This document shows positions 1 to 64,000 of a stretch of DNA of 64,000 bases, piece after piece (positions within the stretch are counted from its first letter, which is position 1; each line of letters begins with the position of its first letter). The notes beneath the pieces are model-generated. The model made no database searches, had not been told where the DNA came from, and was given only the letters and a program-made list of their open reading frames with translations. Source of the stretch: an uncultured cyanobacterium (lineage in GTDB: Bacteria; Cyanobacteriota; Cyanobacteriia; Cyanobacteriales; CAWUOF01); contig CAVUSO010000001.1 in assembly GCA_963744145.1 (NCBI GenBank), forward strand, positions 5,408,001 through 5,472,000, read 5' to 3'. The translations under genes were made by a program, and so were the position numbers.

Positions 1-235
1 CGCACCTCAGAACTCTCCACCCTCAAACAATGGATTTTACAACAACACACTCGTCTGATTACTATCTATGGCTTAAGTGGAATTGGTAAAAGCGCGATCG
101 CTCTCAAAGTGATCGAACAAATCTAAACTGAATTTGATTATCTGAGCTGGAAAAGTGCCAGGAGAAGGGCGATCGATGTTTCACGTTAATTCCGTATTCA
201 AAGCCTATATTCAGTCCCAATTAAATCGGCTCTAA
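1..235 (+). pseudogene. Remnant of an NB-ARC/STAND ATPase gene (5' part lies outside the window)
   Basis: Frame 1 reads RTSELSTLKQWILQQHTRLITIYGLSGIGKSAIALKVIEQI with a Walker A (GLSGIGKS). An in-frame TAA at 124-126 follows, then TEFDYLSWKS, and the rest of the domain is missing. Confidence 0.65.
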
Positions 236-292
236 CCTCTGGATAGTTTCACCCCAAAAAAGCAATTAAACCACAGAATTGCTAGGATCAAT

Positions 293-877
293 TTATGGCA
301 TCAACAATTTCATAAAATCATTCACGGCATCATATTGATCAGACATCCGCGAATAAAATTCGATCAATCTCAAATCTAACTCTGGCAAAAGTTCACTCTT
401 ACTTACCAATTCATATCCAGTAGAACGCAAACAATAAACTGAAATCACTCCATCTTCCCAAAACCAAACTTCCCCTACTCCCACTCGTCGATAAATTTCT
501 AATGTATCAATTCCACCGCTTGTTACTATCACTTCAATTGCTAAATCTGGAACTGACTTTCTTGTACCCAAACAATAAGACTCATCAGGTTCTTTCCTTG
601 CTCCCAATTCCTTCATTCCAATTGTTGTACTACCACGTCCATAAAAACGAATGTTTTTTATTCGCATATAGATCTCTAAAATCTGACCTAAAGTATTTTT
701 CGGTTCTTCATGAGCATCAGATAAGGGAGCCATAATTTCTAAATAGCCATCTAAATAAGTTAAACGTGCGCCAGTTTCTGCTAACTCTACATCCAACTTT
801 TCCAAAGTCTCCCAGGTCACATTTGACAGTAATGCTCCACTTTTACCTAATGGTTTTTGAGAAGTTGCGATAACCAT
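293..877 (-). CDS. Uma2 family (DUF820) PD-(D/E)XK endonuclease-like protein
   Basis: Motifs EPDESY, PDLAIEV and GVGEVWFW. Confidence 0.9.
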   Translation of the reverse strand: MVIATSQKPLGKSGALLSNVTWETLEKLDVELAETGARLTYLDGYLEIMAPLSDAHEEPKNTLGQILEIYMRIKNIRFYGRGSTTIGMKELGARKEPDESYCLGTRKSVPDLAIEVIVTSGGIDTLEIYRRVGVGEVWFWEDGVISVYCLRSTGYELVSKSELLPELDLRLIEFYSRMSDQYDAVNDFMKLLMP

Positions 878-1010
878 CTGATTTACCGTTGATAACCACT
901 GTTTAAGTATAGCTAATTTTTAGTGCGATCGCCATTTTCATTCCTTAGTATAATTAATAAAAAACGGGCATATAAATATACGCCCGGATCACAACTTACT
1001 GAAAAAAACC

Positions 1011-2525
1011 TTAAGCTGCTAAATTTTCACTCACGACTCGGACTAAATTTTCTGTCCAATAATGAGCTAGTTCTAAACTGATCGCTTCCACCATTACCCG
1101 AATTACAGGTTCAGTTCCAGAAGCTCTTACCAAAATTCGTCCCTGATCTCCCATTGCTGTTTCTGCTTGGGCGATCGCTTCCATGAGAGGTTCACATTTT
1201 TGCCAATTCACCCGACGTTCCCGATCTTCTACGCGCACATTTTTCAATAACTGGGGATAAGTTTGAAAACTTTCATCCCGAAGTTCGGCTAAAGAACCAC
1301 CCGACTGCTGGACTAATGAAGCTAAATGTAAAGCAGTCATCAATCCATCACCAGTCACCCCATAATGTCTACAAAGAATATGACCAGATTGCTCTCCTCC
1401 GAGCATTCCTCCTAAACGGAGCATTTCTGCATGGACATATTGATCTCCTACCGCAGTACGAATCAATTTACCACCTAGCTGTTCCCAGGCTCGCTCAAAA
1501 CCTAAATTTGCCATTACTGTCGAAACAATCACATTACCCGGTAATTGCCCACGCTGATGCAGGGTTTTTCCCCATAAATATAAAATATAATCACCATCAA
1601 CACATCGACCTTGACTATCAACTGCCAAAACTCGATCTGCATCACCATCAAAAGCAAATCCTAAATCGGCATTATGCAATTTAACTGCTGTTTGGAGCGG
1701 TTCGAGATGAGTAGAACCACAACCCACATTAATGCGATCGCCATTAGGTTGATTATGTAAGCAGGTCACCTTAGCTCCCATTGCTTGAAAAACTCGAGGA
1801 GCGATCCCGACTGCTGCACCCCAAGCTAAATCTAAGACAATCTGCATTCCCTCTAAATTAATTTCTGGGACTAGGGGTTGCTGTAAAGACTTGATATAGT
1901 CCTCCACTAATTTCGGTCGGTGGTAATGCTTTCCCCAGTCATGATTATTACTAGGACTTACTTTTCCTCTTAATCCTGCTTCGATTTGTGCTTGAATCGA
2001 TGGAGATAACTTACTACCATTCTGACCAAAAAACTTAATCCCGTTATCTTCTGGGGGATTATGACTAGCAGAGATCATCACTCCACCCACACCTTCATAT
2101 TCTCTAGTCAGATAAGCGACACAGGGAGTTGGACATAACCCTAAATTCCATACTTCTAAACCAGCAGCCGTTAACCCAGCAGACAATGCTACTGCTAGCA
2201 TATCACTCGATTTACGTGAGTCCTGACCTAAAATAATTGGCCCTGAAGTGGTCGCCTGCTCCTTTAGCACTTGACCTCCCCAGAAACCCACTTGTAAAGC
2301 TAGAGATACCGTCAGTAACTCTCCTACTTTTCCCCGAATCCCATCTGTTCCAAATAAAGGTGTTGTCGGTAAATTAGTTAAGGTTTCCGTAAAAATTGCT
2401 CTTTGTTCTGGACTAAAATTAAGGTGTGTTGTTGATTGTTCACTATTAGTACCAGAACTCTCAACCAAAGACAGAGCGGTACTTAGAGAGCTAGAATCAG
2501 GAAAATTGGCCACAGATTTAACCAT
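1011..2525 (-). CDS. glmM: Phosphoglucosamine mutase
   Basis: [16 protein letters not shown] (phosphoserine), FDGDADR, GGEQSGH, RASGTEP. Start is probably the ATG at 2525 (the ORF track extends to 2573). Confidence 0.93.
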
Positions 2526-2845
2526 AAAATCACTCACTCCACACATAATCAGACTCACAGTGGAGAATAACATTTCTATGAGCTATGCCAAGTTAAACAG
2601 TCTTTGGTTGGCAATTCCGGATGGAAAAATGAAAAGGACTTAGCCCAATTTTTAAGCGATCGCCCAGCTTAAATAAATAGGTAATTAAGGAGATGGGATG
2701 GTATTTTGATCGTAAATTTCCGTAAAATGTCTAGCGACCTTTATGATAAATGAACAAAGATAACAGTGTAGTAGCTTTTAGCAACCCAACTCCAAGGGTT
2801 ATAAAAGAATAATCTAGATCCAAATTTCTATTCGGAAGAGCTTTC

Positions 2846-3529
2846 ATGCAGACCAAAGCTTTTAGTGAGCTTTTTCCCCTCTTTAACACGGCTAACCAAG
2901 ACACCTTGGCTTGGCTAGCATCTGTTGCGGTTACCCACGACTATCCAACCGGAAGAGCTGTCTTAATGGAAGATGCGTGGGGCAATGCAGTGTACTTTTT
3001 AGAATCGGGCTGGGTTAAAGTCAGACGTTTAGCTGGGGAAAATGTAGTCACCCTAGCGATTTTGGGGAAAGGTGACTTTTTTGGCGAAATGGCCATTTTA
3101 GATGAATCTCCCCGTTCTACGGATGTCATTGCTCTGAGTCCAGTCCAATTAGTCAGTATCTCCGCCCAGCAATTTCTGCAAGCCCTATTTAAAGATACCC
3201 AATTGCACCATCGGATGTTGCAGCTGATGGTAAAGCGTTTGCGTCAAACTAACCATCGCTTTCAACTCCGTAATCGACCACCAGCGGTGAAACTAGCCAA
3301 CACATTAGTTTTGCTAGCCGAAAGTTACGGTCAAACTAGCAAACAAGGGGCAGAAATTTATAATATTCCCTATAACGATTTAGCTGATGTTACCGATATT
3401 GGGGTCGAAGAAACTGCCAAAATTATCGAAAAGCTAGAAAGTAAAGGTTGGATTAAAATCAATGCCACCAATCAGACTATGAATTTGATCAACCTCAAAC
3501 AGTTAATTAACTTAGCTGGGCATATGTAA
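2846..3529 (+). CDS. Crp/Fnr family transcriptional regulator
   Basis: cNMP-binding domain (GDFFGEMA...PRS) plus a C-terminal HTH. Confidence 0.9.
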   Translation: MQTKAFSELFPLFNTANQDTLAWLASVAVTHDYPTGRAVLMEDAWGNAVYFLESGWVKVRRLAGENVVTLAILGKGDFFGEMAILDESPRSTDVIALSPVQLVSISAQQFLQALFKDTQLHHRMLQLMVKRLRQTNHRFQLRNRPPAVKLANTLVLLAESYGQTSKQGAEIYNIPYNDLADVTDIGVEETAKIIEKLESKGWIKINATNQTMNLINLKQLINLAGHM

Positions 3530-5329
3530 ATGACAGAAGCAACCAAAATTCGCCCTAGTAGTAGCTTAAGCACTAAACCAACCATATCCTACCAGGTTGC
3601 CATGCCTGAGCCGGAAACTCATCTCTTTGCAGTAACTTTACAAGTTCACAACTTTCAAGCACCAATTCTGGATCTAAAAATGCCAGTTTGGACTCCAGGA
3701 TCATATTTAGTTCGGGAGTATGCTAAACATCTTCAAGATTTTTCGGCTCAAAATCATGAGAATAAATCTCTACCTTGGCAAAAAGTAAGTAAAAATCATT
3801 GGCAAATTCAAACTCAGGGAAATGCTAAGGTCGTCGTGCGTTATCGGATTTTTGCCAATGAGCTAACTGTCCGAACTAACCATCTCGATTCTACCCACGG
3901 TTATTTTAATGGTTCTGCACTATTTTTTGATATTCCAGGGTTAGAAAAAAATCCGATCCAGATCAAAATAGTCCCACCACAACCAGGGTGGCGAGTGACT
4001 ACACCATTGTCAAGTCTGGGAGAAGCAAATACTTTCTTTGCTCCCGATTTTGATACCCTAGTAGATAGTCCCTTTGAGATTGGTAAACATAATTTATATA
4101 ACTTTGAAGTGTTGGGTAAACCCCACGAATTGGTGATTTGGGGACAGGGAAATCTTGAACCTAAACGCGCGATCGCTGATATCCAGAAAATTATTCAGGT
4201 AGAATCCGAAATGTTTGGCGGTTTACCCTATAATCGCTATGTATTTCTCCTCCATTTATCTGCTCAAGGATATGGTGGACTGGAACATAAAGACTCCTGT
4301 ACTTTAAATTATCCTCGGTTTGGATTTCGAGCCAAAGATCAGTATGAGCGGTTTATGCAACTGGTAGCGCATGAATTTTTTCACCTCTGGAATGTGAAGA
4401 GAATTCGACCGAAAGAGTTAGAAGTATTTAATTATAACGGCGAAAATTATACTACTTCTCTGTGGTTTTGTGAAGGCACAACGAGTTATTATGACTTGGT
4501 GTTTCCCTTACGAGCTGGAATTTATGATGGGAAAACGTTTTTCAATTTGTTAAGCAAAGAAATAACTCGATTGCAAACTACACCTGGTCGATTAGTTCAA
4601 CCATTAAGCGAATCTAGTTGGGATACATGGATTAAACTATATCGACCTGATGCTAATAGTAATAATTCCCAGATATCCTACTATTTGAAAGGGGAATTGG
4701 TGTCGGTATTGTTAGATTTGTTGATTCGTTACCGACAGGAAAATCAGCGATCGCTAGATCAGGTAATGCAAAAAATGTGGCAGGAATTTGGTCAAACGGA
4801 AAGAGGTTTTACTCCCACCCAATTACAAAATGCGATCGAGTCAGTCGCAGGGATAAATTTAGATGATTTTTTTGCTCGCTATATTCATGGTACAGAAGAA
4901 TTACCCTTTAACGAATACCTGGAACCCTACGGATTGCAACTAGAACAAGATCATCCCAGTGAACTAGCACCATATTTAGGGATAAATGTCAAGACTGAAA
5001 ACGGACGAGAAATAATTAAATTTGTCGAATCTGGTTCACCTGCTCAACGAGCGGGAATTGACCCAGGTGATGAATTGTTAGCGATAAATGGGATACGGGT
5101 CAGTGCAGAAAACCTCAGCGATCGACTCAAAGACTATCAATCCGGAGATCAGATTAAAATAGCGTTATTCCATCAAGATGAACTCCGTCACTATCACGTT
5201 ACCTTAACTACTTCAAGCCCAAAAACCTGGAAAATTGTCCCAGTTACCCAGCCCAACCCAACCCAAAAAACCCGCTTTCTGGGGTGGTTAGGGACACCTT
5301 TAACCAAAGTATTTAACTTGGAAATTTGA
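3530..5329 (+). CDS. M61 family metallopeptidase (glycyl aminopeptidase) with PDZ domain
   Basis: MPVWTPGSY, GGLEH, HEFFH zinc motif and a C-terminal PDZ (SPAQRAGI..GDELLAING). Confidence 0.92.
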   Translation: MTEATKIRPSSSLSTKPTISYQVAMPEPETHLFAVTLQVHNFQAPILDLKMPVWTPGSYLVREYAKHLQDFSAQNHENKSLPWQKVSKNHWQIQTQGNAKVVVRYRIFANELTVRTNHLDSTHGYFNGSALFFDIPGLEKNPIQIKIVPPQPGWRVTTPLSSLGEANTFFAPDFDTLVDSPFEIGKHNLYNFEVLGKPHELVIWGQGNLEPKRAIADIQKIIQVESEMFGGLPYNRYVFLLHLSAQGYGGLEHKDSCTLNYPRFGFRAKDQYERFMQLVAHEFFHLWNVKRIRPKELEVFNYNGENYTTSLWFCEGTTSYYDLVFPLRAGIYDGKTFFNLLSKEITRLQTTPGRLVQPLSESSWDTWIKLYRPDANSNNSQISYYLKGELVSVLLDLLIRYRQENQRSLDQVMQKMWQEFGQTERGFTPTQLQNAIESVAGINLDDFFARYIHGTEELPFNEYLEPYGLQLEQDHPSELAPYLGINVKTENGREIIKFVESGSPAQRAGIDPGDELLAINGIRVSAENLSDRLKDYQSGDQIKIALFHQDELRHYHVTLTTSSPKTWKIVPVTQPNPTQKTRFLGWLGTPLTKVFNLEI

Positions 5330-5389
5330 ACTACTTCTAGCCACAAATGTCTTAAAATATTCTAGCAAGATGTTTATTTGGATCAAACT

Positions 5390-5884
5390 ATGCAATCACC
5401 TCCTCCTCCATCCATTACTCCCCGTCAAATGAACCTACTCCGAATCGTTGTTTCTATGGCTTGGGCTGATGGTCATTTAGCTGAAGAAGAAAAAGAATTA
5501 ATGCTCGATCGCTTTACCCACATATTTGCTACAGATGTTCAACATCAGCAACTAATTCAACAAGAACTGCAAGGTTATCTAATTCAAAATATCCCTTTAG
5601 AAGAATTAATTCCCCATTTGCAAACCGACGCAGAAAAAGAGTTAGTTTTAATGCTAGGTTATGAAGTAATCGCAGTTAGTTCCAGAACCCCAGAAGAAGA
5701 TAAAATTAATCAGGAAGAAGCAAAAGCTTATCAAAAACTGGTTCAATTGCTCAACTTACCTCCTGAATTAGTTAAACAGATCGAAACTCAATTGGCTAGC
5801 GAACAGCGTAGTCAATCGGGAATGATTGATAAATTAGTTAACAAGTTAGGACAATTTGTGAAAAGTCAGCATAAAAATAACTGA
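5390..5884 (+). CDS. TerB-like (tellurite resistance family) protein
   Basis: MAWADGHLAEEE motif typical of TerB-like domains. Confidence 0.75.
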   Translation: MQSPPPPSITPRQMNLLRIVVSMAWADGHLAEEEKELMLDRFTHIFATDVQHQQLIQQELQGYLIQNIPLEELIPHLQTDAEKELVLMLGYEVIAVSSRTPEEDKINQEEAKAYQKLVQLLNLPPELVKQIETQLASEQRSQSGMIDKLVNKLGQFVKSQHKNN

Positions 5885-6011
5885 GAAGCGCAAAATTAAT
5901 CCTACCTGATCACTAACTAAATTTGGTGCAACTCAAGATTATTGCGGATCAAGATCACGTAAATAGTAATTAGCCGATCGAATAGCTTTCCTTTAACTTT
6001 TCCAACAGGTT

Positions 6012-6988
6012 CTAAATACTCATTGCTAACATCCGTTGAATGGGTTGTAGTGCTGCTAAACGGGTTTCTTCGGGAAGCGTAATTTCTGGAGTACGGTTTT
6101 TCATGGCTAAATAAAGCTTTTCCAGAGTATTCAGACGCATATGAGGACACTCATTACAACTACACTGGTTCATGGGTGGTGCGGGAATGAAGTGTTTCTC
6201 TGGTGCTTGTTTTTGCATTTGATGAATAATTCCGGGTTCAGTAGCAACAATAAAACTCGAACTGGAACTGGAGCAAGCATATTTTAAGAGTGCAGTAGTA
6301 GAACCAATATAGTCTGCATGACGTAATACTGGTGGCTCACATTCTGGATGAGCAATCACTTCAGCATCGGGATGGACAATTTTCAGCTCGACAATTTTCT
6401 GTTCGGAAAATGTTTCATGGACGATACAACTACCTTGCCATAACACCATCTCTCTACCAGTCTGCTCCATTACATATCTCCCTAAATTACGATCTGGAGC
6501 AAAAATAATTGGTTGATCAGCGGGAATTTGATTAACAATTTTGACCACATTAGAACTGGTGCAAATAATGTCACTGAGAGCTTTAATATCGGCAGTACAG
6601 TTGATATAAGAAATGACTAAATGATTGGGATGGGCAGCTTTAAAAGCTGCAAAAGCATCTTTGGGACAACTATCAGCGAGGGAACAACCAGCTTTTAGAT
6701 CGGTAAAAGTACCAGTTTATTCGGGTTGAGAATTTTGGCAGTTTCTGCCATAAAGTGGACACCCGCAAAGACAATCACATCCGCATCGGTGTTGGCTGCT
6801 TTACGGGAAAGCTCTAGAGAATCACCAATGTAGTCAGCCACATCTTGAATATCAGGATCTTGGTAATAATGGGCTAAAACCACGGCATTCAGCTTTTTTT
6901 TCTCTTCTTCAATGAGAGTAAACAGATCCTGGTGGACTGGAATTGTAGTTTTGAGACTATCTTCGGAACGGATTAGAGTGGTAAACAC
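6012..6988 (-). pseudogene. nadA: Quinolinate synthase A, split by a 1-nt frameshift near 6701
   Basis: The N-part (AHYYQ...[21 protein letters not shown]) and C-part ([12 protein letters not shown]...YINCTA...CIVHE...HPEC...CPHM) are contiguous but one base out of frame. Confidence 0.88.
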
Positions 6989-7181
6989 AGTTTAAAGTTT
7001 GAATAGGGTTATTTAAGATAATTATAGTTTTTTTTACCAAAATTTGCACTTAACTGAACTTGATCCTGAAAATTTTTCAGAATTTATATACAATTTGGAG
7101 AGAAAAATAGAATTTTCTACTGAAATATGGCTAAAACCCATATATAATAAAGATTTAAGCCTATTTCTATCCCTTTATTCT

Positions 7182-8150
7182 ATGCCTTATCTAGAAACTA
7201 CTGCCCAGTTTTACGCCCAAGCTGCTCAAACCCCTCAAATTGGACTTTGTTGTGCTAGCACTCCGCCACTCCAATTACCAGGGTTAAAGATTCCGAAAAT
7301 TATGCAGCAGATGAACTATGGCTGCGGCTCAACGGTGCATCCAACCGAGTTATTTGGAGAACCTACAATCCTATATATTGGCATTGGTGGAGGAATAGAA
7401 GCGCTTCAGTTTGCTTATTTTTCTCGTAAACCAGCAGGTGTGATTGCAGTTGAGCCGATTTCAGAAATGCGAACAGTAGCTGCCCACAATTTACAGATAG
7501 CTGCCGAAGATAACAATTGGTTTAATCCCGATTTTGTCAAAATTTTGGTAGGGGATGCCTTTACATTACCAGCACCAGATAACTCAGTGGATGTGGTAGC
7601 ACAAAACTGTTTGTTCAATATCTTTGAACCTGATGATCTGCAACGAGCCCTGCTTGAAGCTAATCGAGTGTTGAAACCTGGTGGAAGGTTAATTATGAGT
7701 GATCCGATCGCCACTCGTCCGATTCCACCAGAACTCCAGCAAGATGAACGGTTACGCGCTATGTGTTTATCCGGGGCACTTACTTATGATGAATATATCC
7801 AGCACCTAATTGCGATCGGGTTTGGGCAGATCGAGATTCGCGCTCGTCGTCCCTATCGTCTGTTAGATACCCACAATTACAATTTGGATACCCCCCTATT
7901 ACTGGAAAGTCTAGACTCCGTTTCTTTTAAAATACCTGTTCCAGAAGATGGAGCTTGCGTATTTACAGGTAAAACTGCCATTTATGCAGGTGCTGAATCC
8001 CTACTAAATGATCAGGCTGGACATTTACTACAACCGGGTATTCCTTTAGCAGTTTGTGACAAAACAGCAGCCAAACTTGCTCGGCAATTTCCACAAGATG
8101 TGATCATTACAGACTCCACTTGGCATTATCATGGTGGCGGATGCTGTTAA
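7182..8150 (+). CDS. arsM: ArsM-like SAM-dependent methyltransferase (cyanobacterial arsenite methyltransferase type)
   Basis: Begins MPYLETTAQFY..GLCC; contains NYGCG, NCLFN and the AMCLSGA cysteine; ends GGGCC. Start is probably 7182 rather than 7044. Confidence 0.8.
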   Translation: MPYLETTAQFYAQAAQTPQIGLCCASTPPLQLPGLKIPKIMQQMNYGCGSTVHPTELFGEPTILYIGIGGGIEALQFAYFSRKPAGVIAVEPISEMRTVAAHNLQIAAEDNNWFNPDFVKILVGDAFTLPAPDNSVDVVAQNCLFNIFEPDDLQRALLEANRVLKPGGRLIMSDPIATRPIPPELQQDERLRAMCLSGALTYDEYIQHLIAIGFGQIEIRARRPYRLLDTHNYNLDTPLLLESLDSVSFKIPVPEDGACVFTGKTAIYAGAESLLNDQAGHLLQPGIPLAVCDKTAAKLARQFPQDVIITDSTWHYHGGGCC

Positions 8151-8393
8151 AAGAATCGATCATAGGTTGAGCGATCGCGCCGGTCAGAACAAAAAACAAT
8201 TATTAATCAAATCACTTCTGATTCTATCTGCTCAACCTAGCTAATAGTTCATCGCGGTAACCGAACCATATTGATTGTCGATGGTCTATGATTTTAGCTC
8301 GGAATGGACAAGCGATCGCGGTGCTGATGACACTAAACGCTGTTCTAAATACTGAACCATATTGAATTGTAATAGTCTTTTTTCTATGCTAAC

Positions 8394-8587
8394 TTAAAAA
8401 GTAATATTCTCCCATTCTTGAGCTTCAATAAAACGGCTTAAATAGTTAACGTTGGTAGTAGCTATAATCAGAGATTGCCCCGGATATTCTTGTTGAAGGA
8501 GTGCCATTGTTTGCAAAGCAAAGCATCCCCAGAATTTTTAGGAGAGGAAGCTAAACCTAAAATTCCTGTATCTAAAAAAACAATCAT
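8394..8587 (-). pseudogene. PIN-domain (VapC-like) toxin with internal deletion
   Basis: N-terminus MIVFLDTGILGLASSPKNSGDALLCKQW is joined out of frame to a C-terminus ALLQQEYPGQSLIIATTNVNYLSRFIEAQEWENITF*. The start overlaps the stop of the upstream gene. Confidence 0.7.
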
Positions 8588-8826
8588 TCTTTACTAAAGA
8601 GTTTTTGTCCAGAGGGGCGATAACTATCAATAATTTTTTTGACTGCTTCCCAGTGTTGATCATTTTCTCTAGCTTCTTCTTCTGTGATCTCTTCCGCTAG
8701 TTTTCGTTTTAACCATTCCATTAAAGGTTGATTTTTTTCTAATTGTTCTTCTGGGGTTTTACCAAAGTGTTTGAGAGCGGGTGCAAATGAGTATTTCATA
8801 ACTTGATCCAATTGGTTTACTGACAT
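8584..8826 (-). CDS. Small protein, probable antitoxin of the adjacent PIN gene
   Basis: About 80 aa, coupled to the PIN remnant; its C-terminus IIDSYRPSGQKLFS resembles cyanobacterial PIN partners. Confidence 0.6.
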   Translation of the reverse strand: MSVNQLDQVMKYSFAPALKHFGKTPEEQLEKNQPLMEWLKRKLAEEITEEEARENDQHWEAVKKIIDSYRPSGQKLFSKE

Positions 8827-8873
8827 GGTGAAGCATAGAACTGTTTTTAACCCTAGCAATAGCTTACAGCTAT

Positions 8874-9116
8874 TTATTGAGTGAAAGGCGATCGGGCATG
8901 ATCCATCTCGTCGATCGTTTTTGCTTCACGCCAAAATTTTAAACAACCTGCAACATCACTTAAGGTTGTTTCAGCAAAAGCTTTTTTTGGCTTGATTAAA
9001 ATTCCATCACCAGTATCAATCAAAAGTAATTCCTGACCCGCTTCCCAACCGTAAGCTTTCCCCAGAGATGGAGGAATAATCATTTGTCCTTGGTCTGATA
9101 CTCTGATTGTTTCCAT
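8874..9116 (-). CDS. AbrB/MazE/SpoVT family antitoxin (orphan)
   Basis: Pattern METIRVSDQGQMIIP...GWEAGQEL...DGILIKP. Confidence 0.85.
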   Translation of the reverse strand: METIRVSDQGQMIIPPSLGKAYGWEAGQELLLIDTGDGILIKPKKAFAETTLSDVAGCLKFWREAKTIDEMDHARSPFTQ

Positions 9117-9276
9117 ATTAAAATAAACTGCGATAAATTATGGGAGACTCAAGTTTAGTTTAACTTGGCTGGTAGTGAAATTGCTAGACTATGCCACTTG
9201 ATAGTCGTTGGTATTGCACCCTAATTAATTGAGCTAGGCGATCGCATCAAAAAGAAAATAAACAATCAATCCGATT

Positions 9277-9335
9277 GTAGGGGCAGGTTCACCGATCAAT
9301 TCTATCACAAACGAGTAATCATCATAAACCTGCCC
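9277..9335. repeat. REP-like imperfect palindrome (GTAGGGGCAGGTT...AACCTGCCC)
   Basis: Self-complementary ends; an inverted diverged copy lies at 40929-40987. Confidence 0.75.
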
Positions 9336-9591
9336 TCACCCACCGATAAATCCCAAACTACAGATCATCTTAGCAAACGCGATCGCACAGTTCAAAATTC
9401 AGGCGATCGCATAATTATAATTAGATTCATTACTAGGAACTTGCTGTTTTAATACCCACCGCTTTTTTATATTTTTGGACAAAATTTTATCCCATTTCAA
9501 GGTTAAGATAGTTTAATTAATGGGACAACTGGTGGCATAATTAAATTAACTAAATTAAAATAACAGATAAAAACTTTCCCTGGTACAGATA

Positions 9592-10008
9592 ATGGACCCA
9601 ATAACTGCTGGTGCGATCGCACTAATTACTCTGCTGGTCAACAAAACTTTTGAGAAAACGGGCGAAATAGTTGTAAGTAAAGCTTTTGACCAAGCAGGTA
9701 ATGTTCTCAACTTGCTCAAACACAAATCTCCCGAAACTGCCAAAATGATTGCAGCAGCAGAAAATCCTGCTTTACCTCCTGGTGAAACGGTATATATGGA
9801 TGCTGTGGTAGAAAAGGTACAATCAGAAGCCCAACGTGACCCGGAAATTAAGGCAGAGTTGGAAAAATTAGGGGCTATGATCGAAGCAGCGAAAAAGGTA
9901 GATCCGCAATTGGCTAATACTATTAATGAAAATTGGCAGGGGATATGTTTTAAAAATGCTAATCCTACTATTTCTAATAATACTTTTAATTTTGGTGGCA
10001 AAGGATGA
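9592..10008 (+). CDS. Small helical protein (Bell/HeLo-like effector candidate) with a C-terminal N/Q/G-rich motif
   Basis: Hydrophobic N-terminal helix MDPITAGAIALITLL and C-terminal NENWQGICFKNANPTISNNTFNFGG. ATGA overlap with the NLR gene. Confidence 0.7.
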   Translation: MDPITAGAIALITLLVNKTFEKTGEIVVSKAFDQAGNVLNLLKHKSPETAKMIAAAENPALPPGETVYMDAVVEKVQSEAQRDPEIKAELEKLGAMIEAAKKVDPQLANTINENWQGICFKNANPTISNNTFNFGGKG

Positions 10009-11620
10009 ATATTGAAAAAAATTGGCAGGGAATAAATTTTGAAGATGCCAATCCTAGTATTACGGGTAATCAATTTATCTTTAATAATCAAACACCTTCA
10101 ATTCCTGTTTATAATATTCCTTATACTGGTGTTCTTAATTTTGTAGGACGAAAAACGGAACTGCAAACACTGCAAGGGCAATTCCAGAAGTGTGATGGTG
10201 TAGTCATTTCTGCTGTGGCGGGGATGGGTGGTGTGGGCAAAACTGAATTGGCGATTAAATATGCACGCACCCATGAACAAGATTATCCTGGAGGGATTTG
10301 CTGGTTATCTGCTAGAGATGAGGGTTTAGCTAATAATATTTTACAATTTGCGCTGCTTGATCTGAAGTTGGAAGTGCCGCAAAAATTAGGCGAAAAACTG
10401 CTATCTCTTAAAGAACAGGTAAGCTGGTGTTGGCAGCATTGGCAACCATCGGCGGGGGCAGTTTTATTGGTGTTAGATGATGTTACTATTTGGAAAAGTT
10501 GTCGAGATTTTATTCCCAAAATTAATCGCTTTAAGATTTTAATTACTACCCGATTACGACATCTCGATAGCAATTTTCTTCAGTTATCGTTAGATGTATT
10601 TTCACCGGATGAAGCTTTAGAATTTTTGAGGAATTTGCTTGGGGAAAAGCGAGTAGCACAGGAACTGGAAATTGCTAAAGATTTATGTAAATGGCTGGGG
10701 TATCTGCCTTTGGGGTTGGAATTGGTAGGACGATATTTGGTGGAAGATCCTGATTTGTCTTTAATGAAAATGTGGGAGAGGTTAAGACAAAAACGGTTGG
10801 AAGATGAGGCAGTTAATCCTGGAGATGAAGATTTACAGGATACAGAAATGACAGCAAAGAGAGGAGTAAAAACTGCGTTTGAGTTAAGCTGGCAAGAATT
10901 GGATGTGATGACACAGCAATTAGGGGAATTGTTGAGTTTGTTTGCGCCAGCTATTATTCCTTGGAAATTATTAGTTGAATCTATAGCTAAATTGCTGAAT
11001 TGGAATGAGGCAGAGGTTGATAAAGGAAAAAAGGAACTTTATAAGCGATTTTTAATTAAGAGGTTAGCAGAAAGAGAGGCTTGTTATGAAATTCACCCTT
11101 TGATTAGGGAGTTTTTGAAAGCAAAGATAGATGAGTCTGAACTAGCACAAGATGTCAAACAGGCTTTTGTAGAAGTGATGGTAACAATGGCCAAGGAAAT
11201 TCCTGATTCAATCACGATAGATTTAATTGAGAAGTTAAAAGTTGTAATTCCTCATCTAGAAGAAGTAGCGGAAAACTTGATTGATATAGTTAGGGATGAA
11301 GATTTATATTGCGTTTTTTTAATGGGTTAGGTAGATTTTATCAAGGTCAAGGATTATATAATTTAGCAGAACCCTGGTTAGAACAGTCTTTAAGCAAAAT
11401 AAAAGCAAAGTTGGGCAACGACCATCCCGATGTGGCTGCCAGTTTGAACAATCTGGCATTACTCTACAACAACCAAGGGAGATACGCAGAAGCGGAACCG
11501 TTATTCCTTGACGCTTTAGTAATATGCGAAAATTGTTTAGGAAAAGATCATCCTGGTACTATTGATATTCGTCAAAATCTAGATATACTTAAAGAATATC
11601 TCAGCCAGAGTAAATATTAG
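10005..11620 (+). CDS. NB-ARC + TPR protein (bacterial NLR), frameshifted at T7 tract 11314-11320
   Basis: Walker A GMGGVGKT, Walker B VLDDV, ITTR and GYLPLGL. Kinesin-light-chain-type TPRs (HPDVAASLNNLALLYNNQGRYAEAEPL) are in the next frame (11309-11620). Confidence 0.85.
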
Positions 11621-11735
11621 CGATCGCCTGATCTATCTGAAAATGTTTAAAATCATCTTAATAACTCTGTTTCGCGATCGCATATTCCTTACTCGCTAGG
11701 GAAACTGTCAAACAAGGATTTACAGGCTGAAACCT
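11513..11735 (+). repeat. Direct repeat copy 1 (3' end of the TPR gene plus downstream DNA); copy 2 at 13844-14168
   Basis: Near-identical text, e.g. tagcgatcgcctgatctatctgaaaatgtttaaaatcatcttaataactc, occurs in both. Confidence 0.9.
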
Positions 11736-11878
11736 TCGATATCTTGCTTATTGATTGCCAAAAATTCTGTAAAACCTTTATCCAGCATAGCCTCAACCGG
11801 AAAAATTAATCCCTCTCCTGTAATCAACTCAATCTCAAAAAATAATTCCCCTTTGCTGCCAAACCTCCCCTCAATTAT
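11720..11878 (-). pseudogene. Truncated clan AA (retropepsin-like) aspartic protease
   Basis: Reads IIEGRFGSKGELFFEIELITGEGLIFPVEAMLDKGFTEFLAIN. ATA stands where ATG is expected, the catalytic DTG appears as DKG, and it stops after about 52 aa. Confidence 0.65.
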
Positions 11879-12192
11879 ATTCTACCAGTTGCCCCTGATT
11901 CATTCAAACAAAACATACAGTGGATAGTGTTTGGGTGTTTTTGCTGTGCCTTTTGGCTGGCTATTTCCTGATCAGAATCAATAAAATAATCCCCACTATT
12001 GGGTTCAACTGCAATATACCAGCCATAGTGTTTCTCAATTAGTTCAGGAGATACTTGCTCAAAAATTTTTCGACAACGCTGATGAAAAGCTTCTCTCTCG
12101 GCTTTATGTCTAGCTTTTTCTGCGGGTGACCATTGAATTTCTGGAAAAATTCTGCCTCGACGGACAATTCTCTGGGGAGTAGATTGGGTCAT
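11875..12192 (-). CDS. Hypothetical protein of the type paired with clan AA aspartic proteases
   Basis: YGWYIAVEPNSGDYFID...GATGRI; coupled to the protease remnant. Confidence 0.7.
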   Translation of the reverse strand: MTQSTPQRIVRRGRIFPEIQWSPAEKARHKAEREAFHQRCRKIFEQVSPELIEKHYGWYIAVEPNSGDYFIDSDQEIASQKAQQKHPNTIHCMFCLNESGATGRI

Positions 12193-12499
12193 AATTCGCT
12201 CTAAATACTCATTTTTGTCTATTTGGGATTTCAGCCAAAAGATAGTCAGAAACTAATTCAAATTTGTTTGCTGATTACACTATAATTATAGCAGATTTTT
12301 GTGATAAAATTTATACCAGCTAAGGCTAATTCGGTAAAAATCTTCTTCATGGTAACTGTAAAGTTGCAAAGTTATTTATCCCAAAAATGCAACAACTATG
12401 CTATAATAAAATTAGTTGATTAAACAAAACGTCAAACTTATTATTCTGGACTAGCATTAATTACCCCTCAAAAAATCGATCAAGGAGGGTCGATTTGTC

Positions 12500-12820
12500 A
12501 TGATAGAAACAGAAAAAATTCTGCAAATTAGTCGGGCTATTGCTAGGGAATTTAAGCCAAACAAAATTATTTTATTTGGTTCATACGCTTATGGGAATCC
12601 TCAAGATGACTCAGATGTTGATTTATTAGTCATTTTGCCGTACAAGGGGAGTAATTTTCAGAAAAGTTGGGAAATTTTAAATAAAATTCAACCGAATTTT
12701 GCTCTAGATTTGTTAGTGCGAACTCCTGGAGATGTGGAGCAACGTCTCGCCTGGAATGATTTTTTTCTGCGGGAAATCATTGAAAAAGGAAAAGTGATTT
12801 ATGAATCCGCTAACAGTTGA
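12500..12820 (+). CDS. Minimal nucleotidyltransferase (MNT) antitoxin
   Basis: LFGSYAYG...DSDVDLLV motif. Confidence 0.9.
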   Translation: MIETEKILQISRAIAREFKPNKIILFGSYAYGNPQDDSDVDLLVILPYKGSNFQKSWEILNKIQPNFALDLLVRTPGDVEQRLAWNDFFLREIIEKGKVIYESANS

Positions 12821-12983
12821 ATGGGTTGATAAAGCTGAGGGGGATTTTATTACAGCTTTGCGGGAGTTACGAGCCAGGAAATCTCCCAACTATGATGCGG
12901 CATCTTTTCACGCTCAACAGTGTGTTGAGAAATATTTGAAAGCGCATTTGCAAGAATCTGGAATTGCTTTCAGTAAAACATAG
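12801..12983 (+). pseudogene. HEPN-domain toxin, truncated at 60 aa
   Basis: EWVDKAEGD...FHAQQCVEKYLKA, then TAG where KTH is expected. It is followed by a 24-bp repeat (12994-13017) also found at 41240-41263. Confidence 0.8.
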
Positions 12984-13046
12984 CTGTATGGCATTCATAA
13001 ACCTGGAATAGGCTGTAAACTGTCAAGAAGTAATAGGAAAAATATA

Positions 13047-13331
13047 ATGCAAGCATATAAACTCAAAGGAAAAATAGATCCATCTGGTAATTTAGTGATT
13101 ACCGAAACCGTAAATTTACCCCCTGGAGATGTGGAAGTGATAGTCTGGCAAACTACTGAGATGTTTGATAACACTACAACTTCAGCAAGTGAACTACGAT
13201 CAGAAACACCAAAGAGAAAATCTAGGGTAAAAGCATTTGAGGGTTTATTTGAAAATGCTCCACCCATCCCACCAAACTTTGATCCAGACCTAGCTAAATG
13301 GGAATATTTAAAAGAGAAACATAAGCTGTGA
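13047..13331 (+). CDS. Probable antitoxin of the downstream PIN toxin
   Basis: 94 aa ending AKWEYLKEKH; GTGA overlap with the PIN gene. Confidence 0.7.
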   Translation: MQAYKLKGKIDPSGNLVITETVNLPPGDVEVIVWQTTEMFDNTTTSASELRSETPKRKSRVKAFEGLFENAPPIPPNFDPDLAKWEYLKEKHKL

Positions 13332-13747
13332 AAATCTTGCTAGATACTAATATAGTTGTTGATGATGCCCTGGAAAGACAGCCTTTTTGGGATGCAAGCG
13401 AGCAAGTTTTATCCCTGATTGAACAAAGACAAATTGAAAGTTATATTTCAGCTTCAACTTTTAGTGATTTGTATTACATCATCCGTAGAGCAAGAGGTAA
13501 AGATTGGACGTTTACTTATTTAAACCAGTTAGTTACCTTTTGCCGAATTGCTACTGTAAATCAGGCAGTAATTACAATGGCTATCACCGCAAATTTTAGT
13601 GATTTTGAAGATGCCATTCAATACGCCACTGCTGTATTAAATCAATTAGATGTGATTATTACCCGTAATCCTAAAGACTTCTCTGTTGTTCAACCGCGAA
13701 TTCTTACTCCTCAGCAATTAATTGAGGAATTAAAAAATTCTTGTTGA
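13328..13747 (+). CDS. PIN domain toxin (VapC-like)
   Basis: LLDTNIVVD...DFEDAIQ...TRNPKDF. Confidence 0.9.
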   Translation: MKILLDTNIVVDDALERQPFWDASEQVLSLIEQRQIESYISASTFSDLYYIIRRARGKDWTFTYLNQLVTFCRIATVNQAVITMAITANFSDFEDAIQYATAVLNQLDVIITRNPKDFSVVQPRILTPQQLIEELKNSC

Positions 13748-13843
13748 GTGATTTCAACAATGAAAAAATCGAATAATTTTCAAACTTTCAATCCCGCGAT
13801 CGCAACACCCAAGAAAATATATTTATTACTGTTATATCTTGAG

Positions 13844-14168
13844 GCTTTAGTAATATGCGAAAGGGCGTTGCTGATTTACGGTATGAATAAAGAATTTGTA
13901 GGGGTGTATGGCTTTTGAGCCCAGGGCGCATAGCCATGCGCCCCTACAGAATTTTCATACCCTGATTAAGCAACGCCAGATCATCCTAATACTATTGTTA
14001 TTCGTGAAAATCTAAATATACTTAAAGAATCTCTCAGCCAGAGTAAAGATTAGCGATCGCCTGATCTATCTGAAAATGTTTAAAATCATCTTAATAACTC
14101 TCTTTCGCGATCGCATATTCCCTACTCGCTAGGGAAACTGTCAAATAAGGATTTACAGGCTGAAACCT
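13844..14168 (+). repeat. Direct repeat copy 2 of 11513-11735, interrupted by a MITE
   Basis: Colinear with copy 1 apart from the insertion at 13864-13977. Confidence 0.9.
13864..13977. mobile_element. MITE-like element with ~24-bp imperfect TIRs and an internal REP hairpin
   Basis: Ends GGCGTTGCTGATTTACGGTATGAA and TTCATACCCTGATTAAGCAACGCC; inner TGTAGGGG...CCCCTACA. Absent from the paralogous copy, where about 12 bp occupy the site. Confidence 0.8.
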
Positions 14169-14353
14169 ACTTATAATTCGCTCTAAATACTCATTTTTAT
14201 CTATGATTTTAGCTCGGAATTGACAAGCGATCGCGGTGCTGATGACACTAAATGCTACTCTAAATATAGACAGGATATTTAATATTAATAATTCTGGCGT
14301 GATGTTTAAATTACATTTTCGCTCATTAGGTTGATTGGGCAAGGGTGAAAATA

Positions 14354-14701
14354 TTACAAAGGTAAGTATTGAACTTGGTTGATTAAATCTTCAGGGTCAC
14401 TTACTTTCGCAAGTATTTCTAAGTCGCGCACACAATCGCCAACGGTTACATACTGTTGATGCGCGTAGATAACCCCACTAAAATTTATTCCCTCTTGCTG
14501 GTGATGATTTGCCATGACTAAAAAATCATCATCTTGGGTAAAAATAACCCGCTGAAGTTCCGTAGCACGATCAAGTAAAATCGGATCAGGTGTGCCAGTT
14601 CTGCCATCTTCTTGTACGGTGAGAACGTCTATCCCTCGCAATTTTAAACCATTTGTAATAGCTCGGCGGACATGTTCATCGATGTACAGAGCTAGGGTCA
14701 T
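14354..14701 (-). CDS. DUF5615 family PIN-like toxin
   Basis: LYIDEHV...GIDVLTV...FTQDDDF. Confidence 0.85.
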   Translation of the reverse strand: MTLALYIDEHVRRAITNGLKLRGIDVLTVQEDGRTGTPDPILLDRATELQRVIFTQDDDFLVMANHHQQEGINFSGVIYAHQQYVTVGDCVRDLEILAKVSDPEDLINQVQYLPL

Positions 14702-15015
14702 TTAATTAGCCCTTGGATGCGAAGTTTTTTAACTAAAGCAGATTCACCAGTTTGTTGACGTAACTTTTCAACCTGCTCGAATCGTTGCTGCATATCGGCA
14801 TCTAGTTCTTCTTTGTTATCCCAATAATAAGCTAAGGCAGAATAAATTTGACTCATGCTTAAATAGGGGTGTTGAAATTTAATTTCTTCGGGACTCCAGC
14901 CAAAACTAAGATGACCGGAAACTAATTCAATTACTTTCATCGTTGTTCCGGCGATGTAGGGAACTTTGTTTTCATCCAGTTCTATATATTTGTGTTGAGT
15001 AGCAGTCAAGTTCAT
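14698..15015 (-). CDS. DUF433 family antitoxin
   Basis: PYIAGTTMKV...GWSPEEI...QIYSALAYY. Probable start MNLTAT at 15015. Confidence 0.85.
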   Translation of the reverse strand: MNLTATQHKYIELDENKVPYIAGTTMKVIELVSGHLSFGWSPEEIKFQHPYLSMSQIYSALAYYWDNKEELDADMQQRFEQVEKLRQQTGESALVKKLRIQGLIK

Positions 15016-15115
15016 CAAATTTGCCTTGTTGCTGATTACACTATAATTATAGCAGATTTTTGTGATTCGGCTGATAAAGATACGGTGAGCGATTGAATCC
15101 GGTTGATTAATTCTG

Positions 15116-15490
15116 TTAACCTTGCCCGTTGCCTTGGTTTCTCTGTTGAAGTTGTAAATATTCCCAGATGCGTCTAATCTCGGCTCGATCTTCTGCACTA
15201 CGTTCTGCTAATTCCGTATTGCGTTGTGCTAGTTCGCGATCGTGTTGTGCTAATTCGATATTGCGTTGTGCCAATTCCAACATAAATCCGGACAAGTTGG
15301 TAACAGTAGCCGTCAATTGCCGTTGGCTCTCGAAGAGAGAATCTACCTTATCAGTAATAACCGAAAATTCTCCCTGAAGTGCGAGGATTTCATCAAGCAA
15401 GATATTCGTTCTTTTCCCAAATTCGGTCTCGTCCTGACTAACTCGTTCTCTTAACGCTGTTATTTGTTCTTGTAGTGAATTGGTTTCCAT
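15116..15490 (-). CDS. Hypothetical coiled-coil protein
   Basis: Heptad repeats ELAQRNI/ELAQHDR/ELAQRNT; ends EIRRIWEYL. Confidence 0.6.
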   Translation of the reverse strand: METNSLQEQITALRERVSQDETEFGKRTNILLDEILALQGEFSVITDKVDSLFESQRQLTATVTNLSGFMLELAQRNIELAQHDRELAQRNTELAERSAEDRAEIRRIWEYLQLQQRNQGNGQG

Positions 15491-15642
15491 CTTGCTTTAG
15501 TTGATTTGGCTCAATCTTATTATAGCTGTCTGTTATATCAGTGGGTTGTCCTAGTTTTCCGGCGATCGCTGCTACCCAGATCGGAAATGTAGCTATTGTC
15601 CTAGGTCCACGCTGCGCGATTACCTACGGTATACTAAGTGAA

Positions 15643-15670
15643 GTAGGGGCGTATTGCAATACGCCCCTAC
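15643..15670. repeat. REP hairpin GTAGGGGCGTATTGCAATACGCCCCTAC
   Basis: Perfect palindrome beginning GTAG. Confidence 0.85.
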
Positions 15671-15685
15671 GGTTTCTGATATCTA

Positions 15686-16246
15686 TTAGTCCTCAAAAAT
15701 CGCATCAACACTAATCACTATGTCCGGAAATGAAAGAGGTGAGATACTTTCACCGCGTCTAAATTGTTGGATACTTTCATAACCATTAGCTCCGGGATTA
15801 CGATAAACCTCAACTAATTCAGCCCGTACATCTACGATCCAAAGTTCAATAATCCCAGCTCTCCCATAGAGAACTGACTTCACATTGCGATCGTTGTCGA
15901 TGGTCGTATCTGCTACTTCGATCAATAAATATACGTCTTGGGGTTGGGGGTGTAACTTTCGGTATGAACGACGTTTCAAGATTGATACATCAGGTTGGGG
16001 TTCTAATCCCCCGTTTAGCCTGACTGGAGTTTGTGACAAGATTGAAATACGTTTACCCAAAGCGTCATAGAATAGTTCATACAAGCAACCAATACAGCCT
16101 GCATGACGACTACCCATCGGTGCCATAAGAATTATATCCCCATCAATTAGTTCAGTCCGTTCATCAGGTCCAATTATCCCAACTTCCCCCAGCTTGTAAT
16201 ATTCCTCCACAGTAAATTTCTTTCGCTCTGTTGCTACTACAGACAT
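15686..16246 (-). CDS. Uma2 family endonuclease-like protein
   Basis: FTVEEYY...ELIDG...EPQPD...LIEVAD. Confidence 0.9.
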   Translation of the reverse strand: MSVVATERKKFTVEEYYKLGEVGIIGPDERTELIDGDIILMAPMGSRHAGCIGCLYELFYDALGKRISILSQTPVRLNGGLEPQPDVSILKRRSYRKLHPQPQDVYLLIEVADTTIDNDRNVKSVLYGRAGIIELWIVDVRAELVEVYRNPGANGYESIQQFRRGESISPLSFPDIVISVDAIFED

Positions 16247-16447
16247 AATCCTTATCCTATTGCTTGAATGGGGTCTATCTAACAATTAGATTTTACTCTG
16301 ATGGCTTTCTTCGTAGGCTGATTGTCCCGTAGGCGATCCAGTTCCCAGTCGCATATTTGGGATTGACTCAACTCTTCTCTGTAATGTTCAGATGTTGGTT
16401 AAAACTCACAGGAACCACAGCATCGATCGCATCTTTCGACTTGAGAA

Positions 16448-17761
16448 TTAAGTTCTCCCATTCACAAATAATCCCTCCACAATTACAGACGGAGTATAAC
16501 AAGCACCATTCCAATCCGCATCACCACCGATTTCTACAATATGGTTTAAAGCTGTATAAACATTTCCAGCTACCATAGTGTCTTTCACTCGACCAATTAC
16601 TTGACCATTCTTTACGAGATAACCAAGCTCAACATTAATCGAAAAATCACCGGAAATCCCGGCACTACTACCGAGAATTTGATCAACAATTAATCCATCA
16701 CCTAGAGTAGCAATTAAATCAAGTAAAGGACGTTTCCCTGGATCAATCATCAGGTTAAATAAACCTGGAGTGGGATAGCTGCCTAAACTGGGCCGAAATC
16801 CATTCCCCGTGGAACTACTCCCTAGCGATCGACCTACAGTGCGATCGGTATAAAATAGTTGTAAGATCCCATTTTGGATAAACACCAAAGGCCAAGTACG
16901 AGAACCTTCATCATCAAATGGACAACTAAATGGCCCTGCATCCGGTTGTTGACGTAAGGTAAGCAGAGGGGATACCACTGATTCACCCAAGCGATCGCTC
17001 CAAGGGGAAGCTTTTTCCAGGACTTGTTTCCCATTCAGGGCAGTTTGAACTGTTCCCCACAGCATATCCGCAGCTTTGGCTGTAAATAAAATGGGTATCC
17101 GGCCAGTTGGGGGCGCAACATTATTTTTAGCCCAATCAAGCCGCTGCAAAATTTGATGGATCAGAGCTAAGGGTTCAAGACTACCCCGTTGAGTTTGGCC
17201 ATCAGAGACACAGAGTAAGTCATCATTGCGAACCCACTCAGCGGCTAGATAACAACTAAGAGTAGTGTCAGTATAACCACAATCTAATCCATGGGAATTA
17301 ATTAAGCGAGTAGTTTCAATTTCGCATTCCCATTCTGCGGTGCAAAGGATTTCTGGGTTAGCATCTCGAATTAAAGCGATCGCTTCTTTTCCCCAACCGA
17401 TTAATTGCTCGACCGGCACCACTTGTCCGAGATCGGGATATTCGATCTGATCTGTAGGAGCAGCGATCTCAATCGTTTCTGGTTCATTCAAGGTGCTAAT
17501 CGCGATCGCCCGTTCCACCAGACTTTGAGGGTCGAATTGACCATAGGCCACGGCCAGACCTGGGCGACCATTGCGCCAGAGTCGGAGGGCTGTACCTTCT
17601 GATTGGATACTTTCTAATTGTTTGAGGCGGTTGGCTTCAAAAAAGATTGGTCGCGAAAGCGATCGCGAATGAAATACTTCGGCGGCTTGACTGCCTGACT
17701 TATGTGCTAACTCAAGCAGTTGTTCTGCTAGCTCATTTAATTGCAAATTCTCAGAACCCAT
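16448..17761 (-). CDS. TldE/PmbA family protein
   Basis: FDDEG, GNGFR and SGDFSINV motifs; no HExxxH. Confidence 0.88.
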   Translation of the reverse strand: MGSENLQLNELAEQLLELAHKSGSQAAEVFHSRSLSRPIFFEANRLKQLESIQSEGTALRLWRNGRPGLAVAYGQFDPQSLVERAIAISTLNEPETIEIAAPTDQIEYPDLGQVVPVEQLIGWGKEAIALIRDANPEILCTAEWECEIETTRLINSHGLDCGYTDTTLSCYLAAEWVRNDDLLCVSDGQTQRGSLEPLALIHQILQRLDWAKNNVAPPTGRIPILFTAKAADMLWGTVQTALNGKQVLEKASPWSDRLGESVVSPLLTLRQQPDAGPFSCPFDDEGSRTWPLVFIQNGILQLFYTDRTVGRSLGSSSTGNGFRPSLGSYPTPGLFNLMIDPGKRPLLDLIATLGDGLIVDQILGSSAGISGDFSINVELGYLVKNGQVIGRVKDTMVAGNVYTALNHIVEIGGDADWNGACYTPSVIVEGLFVNGRT

Positions 17762-17853
17762 AAAAGGCAAAACTCAGAACTGTGCCAATCCAAAAGCCAC
17801 AACTCAAAATTACTTCTGACTTGAACACTTCTGACTCCTGAATTGTTTTTACT

Positions 17854-18744
17854 TTACGCTAAATTGACTTCTTGTAATAACCAAAATCCAGCAAATGATT
17901 CTGATTGGGGATGATCTTGCACGGCTAAAAAATGGACTTGTGCCGCTTTTTGTTTAGCTTGAGCAAATTTTTGTGCTTCTGCTTGGAGTTGAGGTTGGTT
18001 AAGATTAGCCAAAATCCAGGCTTCACTAGCTCCAGTTTCTAGGAGTAATCGGGCTGGGGGTTCTCCTTCTACTTTGAGAAAAGCTAAATCTAATCCTGAT
18101 GCCCAACCAGCGAGAGCTAAGGCCCGATTTGAAAAAATCACGACTCCAGGAATGGGGCTAGTTGGATCTAGGGGTGCAGTCACACCTTTTTTGTCGCCAA
18201 TTTGCAAAGGAAAAGCTTCCTGAAAGTCTATTGGCCATTCTCTCATGTCCTCAAAGTCCTGAGCTGCTAAGGTGACAAATGCCCACTTTTCCCCAATTAA
18301 AGCTTCGGGTAGGGGCTGATTTGCAGATGGTTCAAACCTTATTCCTGCTGCTATTGCGGCTGGATCAAATCCAGGTTGTTCAGGGTAAATAGTTTGCATT
18401 CGTTCTTCTAACCATTGATGTAGCGCATAGGTTCGTCGGCTTGGTTGCGGTTGAATCCCTAAATCATTGCAGGCTTTGGTAATCATATTATTCATCTGAC
18501 GACGAAAGAAGCGGATTTTATGCGGGGTTTGTCCAGCTTGAGCGATCGCTGCTGTAATCGCTTGACGTAACCACAGGGAATTTACCTCAGCACTACCACA
18601 ATATTGAGAGTAGCGAAATAAGGAATCTGGTTGACGATCGAAATCCAATGGACTCTCACAGACCAAGACTTCCCAAATTTTTTTCTGTTGTTCGTCCAGA
18701 ATTGGACGGGAATAAAAATCTAATTCCCAGATGATATTTCCCAT
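17854..18744 (-). CDS. Tab2/Atab2 family RNA-binding protein (DUF1092)
   Basis: WELDFYSRP...VNSLWL...FFRRQM...FAGFWLL. Confidence 0.9.
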   Translation of the reverse strand: MGNIIWELDFYSRPILDEQQKKIWEVLVCESPLDFDRQPDSLFRYSQYCGSAEVNSLWLRQAITAAIAQAGQTPHKIRFFRRQMNNMITKACNDLGIQPQPSRRTYALHQWLEERMQTIYPEQPGFDPAAIAAGIRFEPSANQPLPEALIGEKWAFVTLAAQDFEDMREWPIDFQEAFPLQIGDKKGVTAPLDPTSPIPGVVIFSNRALALAGWASGLDLAFLKVEGEPPARLLLETGASEAWILANLNQPQLQAEAQKFAQAKQKAAQVHFLAVQDHPQSESFAGFWLLQEVNLA

Positions 18745-18827
18745 GCTCCTCAGTTTAAATTTTGCTCATCCTTTTATCATAGGGGGATGGGGTAATATAA
18801 TTTGAGTTGCTAGTTGAGATTAGGGTG

Positions 18828-20183
18828 ATGAATGAGTTAACTTTAGCCTGGTTTGAGTTGGGACGGGGAAAAACTTTCACCATCCGAGCTAATCCCATTA
18901 ATCAACAGTCAAGTCCAATTCGGATTGGTCGGAATCCAACTCAGTGTGATCTGGTTTTATCCCATCCCACGGTCCTGGATCTTCATGGGGAAATTTTTTT
19001 TAATGCTCAAAAGCAAAAATTTTTTCTGCGTTCTGTCCAAGCAGTTACTCCCCCTGTTGTGAATAAAGTTCCTTTGGTAACAGGAGAGGTGATGCTACAT
19101 GAAGGTGATTATATATGTTTAGGAAAATTACCTTTAAAAATTACCGCGATCGAGCTTAATTCTGGTTTAACTAAAAATTATCTTTCTAGTCCTTTAATAG
19201 GTAAATCAGATGCAGGATTTGGGTTTGAGTCCAATCATGTACCGATCTTTTCCACGAAAGTTATCCTCGGAATTGGGATCATGGCGATCGCAGTGGTTAG
19301 TGCGATCGGTGTTTATGCTTTTAATCAATTACCTGGAAAGAAAGATCAGACCAAATCAACATCACAATTAGCTGAAGTTACTTCAACCCAAACTAAAGAT
19401 TTAAAATCAAAAATCACCTCCCCTGAATCTGCTAAATCTTTGGAAAAAAAAGGATCAGAAAGTTGTGTGATAGTTAAGCATGATGAAAGTTTAAATGTGC
19501 GGAGTAGTCCTGATGGTGAAAAAACAGGTAATCTATTATCACCAGGAACAAAATTAAAAGTTACTGGAAAACAAGTAGGAGAATGGTTGGAGATTCAATC
19601 TCCGGTAATCGGTTGGGTAGAGAAAAATTATACTGCTAATGAATGTAATGCTAATAGTCAGGTAGTCGGTGAAAGCAAAACTAAAGTAAATTCAGGAGCA
19701 GCAGTAAATATTACGGTAGAAAAAGCGTTAGAAAAAGCGACAAATGGAGATATTAAAGGAGCGATCGCGATCGCTAAAAAAATTCCCCAAAAAAGTGATC
19801 AATATAGTGAAGCTGTGGGTTTGATTAGTCAATGGGAAGATGAATTAGCTGAACGAAAACGTCAGCATGATGCTCAGGGAAAAGAACTGATGGAAAATGC
19901 TTCAGCTCAAGCAGAAATAGGAGATTTTGGAGCTGCGATCGAAATTGCTAAACAAGTTAAAGCTGATAGTGCAGTTTATCAAGAAACTCAGAAAGCGATC
20001 GGTAAATGGCAAAAAGAGTTAGATAATCAATCTAAAAATAGTCTCACCAATCCCAAGAAAGCTAACACTATTACCTGGAATTGCTATAATAATGGACAAT
20101 TATCTGAACAGTTAGTTTTACCGATCGGCAAATATCCCTATGATGATCAAACCTATGCTGAAAATAATTGCGAAAAACTATAG
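18828..20183 (+). CDS. FHA-domain membrane protein with an SH3b-like domain
   Basis: FHA (IRIGR...CDLVL), a TM segment, LNVRSSP...GWV and helical repeats. Confidence 0.7.
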   Translation: MNELTLAWFELGRGKTFTIRANPINQQSSPIRIGRNPTQCDLVLSHPTVLDLHGEIFFNAQKQKFFLRSVQAVTPPVVNKVPLVTGEVMLHEGDYICLGKLPLKITAIELNSGLTKNYLSSPLIGKSDAGFGFESNHVPIFSTKVILGIGIMAIAVVSAIGVYAFNQLPGKKDQTKSTSQLAEVTSTQTKDLKSKITSPESAKSLEKKGSESCVIVKHDESLNVRSSPDGEKTGNLLSPGTKLKVTGKQVGEWLEIQSPVIGWVEKNYTANECNANSQVVGESKTKVNSGAAVNITVEKALEKATNGDIKGAIAIAKKIPQKSDQYSEAVGLISQWEDELAERKRQHDAQGKELMENASAQAEIGDFGAAIEIAKQVKADSAVYQETQKAIGKWQKELDNQSKNSLTNPKKANTITWNCYNNGQLSEQLVLPIGKYPYDDQTYAENNCEKL

Positions 20184-20218
20184 TTAACCAAGTCCTCTAA
20201 TTTTGAAAGATCAAAAAG

Positions 20219-21523
20219 TTATTCGATCGGAATCCTAATCGCAAACTCTGTCCCCTGACCTAGGACAGAATTACACTCAATTTGACCACCATGTTTTTCG
20301 ACTACAATTTGATGAGAAATCGATAAACCTAATCCGGTTCCTTTACCGGTGGGTTTAGTAGTAAATAAATAATCAAACACTCGATTTTTCACCTCCGGTG
20401 ACATTCCTAACCCATTATCTTTAATTTTGATCAAAACCTGATCAGTATCTGCTAATACTTCGGTTTTAATCGTAATTGAATTAGTCCGATTAGCTTGCTC
20501 TAATGATGGGTTTAAACTAGCTTCATCAAAAGCGTCGATCGCATTAGCAATAATGTTCATAAATACCTGATTTAATTGTCCGGAATAACAAGAAACTAAA
20601 GGGAGGTCTCCATATTCTTTAAAAATCTCGATCGCGGAGCGTTTATTATCAGCTTTGAGACGATGCTGTAAAATCATTAAAGTGCTATCAATCCCATCAT
20701 GAATATCAACTTCAACCCGACTATCTTGATCAGCACGAGAAAAATTTCTGAGGGAAACGCTAATTTGACGAATCCGATCTGTACCTAATTTCATGGATGA
20801 AATCATTTTCGGTAAATCTTGTAGCACAAATTCTAAATCTATGCTTTCGGAATGACTTTTAATTTCTGGACTTGCTTGGGGTAATTGTTGTTGATAAAGT
20901 TGTAAATGATGGATAATATGCTGGATATAGGTTTGAGCATAATTCAGATTACCCGCAATGAATCCAACTGGATTATTAATTTCGTGAGCAATTCCAGCTA
21001 CTAACTGACCCAGAGTTGCCATTTTTTCATGCTGGACTAACTGAACTTGAGCTTTTTGCAGTTCGAGCAAAGTATGTTTGAGTTCCGCTGTCCGTTTTTC
21101 GACTTGTTTTTCTAATTCTTGACGAAATTGGACGATGATCAATTGACAACGGACACGAGCTAAAACTTCTTCACATTGAAATGGTTTAGTAATATAATCA
21201 ACCCCACCAATGGTAAAAGCTCTAACTTTATCTAAAACATCATCTAAAGCACTAATAAAAATGATGGGGATAGCTTGAGTTCGGGAGTCAGCTTTTAATT
21301 GATCACATACTTCATAACCATTCATGTCGGGCATTTTAATATCGAGCAAAATTAAATCGGGAGGAGCAGCAAAAGCTGATTTGAGAGCCATTTCTCCATT
21401 TAAAGCTTTCCGAACTGCATAACCTTGTTCAGTCAGAATCGTTGATAACAATCGCAGATTTTGTGGGGTGTCATCAACGATCAGAATATCTCCCGTTGGT
21501 AGATCTGGTAAGTTGGTTTTCAT
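20219..21523 (-). CDS. Hybrid response regulator/histidine kinase (NtrB-type)
   Basis: REC (ILIVDD, LLDIKMP), HEINNP and GKGTGLGL. Confidence 0.92.
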   Translation of the reverse strand: MKTNLPDLPTGDILIVDDTPQNLRLLSTILTEQGYAVRKALNGEMALKSAFAAPPDLILLDIKMPDMNGYEVCDQLKADSRTQAIPIIFISALDDVLDKVRAFTIGGVDYITKPFQCEEVLARVRCQLIIVQFRQELEKQVEKRTAELKHTLLELQKAQVQLVQHEKMATLGQLVAGIAHEINNPVGFIAGNLNYAQTYIQHIIHHLQLYQQQLPQASPEIKSHSESIDLEFVLQDLPKMISSMKLGTDRIRQISVSLRNFSRADQDSRVEVDIHDGIDSTLMILQHRLKADNKRSAIEIFKEYGDLPLVSCYSGQLNQVFMNIIANAIDAFDEASLNPSLEQANRTNSITIKTEVLADTDQVLIKIKDNGLGMSPEVKNRVFDYLFTTKPTGKGTGLGLSISHQIVVEKHGGQIECNSVLGQGTEFAIRIPIE

Positions 21524-21615
21524 TGATGCTCTTCAATAATTAAAATTTATTTTTCGTTGATGATCCAAATCAACATATCTCGCACTAACTATACCAGTTT
21601 GGTCGCGATCGCTAA

Positions 21616-22938
21616 TCACTGATTCATCTGGGATGATTGGGTTGGTAAACATAAGGTAAAAGTAGATCCTTGACCTAATACACTCTCTAGTGTTACATAT
21701 CCTCCCATAATTTGACATAACTTTTGCGTCAGAGCTAAACCCAATCCTGTACCACCATATTTCCGGGTACTTGACTCATCTACCTGGGTAAAGGGGTGAA
21801 AAATTCTTGACTTTTGTTCCTCACTAATTCCAATTCCCGTATCCCTGACCTGAAAATATATAAATTCTTTAACCAAAAAATTATCTGTGTTTTTATCTGC
21901 TCCTAAAACTAAGGGAAAGGTCTTTTTGAAGATTTGACTATTAACTCCTACTGGACAACGCTCAATGGTAAGGGAAATCTTACCTTTTTCTGTAAACTTA
22001 CAAGCGTTGCTAAGTAAATTTAGTAAACTCTGATGGACTTTATTGACATCATTATAGATAATACCCGGATCATTAAGATAAGTTACTTGTAAACTATTAT
22101 CTTTTTCTTCTACTAAAGGTTGAATTTTAGTAACTAAGGATTCCACTAATTTCATAACGTGAATTTTTTCGATTAAAAGACTCTCATTTCCGACTTCAAT
22201 ATTAGACAAATCAAGGATATCATTCACCAAAGTTAATAGATGATGACCAGCTTGAGAAATTTTCTCTAAATCTGGGATAAAATTTGGTTGTCCTAATTCT
22301 TCAGATTCTTCTTTAAGAATTTGACTATAGCCAATAATAGCATTGAGAGGAGTCCGGAGTTCATGACTCATATTTGCTAGAAATCTACTTTTAGCATAGT
22401 TAGCACTTTCGGCAACTTCTTTAGCTTTTATTAATTCTTGTAAAGACAATTCTAGCTGAATTTGAGTTTGTTGTAAATCTGATAGTGTTTTAGTTAACTC
22501 AGCGGTGCGCTCCTCCACGCGTTTTTCTAATTCTTTAGTCAATTGACGTAAATGAAGATGAGTTTTCACCCGGGCTAAAACTTCTTCATATTCAAAGGGT
22601 TTGGTAATATAGTCTACTCCACCAATTGCAAAACATTTAACTTTATCTAAAATATTATCTAAAGCACTAATAAAAATTATCGGTATATCCCGGAATTTTT
22701 CGTTAGCTTTGAGATGTTCACATAACTCATAACCATTCATTTCGGGCATATTAATATCCAGTAAGATCAAATCGGGAAGAACCGATTGGACTGATTTCAG
22801 AGCCATAGGTCCATTCAACGCTTTGCGAACTAAATAACCTGCTTCAGTCAGGATTGTAGATAAAATGCGGAGGTTCTGGGGCAGATCATCAACAATCAAA
22901 ATATATCGATTATCTTTACTGTTGTTATCATTAATCAT
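21616..22938 (-). CDS. Hybrid response regulator/histidine kinase
   Basis: [18 protein letters not shown] and GGTGLGL. Confidence 0.92.
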
Positions 22939-25900
22939 TGGCGATAATTTTGAATTAAGTTTATGATTTTGTCAAATCGAAAATTATTAGACCAATCAGC
23001 TAATGTATCAGCTAATAGAGTATATTCAGGCGGGATTTCCGTCCCTAGTTGTAAAATTAATTCATCATAGCCTTTGATGGCTGCTGTATGCAAACGTTCT
23101 AACCATTCATCGGGCATTTTAGATAACTGGAAATTTAGGTCTATCTTGCCATTATTTTCCTCATTTTTGACTTTGCTGACATGATTTTTAACGGTTGAAT
23201 CTTCATAGATATAAACTACTCCTAAATATTCAGCCATTTTCGCTAACAACACTTCCTCACGGAATGGTTTGCGGACAAAATCGTCACAACCTGCGGACAT
23301 CACAATGCTACGATCTTCATCTAAAGCACTAGCTGTCAGCGCAATAATCACTGTCGCTTGACCTTTTAAATGTGCTTTAATCTGTTTAGTAGCTTCATAA
23401 CCATCCATCACGGACATTCGCATATCCATCCAAATTAGATGTGGTTCCCACTCTGACCAAATTTCTACTGCAACTGCACCATTTTCAGCTTCTTTGACCT
23501 CAAACCCAATCGTTGACAGTAGTCTAACTAATAACAAGCGACTTTCAAAGCGATCTTCAACTACTAAAATCCGATAGGAAGGTTGATCAGGAGCTAGTTT
23601 CAAAACTTTTCCTGTCGATTGTCCATAATGAATCTCCTGGGGGTCTGCTAAACTAACTTGTACGTTAAATTTAAAAATAGTTCCTCGATCTAATGTACTA
23701 CTAACGCTAATTTCTCCACCCATCATTTCCACAAATTTACGACTAATGGGTAAACCCAGTCCAGTCCCAGTTTGGGATTTTCGTCCGGTTTCAGTTTGGA
23801 CAAAAGGTTCAAATAACAGATTAAGTTCGGAAGGGGCAATTCCTGGACCGGTGTCTTCGATTTCAAAGAACAAGTTTACTGGTTGTCTATAAGGAGAATT
23901 TTTTGGCTGATTAATTGTGTCTAATAATGGTTGTTTAAAGATCCGCAGCACCACACCTCCTGTTTCCGTAAATTTAATTGCATTACCGAGTAAGTTAATT
24001 AATACTTGGCGAACTTTACTTTCATCAGCATATATATAATGGGGAACGTTGCTCGCAATTTCAAAAATTAATTCTAAGTCTTTCGATTTAGCTTTTAGTT
24101 GTAACATATCTTCCAGAATATCTAGCAGTCGATATAAATCAAAACCATTTTCATTGAGAGTTAGTCTTCCTGCTTCAATTTTTGACATATCCAAAATATC
24201 ATTAATTAGTTCCAGTAAATGTTCCCCACTACCACTAATAATTGCTAAGGTTTTTTTCTGCTCCTCTGACAGTGCAGGATCTCGGTTCATAAGTTGAGCA
24301 AAACCTAGAATCGCATTCAGAGGAGTTCGCAATTCATGGCTCATATTTGCCAAAAATTCACTTTTAGAACGATTCGCGGTATTAGCAGCGATCGCGACTT
24401 GTTTAAGAGCTGCTTCTGCACGTTTGCGATCGCTAATATCATTTGATAGAGACAGCAAACATTTTTGTCCATTTAAGTAAATAATTTCCGTAGATAATAG
24501 CCCAGTTTTTATTTCTCCTGATTTGGTCTGAAATTCAAATTCATAATTACGAATTGCGGTATTACCTGTCATCATATCAAACATTTGTGCCCGCGCTTCA
24601 GGATTGACCCACAGATTTAATTCGGATGAAGTATGACCGATTACTTCTTCTCTGGTATAACCAATCATCCGACAAAAAGCATCATTTACCTCTAGATGAG
24701 AGCCATCATTCAAACTGGTAATGGTAATGGGATTAGGTGAGGAAACAAAAGCTCGAAAAAACTTTTCTTCTGAATGTAATAAAGCAGCTGTACGTTGTTC
24801 TATTTGGGTTTCTAAATCTTTATTTGTCTGTTCCCATGCACTAAAAGTAGTACCTAATTGCTGTGACATTAAATTAAAAGAGGTAGCTAAAATTTCTAAT
24901 TCTTTAATCCCATGTCCTTGAATATTTTGGTTTAATTCACCACGACTAATTGCTTGAGTTGCTTGGCTTAATTGTAAAATGGGTTTGATAATCAAACGGG
25001 ATGTAAAAATTCCGCTAATTATGCTTAATCCTAATACTCCTAAACAAATAAATATCGTATTATATATATGGGAATTAATTTGTCCCATCAAATCTTCAGT
25101 GGGAATTACTACCACCATCAACCAATCTAAACCAAATTGATCTTGGATGGGGGATACTTGGACAATTTGGGTTTTACCAGCTAGTTCAAAGCTAAGTGTT
25201 TCACGATTTTTAATTTGACTAAACTTGCCAAATTGATTTAATAAAAATTTTCCAGTTGCTTGCATAACTGGAATACTACTCTCCATCACAGATAACCGTT
25301 TTTGTTGACCATTGCTAGTAATAAAAGGTGACTCATTACTAGAATTAGCAATCAGTTTGCCGGTGCGATCGATAATGAAAGCTTTACCTGATTCACTAAT
25401 TTTTTCTTGGCGCAATAAGTCACTAATTTGGTCTAAACTAATATCATTACCTAATCCTCCTAAAAATTCTCCAGTCCGAGTATAAATTGGGGTAGCATGG
25501 GTAAGGGTAAACAGTGAATGTTCATTTACTTGATAGATCAGACTCCAGATCGGTTTTTTTGCTTTTGCAACTGCTTGATACCAGGGGGGAAGTCCAGCAG
25601 CATCATTAATACTACTAATTAAGGTATTTCGATTACCAAAGTTATCCAGCGTATAGGTATTAACTTTTCCCAGGGTAGATTGATCTTTAATCTCTACAAC
25701 TGGTAGATTATTGTCACGCTTTCTGATCGTAATAAATTGTCTATTTTTATTAATAAACCGGATTAAAGATACTGAATTTGAGCTTCTAATTTGAACCCAG
25801 AAATACTGTTGCAAAACCTGGAAATTACTAAAATTGATAATTTGAGTACGTTGGGCATCTAAGCTAACTTGATTAAGCCCAGGAGCTGACTTTAAATATG

Positions 25901-26111
25901 TTTGTACTTCTTGCTCAAGATTGACAGCTATCTTCCCGCTCAACTGACTAGCTAAATCAGTCATAACTCTACGTCCGTTTCGCAAGGATAGATATCCCGT
26001 AATGCCCACTATTCCTAAAGTTTGGAGGACAAACGGAATACTTAAAACTAGACGTAGCGGGACTTGAAAATAATGTTGCTTCAACCTACTGGTAAGAGTT
26101 TTAAATAACAT
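22935..26111 (-). CDS. Membrane hybrid sensor kinase (Cache-HAMP-PAS-HisKA-HATPase-REC)
   Basis: Two TM segments around a periplasmic region, [16 protein letters not shown] and a C-terminal REC. Confidence 0.9.
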
Positions 26112-26450
26112 TGATAGTACCTGACCATTTGCACTGTACAAGATTTTCGGGAGTTAGCTGCTGTTACTAAGATTTATCCATCAATTTTGAATGTAAAAAT
26201 ATAAGCTAGTTAATGATTTTTGCCAAAAGAATACTTCCTAATTAAAAATTTTGCTTGCCCATAATTACCAATATTTGAACCCTCAAAGTTAGAATTGTAG
26301 CTGACTCAAGCATTAACTCGGTTCCCCATTGAGCAATCGCTTTGATTGCTTAAATTAACTACTTGGTCTCAATTAACCTTTTATATGATCTGGACCAAAA
26401 ACTTACAGAACGTCAGCTCGGCCCTAATTCATATATTATAAGGAGTGAAG

Positions 26451-26543
26451 ATGAAAACCCCCAAAAATGCTTTTAGTGTTCTATGTCAAGCTCGGGGATG
26501 TTTCAACTATGCCCCCTCGCTATACCAGACTGAGGAACGTTAA
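26451..26543 (+). CDS. Putative 30-aa small ORF MKTPKNAFSVLCQARGCFNYAPSLYQTEER
   Basis: AAGGAG Shine-Dalgarno 5 nt upstream of the ATG; no recognisable homology. Confidence 0.3.
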   Translation: MKTPKNAFSVLCQARGCFNYAPSLYQTEER

Positions 26544-26735
26544 TCTCATCCAGGTTGAAATTTCTTCTGATCTAGGATTGAGTCGGTCTTTTGCCATTTT
26601 ACCTGGTCTTCCATATCATAAAATTGCACCAATATTCTGTCTTCCTTAAGGAAATTTTCTGTTAAAAAATATAAAATTTTTGTAAAATTACTAATTTTTC
26701 CACCACTATTCAGCAAAAGGTGTTATATTGAATAG

Positions 26736-27326
26736 TGAAAGTTGTTCATCTAGTTGGGTTGCACAGATAAATTGAAACTCCATGCAATAGCTGACTATAA
26801 CTGGCGAATCCTCTGGTCCCTAGACCTGAAATTAAAGCGGAAACGTCATTGCGATCCCACCTTATCGTGGACTGATAGTTGTGAAGTGCCCAGTATGTGC
26901 TGATCGACCTGTAAGTTCAGGTTTGCAACTGCCAAGTTAAATCAAGGCACCGTAGAGACGCGATCGGTGTAAAAATGGCAAGCAAACTGGGTCGATCAAG
27001 CTCATGCAAATGAGATTTTTTTAATAATCTAATGGTAGATGCGGCAAAACGCGCTGCTGAAATAGCTGGATTTGTTTTAAATTAGGCTGGGATCGCTCCT
27101 TGGGAAATGGTCATTTACCCATGGGAAGAATCAAAAAGCTTGGTTTAGGAACAATAATGTACGTGCTATTAGCTGAAGTAAGCCCAAACTGTTTGGAACT
27201 GTTTAGATCAGATCCGGACTGTGATCACTTGGAAGTGATTTTTAGCTACTGATAGTCTCAGCTAATCGGACAACACCTAATCTGCGTCAGTTAACCTGTT
27301 AATCCTACTTTTGGAGATGAAAAAAA
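26736..27326 (+). ncRNA. Candidate large structured leader/ncRNA upstream of speY
   Basis: Extended -10 (TGtTATATT 26721-26729), many nested complementary segments and GNRA loops, no long ORF. Confidence 0.45.
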
Positions 27327-28532
27327 ATGTCTAAAATCCTTAATCACAAAATTGCTCCTGCACCAATTCCCTCCACCATTAATGTGGTTGATTTAATTGA
27401 TGGTTACTTCACCGCTTATAATTCAGCGCGTTTGCGGGAAATCTGTCATCTGCTCAGTCAGAAAGTAATGTGTCAAGGAGTGACGGTAGGACTCAGTTTA
27501 TCAGGTGCAATGACACCTGCTGGTTTTGGAGTTTCGGCTTTATCACCTTTGATCCGCAATGGTTTTATTGACTATATCATCAGCACTGGAGCCAATTTAT
27601 ACCACGACATCCATTATGGATTGGCTTTAGATCTATATGCCGGTAATCCATTTGTTGATGATGTGCAACTACGTGAAGAAGGTCATATTCGGATCTATGA
27701 CATTGTCTTTGACTACGATGTCTTATTACAAACAGACGCATTTATTCGGAAAATTCTCCGCGCACCAGCTTTTCAAAAACGGATGGGCACAGCTGAGTTT
27801 CACTATTTACTAGGCTACTATGTCCGGGAAGTGGAAAAACAATTAGGTGTCAAACATTCTTGTTTACTAGCTACAGCATACGAATGTGGTGTACCCATTT
27901 ATACTTCTTCTCCAGGAGATAGCTCAATTGGGATGAATGTTGCAGCTTTAGCTTTAGAAGGTTCGCAGTTAATCATTGACCCAGCAATTGATGTGAATGA
28001 AACCGCAGCGATCGCTTACTGTGCTCGGGAAAGCGATCTACCTGGGGTAGAAGGTAAAAGTGCCGCAGTGATTATCGGTGGTGGTAGTCCGAAAAACTTT
28101 CTTCTCCAAACTCAACCTCAAATCCACGAAGTTTTGGGTTTACCAGAACGTGGTCACGATTTCTTTGTGCAAGTAACTGATGCTCGTCCAGATACTGGTG
28201 GACTTTCCGGTGCTACTCCTAGTGAAGCAGTGAGTTGGGGAAAAGTTGACCCCCATGAATTACCTAACACCGTTGTTTGTTACACCGATAGCACGATCGC
28301 TTTACCGCTCATTGCTGCTTACATTATGAATCAAAACCCCTCCCGTCCTTTAAAACGGCTGTATGACCGGAGATCGCAGTTGTTGACCAAACTCCAATTA
28401 GATTATCAATTAGCCCAAGCTAATGCGGCTCAATCCGTACCAGTCATGGTAGCTCCCAACCCAACCGGGCGATCCGTCGCTACTTATCCTTGTGGTACAC
28501 CAATTCGCAATGGTCATTCTGGTCATGGTTAG
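27327..28532 (+). CDS. speY: Deoxyhypusine-synthase-like homospermidine biosynthesis protein
   Basis: [24 protein letters not shown] and [16 protein letters not shown]. Confidence 0.85.
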
Positions 28533-28554
28533 CTATCCGCTAATCTAACCAACT

Positions 28555-28620
28555 AAGAAACCGGGTTTCTCGACCAAATGGTCGGTTGTTGACCGATCGC
28601 TAGAGAGAAACTCGGTTTTC
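28555..28620. repeat. AGAAACCGGGTTTCT-type palindrome pair between convergent genes (possible terminator)
   Basis: aagaaaccgggtttctc ... gagaaactcggtttt. Confidence 0.6.
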
Positions 28621-28675
28621 GATCGCGAATAGTTATTTTCAGCTAGGCATAATTCAGATCAAAATCTGCTTCTAT

Positions 28676-29803
28676 TTACATAATTGCTAGAACGAATTCA
28701 CCCTCATTAACAGACTGGTTAATCGCAACATGAAAAACTAATCCACATCGGTCTGAATGAACATTTTTAACACTAGGGAACTGCTGTGACTTATCAAAAT
28801 TCAAAACCTGGTACAGCAGATCCCCTGGCTCAACTGAAGTACCAAGTGCTACCCTGGATTGAACCATACCACCTACCGGTGACCAGTATTTTTTTACCTG
28901 GCTTACGGGTCTGAAACTCATGTTGAGTTGGATTAATTGTTCTGGGAACAAGTTTTCTAGATTGAGAATATGTTTTTGAACTAGGTAGTTCTTTACTCCC
29001 AAAACTCCATGGGAAACTGAATTTGGATTCATTTCCATTCCCGGACCTAGTTCTAGGGTGTATGCTTCTACATCGAATTTGATTTGTTTCCCTAATTTAG
29101 ATAGGATATTCTCTAAAGCCAACCAAGGCTTTATAAACGCTTCATCAAAAGCATCCCCATCATAATCATCCAACATAATCCCATGCTCAAACAAGAATAA
29201 CTTGGCACTTTCTTCGCGATCGCGGAAGTAATACAAATATTCCAACCCATAATTAGTATTACTGTGCAAATCGATCAAATAGTCAGCGTCTAAACAGAGA
29301 GATTGCATCTTATACCGATATTTATCAGTTAATTGAACACTACTAGGGGCATCAATTTTAGTTTTAATCTCTGCAAAGCTAGTTTTAATTTTCTGTTTAT
29401 AGTTCTGCTTAATGAGTTCTGGAGCAAAATCAATTTGAGACTGGGCAAACTCTTCTAAATCTTGACAAACTTTTTCATAGTCCCAGTAGATGCGATTCCA
29501 ATCCTTACCATCATAGGTATTGAATCGTCCGGTAGCAAACTGATGGGAACGCTGGTTTGTTGCTAAGGGATTACAGACCGGAACCAGCCAAATTTCTCCA
29601 GTTAAGACTTCTGATTCAAGAGTCATCAAAAACTCAATTAATTGATAAATGACAGCATTACCGACAATTTCACTACCATGTAAGTTAGCTTGGAGGTAAA
29701 CTTTCTTACCCGGTCTAGCACCAGAGAACCTATAGACTTTGATCGATAGGTGATCACCAGAAGCAAGTTGTAGGAGGGGAATAGTTTCAATGGTTGGAAT
29801 CAT
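28676..29803 (-). CDS. Succinylglutamate desuccinylase/aspartoacylase (M14) family protein
   Basis: HGSE, DWNR and IDLH zinc motifs; C-terminal biotinyl-like segment. Confidence 0.88.
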   Translation of the reverse strand: MIPTIETIPLLQLASGDHLSIKVYRFSGARPGKKVYLQANLHGSEIVGNAVIYQLIEFLMTLESEVLTGEIWLVPVCNPLATNQRSHQFATGRFNTYDGKDWNRIYWDYEKVCQDLEEFAQSQIDFAPELIKQNYKQKIKTSFAEIKTKIDAPSSVQLTDKYRYKMQSLCLDADYLIDLHSNTNYGLEYLYYFRDREESAKLFLFEHGIMLDDYDGDAFDEAFIKPWLALENILSKLGKQIKFDVEAYTLELGPGMEMNPNSVSHGVLGVKNYLVQKHILNLENLFPEQLIQLNMSFRPVSQVKKYWSPVGGMVQSRVALGTSVEPGDLLYQVLNFDKSQQFPSVKNVHSDRCGLVFHVAINQSVNEGEFVLAIM

Positions 29804-29911
29804 CTCAATAGCTTAATTAGGGTTAGGAAAGGTGACTAACGGTTGGACAAACTGTTGATGGGTATTTAACCACAAGAGATTTGCTATGGGTGGTGGCGAT
29901 CGCCCAAAATA

Positions 29912-31090
29912 TTATTTATCCCAAATACAAATAGACTCTGGTTTAACTGGACAAACTTTGTTATTAATTGGATTATTTTTGAGATAAACTCTATAAAGTT
30001 TAGTTAAAAATTGTAATGGGGTTAGATCAGTAATTTGATTATTATTAATGTAAATGTCACGAAGATTAGGTAAAGATTTTAATGGGCTTATATCTCTAAT
30101 CTGATTACGGTCAAGCTGAAGATATTCAAGATTAATCAAAGGTTTTAATGGGGTTATATCAACAATTTGATTATCGTTAAGATAGAGAAAATCAAGATTA
30201 GTTAAAGATGCTAATGAGGTGATATCACTAATTTGATTATTAGTAATATAGAGAGAGCCAAGATTAATCAAAAATTTTAATGAGGTTATATGATTAATGT
30301 GATTATTATTAAGATAAAGAAATTTAAGATTAATCAAAGATTGTAAGGGCGTTATATTACTAATTTGATTATTATCAAGCTGGAGAGCTTTCAGATTAAT
30401 CAAAGATTGTAATGGGTTGATATCACTAATCTTATTGTAACCAAGATCAAGAATTTTAAGATGAGTGAAAGATCGTAATTTAGTTATATCACTGATTTGA
30501 TTCTTGCCAAGAGTTAGAGATTGAAGATTAGTCAATGATTGTAAGGGAGTTAGATCACTAATCTGATCATTAAAAAGAGTTAGAGATTGAAGATTAGTCA
30601 ATGATTGTAAGGGAGTTAGATCACTAATCTTATTGTAACTAAGATTAAGAATTTTCAGATAAGTGAAAGATCGTAATTGAGTTAGATCACTAATCGGATT
30701 ATTAAAAATAGTTAGAGATTGAAGATTAGTCAATGATTGTAAGGGAGTTAGATCACTGATTTGATTGTTACCAAGAGTTAGGGATTGAAGATTAGTCAAT
30801 GATTGTAAGGGAGTTAGATCACTAATTTTTTTGTACCATGGTTCTATTAGTTCTATATTTGTTAACTTTAAAAGTCTTTGATTAGCCTGATCACAATCAT
30901 TGCTATTGACATAGTTCAATAACGCCTGAACTGTATATTTAACTGGAGCAGCCAAACTATCTTTATTATTACACCAGTCAGCAAAAGTTTTATAATTGCT
31001 GGTTGGTTCTTGGGCTGCTACAGACAATAAGCTAGACCCCAATATTAGAGCGATCGCACTTCCAACCCCTATCAATTTCCCTAACCGCAT
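29912..31090 (-). CDS. Secreted internalin-like leucine-rich repeat protein
   Basis: Signal peptide, FADWC cap and 22-aa LRRs (ISDLTPLQSLTNLQSLTL); several repeats are nearly identical at DNA level. Confidence 0.92.
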   Translation of the reverse strand: MRLGKLIGVGSAIALILGSSLLSVAAQEPTSNYKTFADWCNNKDSLAAPVKYTVQALLNYVNSNDCDQANQRLLKLTNIELIEPWYKKISDLTPLQSLTNLQSLTLGNNQISDLTPLQSLTNLQSLTIFNNPISDLTQLRSFTYLKILNLSYNKISDLTPLQSLTNLQSLTLFNDQISDLTPLQSLTNLQSLTLGKNQISDITKLRSFTHLKILDLGYNKISDINPLQSLINLKALQLDNNQISNITPLQSLINLKFLYLNNNHINHITSLKFLINLGSLYITNNQISDITSLASLTNLDFLYLNDNQIVDITPLKPLINLEYLQLDRNQIRDISPLKSLPNLRDIYINNNQITDLTPLQFLTKLYRVYLKNNPINNKVCPVKPESICIWDK

Positions 31091-31270
31091 AAATCTAGCT
31101 CCTCAATACTTGGGACAAACTAACCCATTTTAACTGATTTTTTATGTAGCTATATAGTCCCACTTTGAGAGAAATCGCGATCGGCAGCACTCAGATTAAA
31201 GCATGATAGCTTTCTGGGTGCTGGTCTATGCAATTAGTCATGGTAGAGACAGTAACTATCAGCATCCTGC

Positions 31271-31290
31271 AACTCATTACTTTCTAGACT
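31271..31290 (+). promoter_or_regulatory. Shared upstream motif AACTCATTACTTTCTAGACT (copy 1)
   Basis: Identical 20-mer at 32073-32092, at a similar distance from the next start codon. Confidence 0.6.
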
Positions 31291-31377
31291 GTTGCTAAAA
31301 GAATTAAAAACATAAGCTGTTAACAGATAGAAAACAGACCACACAAAAACACAAGCAAAAAAAAGGAAGTCAAAAAT

Positions 31378-31812
31378 ATGCGTTTCAACAAATCGTTAGC
31401 TCTAGTCGGTATCGTTAGCTTAATGTTAGGTGGAATTGCCATCCCTGCTCGTGCTGATAGCTACTATTCAAATAATAATAGTTATAGTCAACAACGCATT
31501 CAAGCAGAGCGCCAAGCTGAACAACGCAGAATAGAAGCACAACGTCAAGCTGAACAACGCAGAATAGAAGCACAACGTCAAGCTGAACAACGCAGAATAG
31601 AAGCACAACGTCAAGCAGCAGCACAACATACACAAAACCAATATCACGCACAAGCACAAACTAATTCTAATACCAATGGGTATAACCAATATCACGCACA
31701 AGCACAAACTAATTCTAATACTAATGGGTATAACCAATATCACGCACAAGCACAAACTAATTCTAATACCAACGGATATAATACCACCAATGGATATAAC
31801 AATAATCACTAA
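31378..31812 (+). CDS. Secreted low-complexity repeat protein
   Basis: Signal peptide ending PARA; tandem EAQRQAEQRRI (33 bp) and NQYHAQAQTNSNTNGY (48 bp) repeats. Confidence 0.8.
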   Translation: MRFNKSLALVGIVSLMLGGIAIPARADSYYSNNNSYSQQRIQAERQAEQRRIEAQRQAEQRRIEAQRQAEQRRIEAQRQAAAQHTQNQYHAQAQTNSNTNGYNQYHAQAQTNSNTNGYNQYHAQAQTNSNTNGYNTTNGYNNNH

Positions 31813-31959
31813 ATTATTCAAGTAATCAACTTAAATCTTTAGAAAAAAGACACACCAAATTAGACGACAAAAATCGATCGCAGTAGCTGGTTTTCTCTGA
31901 AATTGCTCTTAGGTTTTTCTTAGGTTTTTTAACTCAATCTCATGCACCCTGATTAAATA

Positions 31960-31985
31960 CCTCACTGTAATAGTGGGGTTTTTTA
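31960..31985 (+). terminator. Intrinsic terminator
   Basis: cctcactgtaatagtgggg followed by a T tract; a similar hairpin lies at 32665-32690. Confidence 0.65.
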
Positions 31986-32072
31986 TTGGAATTTAAAGAT
32001 GCTCTATTTTTAGTCCCAGGGTGAAAATAGTCATAGGGTCAAAACCAGTAACTGTAACTTTTATCATTCCCA

Positions 32073-32092
32073 AACTCATTACTTTCTAGACT
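32073..32092 (+). promoter_or_regulatory. Shared upstream motif (copy 2)
   Basis: Identical to 31271-31290. Confidence 0.6.
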
Positions 32093-32177
32093 ATTAGAAC
32101 AAATTTTAAATAGCTATTCTAGCAACAGAAAACAAAACAACAACAACGCACTCAAAAATATCAGGAATTTCTCAACT

Positions 32178-32621
32178 ATGAAACTCAAAGCATTTTTCTT
32201 ATTACCCGGTCTAATTGCTCTAACTCTTGCTGTATCTCCCGTAATCGCTTCCTTTAGTCCCGCTCTTGCTGATTCTACTCAAACAGATGGATATGGTGGA
32301 AGACATGAAGAACATGGAAGGGGAGATAGATTTGAAAATTTAAACTTGACTGATGCCCAAAAAGCTCAAGCAAAACAAATTTTTGAATCTAGTCGTCAAC
32401 AAGAAGCTGCTGTTTTCACTGCTGATCAACAAGCTCAATTAGCAACAGCCAGAGCCAACCATACTAGACCTAATATAACTCTTAGTCCTGACCAAAAATC
32501 ACAACTTAAAGCAATTCACGAAAGTGCAAGAAGCCAATTTGAAGCCATCTTAACGTCAGAGCAACTACAACAACTGAAAAATCAACATCACTCTAACGAT
32601 AACTCAGATCAATCACACTAA
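32178..32621 (+). CDS. Spy/CpxP-like (LTXXQ) periplasmic protein
   Basis: Signal peptide and motifs LNLTDAQK, FTADQQ, LSPDQK, LTSEQ. Confidence 0.85.
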   Translation: MKLKAFFLLPGLIALTLAVSPVIASFSPALADSTQTDGYGGRHEEHGRGDRFENLNLTDAQKAQAKQIFESSRQQEAAVFTADQQAQLATARANHTRPNITLSPDQKSQLKAIHESARSQFEAILTSEQLQQLKNQHHSNDNSDQSH

Positions 32622-32851
32622 CCAGTCAATATTTAGGGTCTCCTATTTTCATCCTCGCTAATTTGCCCCACTGTAATGGTGGGGCGTTTCTGATTGGGGA
32701 TATTGGGGTTTGCCGATCGCTACCAATTCCTGATCACCCTTGCAAATCTTGATATCTGGACATCATGCTGATCGCATCCCCACCAAATCCCCAATTAATT
32801 AAACTTATCAGTCCCATAAGAAACGGTAATGAGATAAACGCCCCATAAGTG

Positions 32852-32890
32852 TTGACAGACTGTAAAGAAAACGTTACATTTATTTACATA
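32852..32890 (+). promoter_or_regulatory. Sigma70 promoter overlapped by an HLR1 (RpaB-type) direct repeat
   Basis: TTGACA (32852-32857), 17 nt, TACATT (32875-32880); GTTACATT-TA-TTTACATA at 32873-32890. Confidence 0.7.
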
Positions 32891-32914
32891 AGTTAACAAA
32901 GGAAGGACAGAAAA

Positions 32915-33082
32915 ATGAAAACCATTAACAACGAAGGTCTACTAAACAACTACGCGAGCGAACCACAGATTTACTATGCAGAATATCCATCCCCAGAAAA
33001 ACAACAACGTTATTTACTGCAAGGTGGAATCTTTATTCTGTCGATCGCTGCATTAATCTTGTTCTCAATTGGCATTAGCTAG
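32915..33082 (+). CDS. psb34: Ssl1498/Psb34 family photosystem II assembly factor, 55 aa (below the ORF-track cutoff)
   Basis: MKTINNEGLLNNYASEPQIYYAEYPSPEKQQRYLLQG plus a C-terminal TM helix; SD-like GGAAGG upstream. Confidence 0.85.
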   Translation: MKTINNEGLLNNYASEPQIYYAEYPSPEKQQRYLLQGGIFILSIAALILFSIGIS

Positions 33083-33229
33083 ATTTAGCAATCTAGAGCA
33101 TTAGTGACAGTTAAAAAGACCCCTCTTAATACCCCAAAATATGCTTGGGGTAGTTTTTTGTTTCTGAGTTTTGATTGCGTGGCGATCGCCAGCAAAATAA
33201 TCAAATCGATTTGATTCATAAATGGCATC

Positions 33230-33690
33230 TAGGGCAAAGCATTGAGGTCATAGATATCTCGAAGAACCCGATCACTGATCTGCCTCAATGCTTTGCCCCT
33301 ACAAATCCGGACAAAATTTTGTTAATGTTTTCTTGAGATTCACAAAACCATTCCAAAATCTGGCGATCGCAACGAAACTATCCCAAAATCTGGCGATCGA
33401 TATCTCCCTCAAAATCTAGCGATCGCGCAACCCCTCGTAGGGGCGAAGCATTCGGGCGATAATTAATCACTTAAACCGATAATATTATACCCGAATGCTT
33501 CGCCCTTCTTCTGGCGATATCTCCCAAAAAACTTAACTGAATGGTATTTTTATATAGTTGACTGAATGGTATTTTTATATAGTTGATCTGCTGGCTGCAT
33601 AGATGGTGAGGGCAAAGCATTTCGGTAATACTATTCTTCGTTTAAGCAATCACTTATTCGCCGAAATGCTTTGCCCCTACGGGTAACTAA
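33230..33690. repeat. REP/REPIN cluster (three long hairpins with GTAGGGGC/GCCCCTAC-type ends)
   Basis: Hairpins at 33230-33303, 33437-33506 and 33609-33680. Region 33437-33690 is duplicated at 37087-37312. Confidence 0.85.
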
Positions 33691-33726
33691 ATTGGATTGT
33701 AATATATTAGTAGGACTTATTTAGAA

Positions 33727-35511
33727 TCAATCCAAATCTATTTTGGCAAAGTGGTCTTGCAAATACTTATGTATAAAGCGATAGCGACCACCAATACGTT
33801 GCAATAAAAGACGTTCGGTGCAGTAGTTGAGCAGAAGATCATAGCGCAAGGGCACATAGTGATTCCAGGCAAGGATAAAACGCAGAGCAATGTGTTGTAT
33901 TAATGCTTGCCCACCACCTGCCTGAAAACATAAAAAAATTAAAATAGCTATAGAAGTCGCAATTAATATAGGGATAACTTGAGGATTAACGATACTGATA
34001 TTCGTGAGTATATGTTCTAAGAGGACCTTAAGGGGTATTGCTAACACCACGGCAATTAGAGTTAATACTACCATATTTTTCAGTGAGTTTTTGATGCCCT
34101 GATTAGGCTCAATCCTAGTTTGGATATCAGTTTTTAGCCCATGAATCAGCCCATGAATCAGCCCAAGAACCAGCCCAAAACCCAGCCCAAAACCCAGCCC
34201 AAAACTCAGCCCAAAACCCAGCCCATGAATCAGCCCAAGAACCAGCCCAAAACCCAGCCCAAAACTCAGCCCAAAACCCAGCCCGTAAGCAAGTGATCGT
34301 AAAATTTCTCGTCCTACTTTGTAGGACATTGAAATTGAAATTACTTCTACTGGCTCAATTTTCCCACCAACCAGACCACCAGCCAGCCCACCAGCCAGCC
34401 CAATAACCAGCCCAATAACCAGCCCAATAACCAGCAAACCAACCAGCAGACCAACCAGCCCAATAACCAGCCCAACAACGAGTTTATATGCCAATTTTTG
34501 CCGCCGAATAATAAGTTCGGTTGGCTGCATTTTTTCGATTAATAATTCCGTGCTAGATTCGCGAGAAAGCATCTTAGCGGTAAAAATAAGCGATCGCTTG
34601 ACTTGTTTATTTGATGGCAGTAACTTAGTACCATAAGTTTTGCTGCGAACACCTCGCCTTTTTTCATTAGGGTCAATAATCAATTCACGAGTAATAGTTG
34701 TTTCCCAATAAGTATTGAGCAAATATTCAATTCTTGTCTCGGAATCAATACGCGATCGCCAAGATTCAAGAGAAAACTTTCCTTGTGTCTGCACCAAACC
34801 AAACATAGATAAAAACAGAGGCGTTTTCAGCATCGCCTGCAAAGCTTCATCTTGCTGCACCGTTTGCCATACATCCTGCAACTGAAACTGAGTAAAATAT
34901 TCTTTAATTTGCTCAATAGTTAATGCTTGCAAATAAATCGCCCCATACAGATTCAGACGCTGCCGCACCGCATTCTCAAACTCTTCTCGCCGACAACAAA
35001 CTAACACACCGCAAGGTTGCTGCTCAATATCCCCCGTCAACCAAATATTAAGCATTTTTGCACAATCTTCTTGATACTGGGTTGCTACCTCATCCAACCC
35101 ATCCAGCATAGGTAAAAGTTGATTTTCCTTTAGCCATTGCTTTGCCAAATCCTGACCAATCCCATATTTTTCCTTCAACTCACCCAACAACCACTCATAA
35201 ATTGATTGCTGCGGATCTTTCCAAGAGGACAAACTAAGTAAAACTGGGATTGGCTCGATTTTATCTTTTATCGCTCTTTGCAACAAATCCTGTGCCAATT
35301 CCAGCATCATCGTAGTTTTACCAGAACCTGGTTCACCCAGAATTAGCAATTTACGCTCAATTTCTGGGCGATCGAATACCTCTACAATTCGAGTTCCAGC
35401 ATCCAAGGGTACTGCTAACTGGGATGCTTGCGCGATCGTTGCTGACCAAGGACGTTGGATGCGATAGTCTTGCTGTTCCATTCCCAGAATCAGCCATACT
35501 GCATTGTGCAA
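33727..35511 (-). CDS. NACHT NTPase with C-terminal GLxxGL transmembrane repeats; frame stays open upstream to 35706 with no ATG
   Basis: GEPGSGKT, LDGLDE, LLQRIGGRYRFIH and Gly/Leu-rich TM repeats. Confidence 0.88.
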   Translation of the reverse strand: MHNAVWLILGMEQQDYRIQRPWSATIAQASQLAVPLDAGTRIVEVFDRPEIERKLLILGEPGSGKTTMMLELAQDLLQRAIKDKIEPIPVLLSLSSWKDPQQSIYEWLLGELKEKYGIGQDLAKQWLKENQLLPMLDGLDEVATQYQEDCAKMLNIWLTGDIEQQPCGVLVCCRREEFENAVRQRLNLYGAIYLQALTIEQIKEYFTQFQLQDVWQTVQQDEALQAMLKTPLFLSMFGLVQTQGKFSLESWRSRIDSETRIEYLLNTYWETTITRELIIDPNEKRRGVRSKTYGTKLLPSNKQVKRSLIFTAKMLSRESSTELLIEKMQPTELIIRRQKLAYKLVVGLVIGLVGLLVGLLVIGLVIGLVIGLAGGLAGGLVGGKIEPVEVISISMSYKVGREILRSLAYGLGFGLSFGLGFGLVLGLIHGLGFGLSFGLGFGLGFGLVLGLIHGLIHGLKTDIQTRIEPNQGIKNSLKNMVVLTLIAVVLAIPLKVLLEHILTNISIVNPQVIPILIATSIAILIFLCFQAGGGQALIQHIALRFILAWNHYVPLRYDLLLNYCTERLLLQRIGGRYRFIHKYLQDHFAKIDLD

Positions 35512-35541
35512 CGACTGTGATAACCGCTCCTTTATCTCTGT

Positions 35542-35667
35542 TTTTACTGTTAGTAACAGTTTTTCTTGGGATGGTTCTCGTTTAGCTTTTAGTGGTTTTG
35601 GATCTTTTACTGTTAGTAACAGTTTTTCTTGGGATGGTTCTCGTTTAGCTTTTAGTGGTTTTGGATC
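35542..35667 (-). repeat. In-frame 63-bp tandem duplication (DPKPLKAKREPSQEKLLLTVK x2)
   Basis: ttttactgttagtaacagtttttcttgggatggttctcgtttagcttttagtggttttggatc occurs twice. Confidence 0.9.
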
Positions 35668-35684
35668 AGGTTGAGAATTGCAGG

Positions 35685-36176
35685 TTAAGACTTTTTTGCT
35701 AGTGCCTTAGACCACTTTATAAAAGTTGGGAAATGCGATCGCAAAAAGTTCTCTGTGTCCAGCTCTGCTTCATAGGACACATTAACAAACGGTGGTAGTA
35801 GAGACAGTGCCCCCTTTAACTTAGCAGCCGCAGGTGTTTCCGGTTTACTCACTTCAGCATAAATTTTCTGTAGCCATTCCAAGACTTCATCAGAATATTG
35901 CTGACTCGTTTGCAGTTGTCCCACTTGTTCTACAATCTCAGCAACAACAACTTCTGGTGCTGGATCTAGTATCGTGGTTGTCGCGGGTTCATCCGCCAAA
36001 ATTTGCCAATATTCTCTTTCAAACGGTTGCATCTCTTTTTTCAAATCCTTAATCTGCTGCTTAATCCGAGCCCGTTCTTCGGGAGCAATCGTTATTAATG
36101 TATCTTCTTTTCCTGCCAATTGGTCACGCAAACGGGTCAAATTTCTTTCAAGTTGGCGCAAGCGATCGCTGGACAT
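35685..36176 (-). CDS. Hypothetical helical protein; possible N-terminal part of a frameshift fusion with the NACHT ORF
   Basis: 163 aa, ending GCA AAA AAG TCT TAA. Confidence 0.75.
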   Translation of the reverse strand: MSSDRLRQLERNLTRLRDQLAGKEDTLITIAPEERARIKQQIKDLKKEMQPFEREYWQILADEPATTTILDPAPEVVVAEIVEQVGQLQTSQQYSDEVLEWLQKIYAEVSKPETPAAAKLKGALSLLPPFVNVSYEAELDTENFLRSHFPTFIKWSKALAKKS

Positions 36177-36344
36177 CTATCCACTCCAAAAGTTTTTAAA
36201 CCACTATATTCGGTTTTACTCCATCAATACCACTAGGCGGAAGCAAGCTACGCTTTTGACAGATCAGAATTTTCTCTCTTATCCTTAGTTAGTAAACGAC
36301 AATACAGTCAAGTTTAACTAGAAATAGAAATCTAGAAAAAAACC

Positions 36345-36938
36345 ATGTCTACCTTAATTCAAAACTTAACTGAAAACCCACCAGAGAAAAAAAATTGGAC
36401 TGATGACGAATTCATGACCCTGAGTCGAGATGGACATCGCTACGAAATTGTCAATGGCAAACTAATGGATATGGGAAACTCTGGCGCAAAACACGGTTAT
36501 ATTGCCATTATTTTAAGTGCTGCTTTGTTTAATTTTGTATCAACCAGAAAATTAGGAGTCTTGCTGGACTCTAGCACTGCATTTAAGATGAAATCAGGAA
36601 ATAAGCGATCGCCCGATATTTCCTTTGTGGATAAAAAACATTTACAAGGAATAGACGATCTCCCCAATGATTTTCTCGAAGGTGCCCCTGATCTGGCGAT
36701 AGAAATCCTGTCTCCTAGCAATACAGTGGCAGAAATACATGACAAACTGGTGGAATATTTTGAGAATGGGGCACGTTTAGTGTGGGTAATCCATCCTCAA
36801 GAACATTATGTTTTGGTTTATCGTTCTAGATTGGGACCCGATCGTCTGCTCAAGTCTACCGACTCCCTCAATGGTGAAGAAGTAATCCCTGATTTCACTT
36901 TCCCGATCGCGGATCTGTTTCAAAAACTCGCTTTTTAA
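36345..36938 (+). CDS. Uma2 family endonuclease-like protein
   Basis: RYEIVNG, RSPDISF, APDLAIEILSP. Confidence 0.9.
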   Translation: MSTLIQNLTENPPEKKNWTDDEFMTLSRDGHRYEIVNGKLMDMGNSGAKHGYIAIILSAALFNFVSTRKLGVLLDSSTAFKMKSGNKRSPDISFVDKKHLQGIDDLPNDFLEGAPDLAIEILSPSNTVAEIHDKLVEYFENGARLVWVIHPQEHYVLVYRSRLGPDRLLKSTDSLNGEEVIPDFTFPIADLFQKLAF

Positions 36939-37066
36939 GCGAATATCCGGTTTGTTAAGGATAGTAAAGTAATTTATTAATCAAACTATTTTTATATTGC
37001 AATACCACCGCGACAGCTTGTTGTTAACCTATCTACTTACCGGAGAATATTGATGCAAGTTATAGA

Positions 37067-37325
37067 TCAATACGGTTCAGTTAACTGTAGGGGCGAAGCA
37101 TTCGGGCGATAATTAATCACTTAAACCGATAATATTATCTCCGAATGCTTCGCCCTTTTTCTGGCGATATCTCCCAAAAAACTTAACTGAATGGTATTTT
37201 TATATAGTTGATCTGCTGGTTGCATAAATGGTGAGGGCAAAGCATTTCGGTAATACTATTCTTAGTTTAAGCCATCATTTACTCGCCGAAATGCTTTGCC
37301 CCTACAGGTAACTGAACCGTATTGA
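37067..37325. mobile_element. MITE with perfect 17-bp TIRs enclosing two REP hairpins
   Basis: TCAATACGGTTCAGTTA (37067-37083) and TAACTGAACCGTATTGA (37309-37325). Confidence 0.8.
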
Positions 37326-37636
37326 GTAACTATCGAGGAAAGCATTTCCGGTATTAGTAATACAACGAATTTTCATAATTAGATTCTACTGTTGTTTAGG
37401 GACAGTTTTGTGCTAGTGCCTTAGACCACTTTCTAAAAGTTGGGAGATGCGATCGGGCTTGCCCATAAGTAATTAGTTTAACTTATTTTATTTTAATTAC
37501 AACTAAATAAAAATTATATTTTAATTTTGGACTGACATAGTAACAAAACTTAAAGACTGATAATTACCTAGAAGTAGTAGGCTGAAAGACAAATAGCCAT
37601 TAAAATTGAAAAACCGTAACAAAAGGAAAAACTCTC

Positions 37637-37849
37637 ATGGTTCAACGCGGTTCTAAGGTTCGGATTCTCCGTAAAGAATCTTACTGGTTTCAGGATCTCG
37701 GTGTAGTTGCTTCTGTGGACCAAAGCGGGATCAAATATCCTGTGATTGTTCGTTTTGACAAGGTTAACTACTCTGGGATCAATACTAACAACTTTGCTGC
37801 CAGTGAATTGGTAGAAGTTGAAGCCCCAAAAGCCAAAGCCAAAAAGTAA
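37637..37849 (+). CDS. psaE: Photosystem I subunit IV
   Basis: [20 protein letters not shown]...[12 protein letters not shown]. Confidence 0.97.
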
Positions 37850-37938
37850 GCAGCTAAAAGGCTCGTGATTATACCATAAGGTAGCCAAAGCTGTCAAGTT
37901 AGGGCACGTCCAACCAATCAAGTCAACAGCGTTAAACT

Positions 37939-38796
37939 GTGCCAGAACTACCTGAAGTTGAAACGGTAAAACGGGGTTTAAATCAAAAAACCCTGATGCA
38001 AAAAATAGTGGGTGGGGAAGTGGTGCTTGATCGGACCATTGCTCACCCTCTTTCTTGTGCAGATTTTCTAGCTGGTGTGACTGGGACAGCGATCGCGAAG
38101 TGGTACAGAAAAGGAAAATATTTGCTAGCTGAACTTACTCAACTAGAAGGTGAATCACCCAGATCAGCAGGTTGGTTAGGTGTTCATCTCCGGATGACAG
38201 GACAACTGTTGTGGTTAGAGCAAGATACACCATTACAAAAACATACTCGTTTACGGCTATTTTTTGGCGATCGCCAGGAATTGCGTTTTGTCGATCAGCG
38301 GACCTTTGGTAAAGTCTGGTGGGTGTCCCCAGGAGTTGAACCAGCAAGTATTATTACTGGGTTAGGACACTTAGGACCAGAACCATTTACGCCAGAATTT
38401 TCCCTTCTATACTTAGTTAATAAACTCCAACGTAGTCAACGTGCGATTAAAACAGCCATACTTGATCAATCTCTAGTTGCAGGTGTGGGTAATATTTATG
38501 CTGATGAAGCACTATTTGTGAGTAGGATTCGACCGGAAACTAATTGCACCAAGTTAACGACCGAGCAGATTTCTCGTTTGCGATCGGCCATAATTGAGGT
38601 GTTACAAGCAGGGATTGATTCTGGTGGTACTACATTTAGTAACTTTCTCAATATCCATGGGGTAAATGGTAATTATGCCGGAATCGCTTGGGTGTATAAT
38701 CGGGCTGGACAACCTTGTCGTAACTGTAGTACCCCGATCGAAAGATTAAAATTAGCTGGTATATTTAGTCATTTCTGTCCAAAATGCCAACATTAA
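37939..38796 (+). CDS. mutM: Formamidopyrimidine-DNA glycosylase
   Basis: MPELPEVE, HLRMTG, GVGNIYADE and a C-terminal zinc finger. Confidence 0.95.
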   Translation: MPELPEVETVKRGLNQKTLMQKIVGGEVVLDRTIAHPLSCADFLAGVTGTAIAKWYRKGKYLLAELTQLEGESPRSAGWLGVHLRMTGQLLWLEQDTPLQKHTRLRLFFGDRQELRFVDQRTFGKVWWVSPGVEPASIITGLGHLGPEPFTPEFSLLYLVNKLQRSQRAIKTAILDQSLVAGVGNIYADEALFVSRIRPETNCTKLTTEQISRLRSAIIEVLQAGIDSGGTTFSNFLNIHGVNGNYAGIAWVYNRAGQPCRNCSTPIERLKLAGIFSHFCPKCQH

Positions 38797-38799
38797 CCA

Positions 38800-39459
38800 T
38801 TAAGGACAAGAACATTTAGTCACAGGTTGACAGTGTTGATGATGTCTAGGATGTCGGTGATTAGTATCCCAATCGTCATAATAAGTGTCAGTTGTACATT
38901 CCTGTTGATCTTGACAAACAGTACTTCGTCCAAAAGTACCAGTATCACGAATATTCACATAGAGAGTTAAAGAGCCTTTTTCAATCACACTTTTATTGTC
39001 CCAAATTTCATAATCAAAATTATTTTCTCCAGACACAACGGAAAAAGTCTGGTCGTGTTGTCGGAAGTTTAACTTAAAATCAAAGCCTTCGGAAGATTGA
39101 CCATGGTCATACTCTCGGTCAGTATAAGGGAAAGAATCGTGATAAACTTGCTTGGTCACATTGCGAATGATTACCCTTCTTCCTGGAGCAGGAGGGGTTG
39201 AATTTGACATAAAGTAAGCTTTGATGCTCGGAGGTTCAAAAGCAGTTCCAGGACATTGTCCCACATATTTAACTCGATTAAATTCTAAAGTATTGCTGGA
39301 ATTATAGGTATCTTGGTTTTCAATGAAAAATTTGGCTGAGGGTGTAGACTCGGGTAAGGAAAAATCAGCGCTGAACACAAATGCGATAGTAGTCGCGATC
39401 GCTGAACCAACCAACAAAAAACGTTGCAAATACATAGTGATAACTGGATATTGGACCAA
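38800..39459 (-). CDS. Hypothetical exported protein
   Basis: N-terminal hydrophobic segment, YTDREY motif and Cys-rich C-terminus. Confidence 0.65.
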   Translation of the reverse strand: MVQYPVITMYLQRFLLVGSAIATTIAFVFSADFSLPESTPSAKFFIENQDTYNSSNTLEFNRVKYVGQCPGTAFEPPSIKAYFMSNSTPPAPGRRVIIRNVTKQVYHDSFPYTDREYDHGQSSEGFDFKLNFRQHDQTFSVVSGENNFDYEIWDNKSVIEKGSLTLYVNIRDTGTFGRSTVCQDQQECTTDTYYDDWDTNHRHPRHHQHCQPVTKCSCP

Positions 39460-39542
39460 GAAAATTGACTAAGGAGATTACTCCCTTAGTTCCACAAATA
39501 CTTTAAAATTAAAATTGTATCCCCAGATTTTTGAGCGAGCTT

Positions 39543-39758
39543 ATGACAGTTAAAAAAGGTGATCTAGTGCGTGCGATCCGGGAAAAGTTGGAAAATAGCT
39601 TAGAAGCAAAAGCTAGTGATTCTCGTTTTTCCCCTTATTTATTTGAAAGTAAAGGTGAAGTGTTAGACTTACGAGGTGATTATGCTTTGGTCAAATTTGG
39701 GTTAGTGCCTACTCCAAATATTTGGTTAAAGCTTGACCAGATCGAACCTTATCAGTAA
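39543..39758 (+). CDS. ndhO: NDH-1 subunit O
   Basis: [24 protein letters not shown]...VPTPNIWL. Confidence 0.93.
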
Positions 39759-39788
39759 ACTAGTTGAATATCGACATTTTTATTTACT

Positions 39789-40760
39789 ATGACATCTACC
39801 CCTTTAGTCTCATCTGCTGGTAAATCTCCACAGGTTTCAGTTATTGGTGCCGGTCGAGTTGGTAGCACCTTAGCCCAACGCATTGCCGAAAAAAATATTG
39901 CTAATGTGGTATTACTGGATATTGTCGAAGGTTTACCCCAGGGAATTGCCCTTGATTTGATGCAAGCACGAGGGGTAGAAGGTCACGATCGGCAAATCAT
40001 TGGTACAAATGATTATACCCAAACCGCAGGTTCGGATATCATTGTGATTACTGCTGGTTTACCCCGGAAACCGGGAATGCTGCGAGAAGATTTAATTAAA
40101 ATCAATGCCAAGATCGTCACCCAAGCAGCTCAAAATACGATCGCTCAATCCCCCAATGCAATGGTAATTGTTGTTACCAATCCTTTGGATGTGATGACCT
40201 ATTTAGCTTGGAAAGTGACTAAATTACCATCTAGTCGAGTCATGGGAATGTCAGGGGTTCTTGACTCATCCAGATTTCAAACTTTTATCGCAATGGAACT
40301 GGGTGTATCTCCACAAGATGTCCAGACTTTAGTATTAGGAGATCACGGTAAATTAATGGTGCCGTTATCACGTTATTGTACGGTTCGGGGTATTCCTTTG
40401 ACTCAATTGCTACCTCAAGAGAAAATTGCCGAGATGGGAGAAAGAACTCGTAATGGTGGTGCAGAAATTATTGAATTAATGAAAAACAGTAGTGCTTATT
40501 TTGCACCTGCATCTTCAGCTTCTTTCATGGTAGAAGCGATATTATGGAATAGGTCTAGAGTTGCACCTGTATCAGCTTATCTCAATGGGGAATATGGCTT
40601 GCATGATATTTTTCTATCAGTTCCTTGTCAATTAGGTGGTGGTGGAGTAGAAAAAGTTCTAGAATTGGAATTAACCGATGATGAACGTAATGCTTTTTTA
40701 GCTTCAGCTCAATCAGTTCGTGAAAATATTGAATTCGCTCAGACGTTAACGATCGACTAG
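39789..40760 (+). CDS. mdh: Malate dehydrogenase (LDH-like)
   Basis: GAGRVG, TAGLPRKPGM, NPLD, LDSSR, GDHG. Confidence 0.9.
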   Translation: MTSTPLVSSAGKSPQVSVIGAGRVGSTLAQRIAEKNIANVVLLDIVEGLPQGIALDLMQARGVEGHDRQIIGTNDYTQTAGSDIIVITAGLPRKPGMLREDLIKINAKIVTQAAQNTIAQSPNAMVIVVTNPLDVMTYLAWKVTKLPSSRVMGMSGVLDSSRFQTFIAMELGVSPQDVQTLVLGDHGKLMVPLSRYCTVRGIPLTQLLPQEKIAEMGERTRNGGAEIIELMKNSSAYFAPASSASFMVEAILWNRSRVAPVSAYLNGEYGLHDIFLSVPCQLGGGGVEKVLELELTDDERNAFLASAQSVRENIEFAQTLTID

Positions 40761-40878
40761 AAAGCAGTTGCGAAATTGCAGATTGTTCCCCAAGTGATTT
40801 GTTGTGGCTACAGATAGTCATCAATTGTCATACAGCGGATGACCTGTTGATGAAGTACAGTAAGATTTGGCATGAATG

Positions 40879-41263
40879 GTGGGACAGGCATCTTGCCTGT
40901 CCGAGATTGTGAGTGATCTGTGTTGGTTGGGCAGGTTTATGATAGTTATCTGTTTGCAGCAGAATTGATTGGTGAACCTGCCCCTACAAATCCCGGTTGA
41001 TTGTGATCATAAATTCATCGATCAGACATTTTTATGAGCTAGTAAGGGCGGGTTCACCGATGAATTCGCCACACACAAATAACTTTGATGAACCCGCCCT
41101 GCTTGAATGTCAGATTTTTCGGTGAATCCCTGTAGGGGCGGGTTCACCGTTTAATTTGCCCCACACAAATAACCCTTGTGCCGAGCGCAGTCGAGGTATT
41201 AATGAACCCGCCAGGAAACCACAGATCACCTTGATGAACTTCATAAACCTGGAATAGGCTGTA
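40879..41263. repeat. Cluster of REP-like palindromes
   Basis: GGACAGGCATCTTGCCTGTCC; GGGCAGGTT..AACCTGCCCCTAC (40929-40987); two GGGCGGGTTCA..TGAACCCGCC units (41045-41100, 41131-41211). Confidence 0.85.
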
Positions 41264-41306
41264 TCATCTGTAGTCACACTATAATTAAAGAAATTAGGAG
41301 ATTGGC

Positions 41307-42044
41307 ATGAAAATTCAAGGATCAGTTGCATTTGTGACGGGTACAAATCGGGGAATTGGTAAAGCATACGTGGAAGAGTTAGTCAAAGCAGGTGCTAGTC
41401 GCATTTATGCAACTGCCCGGTCAATTGAAACTCTCACAGATTTAGTCGCGATCGCCCCAGATCGGATCATCCCGATCGCATTAGATGTTACTAATCCAGA
41501 TCAAGTCAATGCTGTTGCCCAAAAAGCCCAAGATGTCAACCTATTGATTAATAATGCTGGTGTATTAGGTAGTGGTGGATTATTTATCGCTAGCAGTGTG
41601 GAAACAGCTCAATGGGAGATGAATACCAACTACTTTGGTACACTCTTGATGGTTCGTGCTTTTGCGCCAATTTTGGGACGTAATGGTGGGGGCGCGATCG
41701 TAAATTTATTATCAGTAGTATCTATTGCCAATGCACCTGTGTTTAGTTCCTACAGTGCTTCTAAAGCGGCTCTCTATTCTCTAACTCAAGGTATTCGGGC
41801 AGAATTGGCCAAGCAAAACACACAAGTGATTGGTGTATTTCCAGGTCCAGTAGATACAGCTATGGCTGAAAGTGTTTCTATGGATAAAGTTGCTCCGAAC
41901 AAAGTAGCTCAAATAACTTTACAAGCGATTGAAGAAGGAATTGAGGATGTTTATCCCGATCCAGTTTCCCAAAATACATTTGCGGCGATCGGGACTTCCC
42001 TGAAAGAAGTTGAAAAACAGTTCGCTAGCTGGTTACCTCAATAG
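41307..42044 (+). CDS. Short-chain dehydrogenase/reductase
   Basis: TGTNRGIG, NNAG, YSASK. Confidence 0.92.
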   Translation: MKIQGSVAFVTGTNRGIGKAYVEELVKAGASRIYATARSIETLTDLVAIAPDRIIPIALDVTNPDQVNAVAQKAQDVNLLINNAGVLGSGGLFIASSVETAQWEMNTNYFGTLLMVRAFAPILGRNGGGAIVNLLSVVSIANAPVFSSYSASKAALYSLTQGIRAELAKQNTQVIGVFPGPVDTAMAESVSMDKVAPNKVAQITLQAIEEGIEDVYPDPVSQNTFAAIGTSLKEVEKQFASWLPQ

Positions 42045-42086
42045 GGATAGAAATCGAGCGATCGCGACAATACTATAGGATAAAAT

Positions 42087-42809
42087 TTACCACACATTCT
42101 GCATGACTATAGATCCGGTTGGATATCGACTTAATTGGGAAGATTCTAAGGTAATAAAAACTCCAGATATGCCATCTTCATAGAGATCAATAGGCAGGAA
42201 AAATTGCTCAGAAGTTAGTCCTTTAGTATTGATATTGACAATTCCACAAGGAATCTGATCGCGATCGACCATTACCCATAATCGATAGACATATCCCTGG
42301 GGTGGAATGGGGAGATCCTGAAGAGTAAGAATACCTTTTCCTTGTGCTAAATTCACCACAAAACTACCAGAGGCAAAGTTGGGTGTGATATGCTTTAAGG
42401 GGAACAGACGAGTTTGAGAATTTTGCAATAAAACGTTAATTTCACTAGCTGCATTTAACTCTTGTCGCAACCGATAATTATCAATACCTAATCCTAAAAT
42501 CAACAATATTGCAATGCTTCCCCAGATCGGTTTCCAGGATAAATAAGGTGATCTAGCTCTTGGAACCTGCTGAACTGAGTTATTAGCAACAGTAGCAATA
42601 GTAGACCAAAGATCGGGTGGTGGTTGGACTTCATGTAACCCACAAATCAAGCGATCGCAAATTTCATCTAGCTGCTTCACTTCTTGAGTTAATTCTGGAT
42701 GCTGAGTCAGCAATTGTTCAAACTCCTCTAATTCTGGTGAGGTGAGATTACCTACCACATAACCCGCGATCAGGAGTTCAATTGTTTGAGGAGTTAAAGG
42801 TTCTGTCAT
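42087..42809 (-). CDS. Anti-sigma factor (RskA-like)
   Basis: AGYVVGNL, a TM segment and YRLW; directly downstream of the ECF sigma. Confidence 0.85.
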   Translation of the reverse strand: MTEPLTPQTIELLIAGYVVGNLTSPELEEFEQLLTQHPELTQEVKQLDEICDRLICGLHEVQPPPDLWSTIATVANNSVQQVPRARSPYLSWKPIWGSIAILLILGLGIDNYRLRQELNAASEINVLLQNSQTRLFPLKHITPNFASGSFVVNLAQGKGILTLQDLPIPPQGYVYRLWVMVDRDQIPCGIVNINTKGLTSEQFFLPIDLYEDGISGVFITLESSQLSRYPTGSIVMQNVW

Positions 42810-42816
42810 ATTACAG

Positions 42817-43398
42817 TTAATCGATCGTAGTTCCTAAAATTTGCTTAAGTTTCAGTAGTCCTTGACGAGTCCAAGTTTTTATAGTCCCTAAAGGAGTATT
42901 CAATCGACGGGCAATTTCTGACTGACTTAATCCTTCGTCATAAGCCATTTTCAGTGCTTGACGGTGATCTTTTGGCAATTGTTCGAGCGCAAGACGGACT
43001 TGTTGAGCGCGTTCAGTTAAGGTTGCTTGGTCATAGAGAGAAGCCGTTTCTAGAGGTGTGATTTGTTGCCAACGTTGCAACAGATTGAAGTAGCGATGGC
43101 GCGATCGCAGTTTATCGATCGCACGGGAACGAGACATAGCAACTAGATAACGAATTAGATGTGGATGATCAGGGTTAGGTGGATGATGCCACAAAGCCAG
43201 AAAAATCTCTTGGGTCAAATCTTCCGCTTCCTGAGTAGTTTTTAAAACTTTCAATCCCATGCCATAAACAACTCCACTATAGCGGTAATAAAGCATCTCC
43301 AATGCCGACATTTTGCGGTTTTTGAGTGCCTGCAACAATTCTGTATCTGTCACTAGAGGTGACCCGGATAACTGCTCCTGGGAAGAATGATGTTCCAT
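42817..43398 (-). CDS. ECF (sigma-70 group 4) sigma factor
   Basis: AEDLTQEIF, SRAID, GLSQSEIA...PLGTIK. Confidence 0.92.
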   Translation of the reverse strand: MEHHSSQEQLSGSPLVTDTELLQALKNRKMSALEMLYYRYSGVVYGMGLKVLKTTQEAEDLTQEIFLALWHHPPNPDHPHLIRYLVAMSRSRAIDKLRSRHRYFNLLQRWQQITPLETASLYDQATLTERAQQVRLALEQLPKDHRQALKMAYDEGLSQSEIARRLNTPLGTIKTWTRQGLLKLKQILGTTID

Positions 43399-43487
43399 CT
43401 GTTAACAATTAATCGATTAAGTTGTGGCAACATCAGCCGCAATGTATGTTTCCCAACCTATTTTTAGATCAAACAGCTCCTTTTTAT

Positions 43488-43584
43488 AACGACTAAGCGG
43501 GTTGATTGGATTTAATTTTTGCAGATTAGATTTTAATTCCTTCACAATTCTTATTTTTAAATCCAAAATCAAATTTGAATCGTT
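43488..43584. promoter_or_regulatory. Divergent pair of putative ECF promoters TAAATCCAA-N13-TCGTT
   Basis: Same motif and spacing on the minus strand (43514-43488) and plus strand (43558-43584). Confidence 0.55.
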
Positions 43585-43663
43585 TTCTGGAATAGAGCAA
43601 ATCTATAGTAGCCCAGATTAATCCGAAAGCTCTATTTACTCTAGTTTTTGGTGCAAGTAGACC

Positions 43664-44086
43664 ATGAAACGTCGTAATTTTTTAAGTTGGGTCGGAATTG
43701 GCTGGTTAACCAGTTTATTGCCCATGGCGATCGCGTCCTGTTCGGGTAAAAAAACTGAATCATCGACCAGAAGTGATGGATTTATTGCGGTGGGAAACTT
43801 GACCGCATTGGAGCCAAGCGGATTTCTGAAAACGAAAATAGGTGACAAATCGGTCATCATCTTGCGCGATCAGGCTCACCCAGATACCGTTCGAGCGATT
43901 AATCCCACCTGTACTCATGCAGGTTGCATGGTGGATTGGGAATCAAAGGATAAGGCATTTGAATGTCCTTGTCACGATTCTCGCTTTGCTGGGGATGGTA
44001 AGGTTTTGGAAGGACCGGCCCAGAAACCATTGCAAACTTATGTAACCAAGTTAGAAGACAAAACAATTCTGGTAAAGATTAGCTAA
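43664..44086 (+). CDS. Small Rieske [2Fe-2S] lipoprotein (PetC3-like)
   Basis: Tat-like MKRRNFL, lipobox IASC, CTHAGC and CPCHDS. Confidence 0.88.
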   Translation: MKRRNFLSWVGIGWLTSLLPMAIASCSGKKTESSTRSDGFIAVGNLTALEPSGFLKTKIGDKSVIILRDQAHPDTVRAINPTCTHAGCMVDWESKDKAFECPCHDSRFAGDGKVLEGPAQKPLQTYVTKLEDKTILVKIS

Positions 44087-44101
44087 TTGGAGCAACAAAT
44101 C

Positions 44102-45007
44102 ATGCAACGGAGACAATTTTTGCAACATCTGGGCTGGACAGGTTTAGGGTTTGTGTGGACTGTGGGTACTAATGGCTTAATTACTGCTTGTCAAGTTGGT
44201 GGTTCTAAAGCACAAAAATCCTCCAGTTCTGCCCCCTTATCGTTTGTGCAGATCAGTGATTCCCATATTGGTTTCAATAAACCTGCCAATGAAAATGTGA
44301 TTCAAACCCTTGAACAAACGGTCACGGCTATTAATGCCCTCCCCAAACCCCCTGCATTTATCGTTCATACTGGAGATATTACCCATCTATCTAAACCAGC
44401 AGAATTTGATCAAGCCAAACAAGTGCTAAGTAAATTAAAAGTACCTCTGTTTACTGTTCCCGGAGAACATGATACTATCGGCGATCAGGGTAAAGCCTAT
44501 ACTCAAGCCTTTCCTGCTCAGAAACGAGAAGGATTACAATCGTGGGATCAAGCTGGGATTCATTTCGTCTCCCTAACTAATGTAATGGAGTTTGGGGTAG
44601 ATGGTAAAGGTAAAATCGGACAAGCACAGTTAGATATTCTGAAAAAAGATTTGGAACCACAAAAATCAGATACTCCGATTGTGATTTTCAGCCATATTCC
44701 CCTTTATGATATTTATCCCCAATGGGGATGGGCAACTGAAGATTCTGCTCAAGTGGTAGCTTTACTGTCCCGATTTGGCGCAGTGACTGTCTTGAGTGGA
44801 CATATCCATCAGGTGATTCAACATACGGAAGGGAAGATTCAATTTTACACAGCCGCTTCCACTGCTTTTCCCCAACCTCAACCCGGAAAAGCTGAAAAAC
44901 CTGGTCCAGTCAAATTGCCCAAAGATAGTTTATTGAAAGCTTTAGGATTTCGTACTGTTGACTTTATCCCAGATAGTGATCCTAAAGTTGCTGAACTGAC
45001 ACTATAA
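44102..45007 (+). CDS. Tat-exported calcineurin-like metallophosphoesterase
   Basis: RRQFL, SDSH, TGD, GEHD, GHIH. Confidence 0.88.
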   Translation: MQRRQFLQHLGWTGLGFVWTVGTNGLITACQVGGSKAQKSSSSAPLSFVQISDSHIGFNKPANENVIQTLEQTVTAINALPKPPAFIVHTGDITHLSKPAEFDQAKQVLSKLKVPLFTVPGEHDTIGDQGKAYTQAFPAQKREGLQSWDQAGIHFVSLTNVMEFGVDGKGKIGQAQLDILKKDLEPQKSDTPIVIFSHIPLYDIYPQWGWATEDSAQVVALLSRFGAVTVLSGHIHQVIQHTEGKIQFYTAASTAFPQPQPGKAEKPGPVKLPKDSLLKALGFRTVDFIPDSDPKVAELTL

Positions 45008-45096
45008 TTGTTCAAACATATCCGTAGGATACTCCTGGCTGGGGGAATGGGCGATCAATCACAGATCATGTTCAGTATTTAGGTGAGAAGAAATTC

Positions 45097-46119
45097 ATGG
45101 CAATTCATTTACAACAAGCTCTAGAAGTAGGTAAGTATTTATTTACCCAGCGTCTCAAAGGTCGGAAGCGTTTTCCTTTAATTTTAATGTTAGAGCCTTT
45201 ATTTCGCTGTAATCTTGCTTGCTCTGGTTGTGGTAAAATTCAACATCCTCCGGAAATCCTCAAACAGAATTTGACCCCAGAACAGTGTTTTAACGCAGTT
45301 GAAGAATGTGGAGCTCCGGTTGTTTCTATTCCAGGAGGAGAACCTTTGCTCCATCCACAAATTGATGAAATTGTCAAAGGGTTAGTTGAAAGAAAAAAAT
45401 TTGTTTATCTCTGTACTAATGGATTGTTGCTCGAAAAAACTCTCCATAAGTTTGAACCTTCTCCTTATCTAACCTTTAGTATTCATTTAGACGGATTGCA
45501 GCCATTACATGACAAATGTGTCGATCGCAAAGGTGTTTTTGAGATTGCTGTTGCTGCTATTCGTACTGCTAAAGCTAAGGGATTTCGCGTCACTACGAAT
45601 ACTACCATTTTTGAGGGGACAGATCCTCAAGAAATGCAGGAATTTTTTCAATTTCTTGATACCCTCAATATTGATGGGATGATGATTTCTCCTGGTTATA
45701 GTTATGAGTGGGCACCAGATCAAGAGCATTTTCTGAAACGGGAAAAGACCCGATCGCTGTTCCGAGAAATTTTAGCTCCTTATAAAACTGGTAAACAGCG
45801 TTGGAATTTTAATCACAATCCTCTCTTTTTAGATTTTCTTACTGGTGAAAAAGACTACGAATGCACTCCCTGGGGTAGTCCTAGTTATAGCGTTCTAGGT
45901 TGGCAAAAACCTTGCTATCTGCTGAATGAAGGTTATTATGCTACTTTTGAGGAACTGCTCGAAAAAACTGATTGGGACCAATATGGTCGAGCTAGTGGCA
46001 ATCCTAAATGTGCAGATTGTATGGTACATTGTGGCTATGAACCAACCGCAGCGATGGATGCTATGCAACCAGAAAATCTAGCACGTTCCGTTGGTAGTGT
46101 ACTTGGTATTGCTAATTAA
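45097..46119 (+). CDS. hpnH: Hopanoid biosynthesis radical SAM protein (adenosyl-hopene transferase)
   Basis: [16 protein letters not shown]...CTPWG...[11 protein letters not shown]. Confidence 0.93.
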
Positions 46120-46348
46120 CTATCTGGTTAAATTACCAGGAAGAATCTCATTTCAGTAATACAATAGGTAGAGGTAATTGATTAATTACCTCTATTTTTT
46201 ATTTATAGCTCAACAAAACTTTATTAATTTTTTTAAGTAAAGTTTATTATCTTTTATGACCACAATTAAGGCGTTGCTGCTATTCTCAATTAACTAAAAA
46301 TCCAAACTAATTCGCCAAAAACTTGTAAAATAAAAGAGTTTGACGACC

Positions 46349-46660
46349 ATGAACCACTATTGTCAGGAATGGATTGAAGACTGGTGTCGTGAAAACGGTT
46401 GGACGGATTTAATTATCGAAGGAGAAAACTATTGGGCTTTTCCTCCCGGAGCTGTAGTGCCAGAACCGTTGCCTCCGAAAGCTTTAAAATTAATTAAGAT
46501 TGAAAAAGGATTAAGTAGATCGGAAAGACTGTGGTCGATATCAGCAATTATGGGAACAGCGATCGCTGGAGTTTTAGCTTATTTGTTAAAATCTCCAATG
46601 CCCTTGTTATTTGCCTTTGTCTGGGGAGCAGTAACTGTGGCTAAACTGGAAATAGATTGA
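46349..46660 (+). CDS. Conserved cyanobacterial hypothetical membrane protein
   Basis: YCQEWIEDWCRENGWTD...WAFPPGAVVP and two TM segments. Confidence 0.75.
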   Translation: MNHYCQEWIEDWCRENGWTDLIIEGENYWAFPPGAVVPEPLPPKALKLIKIEKGLSRSERLWSISAIMGTAIAGVLAYLLKSPMPLLFAFVWGAVTVAKLEID

Positions 46661-46795
46661 CACTCTACATATAGAAGTTTAGCAATTGAGAAAAAAATTT
46701 GTTAAGTTTTTCAGATCATAGAACCTTTTTGGGATAAGTTCCGTCTTTTATAGCTAATGACCGAAAATAATTATTAATGCTTACTCTCTTAGAGG

Positions 46796-47662
46796 ATGAT
46801 AACTGCAATGTACCCCCAACCAATTAAATCCGGCTTTAACCTTACTCTGACAGCAGCTACAGGGATTGGTTTATCTTTAGGTGTGGCGATCGTATTAAAT
46901 AGTAATATCAGTTTTGCGAGTGATTCAGCAACAGGGACAAAAGATATTCAGGTAGAAACTAAAACTGAACCTGTACCAAATCCGGGTAATAACACACCTG
47001 TTCCCAATAATCCCCCACCTGTTCCTAATAATCCACCTGCTCCTAATACTACTAAACCCACAGATTCTACCCAAAGTACAAATACCGGACGTCGTTTTAC
47101 TTGTGAAGTCCAAAATGGTCAATATACTGTCATGTACTATCCCCAAAACCAAAATGGACAAGGTTATGCTTGGGCAACACCGACAGGTATGGGAGATGGT
47201 TGGTCTCCAGAACGTCGATGTAATGAAATTAGTAATCGGTTAGAAACTTATCGACCTGACGGTTTGCTAGAAATGCAAATAGCTAAATATAATATCTATA
47301 ACATTGTTTGTATCACAACACAGAAAAATCCCACCTGTCGGATTGTGCTGACAGTTCCTCTGGATCAAGATCCCAAAATGGTTCGCGATCGCATTTTTAA
47401 TAACTTAACTGTAGCTGATAGCGGTCAAAAAACTGACGCGGTAAATACCTTTCTCCCTGGGGATAATGAAGGTAAAATTATCCAAGATACTTTGGGAATA
47501 AATATTCCTGGATTAGGAGGTAGAAGTAATTCAGTTTCTAGTCCCGATCGGATTAATCTCTTACCTTTCCTTGCTCCTACTGATGGTGGAACTGGGACAA
47601 AATTACGCTCAGGTATACCCATGGATACTCCCCATCGATTAAATCCCAATAATTTCCGCTAA
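46796..47662 (+). CDS. COP23 domain protein
   Basis: RFTC...GWSPERRCNEISNRL...IVC...CRIVLT. Confidence 0.8.
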   Translation: MITAMYPQPIKSGFNLTLTAATGIGLSLGVAIVLNSNISFASDSATGTKDIQVETKTEPVPNPGNNTPVPNNPPPVPNNPPAPNTTKPTDSTQSTNTGRRFTCEVQNGQYTVMYYPQNQNGQGYAWATPTGMGDGWSPERRCNEISNRLETYRPDGLLEMQIAKYNIYNIVCITTQKNPTCRIVLTVPLDQDPKMVRDRIFNNLTVADSGQKTDAVNTFLPGDNEGKIIQDTLGINIPGLGGRSNSVSSPDRINLLPFLAPTDGGTGTKLRSGIPMDTPHRLNPNNFR

Positions 47663-47739
47663 GAATTATTGAGTTAAAACTAATCAGGCGATCGCGATGC
47701 TAATATTTGTCCTCCCATCAATTTAATCATCTTAATTAC

Positions 47740-47780
47740 TCCCCCTTCCCTCCTAGGGAAGGGGGTTGGGGGGGTAGGTC
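47740..47780. repeat. CCCCCTTCCC/GGGAAGGGGG palindromic repeat
   Basis: cccccttccctcctagggaagggggttgggggg between convergent genes. Confidence 0.6.
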
Positions 47781-47896
47781 GTCAGATTTTAACCCGGAGT
47801 AGATAATCACCAAACAAAAATCTAGTTAAATTAGTAGGAAAAACACCCCAGTTTAGCTAGGGTGCTTGATTTACGAATAGATTAGACGCAACAAAA

Positions 47897-48316
47897 TTAG
47901 GGTTCGATCTTCACCGAAATGATCTTGTCACCTTGTTCGATTGCATTGACTACCTTTATATCCTCAGTTTTGCCAAAAACTGTATGTTGTCCGTCTAAAT
48001 GAGATTGGGGAGAATGACAAATAAAAAATTGACTTCCACCAGTATTACGACCCGCGTGTGCCATTGACAAAGAACCAGCTAAATGCTTATTCTGATTAAT
48101 TTCACATTTAATTTGATAACCAGGACCACCCCTGCCATCACCATTCGGACAGCCCCCTTGGATCATAAAATTAGGAATAACGCGGTGAAAATTTAAGCCA
48201 TCATAAAAACCTTTGGTTGCTAAATCAACAAAATTCTTGACTGTATTCGGGGCATCTTGATCGAACAACTCTAGATTAATTGTCCCTTTGGCAGTTTCCA
48301 TGATGGCACGAGTCAT
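47897..48316 (-). CDS. Cyclophilin-type peptidyl-prolyl isomerase
   Basis: [25 protein letters not shown]. Probable start MTRAIMET at 48316. Confidence 0.93.
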
Positions 48317-48498
48317 AGTTTCTCCTAGATGATAGATCAGCAAATGATAGATGATTGCTGCTTTTTTTTGAGCGATCGCTATTATACCAAATCTGATCAT
48401 CTATGTAATTTAGACATATTACATATTGAAGTCGTCTAAGTCAGATGTAACGATCTGATAAATTTCCTTAAAATCAATACAGCGATCGCCTCTAAAAT

Positions 48499-49893
48499 AT
48501 GCACCTGGAATCAACACTTAACCAACTTAAAGCCGCGCTTCCCAATGGTGAATTACCCGCCAGCTATGGGGTCTATTTCAAAAATACCCTAGTTGCCCTC
48601 TGTCATGCCCTCGAAGATCACATTTTACAGACGAGTGCGGGATCTCCAGACCAATACCCCTTAGTTTTAGCGACCTTTCAACAAGGAAAGTGGTATCTCC
48701 AAGAAGCCGATCGCTATGAAGAAATTGCTCAGTGTTCCCGTCACATCGTGATCAGCGCCATGTCTGATAGTGGTTTTGTCACTCACAAAACCAGTCAACT
48801 TCCTAACGTATCCCTAGTAAATCTCGACCCACAAGATACTTTAATCAAAGAATGGAATTTAATTATTATTGCTCCTACTTATAAAGGAATGGTCTTGTGC
48901 CACGAGCTTTCGGAAGATGAGTATGTGGTTCAAGGTAAACCAGAAACAGATTCAGAGCGAAAATTCTATGGTTTGTGGACATTCGACCAGACAATCGTCC
49001 CAAAAGCTGCGGAAATTTTAATTGCTCGGATGCGCCCCAACAATCCGGAATTAGCCGATCGGGTGAGTGCAATATACCAAGAAATCCTGACTACTCCTGG
49101 TCCAGCGTTAGCGGATCTGAGTGGGGTGGTCTCGCGGATTTTGACCTATCTGCAAACTTCTCAGCAGCAAGTGATTACACTTAATCGTCAAAATCGGGAA
49201 ATGCGGGAATTAGAAGGTAAAGCTCTACGCATTAGTCGGAATTTAAGCGCCAATAAACTGCAAGCTTTTCTCCGGATGGCTCAAAGAGTTGATGAACGCG
49301 ATCGCGCTAATCCGGTTGCTTCTTTACAAGTATCTGCGCTGGCGGAAACATTAGGTCAAATTCTTGACTTACCCACATTACAATTACGTCGTCTCCGTCT
49401 AGCGGGATTATTGTTTCGAGTAGGCTTAGTTTCTGCTCCACCCCAAATTTTTACCCAGACCGCGAGTGAAATGGATGAGACGACCTTAGCATTCTGGCGC
49501 GATCGGGCGACCATTGGCGCTCACCTGCTCGAAGCGATGCCAGAATTAGCCGCAGTAGCGAATATTGTTGCTCATCAAAGGGAATACTGGGATGGTAGTG
49601 GTAAACCAAAAGGTCTTAGAGCGACAGAAATCCCCATTGAATCCCGGATTTTGGGATTAGTTGCTTATTTTCAAGAACTAACCAAAGCCAGGGGTACTAG
49701 GATTGCTCTGAGTTTAGGAGCAGCCCTGATCCAATGTCAAGAACTTAGTGGTAGTCGTTTTGACCCAGATTTAGTTGAGTCTTTAGCGACAGTAGTTCGT
49801 TTAACAGAAATTGGGATGATGCAATTACCTCAACGTCCCAGCCAAGTACCCACAGTTTGGTTAGAGGAATCCACTATTTCTAGTCCTTCTTAA
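48499..49893 (+). CDS. DICT sensor domain fused to a degenerate HD-GYP domain
   Basis: YFKNTLVALCHALED...FQ..KWY (DICT); the HD-GYP motifs appear as LFRVG and HQREYWDGSGKP. Confidence 0.8.
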   Translation: MHLESTLNQLKAALPNGELPASYGVYFKNTLVALCHALEDHILQTSAGSPDQYPLVLATFQQGKWYLQEADRYEEIAQCSRHIVISAMSDSGFVTHKTSQLPNVSLVNLDPQDTLIKEWNLIIIAPTYKGMVLCHELSEDEYVVQGKPETDSERKFYGLWTFDQTIVPKAAEILIARMRPNNPELADRVSAIYQEILTTPGPALADLSGVVSRILTYLQTSQQQVITLNRQNREMRELEGKALRISRNLSANKLQAFLRMAQRVDERDRANPVASLQVSALAETLGQILDLPTLQLRRLRLAGLLFRVGLVSAPPQIFTQTASEMDETTLAFWRDRATIGAHLLEAMPELAAVANIVAHQREYWDGSGKPKGLRATEIPIESRILGLVAYFQELTKARGTRIALSLGAALIQCQELSGSRFDPDLVESLATVVRLTEIGMMQLPQRPSQVPTVWLEESTISSPS

Positions 49894-49907
49894 CCCTAAA
49901 TATCGAC

Positions 49908-50531
49908 ATGAATCATTCCCATTCTCTTGATCTTGAGGCAATTCGTCTCGGCAAAATTAAAACCCTTACCTATGCTTACTTAGCTGGTGCAGACTTAGCA
50001 GGAGCTAACTTAGCCAATGCTGATTTGTCTCAAGCTAATTTAATGGGAGCTAATCTTAGTGGTGCTGATCTACATAGAGCTATTCTCAGAGCTAATCTCC
50101 GCGGAGCTGACCTCACTGGTGCTGATCTGACCGGGGCTGATTGTCGCAATGCTGACTTACGTGGTGCTATTCTCCTTGATGCTCAAGTATTTGGTGCTAG
50201 TTTTGCTGGAGCATTTTTGGCTGGTGCTACCTGTGGAAGTTTAGATCTAAGTGCTGCTGATTTGCGTGGTGCTGATTTACGGGGCGCAAATCTGGCTCGG
50301 GCGATTTTGCAACAGGTAGATTTAAGTTATGCTAATCTGGCTGGTGCGGATCTATCTCAGTCAGATTTGGAAGAAGCTAATTTGAGTGGGGCTTTGTTAC
50401 GGGGCACTAATCTGACCGATGCTAATTTACTTTGTGTCTTAGTTGAGCAAACTCAATGGTCAGGAGCTTTACTTCAAGGTGCTTGTATTGAAGGAACTCC
50501 GATCGCAGCTCTGATTATTGATCCCCATTAA
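49908..50531 (+). CDS. Pentapeptide repeat protein
   Basis: A(D/N)LxG repeats throughout. Confidence 0.93.
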   Translation: MNHSHSLDLEAIRLGKIKTLTYAYLAGADLAGANLANADLSQANLMGANLSGADLHRAILRANLRGADLTGADLTGADCRNADLRGAILLDAQVFGASFAGAFLAGATCGSLDLSAADLRGADLRGANLARAILQQVDLSYANLAGADLSQSDLEEANLSGALLRGTNLTDANLLCVLVEQTQWSGALLQGACIEGTPIAALIIDPH

Positions 50532-50671
50532 TTATCTTCACTACCAGTGTCGCTCCCCACTCAACCAACCGCTATTTTTACCTGAATAATTTTCGGATTG
50601 GGACAATTATGGCAGTTTGATCTACTTATCATGTCCATAAGCACAACAAATCGTAATAATTATTAATACAA

Positions 50672-50850
50672 TGTTATAATGGTGATTGTTGACTAGCGCA
50701 AAGTAGTCGATGACGCACCGTTAAGTCTGTTGATGACGATCACGGAGGCTTAAATAAAACCAGCCGCGTCAATCACAGCCCCCATTAGTGTTGTGATCAA
50801 TGTCGCTCAAAAATATTCAGGGCGACAGTCCCCTTCGTTAGGAGGTTTAA
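50672..50850 (+). promoter_or_regulatory. Extended -10 promoter and structured ~165-nt 5' leader
   Basis: TGtTATAAT at 50672-50680, four consecutive helices and AGGAGG before the ATG at 50851. Confidence 0.5.
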
Positions 50851-51612
50851 ATGGTGTCAGCTTGGTTTGGTAGCACTCCGTTTCCGGAACAAAGTGGCGA
50901 TCGGGTTGTCAGTAAAGTAGCCGCAACCGCGATCGCTGCACTGTTTAAGCGCTCTGAAAAGATTGAGACAAATGTCCGAGTTGAACCTGTAGCCAAACTA
51001 TTACAAGGTAGTTTGGATAGTTTCGAGTTTATCGGCAAAGGGATGTTAATGTACAATGGCTTGCGGATTGAAGCGATGGAACTTTATCTGCAAGCAATCT
51101 CAATTGATTTTAGTGCGATTTTTACTGGACAAGTAAAGTTACGGCAGCCAACTCAGGCAACGATGAGAGTATTATTAAGCGAATCAGATTTAACGACTTC
51201 GTTTAATACTCCTTTTGTAGTGGAAAAACTGCAACGATTAGAGTATCAAGGACAGTCCCTGCATTTTCACAATACACAGATGAGTTTAGGGAGTGACAAA
51301 TCCCTCCGCTTGAAGTCTGAAATTACGATTGGTAATGCTTCTGAAACCGTCGAGATTGATATTATGGCTAAATTGCAAGTAGAAGAACGACGGAAAATTC
51401 AATTTGTAGAGGTTGAATATCACGGTACAGAACAAGCGTTAGCTTTAGGTAAGGCTTTAATTGATCATGTGAATGAACTCCTCGATTTAGATAAATTTGC
51501 CCTGGAAAATGCTCAGTTACGGATAGATCGACTCAGAATTCAAGATGGTGCGCTAGTTTTTTATGGTTCTGCCCAAATTAATCAGTTTCCGACTAAAAAG
51601 GCTGTGGCATGA
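50851..51612 (+). CDS. DUF2993 (LmeA-like) protein
   Basis: KLLQGSLD...GQVKLRQP...LSESDLTTSFN pattern. Confidence 0.75.
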   Translation: MVSAWFGSTPFPEQSGDRVVSKVAATAIAALFKRSEKIETNVRVEPVAKLLQGSLDSFEFIGKGMLMYNGLRIEAMELYLQAISIDFSAIFTGQVKLRQPTQATMRVLLSESDLTTSFNTPFVVEKLQRLEYQGQSLHFHNTQMSLGSDKSLRLKSEITIGNASETVEIDIMAKLQVEERRKIQFVEVEYHGTEQALALGKALIDHVNELLDLDKFALENAQLRIDRLRIQDGALVFYGSAQINQFPTKKAVA

Positions 51613-51704
51613 TTAATCGATGATAATATTTGAGCATTAATGTTGATACTCATGGGAGAGTTGGCTGTAAATCCAAGGGTTTTTCAGAAAGCACAAGCGA
51701 TCGG

Positions 51705-51732
51705 ATAGGGGCGTATGGCCATACGCCCCTAT
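51705..51732. repeat. REP hairpin ATAGGGGCGTATGGCCATACGCCCCTAT
   Basis: Perfect palindrome. Confidence 0.8.
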
Positions 51733-51739
51733 GGCCAGA

Positions 51740-51950
51740 GGAAATTGATGAGAAAAGAAATGAAGTTCAAAAATTTTTGCATTATTTAGAAACTCATAGA
51801 AACCGAATAATTAACTACCAATACGATCAAGAAGAAAGCCCTAAGTTCTATTGTTTCAGGAGCAGTTGAATCAGTAATTAAACAAATTGGGATACGAGTT
51901 CAACTATCAGGAGCGTAGTGGAATATTGAGAATGTTCCTGGTATCCTTGG
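51740..51950 (+). mobile_element. ISKra4-like transposase C-terminal remnant
   Basis: FLHYLETHRNRIINYQY, then a frameshifted SGAVESVIKQIGIRVQLSGA*WNIENVP. Confidence 0.7.
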
Positions 51951-52004
51951 CCATGGAGAGGAACAGACTGTCTTCCATTATTGAACAGGATTTTGAGTAA
52001 TTAA

Positions 52005-53363
52005 ATGAATCTAACCTTGAGAAACCGATATAACTTTATCCCTAACTTTTATCGATTGGTTGTGATCAACATTCTTTCCTCTATTGTCGTCCCCTTAGCG
52101 GGTTTAATGAGTACGGCTTTCTTGGGACATTTGCCAGAAATTGATCATTTAGCGGGGGTTGCCTTAGCCGCAGTGCTATTTAACTACATTTACTTCAGTT
52201 TTGGCGTTTTACGCATAGGAACGATTGGGATCACTGCCCAAGCGGTTGGTAGTGATGACCGAGAAACAATGCTGTTGATCGGATTGCGTAATAGCTTAAT
52301 TGCTTTTGGATTGGCTGTATTAATTCTAATATTGCAGGAGCCGATCCGAGAACTTTGGTTTGCCTTAGCTAATGCCACTCTCTTAGTCAAAGCTTCAGGA
52401 ATTACCTATTTTAATAGTCGAATTTGGGGGGCACCTGCTGTTTTAGTCAATTATGTTCTGATGGGTTGGTTTCTAGGTCAGAAGATGAGCGGTAAGGTGT
52501 TGCTGATGAGCGTAGTAGGTAATGGGGCTAATATGGTACTGAACTATCTTTTCATTATTCGCTGGGACTTGGCTAGCACAGGGGCGGGTATTTCTCAAGG
52601 GGTGAGTCAGTATTTAATGTTATTGGTGGGGCTAATATGGATCAGCCGGGAGGTTTCCTTACAAGAGATAGGGGCAGTTTTGCCCAAGTTTTGGGAATGG
52701 TCGGCTTTTCGGGATACATTAACCCTTAACGGTAATATTTTCCTCAAAACTTTCGTGCATATGTCCATGTTTGCGGTCTTAATCAATTTAAGTACCCTGA
52801 TGGGAACAGAAACCCTAGCGGTCAATTCTTTACTGATCGAGGTGATGGAACTAATTATCTTCTTTTTAGAGGGAATATCATTAGCTACCCAAACCCTGAC
52901 GGGCAATTTTCGCGGTCAAAACGCCACTGAGCAAGTTATACCTTTATTGCAGGTAGCTATAGCCAGTACCCTTGGGTTAGGACTCACAATTTCAGGGATT
53001 TTTGCTCTGTTTCCGCAAACTTTGTTTGGACTATTTACCAATCACGGGGACATCATACAGCAAACGGGAATCTATGTTCCTTGGTTACTGTTGATTCTGG
53101 GATTTGTGGCTATTACGATGATTCTTGATGGCTACTTTGCGGCGTTAGCCAGGGGAGAAGTCCTCCGTAATACTTCTTTAATCGCCGTTTTGTTAGGATT
53201 TGTGCCTCTAGCTTTTTGGGCGTCGTCTTCTCACAGTAATCATATCCTCTGGTTGGCATTATCAACATTTTATCTGATCAAAATGATCGCGATCGCTATT
53301 GAAATGTTATGGACATTGACTCAGGAAAAGCAAAAGATTCAAACACCAATTGAGGTCATTTAA
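52005..53363 (+). CDS. MATE family efflux transporter (DinF/GntT-like)
   Basis: NILSSIVVPLAGL..TAFLGHL, about 12 TM segments and LDGYF. Confidence 0.88.
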   Translation: MNLTLRNRYNFIPNFYRLVVINILSSIVVPLAGLMSTAFLGHLPEIDHLAGVALAAVLFNYIYFSFGVLRIGTIGITAQAVGSDDRETMLLIGLRNSLIAFGLAVLILILQEPIRELWFALANATLLVKASGITYFNSRIWGAPAVLVNYVLMGWFLGQKMSGKVLLMSVVGNGANMVLNYLFIIRWDLASTGAGISQGVSQYLMLLVGLIWISREVSLQEIGAVLPKFWEWSAFRDTLTLNGNIFLKTFVHMSMFAVLINLSTLMGTETLAVNSLLIEVMELIIFFLEGISLATQTLTGNFRGQNATEQVIPLLQVAIASTLGLGLTISGIFALFPQTLFGLFTNHGDIIQQTGIYVPWLLLILGFVAITMILDGYFAALARGEVLRNTSLIAVLLGFVPLAFWASSSHSNHILWLALSTFYLIKMIAIAIEMLWTLTQEKQKIQTPIEVI

Positions 53364-53522
53364 TTTATTGCCAAAAAGGCTATTTTGAGTGAAGTTGAAT
53401 ATTAATAGTATAAAGATAATAACGTAATAATGCCAATTGTTTGGCTGAAAAATCCGGCGTTGCTGAATTAGGGGATGATAGGATAGAATGTGAATAATAA
53501 AAAAAAGAACGCTTATCAACAC

Positions 53523-53646
53523 TAGACCTCTTGCAAAAATAAATAGGACAGGCAAGATGCCTGTCCCACAAAAGTGATTTTTTCTGGTGGGACAGGCATC
53601 TTGCCTGTCAATAAATAGATCAATAAGGACTTTTGCAAGAGGTCTA
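53523..53646. mobile_element. MITE with 16-bp TIRs TAGACCTCTTGCAAAA
   Basis: Perfect inverted ends enclosing an inverted pair of GACAGGCAAGATGCCTGTC palindromes. Confidence 0.85.
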
Positions 53647-53956
53647 ATGTATTTACTAGACCAGTTGGGTCTGTGTTGCTAGAGTTCAGTTCATCCAAAA
53701 AATCAGAGAACTTGGACTTCACAAACTGGGTTTTGTCTAATTCACGATTGCCATAGACCAAGGTGACCGATCGCTCACCACCTAGATCGGATAAATACTT
53801 GAAAGTCCAGCGGTCCAGTGCTGTCCACTGGTTTGCTACACCACGTAGCACAAGTGGTAATGTATCACCTATAACATCAGGACGAAAAACCTGAAGCTCC
53901 GCAACCCTAAGCATTACCTCTGTATCTATACCTAAAATATGGTCAAAACGTTGCAT
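53647..53956 (-). pseudogene. N-terminal fragment of a JmjC/cupin-8 2OG oxygenase
   Basis: PLVLRGVANQWTALDRWTFKYL...V.V pattern; the ORF runs into the MITE and lacks the HxD metal site. Confidence 0.65.
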
Positions 53957-54078
53957 AAACCCTACTTTCTAGCCCCAGCAAAGACAACAGCCTTTTCCAG
54001 AGCAGATGGTCTCTTGACTAACCCTATGCTATCTTATAAAATCCGAGCGATAAAATTTTCACTGTATCAGTACAAATT

Positions 54079-54729
54079 ATGATTTTGCAGCAATTATCCT
54101 TAAATTTTCTATTTGTATTCCTTAACGGGTTTACCATATGTGCTGGACTAATTGTTGCTATTGGTGCTCAAAATGCTTACGTTTTGCGTCAAGGTCTCAA
54201 GCGCGAACATGTTTTCGTGACGGCAAGCATCTGCTTCCTATGTGACGTGATTCTAATTACCATTGGTACTATCGGGTTCGGTACGGTAACCTCGAAGATT
54301 CCAGAACTAAGTGAGATAGCTGTATGGGCTGGCGTGATATTTCTTTCATTTTATGACGTCTATCTTTCATTTAAATCCGCTTTTGCCCCAGCAGCTATAG
54401 ATATAAATGAAGTGGATATTCAATCAACAAGTCTTTGGAGTAATGTTCTGACGGCGCTGGCACTTAGCCTCCTAAACCCACACGTTTACCTTGATACTGT
54501 GGTAATATTTGGTGGTTTGGTAGCTCAATACACCCTGAGTGAACGATTTTTTTTCGCACTTGGTGCAAGTCTTGCTTCCCTGATCTGGTTTTTCGGACTT
54601 GCATATGGCGCTGCTTGGCTAACGCCATTTTTCCAACGTCCATCTGCATGGCGAATTCTTGACATTATTATTGGCTGCATTATGTGGTTTATAGCTGCAT
54701 TACTAATTTTTCCTAGCATTGCACAGTAA
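54079..54729 (+). CDS. LysE/ArgO family amino-acid exporter
   Basis: AIGAQNAYVLRQGL and LLNPHVYLDT. Confidence 0.92.
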   Translation: MILQQLSLNFLFVFLNGFTICAGLIVAIGAQNAYVLRQGLKREHVFVTASICFLCDVILITIGTIGFGTVTSKIPELSEIAVWAGVIFLSFYDVYLSFKSAFAPAAIDINEVDIQSTSLWSNVLTALALSLLNPHVYLDTVVIFGGLVAQYTLSERFFFALGASLASLIWFFGLAYGAAWLTPFFQRPSAWRILDIIIGCIMWFIAALLIFPSIAQ

Positions 54730-55717
54730 AAGTATGAATTAGTCAAATAGTAGGTAGAGTCTGATATTTCAAGTAGTAAACAACCAGCCGGACAGATCAG
54801 GTCAGCATTTCGAGAGATTTAGAATCGCAAAATTTTATGTTAGAGTTATTCTCCACTTCTTGTCAAAGATATTATCAATAATTTCCTCGTTTTCTGAGCA
54901 AAATCGCTGAGATAATGAAGCACTTCATTAGGGGGGAAATAAATTTTCTTCCTTGACTTTTTGATGTCTATATTCACTAATTTTTCATCAAAAAAATACC
55001 TTGATTGACTTTTTTTACTTGCTCTTTCAGATTTTTTTAATAATTCTCCTTTTGATCTTTGTATTCCTGTGTGTTACATAATGAAGGATCAATCCGACCA
55101 GCTAGCAATGCCAAAAGCAACTTTTGATAAGGCAATATCTGTCACTTTAATCAGCATAAATACTTATGATTTCTAGGATGATTTCCGACCAATTAGTGCT
55201 GTGGTGAGTGCAAAGTTTCGGTCATTCATGAGTATAAATGCTCAGATTTATATGTTACAAAGTATATTACAAATTGACGTGCGGAATGTGGGTTTGAAAT
55301 ATTCGCTAGGCTTCATGGTTAAAGAAGTAGAGGCGATCGCGCCTAGCTTAACATGAATGCGATCGGAATAACAGAGAACTGATGTAAATATTTATTTAAG
55401 AATCGTTAAAAAATGGGGACACCTCAATCAAGGAGTAGGCAATTCAATAAATAAAAATACCCCTTGTTTTTTGTAATATAATTTCCCAAAAGAACTCCCA
55501 TTCTTACTCTCCAAAACTATCACATTATGGTTCTCTTCAATCGGATATATAAAAGATACTAATAGATAGTCTTTTTTAATAGTCTTTTCTTTTGAGAAAA
55601 ATTCAAACCCAACTTATGATCCAATTTGGTGTATATTGGGAAAAGCTTTTTGTTAGACAGACAAAGCAGGGTGGATTTGCAAAGAAATGTAAAGCAATTT
55701 TAGGGAAAGCAAAAATC

Positions 55718-56704
55718 ATGCACAATCAAGAGCAGGTTAATGAACAAAATTTCCGTCCAATTTATACTGGTAAGCGGAAGTTTCTAGGATTAAAAGATTT
55801 AGTCATTTCTTTCTATGCCAGAAAGTGCCCATTTCAATGCTCTTTTTGTATTTTACCGATGAAATCTCATGACGGATTAGTATCCAATGATAGTCTGAAA
55901 AAGCAAATTGATTTAGTGTGGGCAGAATATGAAAAAGAATTAACCAGTTTTCAGCAACTTTCAGTAGGAGTAGAAGGCTCTATTCTAGATCAGGAAAGGT
56001 TTCCCAAGGAAGTCATGAACTATTTACTAGAGCAAAGTAAGGCACTTTCTTCTTTAAAAGTTTTATCCTTAGAAACCCGTCCCGAATATATTTTTCCAGC
56101 AACTCTTGAAAATATTTTGAATTTAACCCAGGCAGAGATTGTCGATTTAACTATTGGTTTTGAAACTCAAGAGGATTATTTAAGAGAAGTTATTTTAACC
56201 AAAAGTATTAACCGGAAAATTTTTGAAAAAAAGATCAAAATTCTCGGTGAAATGGGAGTAAGAATGACCAGCTATGTCCTGTTGAAACCCGGCCCTACCA
56301 TGACCGAAGAAGAAGGAATTCAAGAGGCGATCGCCACCATCGAATATTTAGCAGAAATCTGTCAAAAATTTGGAACGGATTTAGTCATTTATCTCAACCC
56401 AGTTTATGTGGCCGAAGGTTCACCTTTAGCCCAAGCCTTTGCCTTTTCTAATTACATACCCGTCCGAATCCAAAGCGTCCTTGAGGTGATTTTAGCTACC
56501 CGATATTTAGAAGTACCTATTTATACCGGACTTTGGTCTGAAAACAACACCAATCGCTATGGGGATTACACCATTCATTCAGATTACGAACCCGCTATTC
56601 GTAATGCTATTAAAAAATTCAATCAAACTCAAGACATTTCTTGGCTTAATCCCTTTACCTCCAGCAAATGGGCAGGTAAGAAATACCAATTACAATTAAC
56701 TTAA
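55718..56704 (+). CDS. Radical SAM protein, TIGR01210/RaSEA-like
   Basis: CPFQCSFC, GSILD, LETRPE, IGFET, YVLLKP and LNP.YV. Probable ATG at 55718. Confidence 0.7.
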   Translation: MHNQEQVNEQNFRPIYTGKRKFLGLKDLVISFYARKCPFQCSFCILPMKSHDGLVSNDSLKKQIDLVWAEYEKELTSFQQLSVGVEGSILDQERFPKEVMNYLLEQSKALSSLKVLSLETRPEYIFPATLENILNLTQAEIVDLTIGFETQEDYLREVILTKSINRKIFEKKIKILGEMGVRMTSYVLLKPGPTMTEEEGIQEAIATIEYLAEICQKFGTDLVIYLNPVYVAEGSPLAQAFAFSNYIPVRIQSVLEVILATRYLEVPIYTGLWSENNTNRYGDYTIHSDYEPAIRNAIKKFNQTQDISWLNPFTSSKWAGKKYQLQLT

Positions 56705-56730
56705 GGCTGACAGAATTTAGGCAAGCAAAG

Positions 56731-57471
56731 GTGTTAGATAATTTTGATTGGGTTAAGATTCCATCCGGAGTGTTTTGGATGGGAACCGACTTAAAAATCG
56801 ACCAAGTAGCGGCTAATTTTGATTGGGCGAAGCAAGTGGAGCAACCCCAACACCAAATCTTTTTACCCACCTATAAGATTAGCCGTTATCCAGTCACTAA
56901 CGCACAATGGGGGCAATTTTTAGCTCACACTGATTATAATTGGGCAGATCAGGATAAACTCTGGAAAGATGGCCTACCCAAAGGACTAGAAAACCATCCC
57001 ATTGTCTGGGTAACATGGTATGATGCCCTGGCTTTTTGCCAATGGACAGGTGTTCGTTTACCGACGGAAGCTGAATGGGAAAAAGCCGCCCGTGGAACCG
57101 ATAAACGCCTTTATCCTTGGGGTAATGATCAACCCACTGCCCAATTAGCTAATTATGACAATCAGGTAGGTCAAACCACCCCCGTCGATGCCTATCCCCA
57201 AGGAACCAGTTATTATGGAGTATGGGATATGGCAGGTAATACTTGGGAATGGACGAGTACAATTTGGGGAACCGATGCCCATAATCCTGAATTTAGCTAT
57301 CCTTATCAAAGTGAGGATGGGCGAGAAACCCTAGATCAACCCGATATTTTGCGAGTTGTGAGAAGCGGTGGTTGGAAATACAGCCCTAATTTAATTCGTA
57401 GTGCTTACCGTGATTGGAATAAGCCTCATCTGAGAGGAAGCGGACTGAGTTTTCGTGTTGTTGCATTCTAA
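56731..57471 (+). CDS. FGE-sulfatase (SUMF1/EgtB/PvdO fold) protein
   Basis: FWMG, PVTN, RLPTEAEWEKAARG, DMAGNTWEW, FRV. Confidence 0.9.
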   Translation: MLDNFDWVKIPSGVFWMGTDLKIDQVAANFDWAKQVEQPQHQIFLPTYKISRYPVTNAQWGQFLAHTDYNWADQDKLWKDGLPKGLENHPIVWVTWYDALAFCQWTGVRLPTEAEWEKAARGTDKRLYPWGNDQPTAQLANYDNQVGQTTPVDAYPQGTSYYGVWDMAGNTWEWTSTIWGTDAHNPEFSYPYQSEDGRETLDQPDILRVVRSGGWKYSPNLIRSAYRDWNKPHLRGSGLSFRVVAF

Positions 57472-57480
57472 ACAAAGCCT

Positions 57481-58053
57481 ATGAGTACCACAGTCACCTT
57501 AGAGTTACCTGATCCAATTACCGATGATTATCTACAAACCCACGCTAACATAGATAACCTTAAAGATCAGTATGACAAAGCTTATCAATATATGCGCCGC
57601 TCAGTAAAACCAGGAGGTTTTTTAGTCCATGAGAAATTGGTGCTAAAACTTTATTATATGTTGAGAGAAACCGAGCCTTTACCCCAAAATCTGCAAGATA
57701 ATTTGCAGACTATTCTCCTCAATGAAATTAATCAAGGGCGTGTAGATCCAAAACAAGGGGTAGGTTTTGCTATTTTGTCCCAAGGATTTTTAAGTATTAA
57801 TATTTGGGGACGGGGTAACGTCTTATTCACTCAAACTTATACGATTGAAGATAGTTTTCCGGAATTGTCGCCGCAACCCCTAGAAAAAACTGGGGTAGCT
57901 TGCACATGGGAAATTAAGATCATGAATCATGAATATAGTTTATGGCATCATTATCTTGAAACTGAGATGAACATTGCTAATAAAAAGGCTTATTTGGCAA
58001 GTTTCATTACAGGGGATTTATTTGAGAAAATTGGGGATATACTGTGCAGATAG
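57481..58053 (+). CDS. Hypothetical protein in the radical SAM operon
   Basis: 190-aa ORF 9 nt after the previous stop; ACTWEIKIMNHE...W motif. Confidence 0.7.
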   Translation: MSTTVTLELPDPITDDYLQTHANIDNLKDQYDKAYQYMRRSVKPGGFLVHEKLVLKLYYMLRETEPLPQNLQDNLQTILLNEINQGRVDPKQGVGFAILSQGFLSINIWGRGNVLFTQTYTIEDSFPELSPQPLEKTGVACTWEIKIMNHEYSLWHHYLETEMNIANKKAYLASFITGDLFEKIGDILCR

Positions 58054-58198
58054 ATCGAGTTTTCAGGCTGATTATGTGATAGTAACTCTGCCTTTTTCAC
58101 TCAAGAGCTAATTGATCGCTCAGAAAACTTGCTGAATCAACTTCCTATAATTTCAATCGAGCAAAATGCCGCTAATCAATTTGATCGCCTTTTGATGT

Positions 58199-59317
58199 TT
58201 AATAATCAATCATCCGGAAATCAAATGCTATATGTTGTCCTCCCAGGGAACGGGTCACAATCTCTTCACAAATTTTTAGTCCGTTAGCGCTATTAGTTAA
58301 AATCACAATCCCACTTCTATGTTGTTTCGATCCGAAGGTAATACATTTAAAAATTCCACTATCTCCCCAGTGCCAAAAAAAATCTCCATTTGGGGTATGT
58401 TCTACTCCCCATCCCAGTCCCCATCCCAGATGCTGACTAATTTTAATATTTTCATGCACCATCAGGTTTAAACTTTTTTCTTCTAACTCAAAAGGATCAT
58501 TAGGTCTAGACTCCATCATCGCGATCAAAAATTTGGCAAAGTCGATCACAGTAGTACGCAAACTACCAGCAGAAACTGCTTGACGCGGTCTCGATAAAGG
58601 TTGCGGATTCCCATCCCGATCGTGTCCTTTAGCAGCAGAAAATTCGTAGGCTTTTTGCCAAATATAGCTACTATTTGTCATCCTCAAGGGAGTAAAGACA
58701 TTGTGAGTCATGTAATCATTTAATAGCTGTTGAGTAATCCCCTCTACTACACTCTGTAAATAAATATAGCCTTCACTAGAATAACTAAATTTGCTCCCAG
58801 GAGGAAAATCGATCGATAGAGGATCATCCCCACTCCAGTTCGGAAATCCACAGGTATGACTTAAGATCATCCTGGTGGTAATTAGGTTAATTCTGGGATC
58901 ACTAATATAAGGTTTTTTGGTATATTCTGTTAAAGGTGTATCCAGCTCTAATTTTCCCTGTTCACACATTTTCATTACTGCATAAGCAAAGATTGGTTTG
59001 CTTAAAGAAGCGGCAGAAAATACGGTATGAGTATGAACAGGATCTTTACTATCATTATCCTTCACCCCAAAACCTTGGCTCCAGACAACTTCCGCATTTT
59101 TAATCAAAGCGATCGCGATTCCGGGAATAACCGCTTGTTCCATCATCCCTGGAATGTCTTTTTCTAAAGCTGCGATCGCTGGAGAAATAGCGCCATTATT
59201 TACCTGAGATCGAGCCGATTTTTGACCCAATTCTCCTAAACTCACACCAGCAAAACTGAGAGCTGTAGCACTACCATATTTAATAAATTGTCGCCGAGAA
59301 AACAAATAGTGATTCAT
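58199..59317 (-). CDS. Tat-exported serine hydrolase (class C beta-lactamase/PBP family)
   Basis: SRRQF signal, SLSK (SxxK), YSS, HWG. Confidence 0.9.
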   Translation of the reverse strand: MNHYLFSRRQFIKYGSATALSFAGVSLGELGQKSARSQVNNGAISPAIAALEKDIPGMMEQAVIPGIAIALIKNAEVVWSQGFGVKDNDSKDPVHTHTVFSAASLSKPIFAYAVMKMCEQGKLELDTPLTEYTKKPYISDPRINLITTRMILSHTCGFPNWSGDDPLSIDFPPGSKFSYSSEGYIYLQSVVEGITQQLLNDYMTHNVFTPLRMTNSSYIWQKAYEFSAAKGHDRDGNPQPLSRPRQAVSAGSLRTTVIDFAKFLIAMMESRPNDPFELEEKSLNLMVHENIKISQHLGWGLGWGVEHTPNGDFFWHWGDSGIFKCITFGSKQHRSGIVILTNSANGLKICEEIVTRSLGGQHIAFDFRMIDY

Positions 59318-59397
59318 TTTTAGCCCTAATTGCTGCTACTATTTTTTTCAGGTAAACCCAGCCAGATTCAGGAAATTTCTCTTGCCCAAATTTCACC

Positions 59398-60744
59398 TCA
59401 AATACTATCAGTAATACTACTAAAATTAAACTTTTGCACTCGTACTCCTGGCACCACACTATTACCAAAGCGATCGCTTTGACTTAACGCATCAATATCA
59501 TGTAAAAGCTCTGGTAAACTTTGATTAAAACGAAAATTTTTAATCGGGTAGGCGATGGCACCATCAGCAATCCAGAAAGTGCCATCCCGAGTCATACCTG
59601 TGACTTCCAAAGTGCGTGGATTAACATAATGCACATACCAAACCCGACTGACTAAAATTCCTCGTTCTGTAGTCCGAATCAAATCAGTCAGATTTTGATC
59701 AGAACCTAGCATCACCATGGGATAGAGCGGACCAGTGGGCTGTCGGTCTTGGTGTTGAGCCCAATAACGACTATAAGATAGAGTTTGGGGAACGCCATCT
59801 TTAATAATATCTAAATAATTATTTTTCCATCCATCATTAAAAAAAGTGTACCCTTGTAGCAAGGGATGAGCCGGATCGCGCTGTACCTGTACTAAAGGGC
59901 TAAAAATTGCCTCACCGATCCGATTACCCTTTGGTTGATCAAATTCATCGAAACTAGACATAAAGGATGTACCTTCGTCAGCACTACGTGCATCTAAGTT
60001 CCAGATGACCCAGCTCAGTAAATCTGCAAAAGCTGCACCAGTAAAAATCACCGGATAGATCCCAGGACTAATCTCACGCGGATGACGGGATAATAAAGCA
60101 GTTTGAATTACTTCCTCAGTTAAAGATGCGATCGGTAATTGACACAGAGCATAAGCACTCCGACTCCCCCAAGATGATCCATCCTCAATCCGAGCTGTAA
60201 AACTAAATTCAGCGTTAGTTTTTTGATTACAAGCTAACAATCCTTGAGAATTACCAATAGCTAGGAGTGACCGAGCTGTACTCAAAGTACCCGATCCACT
60301 CACTCCAGCTTGGGTACTCATTTTACACACCCCCTGGACAATTTCTCCTCGCTCTACAGGATGAAGTTGAGCAGTCGGAACATCAAAAGCTGGGGTCCGC
60401 TCATCGTAAACTTGAGGTGCTAATAGGGGGACCCATTCTGGATCTTCAGGAGCAATTTGGGCTAATGCTTCTGAACGTTTAATTGTTTGAGCGATCGCTT
60501 GTGGATCGGTTTCTGTGGTTGCTGCCGTAGCACTACGGTTGCCAAAATAACTGGTAATGTTAAGATTAAACTGAGTTTTACTAACATTCTGGCTAATTTG
60601 ATTTTCCGAATAACGACTGAGGGATTCTTCCCCAGTGCTTAGAGTCACAAAAACTCCTTCAGCTTGAGATTGTTTGATGACTGTTTCAACTAGAGATAAG
60701 GCTTGCTCGTCGCTTTGTAAAATAGTTGCTGTAGCTAGACTCAT
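59398..60744 (-). CDS. TldE/PmbA family protein
   Basis: TGMTRDGTFWI...PIKNFRFNQS. Confidence 0.88.
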   Translation of the reverse strand: MSLATATILQSDEQALSLVETVIKQSQAEGVFVTLSTGEESLSRYSENQISQNVSKTQFNLNITSYFGNRSATAATTETDPQAIAQTIKRSEALAQIAPEDPEWVPLLAPQVYDERTPAFDVPTAQLHPVERGEIVQGVCKMSTQAGVSGSGTLSTARSLLAIGNSQGLLACNQKTNAEFSFTARIEDGSSWGSRSAYALCQLPIASLTEEVIQTALLSRHPREISPGIYPVIFTGAAFADLLSWVIWNLDARSADEGTSFMSSFDEFDQPKGNRIGEAIFSPLVQVQRDPAHPLLQGYTFFNDGWKNNYLDIIKDGVPQTLSYSRYWAQHQDRQPTGPLYPMVMLGSDQNLTDLIRTTERGILVSRVWYVHYVNPRTLEVTGMTRDGTFWIADGAIAYPIKNFRFNQSLPELLHDIDALSQSDRFGNSVVPGVRVQKFNFSSITDSI

Positions 60745-61026
60745 TAGAATTTGGTATTTCCCAAGAGGAGAATTGATGTTGGCCGGGTTGATTGCCCCTA
60801 TGAAATTTTAACTTGATCAAAGCTTAATTTAAAGTTATTTCTCCGAAATTTTTTAAATTTAGAAGCCAAAATTGATTTGGGATGTATAACTTAAAGAAGA
60901 GAACAAAATATCTGCTTAGTGGTTCTCTACTAACTGGCCAATCTGATTAAAGCAGTGGTGCCTAGTTTAGCTCAAGATCCCAGGTGATTTTTTACAGTGG
61001 TTGTGGTTAAAAAAGGAGTTGACAGG

Positions 61027-61890
61027 ATGAAACGCTTAGCGAATTTGGTTAAACCAGCTACATTACTTACCTTAGCTTCGACGATCCTAGGAGTAGGTTT
61101 TAATAGTACCGCCATAGCAAAACCAACTTTATCTCAGACAGAAAATAATTTTTCAATTGCTCAACCAACAGTTCAAGTAGCCCAAGTCACCTGTAGCGTG
61201 ACTAGCAAAGTACCATACTATGCTTCTGTTGACGCAGGTATTAAGCCTGCTGGCTATCTGAATGCGGGTGATCAGATTAGTTTTAATGGCCCTAACAACG
61301 GCCCTAAAACTGTTACTGGATCTGACGGTCTTACTTATATTGGCATTAACCAACCACAAGTAGGATACATTCCCGTCACCTTTAATGGTACGAATACTCT
61401 AAGCAACGACTGTAATTTTAGTGTAAACGGTTCTAATTCTAGTAACGGTTCTAGTTCTAGTTCTAGTTCTACTGTAAACAGTTCTAGTTCTACTGTAAAC
61501 AGTTCTAGTGTAATAATAAGAAAAGTAGGGGTTAATCCTGCCCCCATACCACAAAATAATTTTCCAATTGCCCAACAAACAACATTTCAACCGCCCCGAT
61601 CAAGCTGTCGCATGATTAATACCAACGCTGTCACTGGAAGTTTACCATACTATACTTCTGTTGGAGCCAACCAATCGCCCGCGGGCTTTGTGAAGTCAAC
61701 TGATGTGATTAATCTTGACGGCTATAAAACTGTTACTGGGACTGACGGTCTTACCTATATTGCCATTAACCAACCACAAACAGGGTACATTCCAACCACC
61801 ATTAATGGAGCGAATACCCTAAACTATTGTAATGGTTATAGTGCAAGTACCAGTAGTAGCACTCCTAGACGTGTTCGTGCTTTATGGTAA
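61027..61890 (+). CDS. Secreted hypothetical protein with two internal repeats and a Ser-rich linker
   Basis: PYY.SV...AG...KTVTG.DGLTYI.INQPQ.GYIP occurs twice. Confidence 0.75.
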   Translation: MKRLANLVKPATLLTLASTILGVGFNSTAIAKPTLSQTENNFSIAQPTVQVAQVTCSVTSKVPYYASVDAGIKPAGYLNAGDQISFNGPNNGPKTVTGSDGLTYIGINQPQVGYIPVTFNGTNTLSNDCNFSVNGSNSSNGSSSSSSSTVNSSSSTVNSSSVIIRKVGVNPAPIPQNNFPIAQQTTFQPPRSSCRMINTNAVTGSLPYYTSVGANQSPAGFVKSTDVINLDGYKTVTGTDGLTYIAINQPQTGYIPTTINGANTLNYCNGYSASTSSSTPRRVRALW

Positions 61891-61918
61891 ATAGCTGTTT
61901 TTTAGTCATTTGATCACC

Positions 61919-61945
61919 AAGCCGTCCCGATAGTGGACGGCTTTA
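61919..61945 (+). terminator. Probable intrinsic terminator
   Basis: aagccgtcc-cgatagt-ggacggcttt. Confidence 0.6.
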
Positions 61946-61990
61946 TTAAAAAATATATGATCGGGTAACAATCTCCTCAGATTTGCATAA

Positions 61991-62635
61991 ATGAGCGATA
62001 AATGGCGATCTAGTCTTTTTCTATTGGCTTCCTCTAGTGTGGCAATTATTTTGAATTCGGGTCAAGGACAAGCATCCAGTTCTATTCTTGAAGGCTCAAC
62101 AGATAAAGCGGTAAAAGTTGAAATCGAATTGTTATACATTCAAAATCTACCGGAACCCAAATTGCCACCTTTAGCTGAGATGTCGAAATATATTCCTACA
62201 GAAGAATTATATCGGGGGAAAATATCTCATTTAAGTAAGAATTCTCAGGCTATTCATCTGGTGATCAAATTGAGCGATCGCCATGTTTATGTTTATCAAA
62301 AGGATCAAGTAATTAATGTTTATCCAGTCGCGATCGGAAAAGCGGGCTGGGAAACTCCGACAGGTGATTTTATCATCCTGAATAAAATCATTAATCCTAC
62401 TTGGCAACACCCGTTAACTGGGAAAATTATTCCCCCAGGAGCAGATAATCCTTTAGGAAGTAGATGGATCGGTTTTTGGACAGATGGAACGAATTTTATT
62501 GGTTTTCATGGTACTCCCGAGGAAGAATTAATTGGACAGGCGGTTTCTCACGGTTGTGTGAGGATGCGAAATCAGGATGTACAAGCTTTATTTGAGCAAG
62601 TAGAGTTAGGTACAACCGTGACAGTGGAGCCTTAA
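61991..62635 (+). CDS. L,D-transpeptidase (YkuD family)
   Basis: YPVAIG..GWETPTG, GFHGT, SHGCVRM. Confidence 0.93.
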   Translation: MSDKWRSSLFLLASSSVAIILNSGQGQASSSILEGSTDKAVKVEIELLYIQNLPEPKLPPLAEMSKYIPTEELYRGKISHLSKNSQAIHLVIKLSDRHVYVYQKDQVINVYPVAIGKAGWETPTGDFIILNKIINPTWQHPLTGKIIPPGADNPLGSRWIGFWTDGTNFIGFHGTPEEELIGQAVSHGCVRMRNQDVQALFEQVELGTTVTVEP

Positions 62636-62636
62636 G

Positions 62637-64000
62637 TTAACCAATTTGAATATGACGCACTCGGACTGGAACACAAGCATGGGTCATTTGGGCGATTTGC
62701 ATCGGTTCACCTTTACCACACACCTCAGTACCACATTGTTCCAGTTCTGATGCTGGACCGATCGCATCGATGCTATTCCAAAAATCAGTAGTCATCGCGT
62801 GATAAGTGACATTTTTTAACATTCCCACCACTTGACCTTTTTCCACCTTCCAGAAAGCATCACCACCAAATTGAAAATTTCGTCGTTGTTGGTCGATCGA
62901 ATAACTCCCAATCCCATCAATTAAAATTCCATCTTCAGTATCAGCGATCATTTCGGCTAAAGTTGCGGTATGACTACCACCTAATGGTCCTGGTTCTAAC
63001 CCGAGATTGGGAATTCGCACCATCGGGACACTGTCCCAACTATCAGCATAGCTACAACCATTGCTACTAGGTCTTCCCAATCGATGAGCGGTCTCTCGAT
63101 CAGTTAGATAATCTACTAAAATTCCATCCTTGACGATGAACCAATCTTGTGCTGGGACTCCCTCATCGTCATAACCAATGGTACTACGTCCTCCTGGTTG
63201 GGTGCGATCGCAACGGAAATTAATCCAAGGTGCTGCATATTGCAGTTTACCTAATTGATCAGTAGTTGCAAAGCTAGTACCAGCAAAGTTAGCTTCATAA
63301 CCATATACCCGATCAAGTTCTGTTGGATGTCCGACCGACTCGTGGATCGTCAACCAGAGATTAGTTGGTTTGAGAATTAAAGTTGTCTGAAAATTACCAG
63401 GACATGGAGGAGCGGAAACTTTTGTGATCGCTTCTTGAGCAACTCGCTCTACTTGACTAAAAAGATCTACCTGATTAACTTGTTCGTAACCACGATTAAC
63501 TGCTGGATGTTCATAACTGCGACTTTGAGCATCACCATTAATTACTGCTGTACAATTAAATCCCGAATAGCTCCGATAAATTGTCTGTTGAATTAATGAA
63601 CCAGTGGTGGAAGCAAAAATTTTATCTTCACGGGTAAATTTCAGGAATGAAGCCGCTTTTTTAATCCCCTGATCGCTAAACTGAAGTAACTGATCATTGA
63701 GACTTAGGATTAGTTCTGCTTTGTCCATGATCGGGACAGTAAATGGATCAATCTCGATCGGGGTAATATAGGAATCCTGAACTGATTCTACCGGTACTAG
63801 CTGGACGGGATTTTGTTGAGAAAGATGACTACCTTTAGCAATTTCTATAGCTTGCTGGACAATTCTAGTTACTTCTGCTTCGGTTTGGTTATGACTTGCA
63901 GCAAAACCCCAAGATCCATTCCACAAAACCCTAACTCCAAAACCAGAATTAACTTGATCTACTAAATTTTTGAGTGAGCGATCTTTAGCGATTAAATTTT
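62637..64000 (-). CDS. tldD: TldD family metalloprotease (5' end outside the window)
   Basis: HESVGH motif, YDDEG, CGKGEP; the frame is open to the window edge. Confidence 0.88.
   Translation of the reverse strand, partial: NLIAKDRSLKNLVDQVNSGFGVRVLWNGSWGFAASHNQTEAEVTRIVQQAIEIAKGSHLSQQNPVQLVPVESVQDSYITPIEIDPFTVPIMDKAELILSLNDQLLQFSDQGIKKAASFLKFTREDKIFASTTGSLIQQTIYRSYSGFNCTAVINGDAQSRSYEHPAVNRGYEQVNQVDLFSQVERVAQEAITKVSAPPCPGNFQTTLILKPTNLWLTIHESVGHPTELDRVYGYEANFAGTSFATTDQLGKLQYAAPWINFRCDRTQPGGRSTIGYDDEGVPAQDWFIVKDGILVDYLTDRETAHRLGRPSSNGCSYADSWDSVPMVRIPNLGLEPGPLGGSHTATLAEMIADTEDGILIDGIGSYSIDQQRRNFQFGGDAFWKVEKGQVVGMLKNVTYHAMTTDFWNSIDAIGPASELEQCGTEVCGKGEPMQIAQMTHACVPVRVRHIQIG

Follow-up and report, generated by a model that had tools for sequence, protein, structure and literature searches.

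A cyanobacterial Bell-BASS7/NLR gene pair with amyloid-type motifs and a candidate stop-readthrough layout among its relatives

The gene pair, its shared motif and its family

The locus lies in a 64,000-nucleotide stretch of DNA from an uncultured cyanobacterium (the window) and consists of two collinear genes. The first (9592–10008, forward strand) encodes a 138-residue protein that we assign as a Bell-domain effector with a C-terminal BASS7 motif, on the basis of its open reading frame, 38% identity to OUL32057.1 and an all-helical AlphaFold2 model. Its N-terminal hydrophobic helix (9592–9636, forward strand; residues 3–16 in the model, mean hydropathy of 1.69 over residues 1–15) carries Asp at position 2, a Bell or 'MEPIS'-type signature, and is a putative membrane-inserting segment. 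The model has a pLDDT of 73 and a low-confidence tail, with values below 50 at residues 119–134. The effector-side motif occupies residues 111–134 (9922–9993, forward strand), and residues 109–133 match the parallel beta-helix repeat model TIGR03804 at 20.7 bits against a cut-off of 19.45, which is consistent with a solenoid-type rung; the same model is matched by 6 of 45 homologues. Apart from this match, Pfam, NCBIfam and PADLOC gave no model for the effector, and PADLOC gave none for either protein of the pair. IPPT and CO_dh identities were rejected as weak matches below cut-off. In searches for a structural match such as HeLo, MLKL or Babybell, Foldseek returned no match for the effector model at E 0.001, a result still compatible with a Bell-type fold, and the best match of a VIA fold search was at background level (Z 5.3, rmsd 2.9, 64 aligned).

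The second gene overlaps the first by 4 nt in an ATGA stop/start (10005–10008, forward strand), from which we infer translational coupling. Its first frame (10005–11330, forward strand; 441 aa) comprises a motif, a linker, an NB-ARC domain and a helical domain, and has a PF25000 match below cut-off. The NLR-side BASS7 motif spans residues 3–26 (10011–10082, forward strand), as defined by alignment and by comparison with C12_PAX60320.1, and the NB-ARC domain spans residues 50–267 (about 10152–10805, forward strand; PF00931, E 7e-15), with the Walker A motif at 10221–10244 and a Walker B-like motif at 10464–10484. The C-terminal TPR part lies in a second frame (11309–11620, forward strand) and consists of about two 42-aa repeats (PF13424, E 4e-28; two stretches of PF13374). 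A preliminary description of this gene as encoding an NB-ARC-TPR protein holds for the NB-ARC domain but not for a single open reading frame, as the first frame ends at 11330 and the TPRs are encoded by the second. Neighbouring genes in the window are toxin-antitoxin-like (AbrB/MazE, nucleotidyltransferase, PIN, DUF5615/DUF433 and Uma2). HIP1 octamers lie close around the pair, at 9238–9410, 9613, 11620 and 11674, the genome average being 1.0 per kb.

The match reported earlier between the tail of the 138-residue protein and the head of its ATGA-coupled partner was confirmed. Effector residues 111–134 align without gaps to NLR residues 3–26 with 14 of 24 identities and a BLOSUM62 score of 80, which was reached by none of 20,000 shuffles of the NLR N-terminus (maximum 58) and none of 3,000 full-length shuffles (maximum 64). 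The accompanying statement that the DNA had diverged while the residues were kept proved weak: over the 28 codons compared, 57 of 84 nt are identical, the codons of the 14 shared residues are the same in 12 cases and synonymous in 2, and the 14 remaining codons alter the residue. With the same codons at 12 of 14 shared residues, the DNA of this pair alone does not demonstrate selection on the motif, which is demonstrated by other loci. At residue 119 the effector carries Cys where published motif instances and close homologues carry Asn; this Cys is kept in a contig from sequencing run X1 and may affect the tuning of templating.

A protein search yielded 44 loci, two of them without a downstream frame; the remaining 42 comprise 22 with a separate NLR start and 20 one-gene loci, described below. 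Stop codons at the 22 two-gene loci were TAA (13), TAG (2) and TGA (7, six of them ATGA overlaps). Exclusion of two near-duplicates (L046 and L030) and one locus with a disrupted tail (L026) left 19 two-gene loci, the window included. The effector and NLR motifs belonged to the same class in all 19 (15 BASS7 and 4 BASS5-like), with class labels taken from our own patterns and with kin among the loci that are not independent. Motif scores were 83 for cognate and 51 for non-cognate combinations, and 88.8 and 69.2, respectively, within BASS7 only; in both comparisons, none of 20,000 permutations reached the cognate value. Homologous pairs thus keep matched motifs, as the amyloid-signalling proposal had anticipated. 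A neutral local duplication as the source of the shared peptide, to which the identical codons might point, is excluded at the family level by the matches at all 19 loci across two motif classes and, since the motif also belongs to a published family, is extremely improbable for the window pair.

By-eye counts against published instances gave 21 of 23 identities between the effector motif and C12_s007 and 15 of 22 between the NLR motif and C12_PAX60320.1, and the README of the published BASS data set equates C12 with BASS7 (available part of PMC8086366 supplement 1). The identity of the effector to OUL32057.1 (P0067) extends over 154 columns and the full length. In the same part of that supplement, the C-terminus of OUL32057.1 is C12_s004 of the Bell-side C12 set, and its numerical neighbour OUL32058.1 belongs to the NLR-side C12 set. 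This full-length homology places the effector among the Bell-domain proteins of Dyrka et al. The effector is a short helical protein with a hydrophobic first helix, an acidic residue at position 2 and Bell homology; the two genes are collinear with a 4-nt overlap; and the matching motif class stands at the N-terminus of the adjacent NB-ARC protein. In the available text of bioRxiv 10.1101/2020.01.06.895854, 42% of Bell/NLR gene pairs overlap, BASS7-10 are recorded as cyanobacterial, and the motifs with tested amyloid formation are BASS1 and BASS3. Homologues of the effector were found in 45 of 401 genomes of the phylum, the named matches being cyanobacteria.

Judged from these sequence comparisons, the window pair almost certainly belongs to the BASS7 Bell/NLR family, and it is one further instance of an already published motif. 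The preliminary description had therefore read the layout correctly, a Bell-type effector and an adjacent NLR with a common amyloid-type motif, as the Bell homology and the matched BASS7 motifs indicate. Its suggestion that the motif may form a new family is ruled out by the C12/BASS7 identity on both sides, and the claim of novelty fails by the very comparison with known BASS families that it had proposed.

Beyond the pair, a Bell clade (P0068–P0213) combines one effector domain with many tail types other than BASS5, 7 and 9, as judged by eye; the tails of loci such as L012, L071 and L147 may represent unclassified motif families confined to one-gene loci. In P0215 and P0216 (349 aa), a CHAT domain is fused N-terminally to the Bell-BASS7 module, and an ATG at the start of the Bell domain could yield two products.

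Integrity of the NLR and proposed signalling by the pair

In the given assembly, a frameshift at 11312–11320 (forward strand), in a run of seven T (11314–11320), separates the TPRs from the first frame of the NLR. It was recognised from contigs of runs X1 and X2 and from an alignment of homologues. The X1 contig, possibly from the source sample, spans 9494–11369 and agrees with the window throughout except at 11312–11316, where it is two bases shorter. The X2 contig, from a relative sequenced in another study at a depth of 3.1, is also two bases shorter at this site, and the TPRs are in frame in both, which are contigs rather than reads. Across the break, six homologous loci can be aligned in a single frame. 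The nadA gene of the window (6012–6988, reverse strand) is likewise divided into two frames near 6700, both parts of which match PF02445; this is a sign of indel errors in the assembly, so that other split genes in the window need caution. As the frameshift is absent from the contigs of two runs, it is a probable consensus or assembly error, and the organism very probably has an intact NLR. With X placed at the break, the full protein would have ~537 residues and about two TPR repeats; this is a short TPR part, and the NLRs of relatives reach 700–1,089 residues.

A genuine pseudogene in a decaying pair would account for the frameshift, the short TPR part, the Cys that replaces Asn in the effector motif and a broken, non-coding second copy of the NLR 3' end located 2.4 kb downstream (13828–14168, forward strand). 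This explanation is nonetheless unlikely in view of the single two-base difference in the X1 contig, the shorter X2 contig and the split of nadA in the same manner. The second copy consists of two segments, 13828–13862 (89% over 35 nt) and 13978–14168 (95% over 191 nt), is interrupted by about 115 nt and lies beyond a block of toxin-antitoxin-like genes. At 11410–11519, contigs of runs X2 and X3 jump back 110 nt with 16 different letters between (126 nt, one 42-aa repeat); related genes have more TPR repeats, and these contigs may be of paralogue origin.

The mechanism that we propose for the pair is modelled on HET-S/NWD2 and Bab/Agp signalling. The TPRs would sense a ligand, probably phage-derived, upon which the NB-ARC domain would oligomerise and cluster the N-terminal BASS7 copies. 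The clustered copies would nucleate a beta-arch or solenoid amyloid that templates the BASS7 tail of the effector, and the Bell domain of the converted effector would release its hydrophobic first helix, resulting in membrane damage and death of the infected cell. A two-gene Bell-BASS7/BASS7-NB-ARC-TPR module with amyloid-type signalling is the best overall explanation of the window (probability of about 0.8), given the unfolded tail in the monomer model, the beta-helix repeat match and the toxin-antitoxin-like neighbours. By analogy with these systems, amyloid templating by the pair appears quite probable, and anti-phage death as its output is favoured with less assurance. The motifs may instead couple the proteins through a finite beta-helix-like complex, or the output may be something other than death, such as growth arrest or development. 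The occurrence of the TIGR03804 match in several homologues would suit such a complex, and the available text of bioRxiv 10.1101/2024.11.07.622273 leaves the function of Bell/NLR pairs to be elucidated. However, other BASS classes form fibrils (available text of bioRxiv 10.1101/2020.01.06.895854), Bab kills upon T5 infection (available text of bioRxiv 10.1101/2024.11.07.622273) and the hydrophobic first helix is retained, all of which make this alternative improbable relative to amyloid templating with lethal output.

One-gene loci and the element behind their stop

Twenty of the 42 homologous loci lack both a second motif and an NLR start; behind the terminal TGA-C of the Bell-motif gene, the NLR sequence continues in the same frame. 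An in-frame Walker A motif follows 49–117 codons past the stop at 19 of these loci, the first ATG often lying inside it, while at the remaining locus (L028) the frame closes 32 codons after the stop. As background, in genome G000 TGA-CTR ends 16 of 2,833 frames of at least 300 codons, and 123 of the 2,833 are followed by a same-frame open stretch of 100 codons.

A covariance model containing TGA and stem 1 of the element described below located 96 places in 52 of 121 genomes of family f6, of which 90 were read. Together with the earlier loci, these gave 109 distinct sites, at which the stop was TGA in 108, a share biased by the model; the next codon was CTA in 67 and CTG in 33, and a Bell domain lay upstream in 107. 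The frame remained open for at least 100 codons at 104 sites and for at least 300 codons at 94. Among 32 of 93 long downstream frames that were scanned, 28 contained NB-ARC or NACHT, one contained FGE-sulfatase and three contained TPR only, among the matches listed. At L080, the junction leads into a non-NLR, FGE-sulfatase-like frame.

Two patterns blind to the stop codon were also used. The first, applied to metagenomes, found five loci (one a duplicate of L051), all with TGA and a Bell-type gene before it. The second gave 41 matches, spread over 32 of 401 genomes from the order, and the reversed-pattern control gave none; the 30 loci read, several of which repeat earlier loci, had TGA in 23 cases, TAG in 6 that are close kin and a sense codon in one, that is, a stop in 29 of 30. 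The sense codon occurs at L006, a two-gene locus in which a copy of the element that is still able to pair lies behind the NLR's own motif, so the element sequence can persist without a stop. The six TAG loci (L168–L173) and two TGA loci (L162 and L163) have a PGAP1-like alpha/beta-hydrolase upstream in place of Bell, with profile scores near the cut-off, which suggests that the element is a general effector-NLR joint. The hydrolase of L168–L173 has a short beta-prone C-terminal tail, possibly a further motif class.

Named carriers of the element include plasmids pREB4 and pREB5 of Acaryochloris marina MBIC11017 and Nostoc sp. C057, in which the RefSeq NLR starts are ATT or GTG codons inside the open frame. 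No copy was found in the window's own genome with the RNA model, a simple stem scan or the pattern, and viral contigs held no exact match to the pattern; in G000 (96% complete), a single gene is clearly of Bell type. The element is thus a property of the family and not of the window locus. A tree of 40 Bell domains requires 11 changes of layout, at least 6 of them forced by well-supported branches, which points to repeated switching or recombination between the two-gene and one-gene layouts.

The candidate readthrough element, TGA-CTR followed by 8 nt and a hairpin or pseudoknot, is exemplified by L043 (4397–4441, forward strand), L150 (1501–1545, forward strand) and L102 (1548–1592, reverse strand), and occurs in about 100 further copies outside the window. 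Over about 45 nt it consists of the stop, an 8-nt spacer, a 5-bp stem (stem 1) and a G-rich loop that can pair with a run of pyrimidines lying 9 nt beyond it (stem 2). RNAalifold recovered stem 1 unaided. In the first 20 sequences, stem 1 was 96% paired with compensatory changes in three of five pairs, and the added stem 2 was 85% paired. In 57 distinct new sequences (set A5), 95.9% of cells pair, with two-sided change in 7 of 9 pairs (4 of 5 in stem 1 and 3 of 4 in stem 2, by one to four sequences each). A variant that is 3 nt longer (set A4, 19 distinct sequences) was 97.6% paired, with compensatory changes in three of six pairs of stem 1 and a stem 2 that is extended by one G-C pair and otherwise invariant. 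Across the sets, stem 1 is 5–6 bp long and 96–98% paired. None of 500 shuffles of any set reached the observed percentage paired and covariation score; such randomisation takes no account of kinship, and stem 1 was already part of the model that retrieved the new sequences. Synonymous positions are frozen over 13 codons (Ser TCG in 68 of 68, Lys AAG in 77 of 77) while residues vary. A search of seven loci against Rfam gave no match to the element and one chance-level match far from it. From these comparisons, stem 1 appears well supported and the pseudoknot likely.

We consider the one-gene layout to be probably a programmed stop readthrough. UGA-CUR (UAG in one alpha/beta-hydrolase clade), the 8-nt spacer and a small H-type pseudoknot would stimulate readthrough, such that a minority of the ribosomes decode the stop as an amino acid, probably Trp, and produce an effector-motif-NLR fusion, while most terminate and release the free effector-motif protein. 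In this arrangement, the receptor and the effector would necessarily share one amyloid motif, at a set low ratio, and a new motif would require no co-evolution. Viral readthrough is known to be signalled by UGA-CUA and a structure that lies 8 nt downstream (available text of PMC3159437), and enterobacteria decode UGA as Trp at a low level (available text of PMC7918605). Trp stands at the junction of two fused proteins, P0217 (an NCBI Nostoc genome) and P0214, although in P0214 the gene caller could have translated a TGA as Trp. P0217 has the order Bell-motif-W-NB-ARC and carries a CHAT-like part at its C-terminus.

Alternatively, the NLR may be made without a motif by downstream re-initiation, the RNA fold serving in coupling or mRNA processing. 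An ATG, GTG or TTG lies within 25 codons of the stop at 37 of 94 sites, and RefSeq annotates separate genes with ATT or GTG starts. However, only 2 of the 94 sites have such a codon in the first 15 codons, and 34 of 65 sites with a conserved F.GR element have none before F.GR. Length differences of 3 or 9 nt in the element leave the frame at 0, Trp occurs at the junction of the fused proteins, and an NLR without the motif would be unable to template the conserved tail. We therefore regard re-initiation as unlikely. A TTG or CTG start overlapping the stop in the -1 frame was rejected, as the median open length in that frame is 16 codons.

Less probable still is that the element is a DNA-level swap site, that a single old nonsense mutation left dead NLRs or that UGA encodes selenocysteine. 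The same junction joins varied tails to NB-ARC, NACHT or FGE-sulfatase frames, the layouts are mixed on the Bell tree and some NLR frames are broken, as the counts of open frames above indicate; yet the G-U pairs and compensatory changes indicate RNA, and one clade has TAG before the same element. Selenocysteine is unlikely since neither SelA nor a tRNA-Sec above cut-off was found in any of five carriers (96–100% complete), in searches whose positive controls matched. Programmed readthrough thus remains the preferred reading, and many cyanobacterial Bell-BASS/NLR systems are likely to be one frame with a programmed leaky stop, the two layouts interconverting.

Relation to known systems and significance

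The window pair resembles the Bell/NLR BASS7 pairs of Dyrka et al. in its motif on both sides, overlapping collinear genes, an NB-ARC partner whose TPRs are in frame in the X1 and X2 contigs and, from the available data, a Bell domain of 120–140 aa and a cyanobacterial range, and differs from them in the Cys for Asn in the effector motif and the short TPR part. Their screen required a motif at the annotated NLR N-terminus (available text of bioRxiv 10.1101/2020.01.06.895854), so one-gene loci could not have been paired by it. The Bab/Agp system of E. coli ECOR25 (BASS11), as far as its available text describes it, is similar in having a Bell-related effector with an acidic hydrophobic first helix and a C-terminal motif, and a partner with an N-terminal motif, but that partner is TPR-GreA/B-PIN and not an NLR, the Babybell domain is shorter and the motif class is another. 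It is the sole tested bacterial case, with defence by abortive infection (available text of bioRxiv 10.1101/2024.11.07.622273). In fungi, HET-S/NWD2 and 'all-in-one' effector-NOD-repeat NLRs show that two-gene and fused amyloid layouts both exist, and motifs between effector and NOD have been recorded (available text of PMC8086366); in contrast to the fungal systems, the one-gene loci would make a free effector and a fusion from one frame.

The element of the relatives shares UGA-CUA/CUG and the 8-nt spacer with the viral type II UGA-CUA signal and with that of MuLV (UAG, 8-nt spacer and pseudoknot), as well as compensatory changes in the stem and synonymous sites that are frozen (available text of PMC3159437). 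Unlike these signals, it lies in bacterial cellular genes, has a stem of only 5–6 bp and has no Rfam match; the main text of PMC3159437 does not mention bacteria. Literature searches found no readthrough in Bell/BASS systems, with subscription papers and preprint supplements as places where it could be mentioned. The main text of bioRxiv 10.1101/2020.01.06.895854 has no readthrough, stop codon, frameshift or recoding, from which the journal version and Table S2 could differ. Readthrough is likewise not mentioned in bioRxiv 2024.11.07.622273, PMC13506858, PMC9815663 and PMC8195603, and PMC7918605 makes no mention of cyanobacteria, NB-ARC, NACHT, TPR or pseudoknot. The one-gene layout of the readthrough type therefore looks like an undescribed switch.

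The window pair itself adds one BASS7 instance, and the unexpected variant resides in its relatives. If readthrough is true, it would explain matched motifs and a skewed receptor/effector ratio from one gene, and would account for Bell genes next to an NLR in which no motif is seen. Many annotated cyanobacterial NLRs would then lack their true N-terminus, and their gene starts would need correction. At about 45 nt, the element would also be a compact signal for recoding in bacteria, present in named cultured strains, and would constitute a MuLV-like, pseudoknot-stimulated signal in bacterial cellular genes.

What the first reader, a model, noticed from the sequence alone, without database searches (positions are those of the whole stretch)
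9592..11620. Effector-NLR gene pair sharing a candidate amyloid signalling motif
Seen in the sequence: the last ~25 aa of the 138-aa protein (ENWQGICFKNANPTISNNTFNFGG, ~9928-9999) align without gaps to the first ~25 aa of the ATGA-coupled NB-ARC-TPR protein (KNWQGINFEDANPSITGNQFIFNN, ~10017-10088). The consensus is NWQGIxFxxANPxIxxNxFxF. The DNA has diverged at many positions while these residues are kept. Established knowledge: fungal HET-S/NWD2 and bacterial Bell-domain/NLR (BASS) systems have this layout, an effector with a C-terminal motif plus an adjacent NLR with the same motif at its N-terminus, and signal by amyloid templating. Inference: this is a cyanobacterial prion-like cell-death or anti-phage module. 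I do not recognise the motif as RHIM or a described BASS family, so it may be a new motif family.
Basis: partly seen in the sequence, partly recalled or inferred. Interest (0 to 1): 0.92.

Follow-up and report, generated by a model that had tools for sequence, protein, structure and literature searches.

The report
Known cyanobacterial amyloid-signalling gene pair (BASS7)
This is a small helical "executioner" gene followed by a sensor (NLR) gene that carry the same short amyloid-type tag, a layout and a tag family (BASS7) already described in cyanobacteria, so it is a further example and not a new motif family.

Summary
The core observation holds. A 138-aa ORF (9592-10008) ends with NENWQGICFKNANPTISNNTFNFG. 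The ATGA-overlapping NB-ARC ORF (10005-11330) begins with EKNWQGINFEDANPSITGNQFIFN. They share 13 of 24 residues without gaps, and 0 of 5000 shuffles reach the score.

The motif is not new. It is BASS7 of Dyrka et al. 2020. A published BASS7 instance is 22/25 identical to the effector tag. A profile of 50 homologue motifs hits only these two places among 1266 six-frame pieces.

Homologous effector domains carry other tags, and their neighbours carry the matching tag: 6 of 6 adjacent two-copy loci match, and 4 of 4 cross-family controls do not.

Caveats:
- The NLR is split by a frame change at a T7 run, which may be an assembly error, since nadA in the window is also frameshifted.
- The effector has Cys at a nearly invariant Asn.
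- The fold search was uninformative.
- BASS7 itself has not been tested experimentally in the papers I read.

Verdict: a new member of a known kind, of low to moderate interest.

By-product: six plasmid relatives have a single tag copy, with effector and NLR in one frame separated by TGA. Four fused homologues have Trp at that position. This is a candidate leaky stop.

The parts
9592..10008 (+). Effector gene, 138 aa: a Bell-like all-helical domain (about residues 1-110) plus a C-terminal BASS7 tag
   Evidence: ORF. There are 67 homologues, all cyanobacterial where named. The AlphaFold2 model has six helices, mean pLDDT 70 and pTM 0.64, with residues 120-138 disordered. The N-terminus MDPITAGAIALITLLV has an acidic residue at position 2 followed by a hydrophobic helix. 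No Pfam, PADLOC or NCBIfam family covers the domain.
9925..9996 (+). Effector-side BASS7 motif NENWQGICFKNANPTISNNTFNFG (residues 112-135)
   Evidence: It scores 42.3 bits (E 3.4e-12) against a profile of 50 non-redundant homologue motifs. It is 22/25 identical to published BASS7 instance C12_s007. NCBIfam TIGR03804 (parallel beta-helix repeat) hits residues 109-133 at 20.7 bits against a cut-off of 19.45. It has Cys where 57 of 58 homologue motifs have Asn.
10005..11330 (+). NLR gene, first frame: N-terminal BASS7 tag, linker, NB-ARC (Walker A GMGGVGKT) and helical DUF7779-like region; 441 aa; start overlaps the effector stop (ATGA)
   Evidence: ORF. Pfam NB-ARC 7.4e-15 and DUF7779 3.3e-5, the latter below its cut-off. 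1925 homologues at E <= 1e-20, the best 64-71% identical, from Argonema and Aerosakkonema.
10014..10085 (+). NLR-side BASS7 motif EKNWQGINFEDANPSITGNQFIFN (residues 4-27)
   Evidence: It scores 22.7 bits (E 4.7e-6) against the same profile; the next best of 1266 six-frame pieces scores 5.4 bits. It is 15/21 identical to published NLR-side instance C12_s012.
11314..11320 (+). T7 run where the NLR reading frame changes
   Evidence: Sequence. tblastn of P0069, P0072 and P0090 switches frame here. There is no significant RNA structure downstream (z -0.65; 52 of 200 shuffles fold as well).
11309..11620 (+). TPR sensor part of the NLR, 103 aa, in another frame
   Evidence: Pfam TPR_12 4.1e-28 and TPR_10 8.2e-25. 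It aligns to the TPR region of full-length homologues.

Best explanation
This is a two-gene Bell/NLR amyloid-signalling module of the published BASS7 family, sitting among toxin-antitoxin-type genes in a cyanobacterial chromosome.

Shown here:
- A small helical protein carries a C-terminal BASS7 tag.
- A translationally coupled NB-ARC/TPR STAND ATPase carries the same tag at its N-terminus.
- Both tags fit the family profile.
- Relatives elsewhere keep effector and partner tags matched even when the tag family differs.

Inferred by analogy with HET-S/NWD2, with BASS1 and BASS3, and with Bab/Agp:
1. The TPR part senses an unknown trigger.
2. The NB-ARC module oligomerises and brings the N-terminal tags together into a cross-beta nucleus.
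3. The nucleus templates the tag of the effector.
4. The helical domain then exposes its N-terminal hydrophobic helix and damages the membrane, killing the cell. This would be abortive infection or another regulated cell death.

Whether this particular copy is active depends on whether the T7 frame change is real.

The confidence of 0.7 is for the whole statement. Membership of the BASS7 Bell/NLR kind alone I put at about 0.95, the amyloid-templating mechanism at about 0.65, and activity of this copy at about 0.5.
For: - Architecture and overlap.
- Tag match beyond chance: 0 of 5000 shuffles.
- Identity with the published BASS7 set. The README maps C12 to BASS7. C12_s007 is 22/25 identical and C12_s012 is 15/21 identical. 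The N-termini of NLR homologues P0199 and P0200 are identical, over the 25 and 23 residues shown, to C12_s010 and C12_s011.
- The profile of 50 homologue motifs finds only the two tags among 1266 six-frame pieces.
- 22 of 66 effector homologues and 36 of 199 NLR-type homologues carry the tag at the expected end.
- Matched tags in 6 of 6 adjacent two-copy loci (window, L001, L003, L010, L011, L012), where 0 to 11 of 1000 shuffles reach the score. They also match in 5 of 5 pairs inferred from the same organism or contig length. 4 of 4 cross-family controls are unmatched.
- The effector domains of these loci form one family (hhalign probability 99.3%, E 3.6e-20, 95 columns).
- The helical model has a disordered tag.
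- Literature: BASS1 and BASS3 behave as prions and form fibrils, and the NLR-side tag converts the Bell-side tag (preprint 10.1101/2020.01.06.895854, sections read). Bab/Agp (BASS11) gives T5 resistance by amyloid-triggered cell death (preprint 10.1101/2024.11.07.622273, abstract and introduction).
Against: - The NLR is interrupted by a frame change at 11314-11320. If this is real, the sensor is detached.
- The effector tag has Cys at a position that is Asn in 57 of 58 homologue tags.
- The within-pair DNA comparison shows only 2 synonymous changes, so it cannot by itself exclude recent copying.
- The fold search against the PDB gave no match at E <= 0.001 (best E 0.89, TM <= 0.36). The profile search of PDB sequences gave nothing below E 0.37. 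Likeness to HeLo, MLKL or Bab is therefore not shown.
- No PADLOC model matches the effector or the NB-ARC part.
- In the papers read, BASS7 was not tested. [quoted passage not shown]
- Promoter-like sites are at chance level (9 found against 8.7 expected) and there is no terminator-like site.
Confidence: 0.7

Rival explanations
1. It is a decaying relic. The pair is a genuine BASS7 Bell/NLR module by descent, but this copy is no longer functional because the NLR lost its frame and the effector tag lost a key Asn.
For: - Frame change at the T7 run.
- Cys in place of the Asn that 57 of 58 homologue tags keep.
- A neighbouring HEPN ORF is truncated at 60 aa, covering profile positions 3-53 of 117.
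- A plasmid relative, L005, has its partner position occupied by transposase-like ORFs, so such pairs do decay.
Against: - Both ORF parts are otherwise open. The NB-ARC part is 63% identical to P0069 over 447 columns, with no further stops.
- nadA, a housekeeping gene, is also frameshifted in this window. This points to single-base assembly errors and not to real decay.
- The joined length of about 540 aa lies within the range of the listed homologues, 327-768 aa.
Confidence: 0.2
2. The shared tag is an ordinary, non-amyloid docking element, for example one rung of a beta-helix that pairs with its counterpart. It holds effector and NLR together and does not template a prion-like fold.
For: - NCBIfam TIGR03804 (parallel beta-helix repeat) matches the effector tag just above its cut-off, 20.7 bits against 19.45.
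- No experiment on BASS7 was found. A full-text search for 'BASS7' returned one relevant paper, which is computational.
Against: - The composition and layout are those of motifs that did form amyloid when tested: BASS1, BASS3 and BASS11.
- A beta-helix rung is also what a beta-solenoid amyloid such as HET-s looks like, so the NCBIfam hit fits both readings.
- The tag is disordered in the monomer model.
Confidence: 0.08
3. It is a neutral local duplication. A 70-base stretch was copied across the gene boundary and means nothing.
For: The DNA of the two copies is 69% identical, and 11 of the 13 conserved residues use the same codon.
Against: - The same tag sits at the same two protein ends in many genomes: 22 effector-side and 36 NLR-side instances.
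- Pairs with other tag families show the same matching.
- The profile built without the window's proteins recognises both copies.
Confidence: 0.02

Closest known systems
BASS7 Bell/NLR gene pairs of cyanobacteria (Dyrka et al. 2020, bioRxiv 10.1101/2020.01.06.895854; motif set in the supplement of PMC8086366)
   Same: - The tag has the same consensus, ENWQGIN[IF]K..N.TI..NTFNF.
- The tag lies at the C-terminus of a short helical protein and at the N-terminus of an adjacent collinear NB-ARC/TPR protein.
- The genes overlap by 4 bp. The paper reports that 42% of pairs overlap.
- The host is a cyanobacterium.
   Different: - This copy belongs to the INFK[ND][AS]NP sub-variant, not the commoner INIKGG one.
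- It has Cys for the conserved Asn on the effector side.
- Its NLR frame is interrupted.
- I could not see the paper's Table S2 (bioRxiv supplements are closed), so I cannot say whether this very pair is already listed.
HET-S / NWD2 of Podospora anserina (HRAM motif)
   Same: An adjacent NLR with an N-terminal amyloid motif and a pore-forming effector with the same motif at its C-terminus. The NLR templates the effector (as summarised).
   Different: - Fungal, and a NACHT/WD NLR, not NB-ARC/TPR.
- The effector motif is a two-fold pseudorepeat, whereas here there is a single copy.
- The HeLo domain is not detectably similar in sequence or in the fold search.
Bab/Agp of E. coli ECOR25 (BASS11; bioRxiv 10.1101/2024.11.07.622273)
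   Same: A small Bell-related helical effector with a C-terminal amyloid tag, and an adjacent sensor with the same tag at its N-terminus. It is shown to give abortive-infection defence against phage T5.
   Different: [quoted passage not shown] The tag family differs. No sequence match to solved structures was found with the effector profile.
RHIM / BASS3
   Same: A short amyloid tag shared by signalling partners.
   Different: The sequence differs. No RHIM or HET-s family appears in the Pfam scan of the effector or NLR at E <= 1.

Membership tests
BASS7 amyloid signalling motif (Dyrka et al. 2020) | The sequence fits the family's motif set | tested here: met
   C12_s007 is 22/25 identical to the effector tag, and C12_s012 is 15/21 identical to the NLR tag (counted by eye). 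The README maps C12 to BASS7. A profile of 50 homologue motifs scores 42.3 and 22.7 bits, and the next best in the window scores 5.4. The authors' own pHMM was not available.
BASS7 amyloid signalling motif (Dyrka et al. 2020) | The motif lies at the C-terminus of a short (<200 aa) Bell-type protein and at the N-terminus of an NB-ARC or NACHT protein encoded within 5 kb | tested here: met
   The tag is at residues 112-135 of 138 and at residues 4-27 of the NB-ARC protein. The genes overlap by 4 bp on the same strand.
BASS7 amyloid signalling motif (Dyrka et al. 2020) | Cyanobacterial host (the preprint describes BASS7-10 as cyanobacteria-specific) | tested here: met
   66 HIP1 octamers in 64 kb at 39.5% G+C. 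Reading HIP1 as a cyanobacterial marker is recalled knowledge. Every homologue that carries an organism name is cyanobacterial.
BASS7 amyloid signalling motif (Dyrka et al. 2020) | Forms amyloid, and the NLR-side tag converts the effector-side tag | not testable with these tools
   In the preprint only BASS1 and BASS3 were tested. No BASS7 experiment was found.
Bell domain | A helical domain of about 100 aa with an N-terminal hydrophobic helix and an acidic residue at position 2 or 3 | tested here: met
   The N-terminus is M-D-P-ITAGAIALITLLV. 23 of 23 aligned homologues also have E or D at position 2, or position 3 in P0062. The model has helices 3-16, 26-45, 47-57, 66-82, 84-103 and 105-121.
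Bell domain | Sequence homology to the founding Bell proteins (HMMER from ONI86675.1) | not tested
Indirect link: P0067 (Nostoc sp. 106C) is a homologue of the window effector (E 5.7e-13). By organism and contig length it is the partner of P0200, whose N-terminus equals the published BASS7 instance C12_s011.
Bell domain | Fold related to HeLo, MLKL, CC or Bab executioner domains | tested here: inconclusive
   Foldseek against the PDB gave 0 matches at E <= 0.001. The best hit is Mcl-1 at E 0.89, and MLKL 6zvo is at rank 45 with E 2.8 and TM 0.18. The model has only pLDDT 70. An Atlas lead to PF20701 (carried by 20-26% of cluster members) was not borne out: 0 of 24 family members hit it in Pfam at E <= 1.
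STAND NLR (NB-ARC + TPR) | NB-ARC NTPase with a Walker A motif, followed by TPR repeats | tested here: met
   Pfam NB-ARC 7.4e-15, with GMGGVGKT at residue 73. TPR_12 4.1e-28.
STAND NLR (NB-ARC + TPR) | One uninterrupted reading frame | tested here: not met
   The frame changes at the T7 run 11314-11320. This may be an assembly error, because nadA is also frameshifted.
RHIM / BASS3, HET-s HRAM | Match to the Pfam RHIM or HET-s prion-domain models | tested here: not met
   Neither family is listed for the effector or the NLR at E <= 1.

The most novel reading that the evidence does not exclude
The family to which this pair belongs appears to keep receptor and effector tags matched in two ways.

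The window shows the known way: two tag copies in two overlapping genes.

Six plasmid relatives (L002, L006, L007, L016, L018, L020) show a way I did not find described. There is a single tag copy, and the effector and NLR lie in one reading frame separated only by TGA. The codon after TGA is CTA in five loci and GTG in one.

- Four fused single-ORF homologues have Trp at exactly that codon.
- In three of the loci no ATG, GTG or TTG lies between the TGA and the Walker A motif.
- The post-TGA frames stay open for 367-1053 codons under purifying selection (dN/dS 0.16-0.31).

My reading is that this is a leaky UGA, read as Trp. It would give much free effector-tag protein and a little effector-tag-NLR fusion, so receptor and effector would carry the identical tag by construction. 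This concerns related loci, not the window itself.
Probability: 0.4. Interest if true: 0.75.

Novelty: new member of a known kind. Interest (0 to 1): 0.3.

Why it matters
For the window itself, this adds one more chromosomal example of a described but still experimentally untested tag family, BASS7. It shows that the INFK[ND][AS]NP and INIKGG sub-variants are matched within pairs in 5 of 5 inferred pairs, which is too few for a test of association. This hints at insulation between paralogous modules.

It is a reasonable candidate for the first wet-lab test of BASS7 and of a cyanobacterial Bell/NLR pair, whose biological role is still open according to the 2024 preprint.

The by-product, an in-frame TGA that alternates with Trp at the effector-tag/NLR junction in relatives, would matter more. 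It would be a case of programmed stop-codon readthrough in bacterial immunity, and a simple answer to how prion-like signalling partners stay sequence-matched.

Tried and rejected
- New motif family: rejected.
- Neutral duplication: rejected.
- Fold assignment of the effector by Foldseek against the PDB and by a profile against PDB sequences: nothing significant.
- Atlas lead to PF20701: not confirmed, 0 of 24 members.
- PADLOC: no model for the effector or the NB-ARC part, and only a weak TPR hit.
- Programmed -1 frameshift at the T7 run. The run formally fits a slippery heptamer in frame, but there is no downstream structure beyond chance (z -0.65) and a housekeeping gene is also frameshifted. 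I judge it unlikely.
- Second Bell/NLR-like pair in the window (163-aa ORF 35688-36176 upstream of NACHT ORF 33730-35511): no shared tag, 337 of 1000 shuffles score as well.
With hindsight an alignment query would have reached further. I used plasmid records for genomic context instead.
Adjacency of five protein pairs therefore rests only on shared organism name or contig length. For the Oculatellaceae pair the two lengths differ (349517 against 349106).
- Complex prediction was not used, because an amyloid templating contact is not what it tests.
- A literature search for the motif letters (NWQG and similar) returned only unrelated papers.
Full report
**1. What is in the sequence**

ORF 9592..10008 (+, 138 aa) ends ...NTINENWQGICFKNANPTISNNTFNFGGKG. 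ORF 10005..11330 (+, 441 aa) starts MNIEKNWQGINFEDANPSITGNQFIFNN at the ATG of an ATGA overlap with the first ORF's stop.

- The best local alignment has 14 identities in 27 columns and a BLOSUM62 score of 80. 5000 shuffles of the NLR N-terminus give mean 24, sd 5 and max 61, and none reaches 80.
- No third copy exists in any of the six frames of the window.
- Pfam finds NB-ARC (E 7.4e-15, residues 50-267) in the second ORF. It finds TPR_12 and TPR_10 (E 4e-28 and 8e-25) in a third ORF, 11309..11620, which lies in a different frame.
- Homologues P0069, P0072 and P0090 align through the NB-ARC frame up to about 11321, then continue in the other frame from 11318. The NLR is therefore interrupted by a frame change inside or next to the T7 run 11314-11320.

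**2.

The two 72-base tag-coding stretches are 69% identical (50 of 72). Of the 13 conserved residues, 11 use the same codon and 2 differ synonymously. The other 11 codons differ non-synonymously. This single comparison does not show purifying selection, so the case rests on other genomes.

**3. The motif is BASS7**

Dyrka et al. (bioRxiv 10.1101/2020.01.06.895854; I read the outline, all of section 16, parts 1-2 of the Results, and passages found by term search) defined ten bacterial amyloid signalling sequence families. [quoted passage not shown] BASS7-10 are cyanobacteria-specific. The logos are in a figure that is not held.

The supplement of the follow-up paper PMC8086366 lists the training sequences, and its README maps 'C12 == BASS7'.

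- C12_s007 (...NENWQGINFKNANPTISGNTFNFGK) is identical to the effector tag at 22 of 25 positions.
- C12_s012 (MSNENWQGINFKDSNPIIQGNNFNF...) is identical to the NLR tag at 15 of 21 positions (counted by eye).
- The N-termini of two NLR homologues retrieved here, P0199 (Calothrix sp. 336/3) and P0200 (Nostoc sp. 106C), equal C12_s010 and C12_s011 over the 25 and 23 residues printed.

I did not feed the supplement sequences to any tool. I built a profile from tags found here's homologues, leaving out the window's own proteins. That gave 22 effector-side tags among 66 effector homologues and 36 NLR-side tags among 199 NLR-type proteins, 50 of them non-redundant. Against all 1266 six-frame pieces of the window, the profile hits the effector C-terminus (42.3 bits, E 3.4e-12) and the NLR N-terminus (22.7 bits, E 4.7e-6). 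The next best piece scores 5.4 bits. The claim of a new motif family is therefore refuted.

**4. Do homologous pairs keep matched tags?**

The effector has 67 homologues. The alignment of 24 of them shows a conserved helical domain joined to at least three different C-terminal tags. For loci with DNA context I compared the last 45 residues of each effector with the first 100 residues of its neighbour, using 1000 shuffles each.

| Locus | Shuffles reaching the score (of 1000) |
|---|---|
| window | 0 |
| L001 Limnofasciculus (another tag, NACHT-type partner) | 0 |
| L010, L011 Acaryochloris (BASS9-like tag) | 0 and 0 |
| L012 Acaryochloris (BASS9-like tag) | 1 |
| L003 Anabaena cylindrica (partner is not an NLR) | 11 |

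- That makes 6 of 6 two-copy loci matched.
- Four cross-family controls are unmatched (405-665 of 1000).
All match, with 0 of 1000 shuffles reaching the score.
- In the four of these pairs that carry the NW.GI core, and in the window pair, the sub-variant agrees within the pair: INFK..NP with INF[KE]D..[PA], and INIKGG with IN[IL]KGG. That is 5 of 5, too few for a test.
- The effector domains of the window family and of the Acaryochloris and Nostoc plasmid loci are one family by profile-profile comparison (99.3%, E 3.6e-20, 95 columns). That second alignment includes three members close to the first family.
- Loci without a matched partner also exist. In L004 the effector-like protein has no NLR beside it. 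In L005 the partner position holds transposase-like ORFs.

**5. The effector domain**

No Pfam, NCBIfam or PADLOC family covers it.

- The AlphaFold2 model built from the 24-sequence alignment has six helices, mean pLDDT 70 and pTM 0.64, with the tag (residues 120-138) disordered.
- The N-terminus, M-D-P followed by a 14-residue hydrophobic stretch, fits the Bell signature as the preprint describes it.
- Foldseek against the PDB gave nothing at E <= 0.001. The family profile against PDB sequences gave nothing below E 0.37. Relatedness to HeLo, MLKL or Bab is therefore not shown here.
- NCBIfam's parallel beta-helix repeat model hits the tag just above its cut-off. That agrees with a beta-solenoid-like rung, but it is not proof of amyloid.

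**6. State of this copy**

There are two deviations. The first is the frame change in the NLR. The second is Cys in GIC, where 57 of 58 homologue tags have Asn.

The window's nadA is also split by a single-base frame change: Pfam NadA positions 3-73 and 126-295 fall in two ORFs, and the reading continues in another frame at ...[15 protein letters not shown]. nadA is a housekeeping gene. Single-base assembly errors are thus a likely cause, and the NLR may be intact in the organism. RNA folding downstream of the T7 run is unremarkable, so I give little weight to programmed frameshifting.

**7. Context**

The pair sits among small toxin-antitoxin-type and nuclease genes:
- a MazE/AbrB-like gene at 8874-9116;
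- a nucleotidyltransferase at 12500-12820 with a truncated HEPN at 12801-12983;
- a PIN gene at 13328-13747;
- DUF5615/DUF433 at 14354-15198;
- Uma2 at 15686-16285.

A methyltransferase lies upstream at 7044-8150. Promoter-like sites are at chance level and no terminator-like site was found.

**8. Mechanism**

The steps from trigger sensing to membrane damage are inferred from three sources. The first is HET-S/NWD2. The second is the BASS1 and BASS3 experiments, which showed prion behaviour in Podospora, conversion of the Bell side by the NLR side, and fibrils. The third is Bab/Agp. None of these steps is shown for BASS7.

**9. By-product in related loci**

Among 18 plasmid loci with an NB-ARC gene that I scanned, six have only one tag copy. 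The effector ORF (133-175 aa) ends in TGA and the NLR continues in the same frame with no spacer and no tag of its own.

| Locus | Sequence from the TGA |
|---|---|
| L002 | TGA CTA CAG TCG CCC |
| L006, L007 | TGA CTA GAG TCG CCT |
| L016 | TGA CTA GAG TCG TCC |
| L018 | TGA GTG GAG TCG TCC |
| L020 | TGA CTA CCT ACG CCC |

- No second tag copy is present downstream in the three loci tested, L002, L006 and L020 (229-646 of 1000 shuffles score as well).
- In L006, L007 and L016 the first ATG, GTG or TTG after the TGA is the Met codon inside the Walker A motif.
- A search with L002 read through (TGA=X, residues 1-200) found single-ORF fused homologues. Four of them carry Trp exactly at the TGA position: P0188 ...QEFWLYSPERERV, P0189 ...TLNFWLQSPEERV, P0190 ...TINFWLQAPERERV, and P0212 ...TFNIWLDTPERVRV.
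- The post-TGA frames are open for 684, 759, 843, 1053, 835 and 367 codons. Among the Acaryochloris copies dN/dS is 0.16-0.31 at dS 0.36-1.9. The NLR parts are therefore under purifying selection.
- A 5-bp hairpin 8 bases after the TGA is conserved. It has one compensatory pair type, but it overlaps conserved codons, so this is weak evidence.
- The Dyrka preprint has no occurrence of 'readthrough', 'stop codon' or 'in-frame'. A full-text search for readthrough + NB-ARC + cyanobacteri returned 0 papers. The journal version and the supplements were not seen.
- That UGA is the leakiest bacterial stop, and that near-cognate Trp-tRNA reads it, is recalled knowledge and comes from no call.
- The rival reading is recurrent or inherited nonsense mutation of all-in-one NLRs, with initiation at a non-canonical codon.

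**10. Verdict**

The pair is a further member of the described BASS7 Bell/NLR kind.

Noticed in passing
L002:5397-5411, L006:2594-2608, L007:2594-2608, L016:2459-2473, L018:2441-2455, L020:2462-2476 (plasmid relatives): These loci have a one-copy architecture. The effector with its C-terminal tag ends in TGA, and the NB-ARC/TPR frame continues in the same frame with no spacer (TGA CTA in five loci, TGA GTG in one). Four fused homologues (P0188, P0189, P0190, P0212) have Trp at that codon. The post-TGA frames are open for 367-1053 codons with dN/dS 0.16-0.31. This is a candidate leaky UGA.
   Followed up: partly
window 6015-6988, minus strand: nadA (quinolinate synthase) is split into two ORFs by a single-base frame change near 6690 (Pfam NadA positions 3-73 and 126-295). 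This suggests indel errors in the assembly, or a real pseudogene of a housekeeping gene.
   Followed up: partly
window 12801-12983: The HEPN ORF next to a nucleotidyltransferase gene (12500-12820) stops after 60 aa, covering profile positions 3-53 of 117. It appears to be a truncated toxin-antitoxin-type pair.
   Followed up: partly
window 33730-35511 (minus strand) and 35512-35687: A NACHT protein of 594 aa has a C-terminal half made of G-L-x-hydrophobic repeats that look membrane-spanning. The upstream intergenic stretch holds a roughly 70-base tandem duplication. It shares no tag with the upstream 163-aa ORF.
   Followed up: partly
window 8874-16285: A cluster of small toxin-antitoxin or nuclease-type genes surrounds the pair: MazE/AbrB-like, NTase/HEPN, PIN, DUF5615/DUF433 and Uma2. 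Two more Uma2 genes lie at 296-877 and 36345-36935.
   Followed up: no
L003:5001-6704 (Anabaena cylindrica PCC 7122 pANACY.03): A homologous effector shares its tag (...KIG....G..SI.N) with the N-terminus of an adjacent 418-aa protein that is annotated as hypothetical and has no NLR domain annotation. A dTMP kinase gene follows.
   Followed up: no
L013:2390-5253 (Nostoc sp. C057 p057_J); L014, L015, L017 (Acaryochloris): Other effector types lie beside related NLRs. In L013 a CHAT protein downstream has an N-terminus (...NTQVGGSLTVGNIIQN) that resembles the NLR N-terminus (...NVQVGGDLTTGDINQI). In L014, L015 and L017 a TIR-domain gene lies upstream of the NLR.
   Followed up: no
window 9925-9996: The BASS7 tag of the effector passes the NCBIfam parallel beta-helix repeat model TIGR03804 (20.7 bits against a cut-off of 19.45). 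The tag therefore reads like a single beta-helix rung.
   Followed up: no

Follow-up and report, generated by a model that had tools for sequence, protein, structure and literature searches.

How a long reading frame that lacks a start codon near its beginning could be expressed is the question raised by the minus strand of the window, a 64,000-nucleotide stretch of DNA from an uncultured cyanobacterium, in which an ORF for a 163-aa protein closes on a run of adenines and a NACHT-transmembrane ORF continues in the -1 frame. A first-pass annotation, made from the sequence alone, had proposed a programmed -1 frameshift at this junction. Our analysis indicates that the site is probably a programmed -1 recoding signal, most likely acting by ribosomal frameshifting of the type described for dnaX and IS3-family elements. 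The features on which the argument draws are the following.

36176-35685, minus strand: 0-frame ORF of 163 aa with an ATG start, the adaptor module and putative short product
35709-35705, minus strand: TAAGG, whose TAA shuts the -1 frame 3 codons ahead of the heptamer
35697-35691, minus strand: slippery heptamer A_AAA_AAG in X_XXY_YYZ phase (GCA AAA AAG)
35687-35685, minus strand: 0-frame stop TAA, 3 nt past the heptamer, the predicted end point for non-shifting ribosomes
33727..35706, minus strand: -1-frame ORF of 659 codons plus stop, comprising a linker, a NACHT NTPase, a multi-transmembrane region and a conserved C-terminal motif
35542..35667, minus strand: perfect 63-nt (21-codon) tandem duplication in the -1-frame linker, with the frame kept
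35509..35511, minus strand: TTG, earliest start-like codon in the -1 frame, 62 codons past the heptamer
34885..35349, minus strand: NACHT domain, residues 120-274 of the -1 ORF, with a visible GEPGSGKT P-loop
33943..34500, minus strand: six hydrophobic, transmembrane-like segments from a hydropathy scan

The 0-frame ORF ends in ...GCA AAA AAG TCT TAA, the first A of the heptamer being the third base of the GCA codon, and the -1 frame, closed by a TAA at 35709-35707, then stays open for 659 codons up to a stop at 33729-33727, so that the early close of the 0 frame is paired with a long, start-less -1 ORF, as at known frameshift sites. The first-pass annotation had described the end of the 163-aa ORF, the heptamer and its placement just before the stop, the opening of the -1 frame into the NACHT ORF, a closing TAA at about 35707 and a fusion of some 816 aa, and each of these was recovered from the sequence, tandem slippage giving a computed product of 162 + 654 = 816 aa. 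Its statements that the 60 codons before the TTG contain no ATG and that no strong downstream hairpin exists agree with our finding the first ATG of this frame at codon 72 and a folding energy of 0.0 kcal/mol for the 45 nt past the heptamer, where no 3' stem-loop forms at the distance of about 5-9 nt typical of stimulatory structures. Between the two ORFs, no promoter-like or terminator-like sites were found on the minus strand. The NACHT assignment rests on both profile and P-loop (PF05729, E 3.8e-12, 46.8 bits against a cut-off of 26.7), and the transmembrane region is partly built from Gly/Leu repeats with a 12-nt period, arranged in period-12 arrays at 34136-34284 and 34363-34479. The 63-nt duplication is absent from seven NACHT-type orthologues.

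Such an arrangement exceeds what chance would provide, since only 9 of the 10,040 AAAAAA[A/G] sites on both strands of the same genome share its geometry, defined as a 0-frame ORF of at least 80 codons with its stop within 15 codons of the site and a -1 frame that opens no more than 30 codons upstream and runs for at least 150 codons. Among the other eight sites, two are ATGA stop/start overlaps according to their flanking sequence, and the translations of six correspond to adjacent genes or a broken Hsp70-like gene, with no adaptor-STAND pair apparent. A soil-metagenome contig (X1 record 5, 1460 nt), possibly from the window's own source sample, matches 35638-36250 with 0 differences and 0 gaps. 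A sequencing error or recent mutation was considered and is rejected on the evidence of this contig together with the 30 loci, described below, that keep the arrangement.

The small protein of the annotation is better described as an adaptor module of EAD type. By sequence, the 163-aa module matches the Pfam EAD9 profile (PF19962) over residues 4-55 only, with an E of 3.8e-4 and 20.6 bits, below the cut-off of 25; 4 of 18 members of the module family match EAD9 at E <= 0.01, and the module, at about 160 aa, is longer than the 62 positions of the profile. By architecture, it corresponds to an EAD-type adaptor as defined by Kaur et al. (2020), being found elsewhere at the C-terminus of SNF2, TIR, TRADD-N and EAD11 proteins, and N-terminal to STAND or VMAP proteins, either through the -1 frame or in frame (P0019, P0047). 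Our own genome carries one copy only. The best AlphaFold2 model (pLDDT 90.9) is all-helical, its eight helices forming an EAD9-like hairpin at the N-terminus together with short helices packed in a bundle. Searches with the module returned no PDB match at E <= 0.001 in Foldseek, nothing below E 0.026 in a PDB sequence-profile search, and no Z >= 8 in a wide VIA-align search, the top rows of which were generic helical hairpins, UPF0147, apolipophorin and Snf7/PspA at Z 6.3-7.7. None of the structure matches listed was a Death-fold, which leaves some probability for such a fold. In these structure searches, the modeled hairpin with its short helices bore a weak, non-significant resemblance to ESCRT-III/PspA-type proteins.

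Comparison with 43 distinct homologous cyanobacterial loci, which are mutually related so that their counts are not independent events, shows how consistently the junction is kept. An in-phase A_AAA_AA[G/A] stands at the end of the module ORF in 34 of the 43 (33 identified by script, and L030 by eye), and in 30 of these 34 a -1 ORF continues past the 0-frame stop for between 189 and more than 1166 codons, which it does in none of the nine loci without a heptamer, where the longest reaches 88 codons; a +1 frame of at least 100 codons past the stop occurs in only 2 of 45 rows. In the 33 scored loci, the 0-frame stop lies 0-3 nt past the heptamer in 29, and the -1 frame opens 0-3 codons before it in 25. 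The codon ahead of the two lysines is GCA (22 loci), AAA (3), GAA (2), CAA (2), GGA, CCA, GTA or CTA, its third base being A without exception, and the lysine pair is encoded as AAA AAG in 30 of 33; away from the site, the same ORFs use GCA for 174 of 560 alanine codons and AAA for 239 of 475 lysine codons. A variable amino acid combined with a fixed third-base A points to selection at the nucleotide level, and the site, its phase and the stop are thus conserved beyond what the protein sequence demands. Three loci have longer runs of A (A9G in L005, A10 in L006, A9 in L027).

Four loci carry the heptamer without a long -1 ORF (L023, L030, L038, L049), and L030 has a TAA inside the module. Degraded sites are seen in loci that have lost the partner, namely GCG AAA AAG in L004 and ...AAA AAC in L021 and L040; in L021, the heptamer is gone and the partner is reduced to a 71-codon C-terminal remnant. 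The loci derive from at least ten coded GTDB families, further named sources being Coleofasciculus, Symploca, Argonema, Caldora, Lyngbya and Pantanalinema, with one record labelled Sericytochromatia. The alignment of homologous loci that the first-pass annotation had named as its own check therefore bears out the proposal, the heptamer, adjacent stop and -1 phase being retained despite synonymous and non-synonymous change and across at least seven partner families. Orthologues with an A7 run and a continuous ORF, which it had named as contrary evidence, were looked for and are absent, the seven other NACHT-type loci all reading A6G, one codon and a stop.

The downstream partners in these 30 loci fall into seven Pfam classes, NACHT (8), NB-ARC+TPR (12), nSTAND1 (1), nSTAND4 (2), AAA_16/nSTAND5 (2), AAA_35 (1) and VMAP-C (2), plus two loci with no Pfam match. 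As far as can be read from sequence, these -1-frame partners are without a start of their own: the first ATG, GTG or TTG lies 13 to 195 codons past the heptamer, and in L008, L029, L043, L006 and L027 the Pfam domain has begun by that point. The distance is 195 codons in L006, 185 in L027 and 114 in L029, and in L008 position 1 of the nSTAND1 profile corresponds to residue 10 of the -1 ORF. A natural counterpart for the trans-frame product is provided by relatives in which the module is fused in frame to nSTAND1 (P0047), nSTAND4 (P0019) or AAA_16 (P0121). Such N-terminal in-frame fusions account for only 9 of 139 full-module representatives, and in-frame alleles are found in 0 of 8 NACHT loci and 0 of 12 NB-ARC loci.

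Substitution patterns show that the codons separating the heptamer from the first possible start evolve as coding sequence. In the eight loci of the NACHT group, pairwise differences at the three codon positions number 145/136/288 over the 24 codons upstream of the TTG and 300/250/714 downstream of it, the latter denoting purifying selection; a point against the proposal is that the first 15 codons past the heptamer have no third-position excess (161/132/122). The 24 codons upstream of the TTG encode a conserved peptide, yet contain no conserved start. In the NB-ARC group (seven loci of one genus), the corresponding counts are 18/24/90 from the heptamer to the first ATG and 30/30/99 after it, and that ATG is preceded by a conserved FVGR motif. 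The earlier impression that the codons before the TTG look like real protein is thus backed, in the NACHT group, by a coding-type pattern of substitution.

Most relatives have a predicted 3' hairpin, a possible stimulator of frameshifting, that starts 4-7 nt past the heptamer and differs in sequence by lineage. The mean folding energy of the 45-nt window is -11.0 kcal/mol in relatives, against -7.9 kcal/mol for internal controls, with values of -10 kcal/mol or lower in 21 of 30 relatives and greater stability than the controls in 23 of 30 loci (Wilcoxon p 9e-4, a value overstated by the kinship of the loci). In our own locus, both halves of the CCC...GGG clamp of the relatives are mutated. RNAalifold on 13 relatives recovered three C-G pairs, all of them invariant, and no compensatory change, which leaves the hairpin unproven by covariation, and the inner stems are lineage-specific and do not align. 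DNA similarity between loci with different partners persists until about +45-60 nt beyond the heptamer, where it drops to background level. Many loci, our own included, also carry TAAGG 7 nt upstream of the heptamer, matching the 5' part of the Shine-Dalgarno complement; it is a possible, unproven upstream stimulator, and the same bases encode Lys and a G-initial codon and provide the -1-frame stop. Regarding the decoding tRNAs, our own genome has a tRNA-Lys(CUU) and two tRNA-Lys(UUU), and G054, which bears an orthologous locus, likewise has tRNA-Lys(CUU). A tRNA-Lys(CUU) query gave matches in G000, G054 and G007, with no clear pattern relative to site type, and this one query found none in G014, G011 and G107, a result that does not imply true absence. 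The shiftiness of AAG in E. coli has been ascribed to its single tRNA-Lys, as noted in the review of Atkins et al. (2016, PMC5009743). The tRNA-Lys(CUU) of our own genome and the missing hairpin of our own locus are points against the proposal.

Three other explanations bear on this locus. Two separate genes, with the NACHT-transmembrane protein initiated at the TTG at 35511 or at the ATG ten codons on, an untranslated upstream -1 frame and an AAAAAAG that encodes no more than a conserved Ala-Lys-Lys tail, would fit a TTG kept unchanged by all 8 NACHT-type orthologues, where other Leu columns vary, as well as a Pfam NACHT match that begins well past it, at residue 120 of the -1 ORF, and the missing hairpin of our own locus. 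Lys-Lys is moreover the true C-terminus of module proteins without a -1 partner (L004, L038, P0001, P0021 and P0023), and Lys-Lys followed by at most two residues ends 57 of 130 representatives. Set against this are the coding signature and conserved peptide in the 24 codons before the TTG, which make initiation there insufficient to explain the locus, the first possible starts of L006, L027, L029, L008 and L043 within or past a conserved domain, a codon before Lys-Lys that varies in amino acid and never in third base, and the co-occurrence of heptamer and long -1 ORF (30/34 versus 0/9), and we regard this explanation as very unlikely. The invariant TTG may nevertheless serve as an independent internal start from which a separate NACHT product is made in addition; of the annotation's alternative that the NACHT protein initiates independently, this much stands, and the notion that it does so in place of a trans-frame product runs against the coding signature.

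Recoding could also be real and non-ribosomal, through a polymerase that slips to add one A, or through replication slippage that makes A6 to A7 phase-variable. The A9-A10 runs of L005, L006 and L027 are of lengths at which slippage is efficient, the partner of L006 is fused in frame in its relative P0019, and a tRNA-Lys(CUU) is present, recalling Thermus dnaX, where polymerase slippage has been linked to two tRNA-Lys species (Atkins et al. 2016, PMC5009743). The run in our own locus is A6 followed by G, short of the threshold for transcriptional slippage given in PMC3711429 as about 8-9 or more A/T, or "An, n > 7", and exactly A6 then G is found in 27 of the 30 partner-bearing loci; were run length decisive, one would expect longer runs to be favored and the G to vary. 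Phase variation in turn predicts common in-frame "on" alleles, against the 9 of 139 seen and none in the 8 NACHT and 12 NB-ARC loci, and the single covering metagenome contig has no indel, a weak point given that contigs drop rare variants. An A6 run is too short for efficient polymerase slippage. Overall, a non-ribosomal route seems unlikely. The idea of a broken gene, in which an ancestral in-frame module-NACHT fusion lost 1 nt from its A run, or the assembly erred at the homopolymer, leaving a decaying pseudogene, could draw on the lost hairpin clamp and recent 63-nt duplication of our own locus and on the decayed relatives L021 and L030. It is extremely improbable, however, as 30 loci drawn from many independent assemblies repeat the -1 arrangement with its stop 0-3 nt past the heptamer, the -1 ORFs remain uninterrupted over hundreds of codons under purifying selection (300/250/714), the duplication keeps the frame, and A6 is reproduced by the metagenome contig, possibly from the window's source sample.

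Under programmed -1 frameshifting, then, one mRNA would carry the 163-aa module ORF and the start-less -1-frame NACHT-transmembrane ORF. The majority of ribosomes would read GCA AAA AAG TCT and terminate, releasing the free module (~18 kDa), and a minority would slip back by one nucleotide at A_AAA_AAG, where the two tRNA-Lys would re-pair with AAA AAA, and read onward from GTC... to produce the 816-aa module-NACHT-transmembrane fusion. A single gene would in this way supply free adaptor in abundance and, in smaller amounts, a sensor or switch tagged with it. Self-binding has been proposed for EAD-type domains (Kaur et al. 2020, PMC7159879), and with one module-coding sequence in the genome, the frameshift would provide both partners. 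NACHT oligomerization of the rare long form could then gather or nucleate the short form through module-module contacts, much as an NLR nucleates an adaptor; frameshift efficiency would govern the ratio, and the site would in this sense fix the adaptor:STAND ratio. What the sequences establish is the anatomy of the site, its retention alongside many partners and a coding signature across the junction. Beyond this, we infer a ribosomal nature and an efficiency for the site, self-association for the module, and a biological role presumably in conflict or defence.

Several known systems offer parallels. E. coli dnaX (tau/gamma) and the orfA-orfB pairs of IS3-family elements use the same heptamer in the same phase, share a start-less downstream -1 ORF and, as in most relatives of our locus, a 3' stem-loop a few nt on, and yield two products with a common N-terminus in a set ratio, which is here predicted; in IS3, the orfA stop also lies just past the site. 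Frameshifting yields the short form in dnaX, whereas here, as in IS3, it would yield the long fusion. Unlike E. coli, the host genome here has tRNA-Lys(CUU), and our own locus lacks the hairpin; in contrast with both dnaX and IS3, the cassette sits on an adaptor domain with at least seven unrelated partner families, none of them transposases or replication proteins. The lambda tail assembly chaperones G/GT and retroviral gag/gag-pol rely on ratio-setting -1 frameshifts whose efficiency sets stoichiometry. They resemble the present case in combining an abundant short and a rare extended product with a common N-terminal interaction module, but share no homology with it and serve virion assembly rather than the signaling or defence presumed here, where the ratio is a predicted one. 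The lambda G/GT pair is mentioned in PMC5009743.

A further parallel is the coupling by EADs described for NTP-dependent conflict systems in the main texts of Kaur, Burroughs, Iyer and Aravind (2020, 2021; PMC7159879, PMC8195603), where a small, non-enzymatic, all-helical module is likewise found on effector or signaling proteins (TIR, TRADD-N, SNF2 helicase, EAD11) and N-terminally on STAND NTPases and VMAP; the difference is that here a -1 frame change, and not an in-frame fusion or a neighboring gene, joins the module to the NTPase. Those main texts do not contain the words "frameshift", "recoding" or "slippage", and their supplements or source data could list these proteins. Kaur et al. 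also drew the analogy with animal inflammasomes, in which an NLR nucleates adaptor polymers through homotypic Death-fold domains. The likeness lies in a NACHT or NB-ARC switch with an N-terminal homotypic adaptor, here putative, and a separate adaptor pool; the module, however, has no significant match to a Death-fold or a solved structure, and both pools would come from one gene by recoding. A full-text literature search found no paper tying frameshifting to bacterial EAD, STAND or NACHT proteins, and Nostoc, Anabaena, Cyanothece, NB-ARC and TPR are absent from one supplement of Antonov et al. 2013.

A joint reading, which we offer tentatively and consider doubtful as a whole, combines a portable cassette, frameshift efficiency as an input and the short isoform as a polymerizing effector. 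The cassette (heptamer, stop, hairpin) may be portable with the adaptor domain, such that any downstream STAND or VMAP gene would become a two-isoform "sensor plus adaptor pool". Infection-altered tRNA-Lys supply or modification, or an altered ribosome state, may shift the adaptor-tagged, NLR-like share, and the system may thereby be armed or triggered by translation stress. The polymerizing effector may be the abundant short isoform itself, with the rare long one as its nucleator.

To our knowledge, few -1 frameshifts have been established in bacterial chromosomal genes beyond mobile elements and phages, with dnaX as the textbook case. Here, a single recoding signal seems to have been retained where an adaptor domain meets at least seven NLR-like or STAND families in many cyanobacterial lineages. 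If this is true, dozens of start-less "orphan" STAND genes would represent, together with 160-aa "hypothetical proteins", the two isoforms of a single gene, and such fusions would escape surveys of domain architecture in bacterial immune and conflict systems. The loci would also form a natural series of cassettes for the study of frameshift determinants outside E. coli, spanning A6G with varied hairpins, no hairpin, A9-A10 runs, and hosts with and without tRNA-Lys(CUU), and would provide a concrete, testable route by which the adaptor:sensor ratio is set in prokaryotic NLR-like systems.

The 163-aa adaptor ORF, whose product we call the module, ends in a slippery heptamer with the X_XXY_YYZ phase required for tandem −1 slippage, and the −1 frame beyond it encodes a NACHT protein. 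The features of the locus and its neighbours, the latter from the sequence as read, are as follows.

36176..35685, minus strand: module ORF, 163 aa, ending GCA AAA AAG TCT TAA
35709-35707, minus strand: TAA closing the −1 frame upstream of the heptamer
35697-35691, minus strand: slippery heptamer A_AAA_AAG, its first A being the third base of GCA
35511 (35509-35511), minus strand: TTG, first start-like codon of the −1 frame, 62 codons past the heptamer
Within the −1 ORF: NACHT domain (Pfam PF05729, E 3.8e-12, 46.8 bits vs cut-off 26.7)
36345-36938, plus strand: neighbouring 197-aa protein
37637-37849, plus strand: neighbouring PsaE-like 70-aa ORF
37939-38796, plus strand: neighbouring Fpg/MutM-like ORF

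The first-pass annotation's account of this stretch is confirmed: the terminal codons of the 163-aa ORF and the heptamer stand where it placed them, the −1 frame is shut by a TAA just upstream and then open into the NACHT ORF (659 codons, to 33727, minus strand), no ATG precedes the TTG (the first is codon 72 past the heptamer), and the predicted shifted product of 162 + 654 = 816 aa matches the fusion size it had given. Beyond the NACHT domain, the −1 ORF encodes six hydrophobic TM-like segments and a conserved C-terminal motif, and no promoter-like or terminator-like site was found on the minus strand between the module and NACHT ORFs. Across the genome (7.7 Mb), the same geometry occurs at only 9 of 10,040 AAAAAA[A/G] sites; judged from flanking sequence, ATGA overlaps account for two of the remaining eight, and the six that were translated look like neighbouring genes of an ordinary kind or an Hsp70-like gene that is broken. 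At G000:C1 about 999,438 (L053, same genome), the conserved segments ...RIPAV and ...AVKKIFGKEP... of an Hsp70/DnaK-like gene are out of frame with each other close to an A7 run; this gene is either broken in frame or a further candidate for recoding.

The locus also contains several repeats. A perfect 63-nt tandem duplication (35542-35667, 2.0 copies, 100% match) lies in the linker part of the −1 ORF (minus strand), where it doubles a stretch of 21 codons with the frame kept, and is recent, since the seven orthologous NACHT loci lack it. Tandem arrays of 12-nt period at 34136-34284 and 34363-34479 (about 12 and about 10 copies) encode Gly/Leu-rich tetrapeptide repeats making the TM-like segments; the TM regions of the orthologous NACHT proteins (630-753 aa) are quite different in sequence and length. 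A perfect 25-nt tandem repeat (33536-33586, 2 copies) lies just 3′ of the NACHT ORF stop. The neighbouring genes look, from their sequences, like housekeeping or common cyanobacterial genes, and the locus appears to lie outside any obvious defence island.

Homologous loci were drawn from 61 relatives (11 genomes matched, that of the window included), from a species-representative genome collection (12 loci) and from a profile (A1) search of 401 genomes of the phylum (37 matched at E <= 1e-5). The 45 rows analysed represent 43 distinct loci (L026 = L016; L037 = L023), with L011 (a partial match of 46 residues), six repeats of included loci and 23 weaker or partial profile matches excluded. A script scoring an in-phase A_AAA_AA[G/A] inside the last 20 codons of the module ORF found it in 33 of these 43 loci, which are mutually related and in many cases come from one genus (g33); L030, missed because of an internal TAA in its module, reads GCA AAA AAG TCC TAG by eye and raises the count to 34. 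A long −1 ORF, extending 189 to over 1166 codons past the module-frame (0-frame) stop, follows in 30 of the 34, many of these lengths being minima with the frame still open at the end of the retrieved locus. The remaining four are L023 (11 codons), L030 (about 12; its contig ends 79 nt further on), L038 (6) and L049 (31). In the nine loci without a heptamer the −1 ORF stays below 100 codons throughout (at most 88), and a long +1 frame occurs in only 2 of the 45 rows (L007, L009). The heptamer lies 0-3 nt from the 0-frame stop in 29/33 loci, and in 25/33 the opening of the −1 frame precedes it by 0-3 codons. The conservation that the first-pass annotation had looked to, of heptamer, adjacent stop and −1 phase, is thus found among homologues, and it persists across different downstream partners, which fall into seven Pfam classes.

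Partners encoded by the −1 ORF (Pfam)
NACHT: 8 loci, that of the window included
NB-ARC with TPR: 12 loci
nSTAND1: 1 locus
nSTAND4: 2 loci
AAA_16/nSTAND5: 2 loci
AAA_35: 1 locus
VMAP-C: 2 loci
No Pfam match: 2 loci

Base composition at the site points to selection on nucleotides rather than residues. The codon before Lys-Lys (33 loci) is GCA in 22, AAA in three, GAA and CAA in two each, and otherwise GGA, CCA, GTA or CTA, encoding eight amino acids with A as third base without exception, and the Lys pair is AAA-AAG in 30/33; in the rest of the same ORFs, GCA accounts for 174/560 Ala codons and AAA for 239/475 Lys codons. Sites are degraded in the partnerless loci L004 (GCG AAA AAG) and L040 (GGA AAA AAC). 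L021 (JBFLZA010000064.1, locus position about 3970-4183) is a decayed member with the site GCA AAA AAC, its partner cut to a 71-codon remnant whose match is confined to the extreme C-terminal end of the NACHT-TM protein.

Modules closely related to that of the window may precede other partners: L013 is 85% identical in the module, yet its partner is an unknown 222-aa protein, and L018 is 77% identical, yet is joined to NB-ARC-TPR. Because DNA similarity between loci with different partners persists about 45-60 nt beyond the heptamer and then falls to background, the heptamer, stop and following segment move with the module rather than the partner. L034 is three-part, with an HTH-like region, TRADD-N and the module in the 0 frame and NB-ARC-TPR in the −1 frame. 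Separately, record 6 (514 nt) of the soil-metagenome contig run X1 matches the window over only 50 nt of the module 3′ end (35692-35741, 3 differences), the boundary being exactly the heptamer and both flanks unrelated; it is probably the module of another organism with a different partner.

Translation across the junction is indicated by the codons preceding any start. The first ATG, GTG or TTG of the −1 frame lies 13-195 codons past the heptamer, and in several loci falls inside or past the conserved domain, including L006 (195 codons), L027 (185), L029 (114, with NB-ARC starting at residue 44) and L043 (42, with the domain starting at 28); in L008, the nSTAND1 profile aligns from its position 1 at residue 10, ahead of the TTG at 13. 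The eight NACHT loci share a conserved peptide in the 24 codons 5′ of the TTG, where pairwise differences by codon position are 145/136/288, a pattern resembling that downstream (300/250/714). Seven NB-ARC loci of one genus show 18/24/90 in the 41 codons from heptamer to first ATG vs 30/30/99 after it, with a conserved FVGR motif 5′ of that ATG, whose column is Leu, not Met, in more distant NB-ARC loci. We infer from these patterns that the partner is read from the heptamer, not from a start of its own. The TTG at 35509-35511, a Leu codon of the −1 frame, and the preceding codon pair CAG TCG/TCT show no or almost no variation across 8/8 orthologues, unlike other Leu columns, and this TTG may be a conserved internal start producing an additional, module-less NACHT isoform.

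The best reading of the locus, on comparative evidence, is −1 ribosomal frameshifting of the dnaX/IS3 type. Transcriptional or replication slippage at the A run must be taken seriously as an alternative for L005, L006 and L027, with their A9-A10 runs, and less so where the run is A6G (27 loci). A pseudogene or assembly error is unlikely because 30 loci are concordant, their long −1 ORFs are intact and under purifying selection, and a metagenome contig matches the window's own site; the concordant loci and the contig likewise speak against the sequencing error or mutation that the first-pass annotation had named as a refutation. Ribosomal frameshifting carries a caveat in the tRNA complement: passages of Atkins et al. 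(PMC5009743) attribute E. coli shiftiness on AAG to its single tRNA-Lys, whereas this genome has tRNA-Lys(CUU) besides two tRNA-Lys(UUU), and genome G054 likewise has tRNA-Lys(CUU). At G000:C1:3136396-3136470 ARAGORN reports a tRNA-like gene whose anticodon loop has 8 nt (four-base 'tcta') and whose acceptor stem pairs poorly; this is probably a false call or a pseudo-tRNA.

A 3′ structure is suggested, but not proven, among relatives, most of which could form a predicted hairpin beginning 4-7 nt past the heptamer, its sequence being lineage-specific. Coleofasciculaceae-type cassettes would form a CCC...GGG clamp whose inner stems vary, the NB-ARC genus a 7-bp stem ACCTGGA/TCCAGGT and L003 a stem of roughly 16 bp, with still others in L005, L008, L043 and L046. 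The 45-nt segment past the site averages −11.0 kcal/mol vs −7.9 in eight internal control segments per locus, and is the more stable in 23/30 loci (Wilcoxon p 9e-4, kin loci not being independent). RNAalifold on 13 sequences gave three invariant pairs only and zero compensatory change. The window's own locus has mutations in both clamp halves. It forms no 3′ hairpin (0.0 kcal/mol), in line with the first reading, which saw no strong one. A TAAGG pentamer 7 nt 5′ of the heptamer could be a putative Shine-Dalgarno-like stimulator, but the pentamer is also coding sequence and supplies the −1-frame stop, which confounds this reading.

Full-text searches, essentially of main texts, found no link of frameshifting with bacterial effector-associated domain (EAD), STAND or NACHT proteins. 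The words frameshift, recoding and slippage are absent from the main texts of Kaur et al. (PMC7159879, PMC8195603), in the two papers where 'effector-associated domain' and 'frameshift' occur together the second term refers to phage mutants or to phage tail chaperones, and the portions of the GeneTack survey (PMC3711429) covered, one supplement included, did not contain the module family.

The module itself gives only a sub-threshold Pfam match, to EAD9 (residues 4-55; E <= 0.01 in 4/18 family members), and solved structures yielded no significant match by structure or sequence. In the AlphaFold2 prediction, residues 2-61 form a long helical hairpin and residues 74-162 six short helices, with pLDDT 90.9 for the best model and 79.5-59.5 for the remaining four. 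Among 1.84 billion representatives there are 361 hits at E <= 0.001, the best 150 of which (local hmmsearch) comprise 98 standalone modules, 32 C-terminal modules on longer proteins and 11 fragments, besides 9 proteins in which the module is fused in frame at the N-terminus, among them P0047 (nSTAND1), P0121 (AAA_16), P0099 (TIR), P0062 (TPR), P0076 (periplasmic binding) and P0092 (GUN4). In 10 longer proteins inspected of 25 hits, the module is C-terminal in eight, on SNF2/DEAD helicases, TIR, TRADD-N, EAD11 and unknown domains, and N-terminal and in frame in two (P0004, P0019).

This architecture is that of the EADs as defined in the parts of Kaur et al. 2020 (PMC7159879) drawn on here, one small helical domain found on effectors and core NTPases, which they propose to couple through homotypic contacts. 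A second module copy, of the N-terminal hairpin only, occurs in two other genomes (G011:C1:2818934-2819131, beside L010; G138:C1:4156773-4156955, beside L047), where it heads a 389-codon open frame about 1.2 kb from a module locus linked to VMAP; this is the pattern of a second EAD copy encoded by the adjacent gene. The window's genome has a single module copy, and therefore the second copy expected by the EAD principle could come only from a second isoform. Termination in the 0 frame would release the free module, and a less frequent −1 shift at the heptamer would yield the module-STAND fusion, a known recoding mechanism here in a new modular role.
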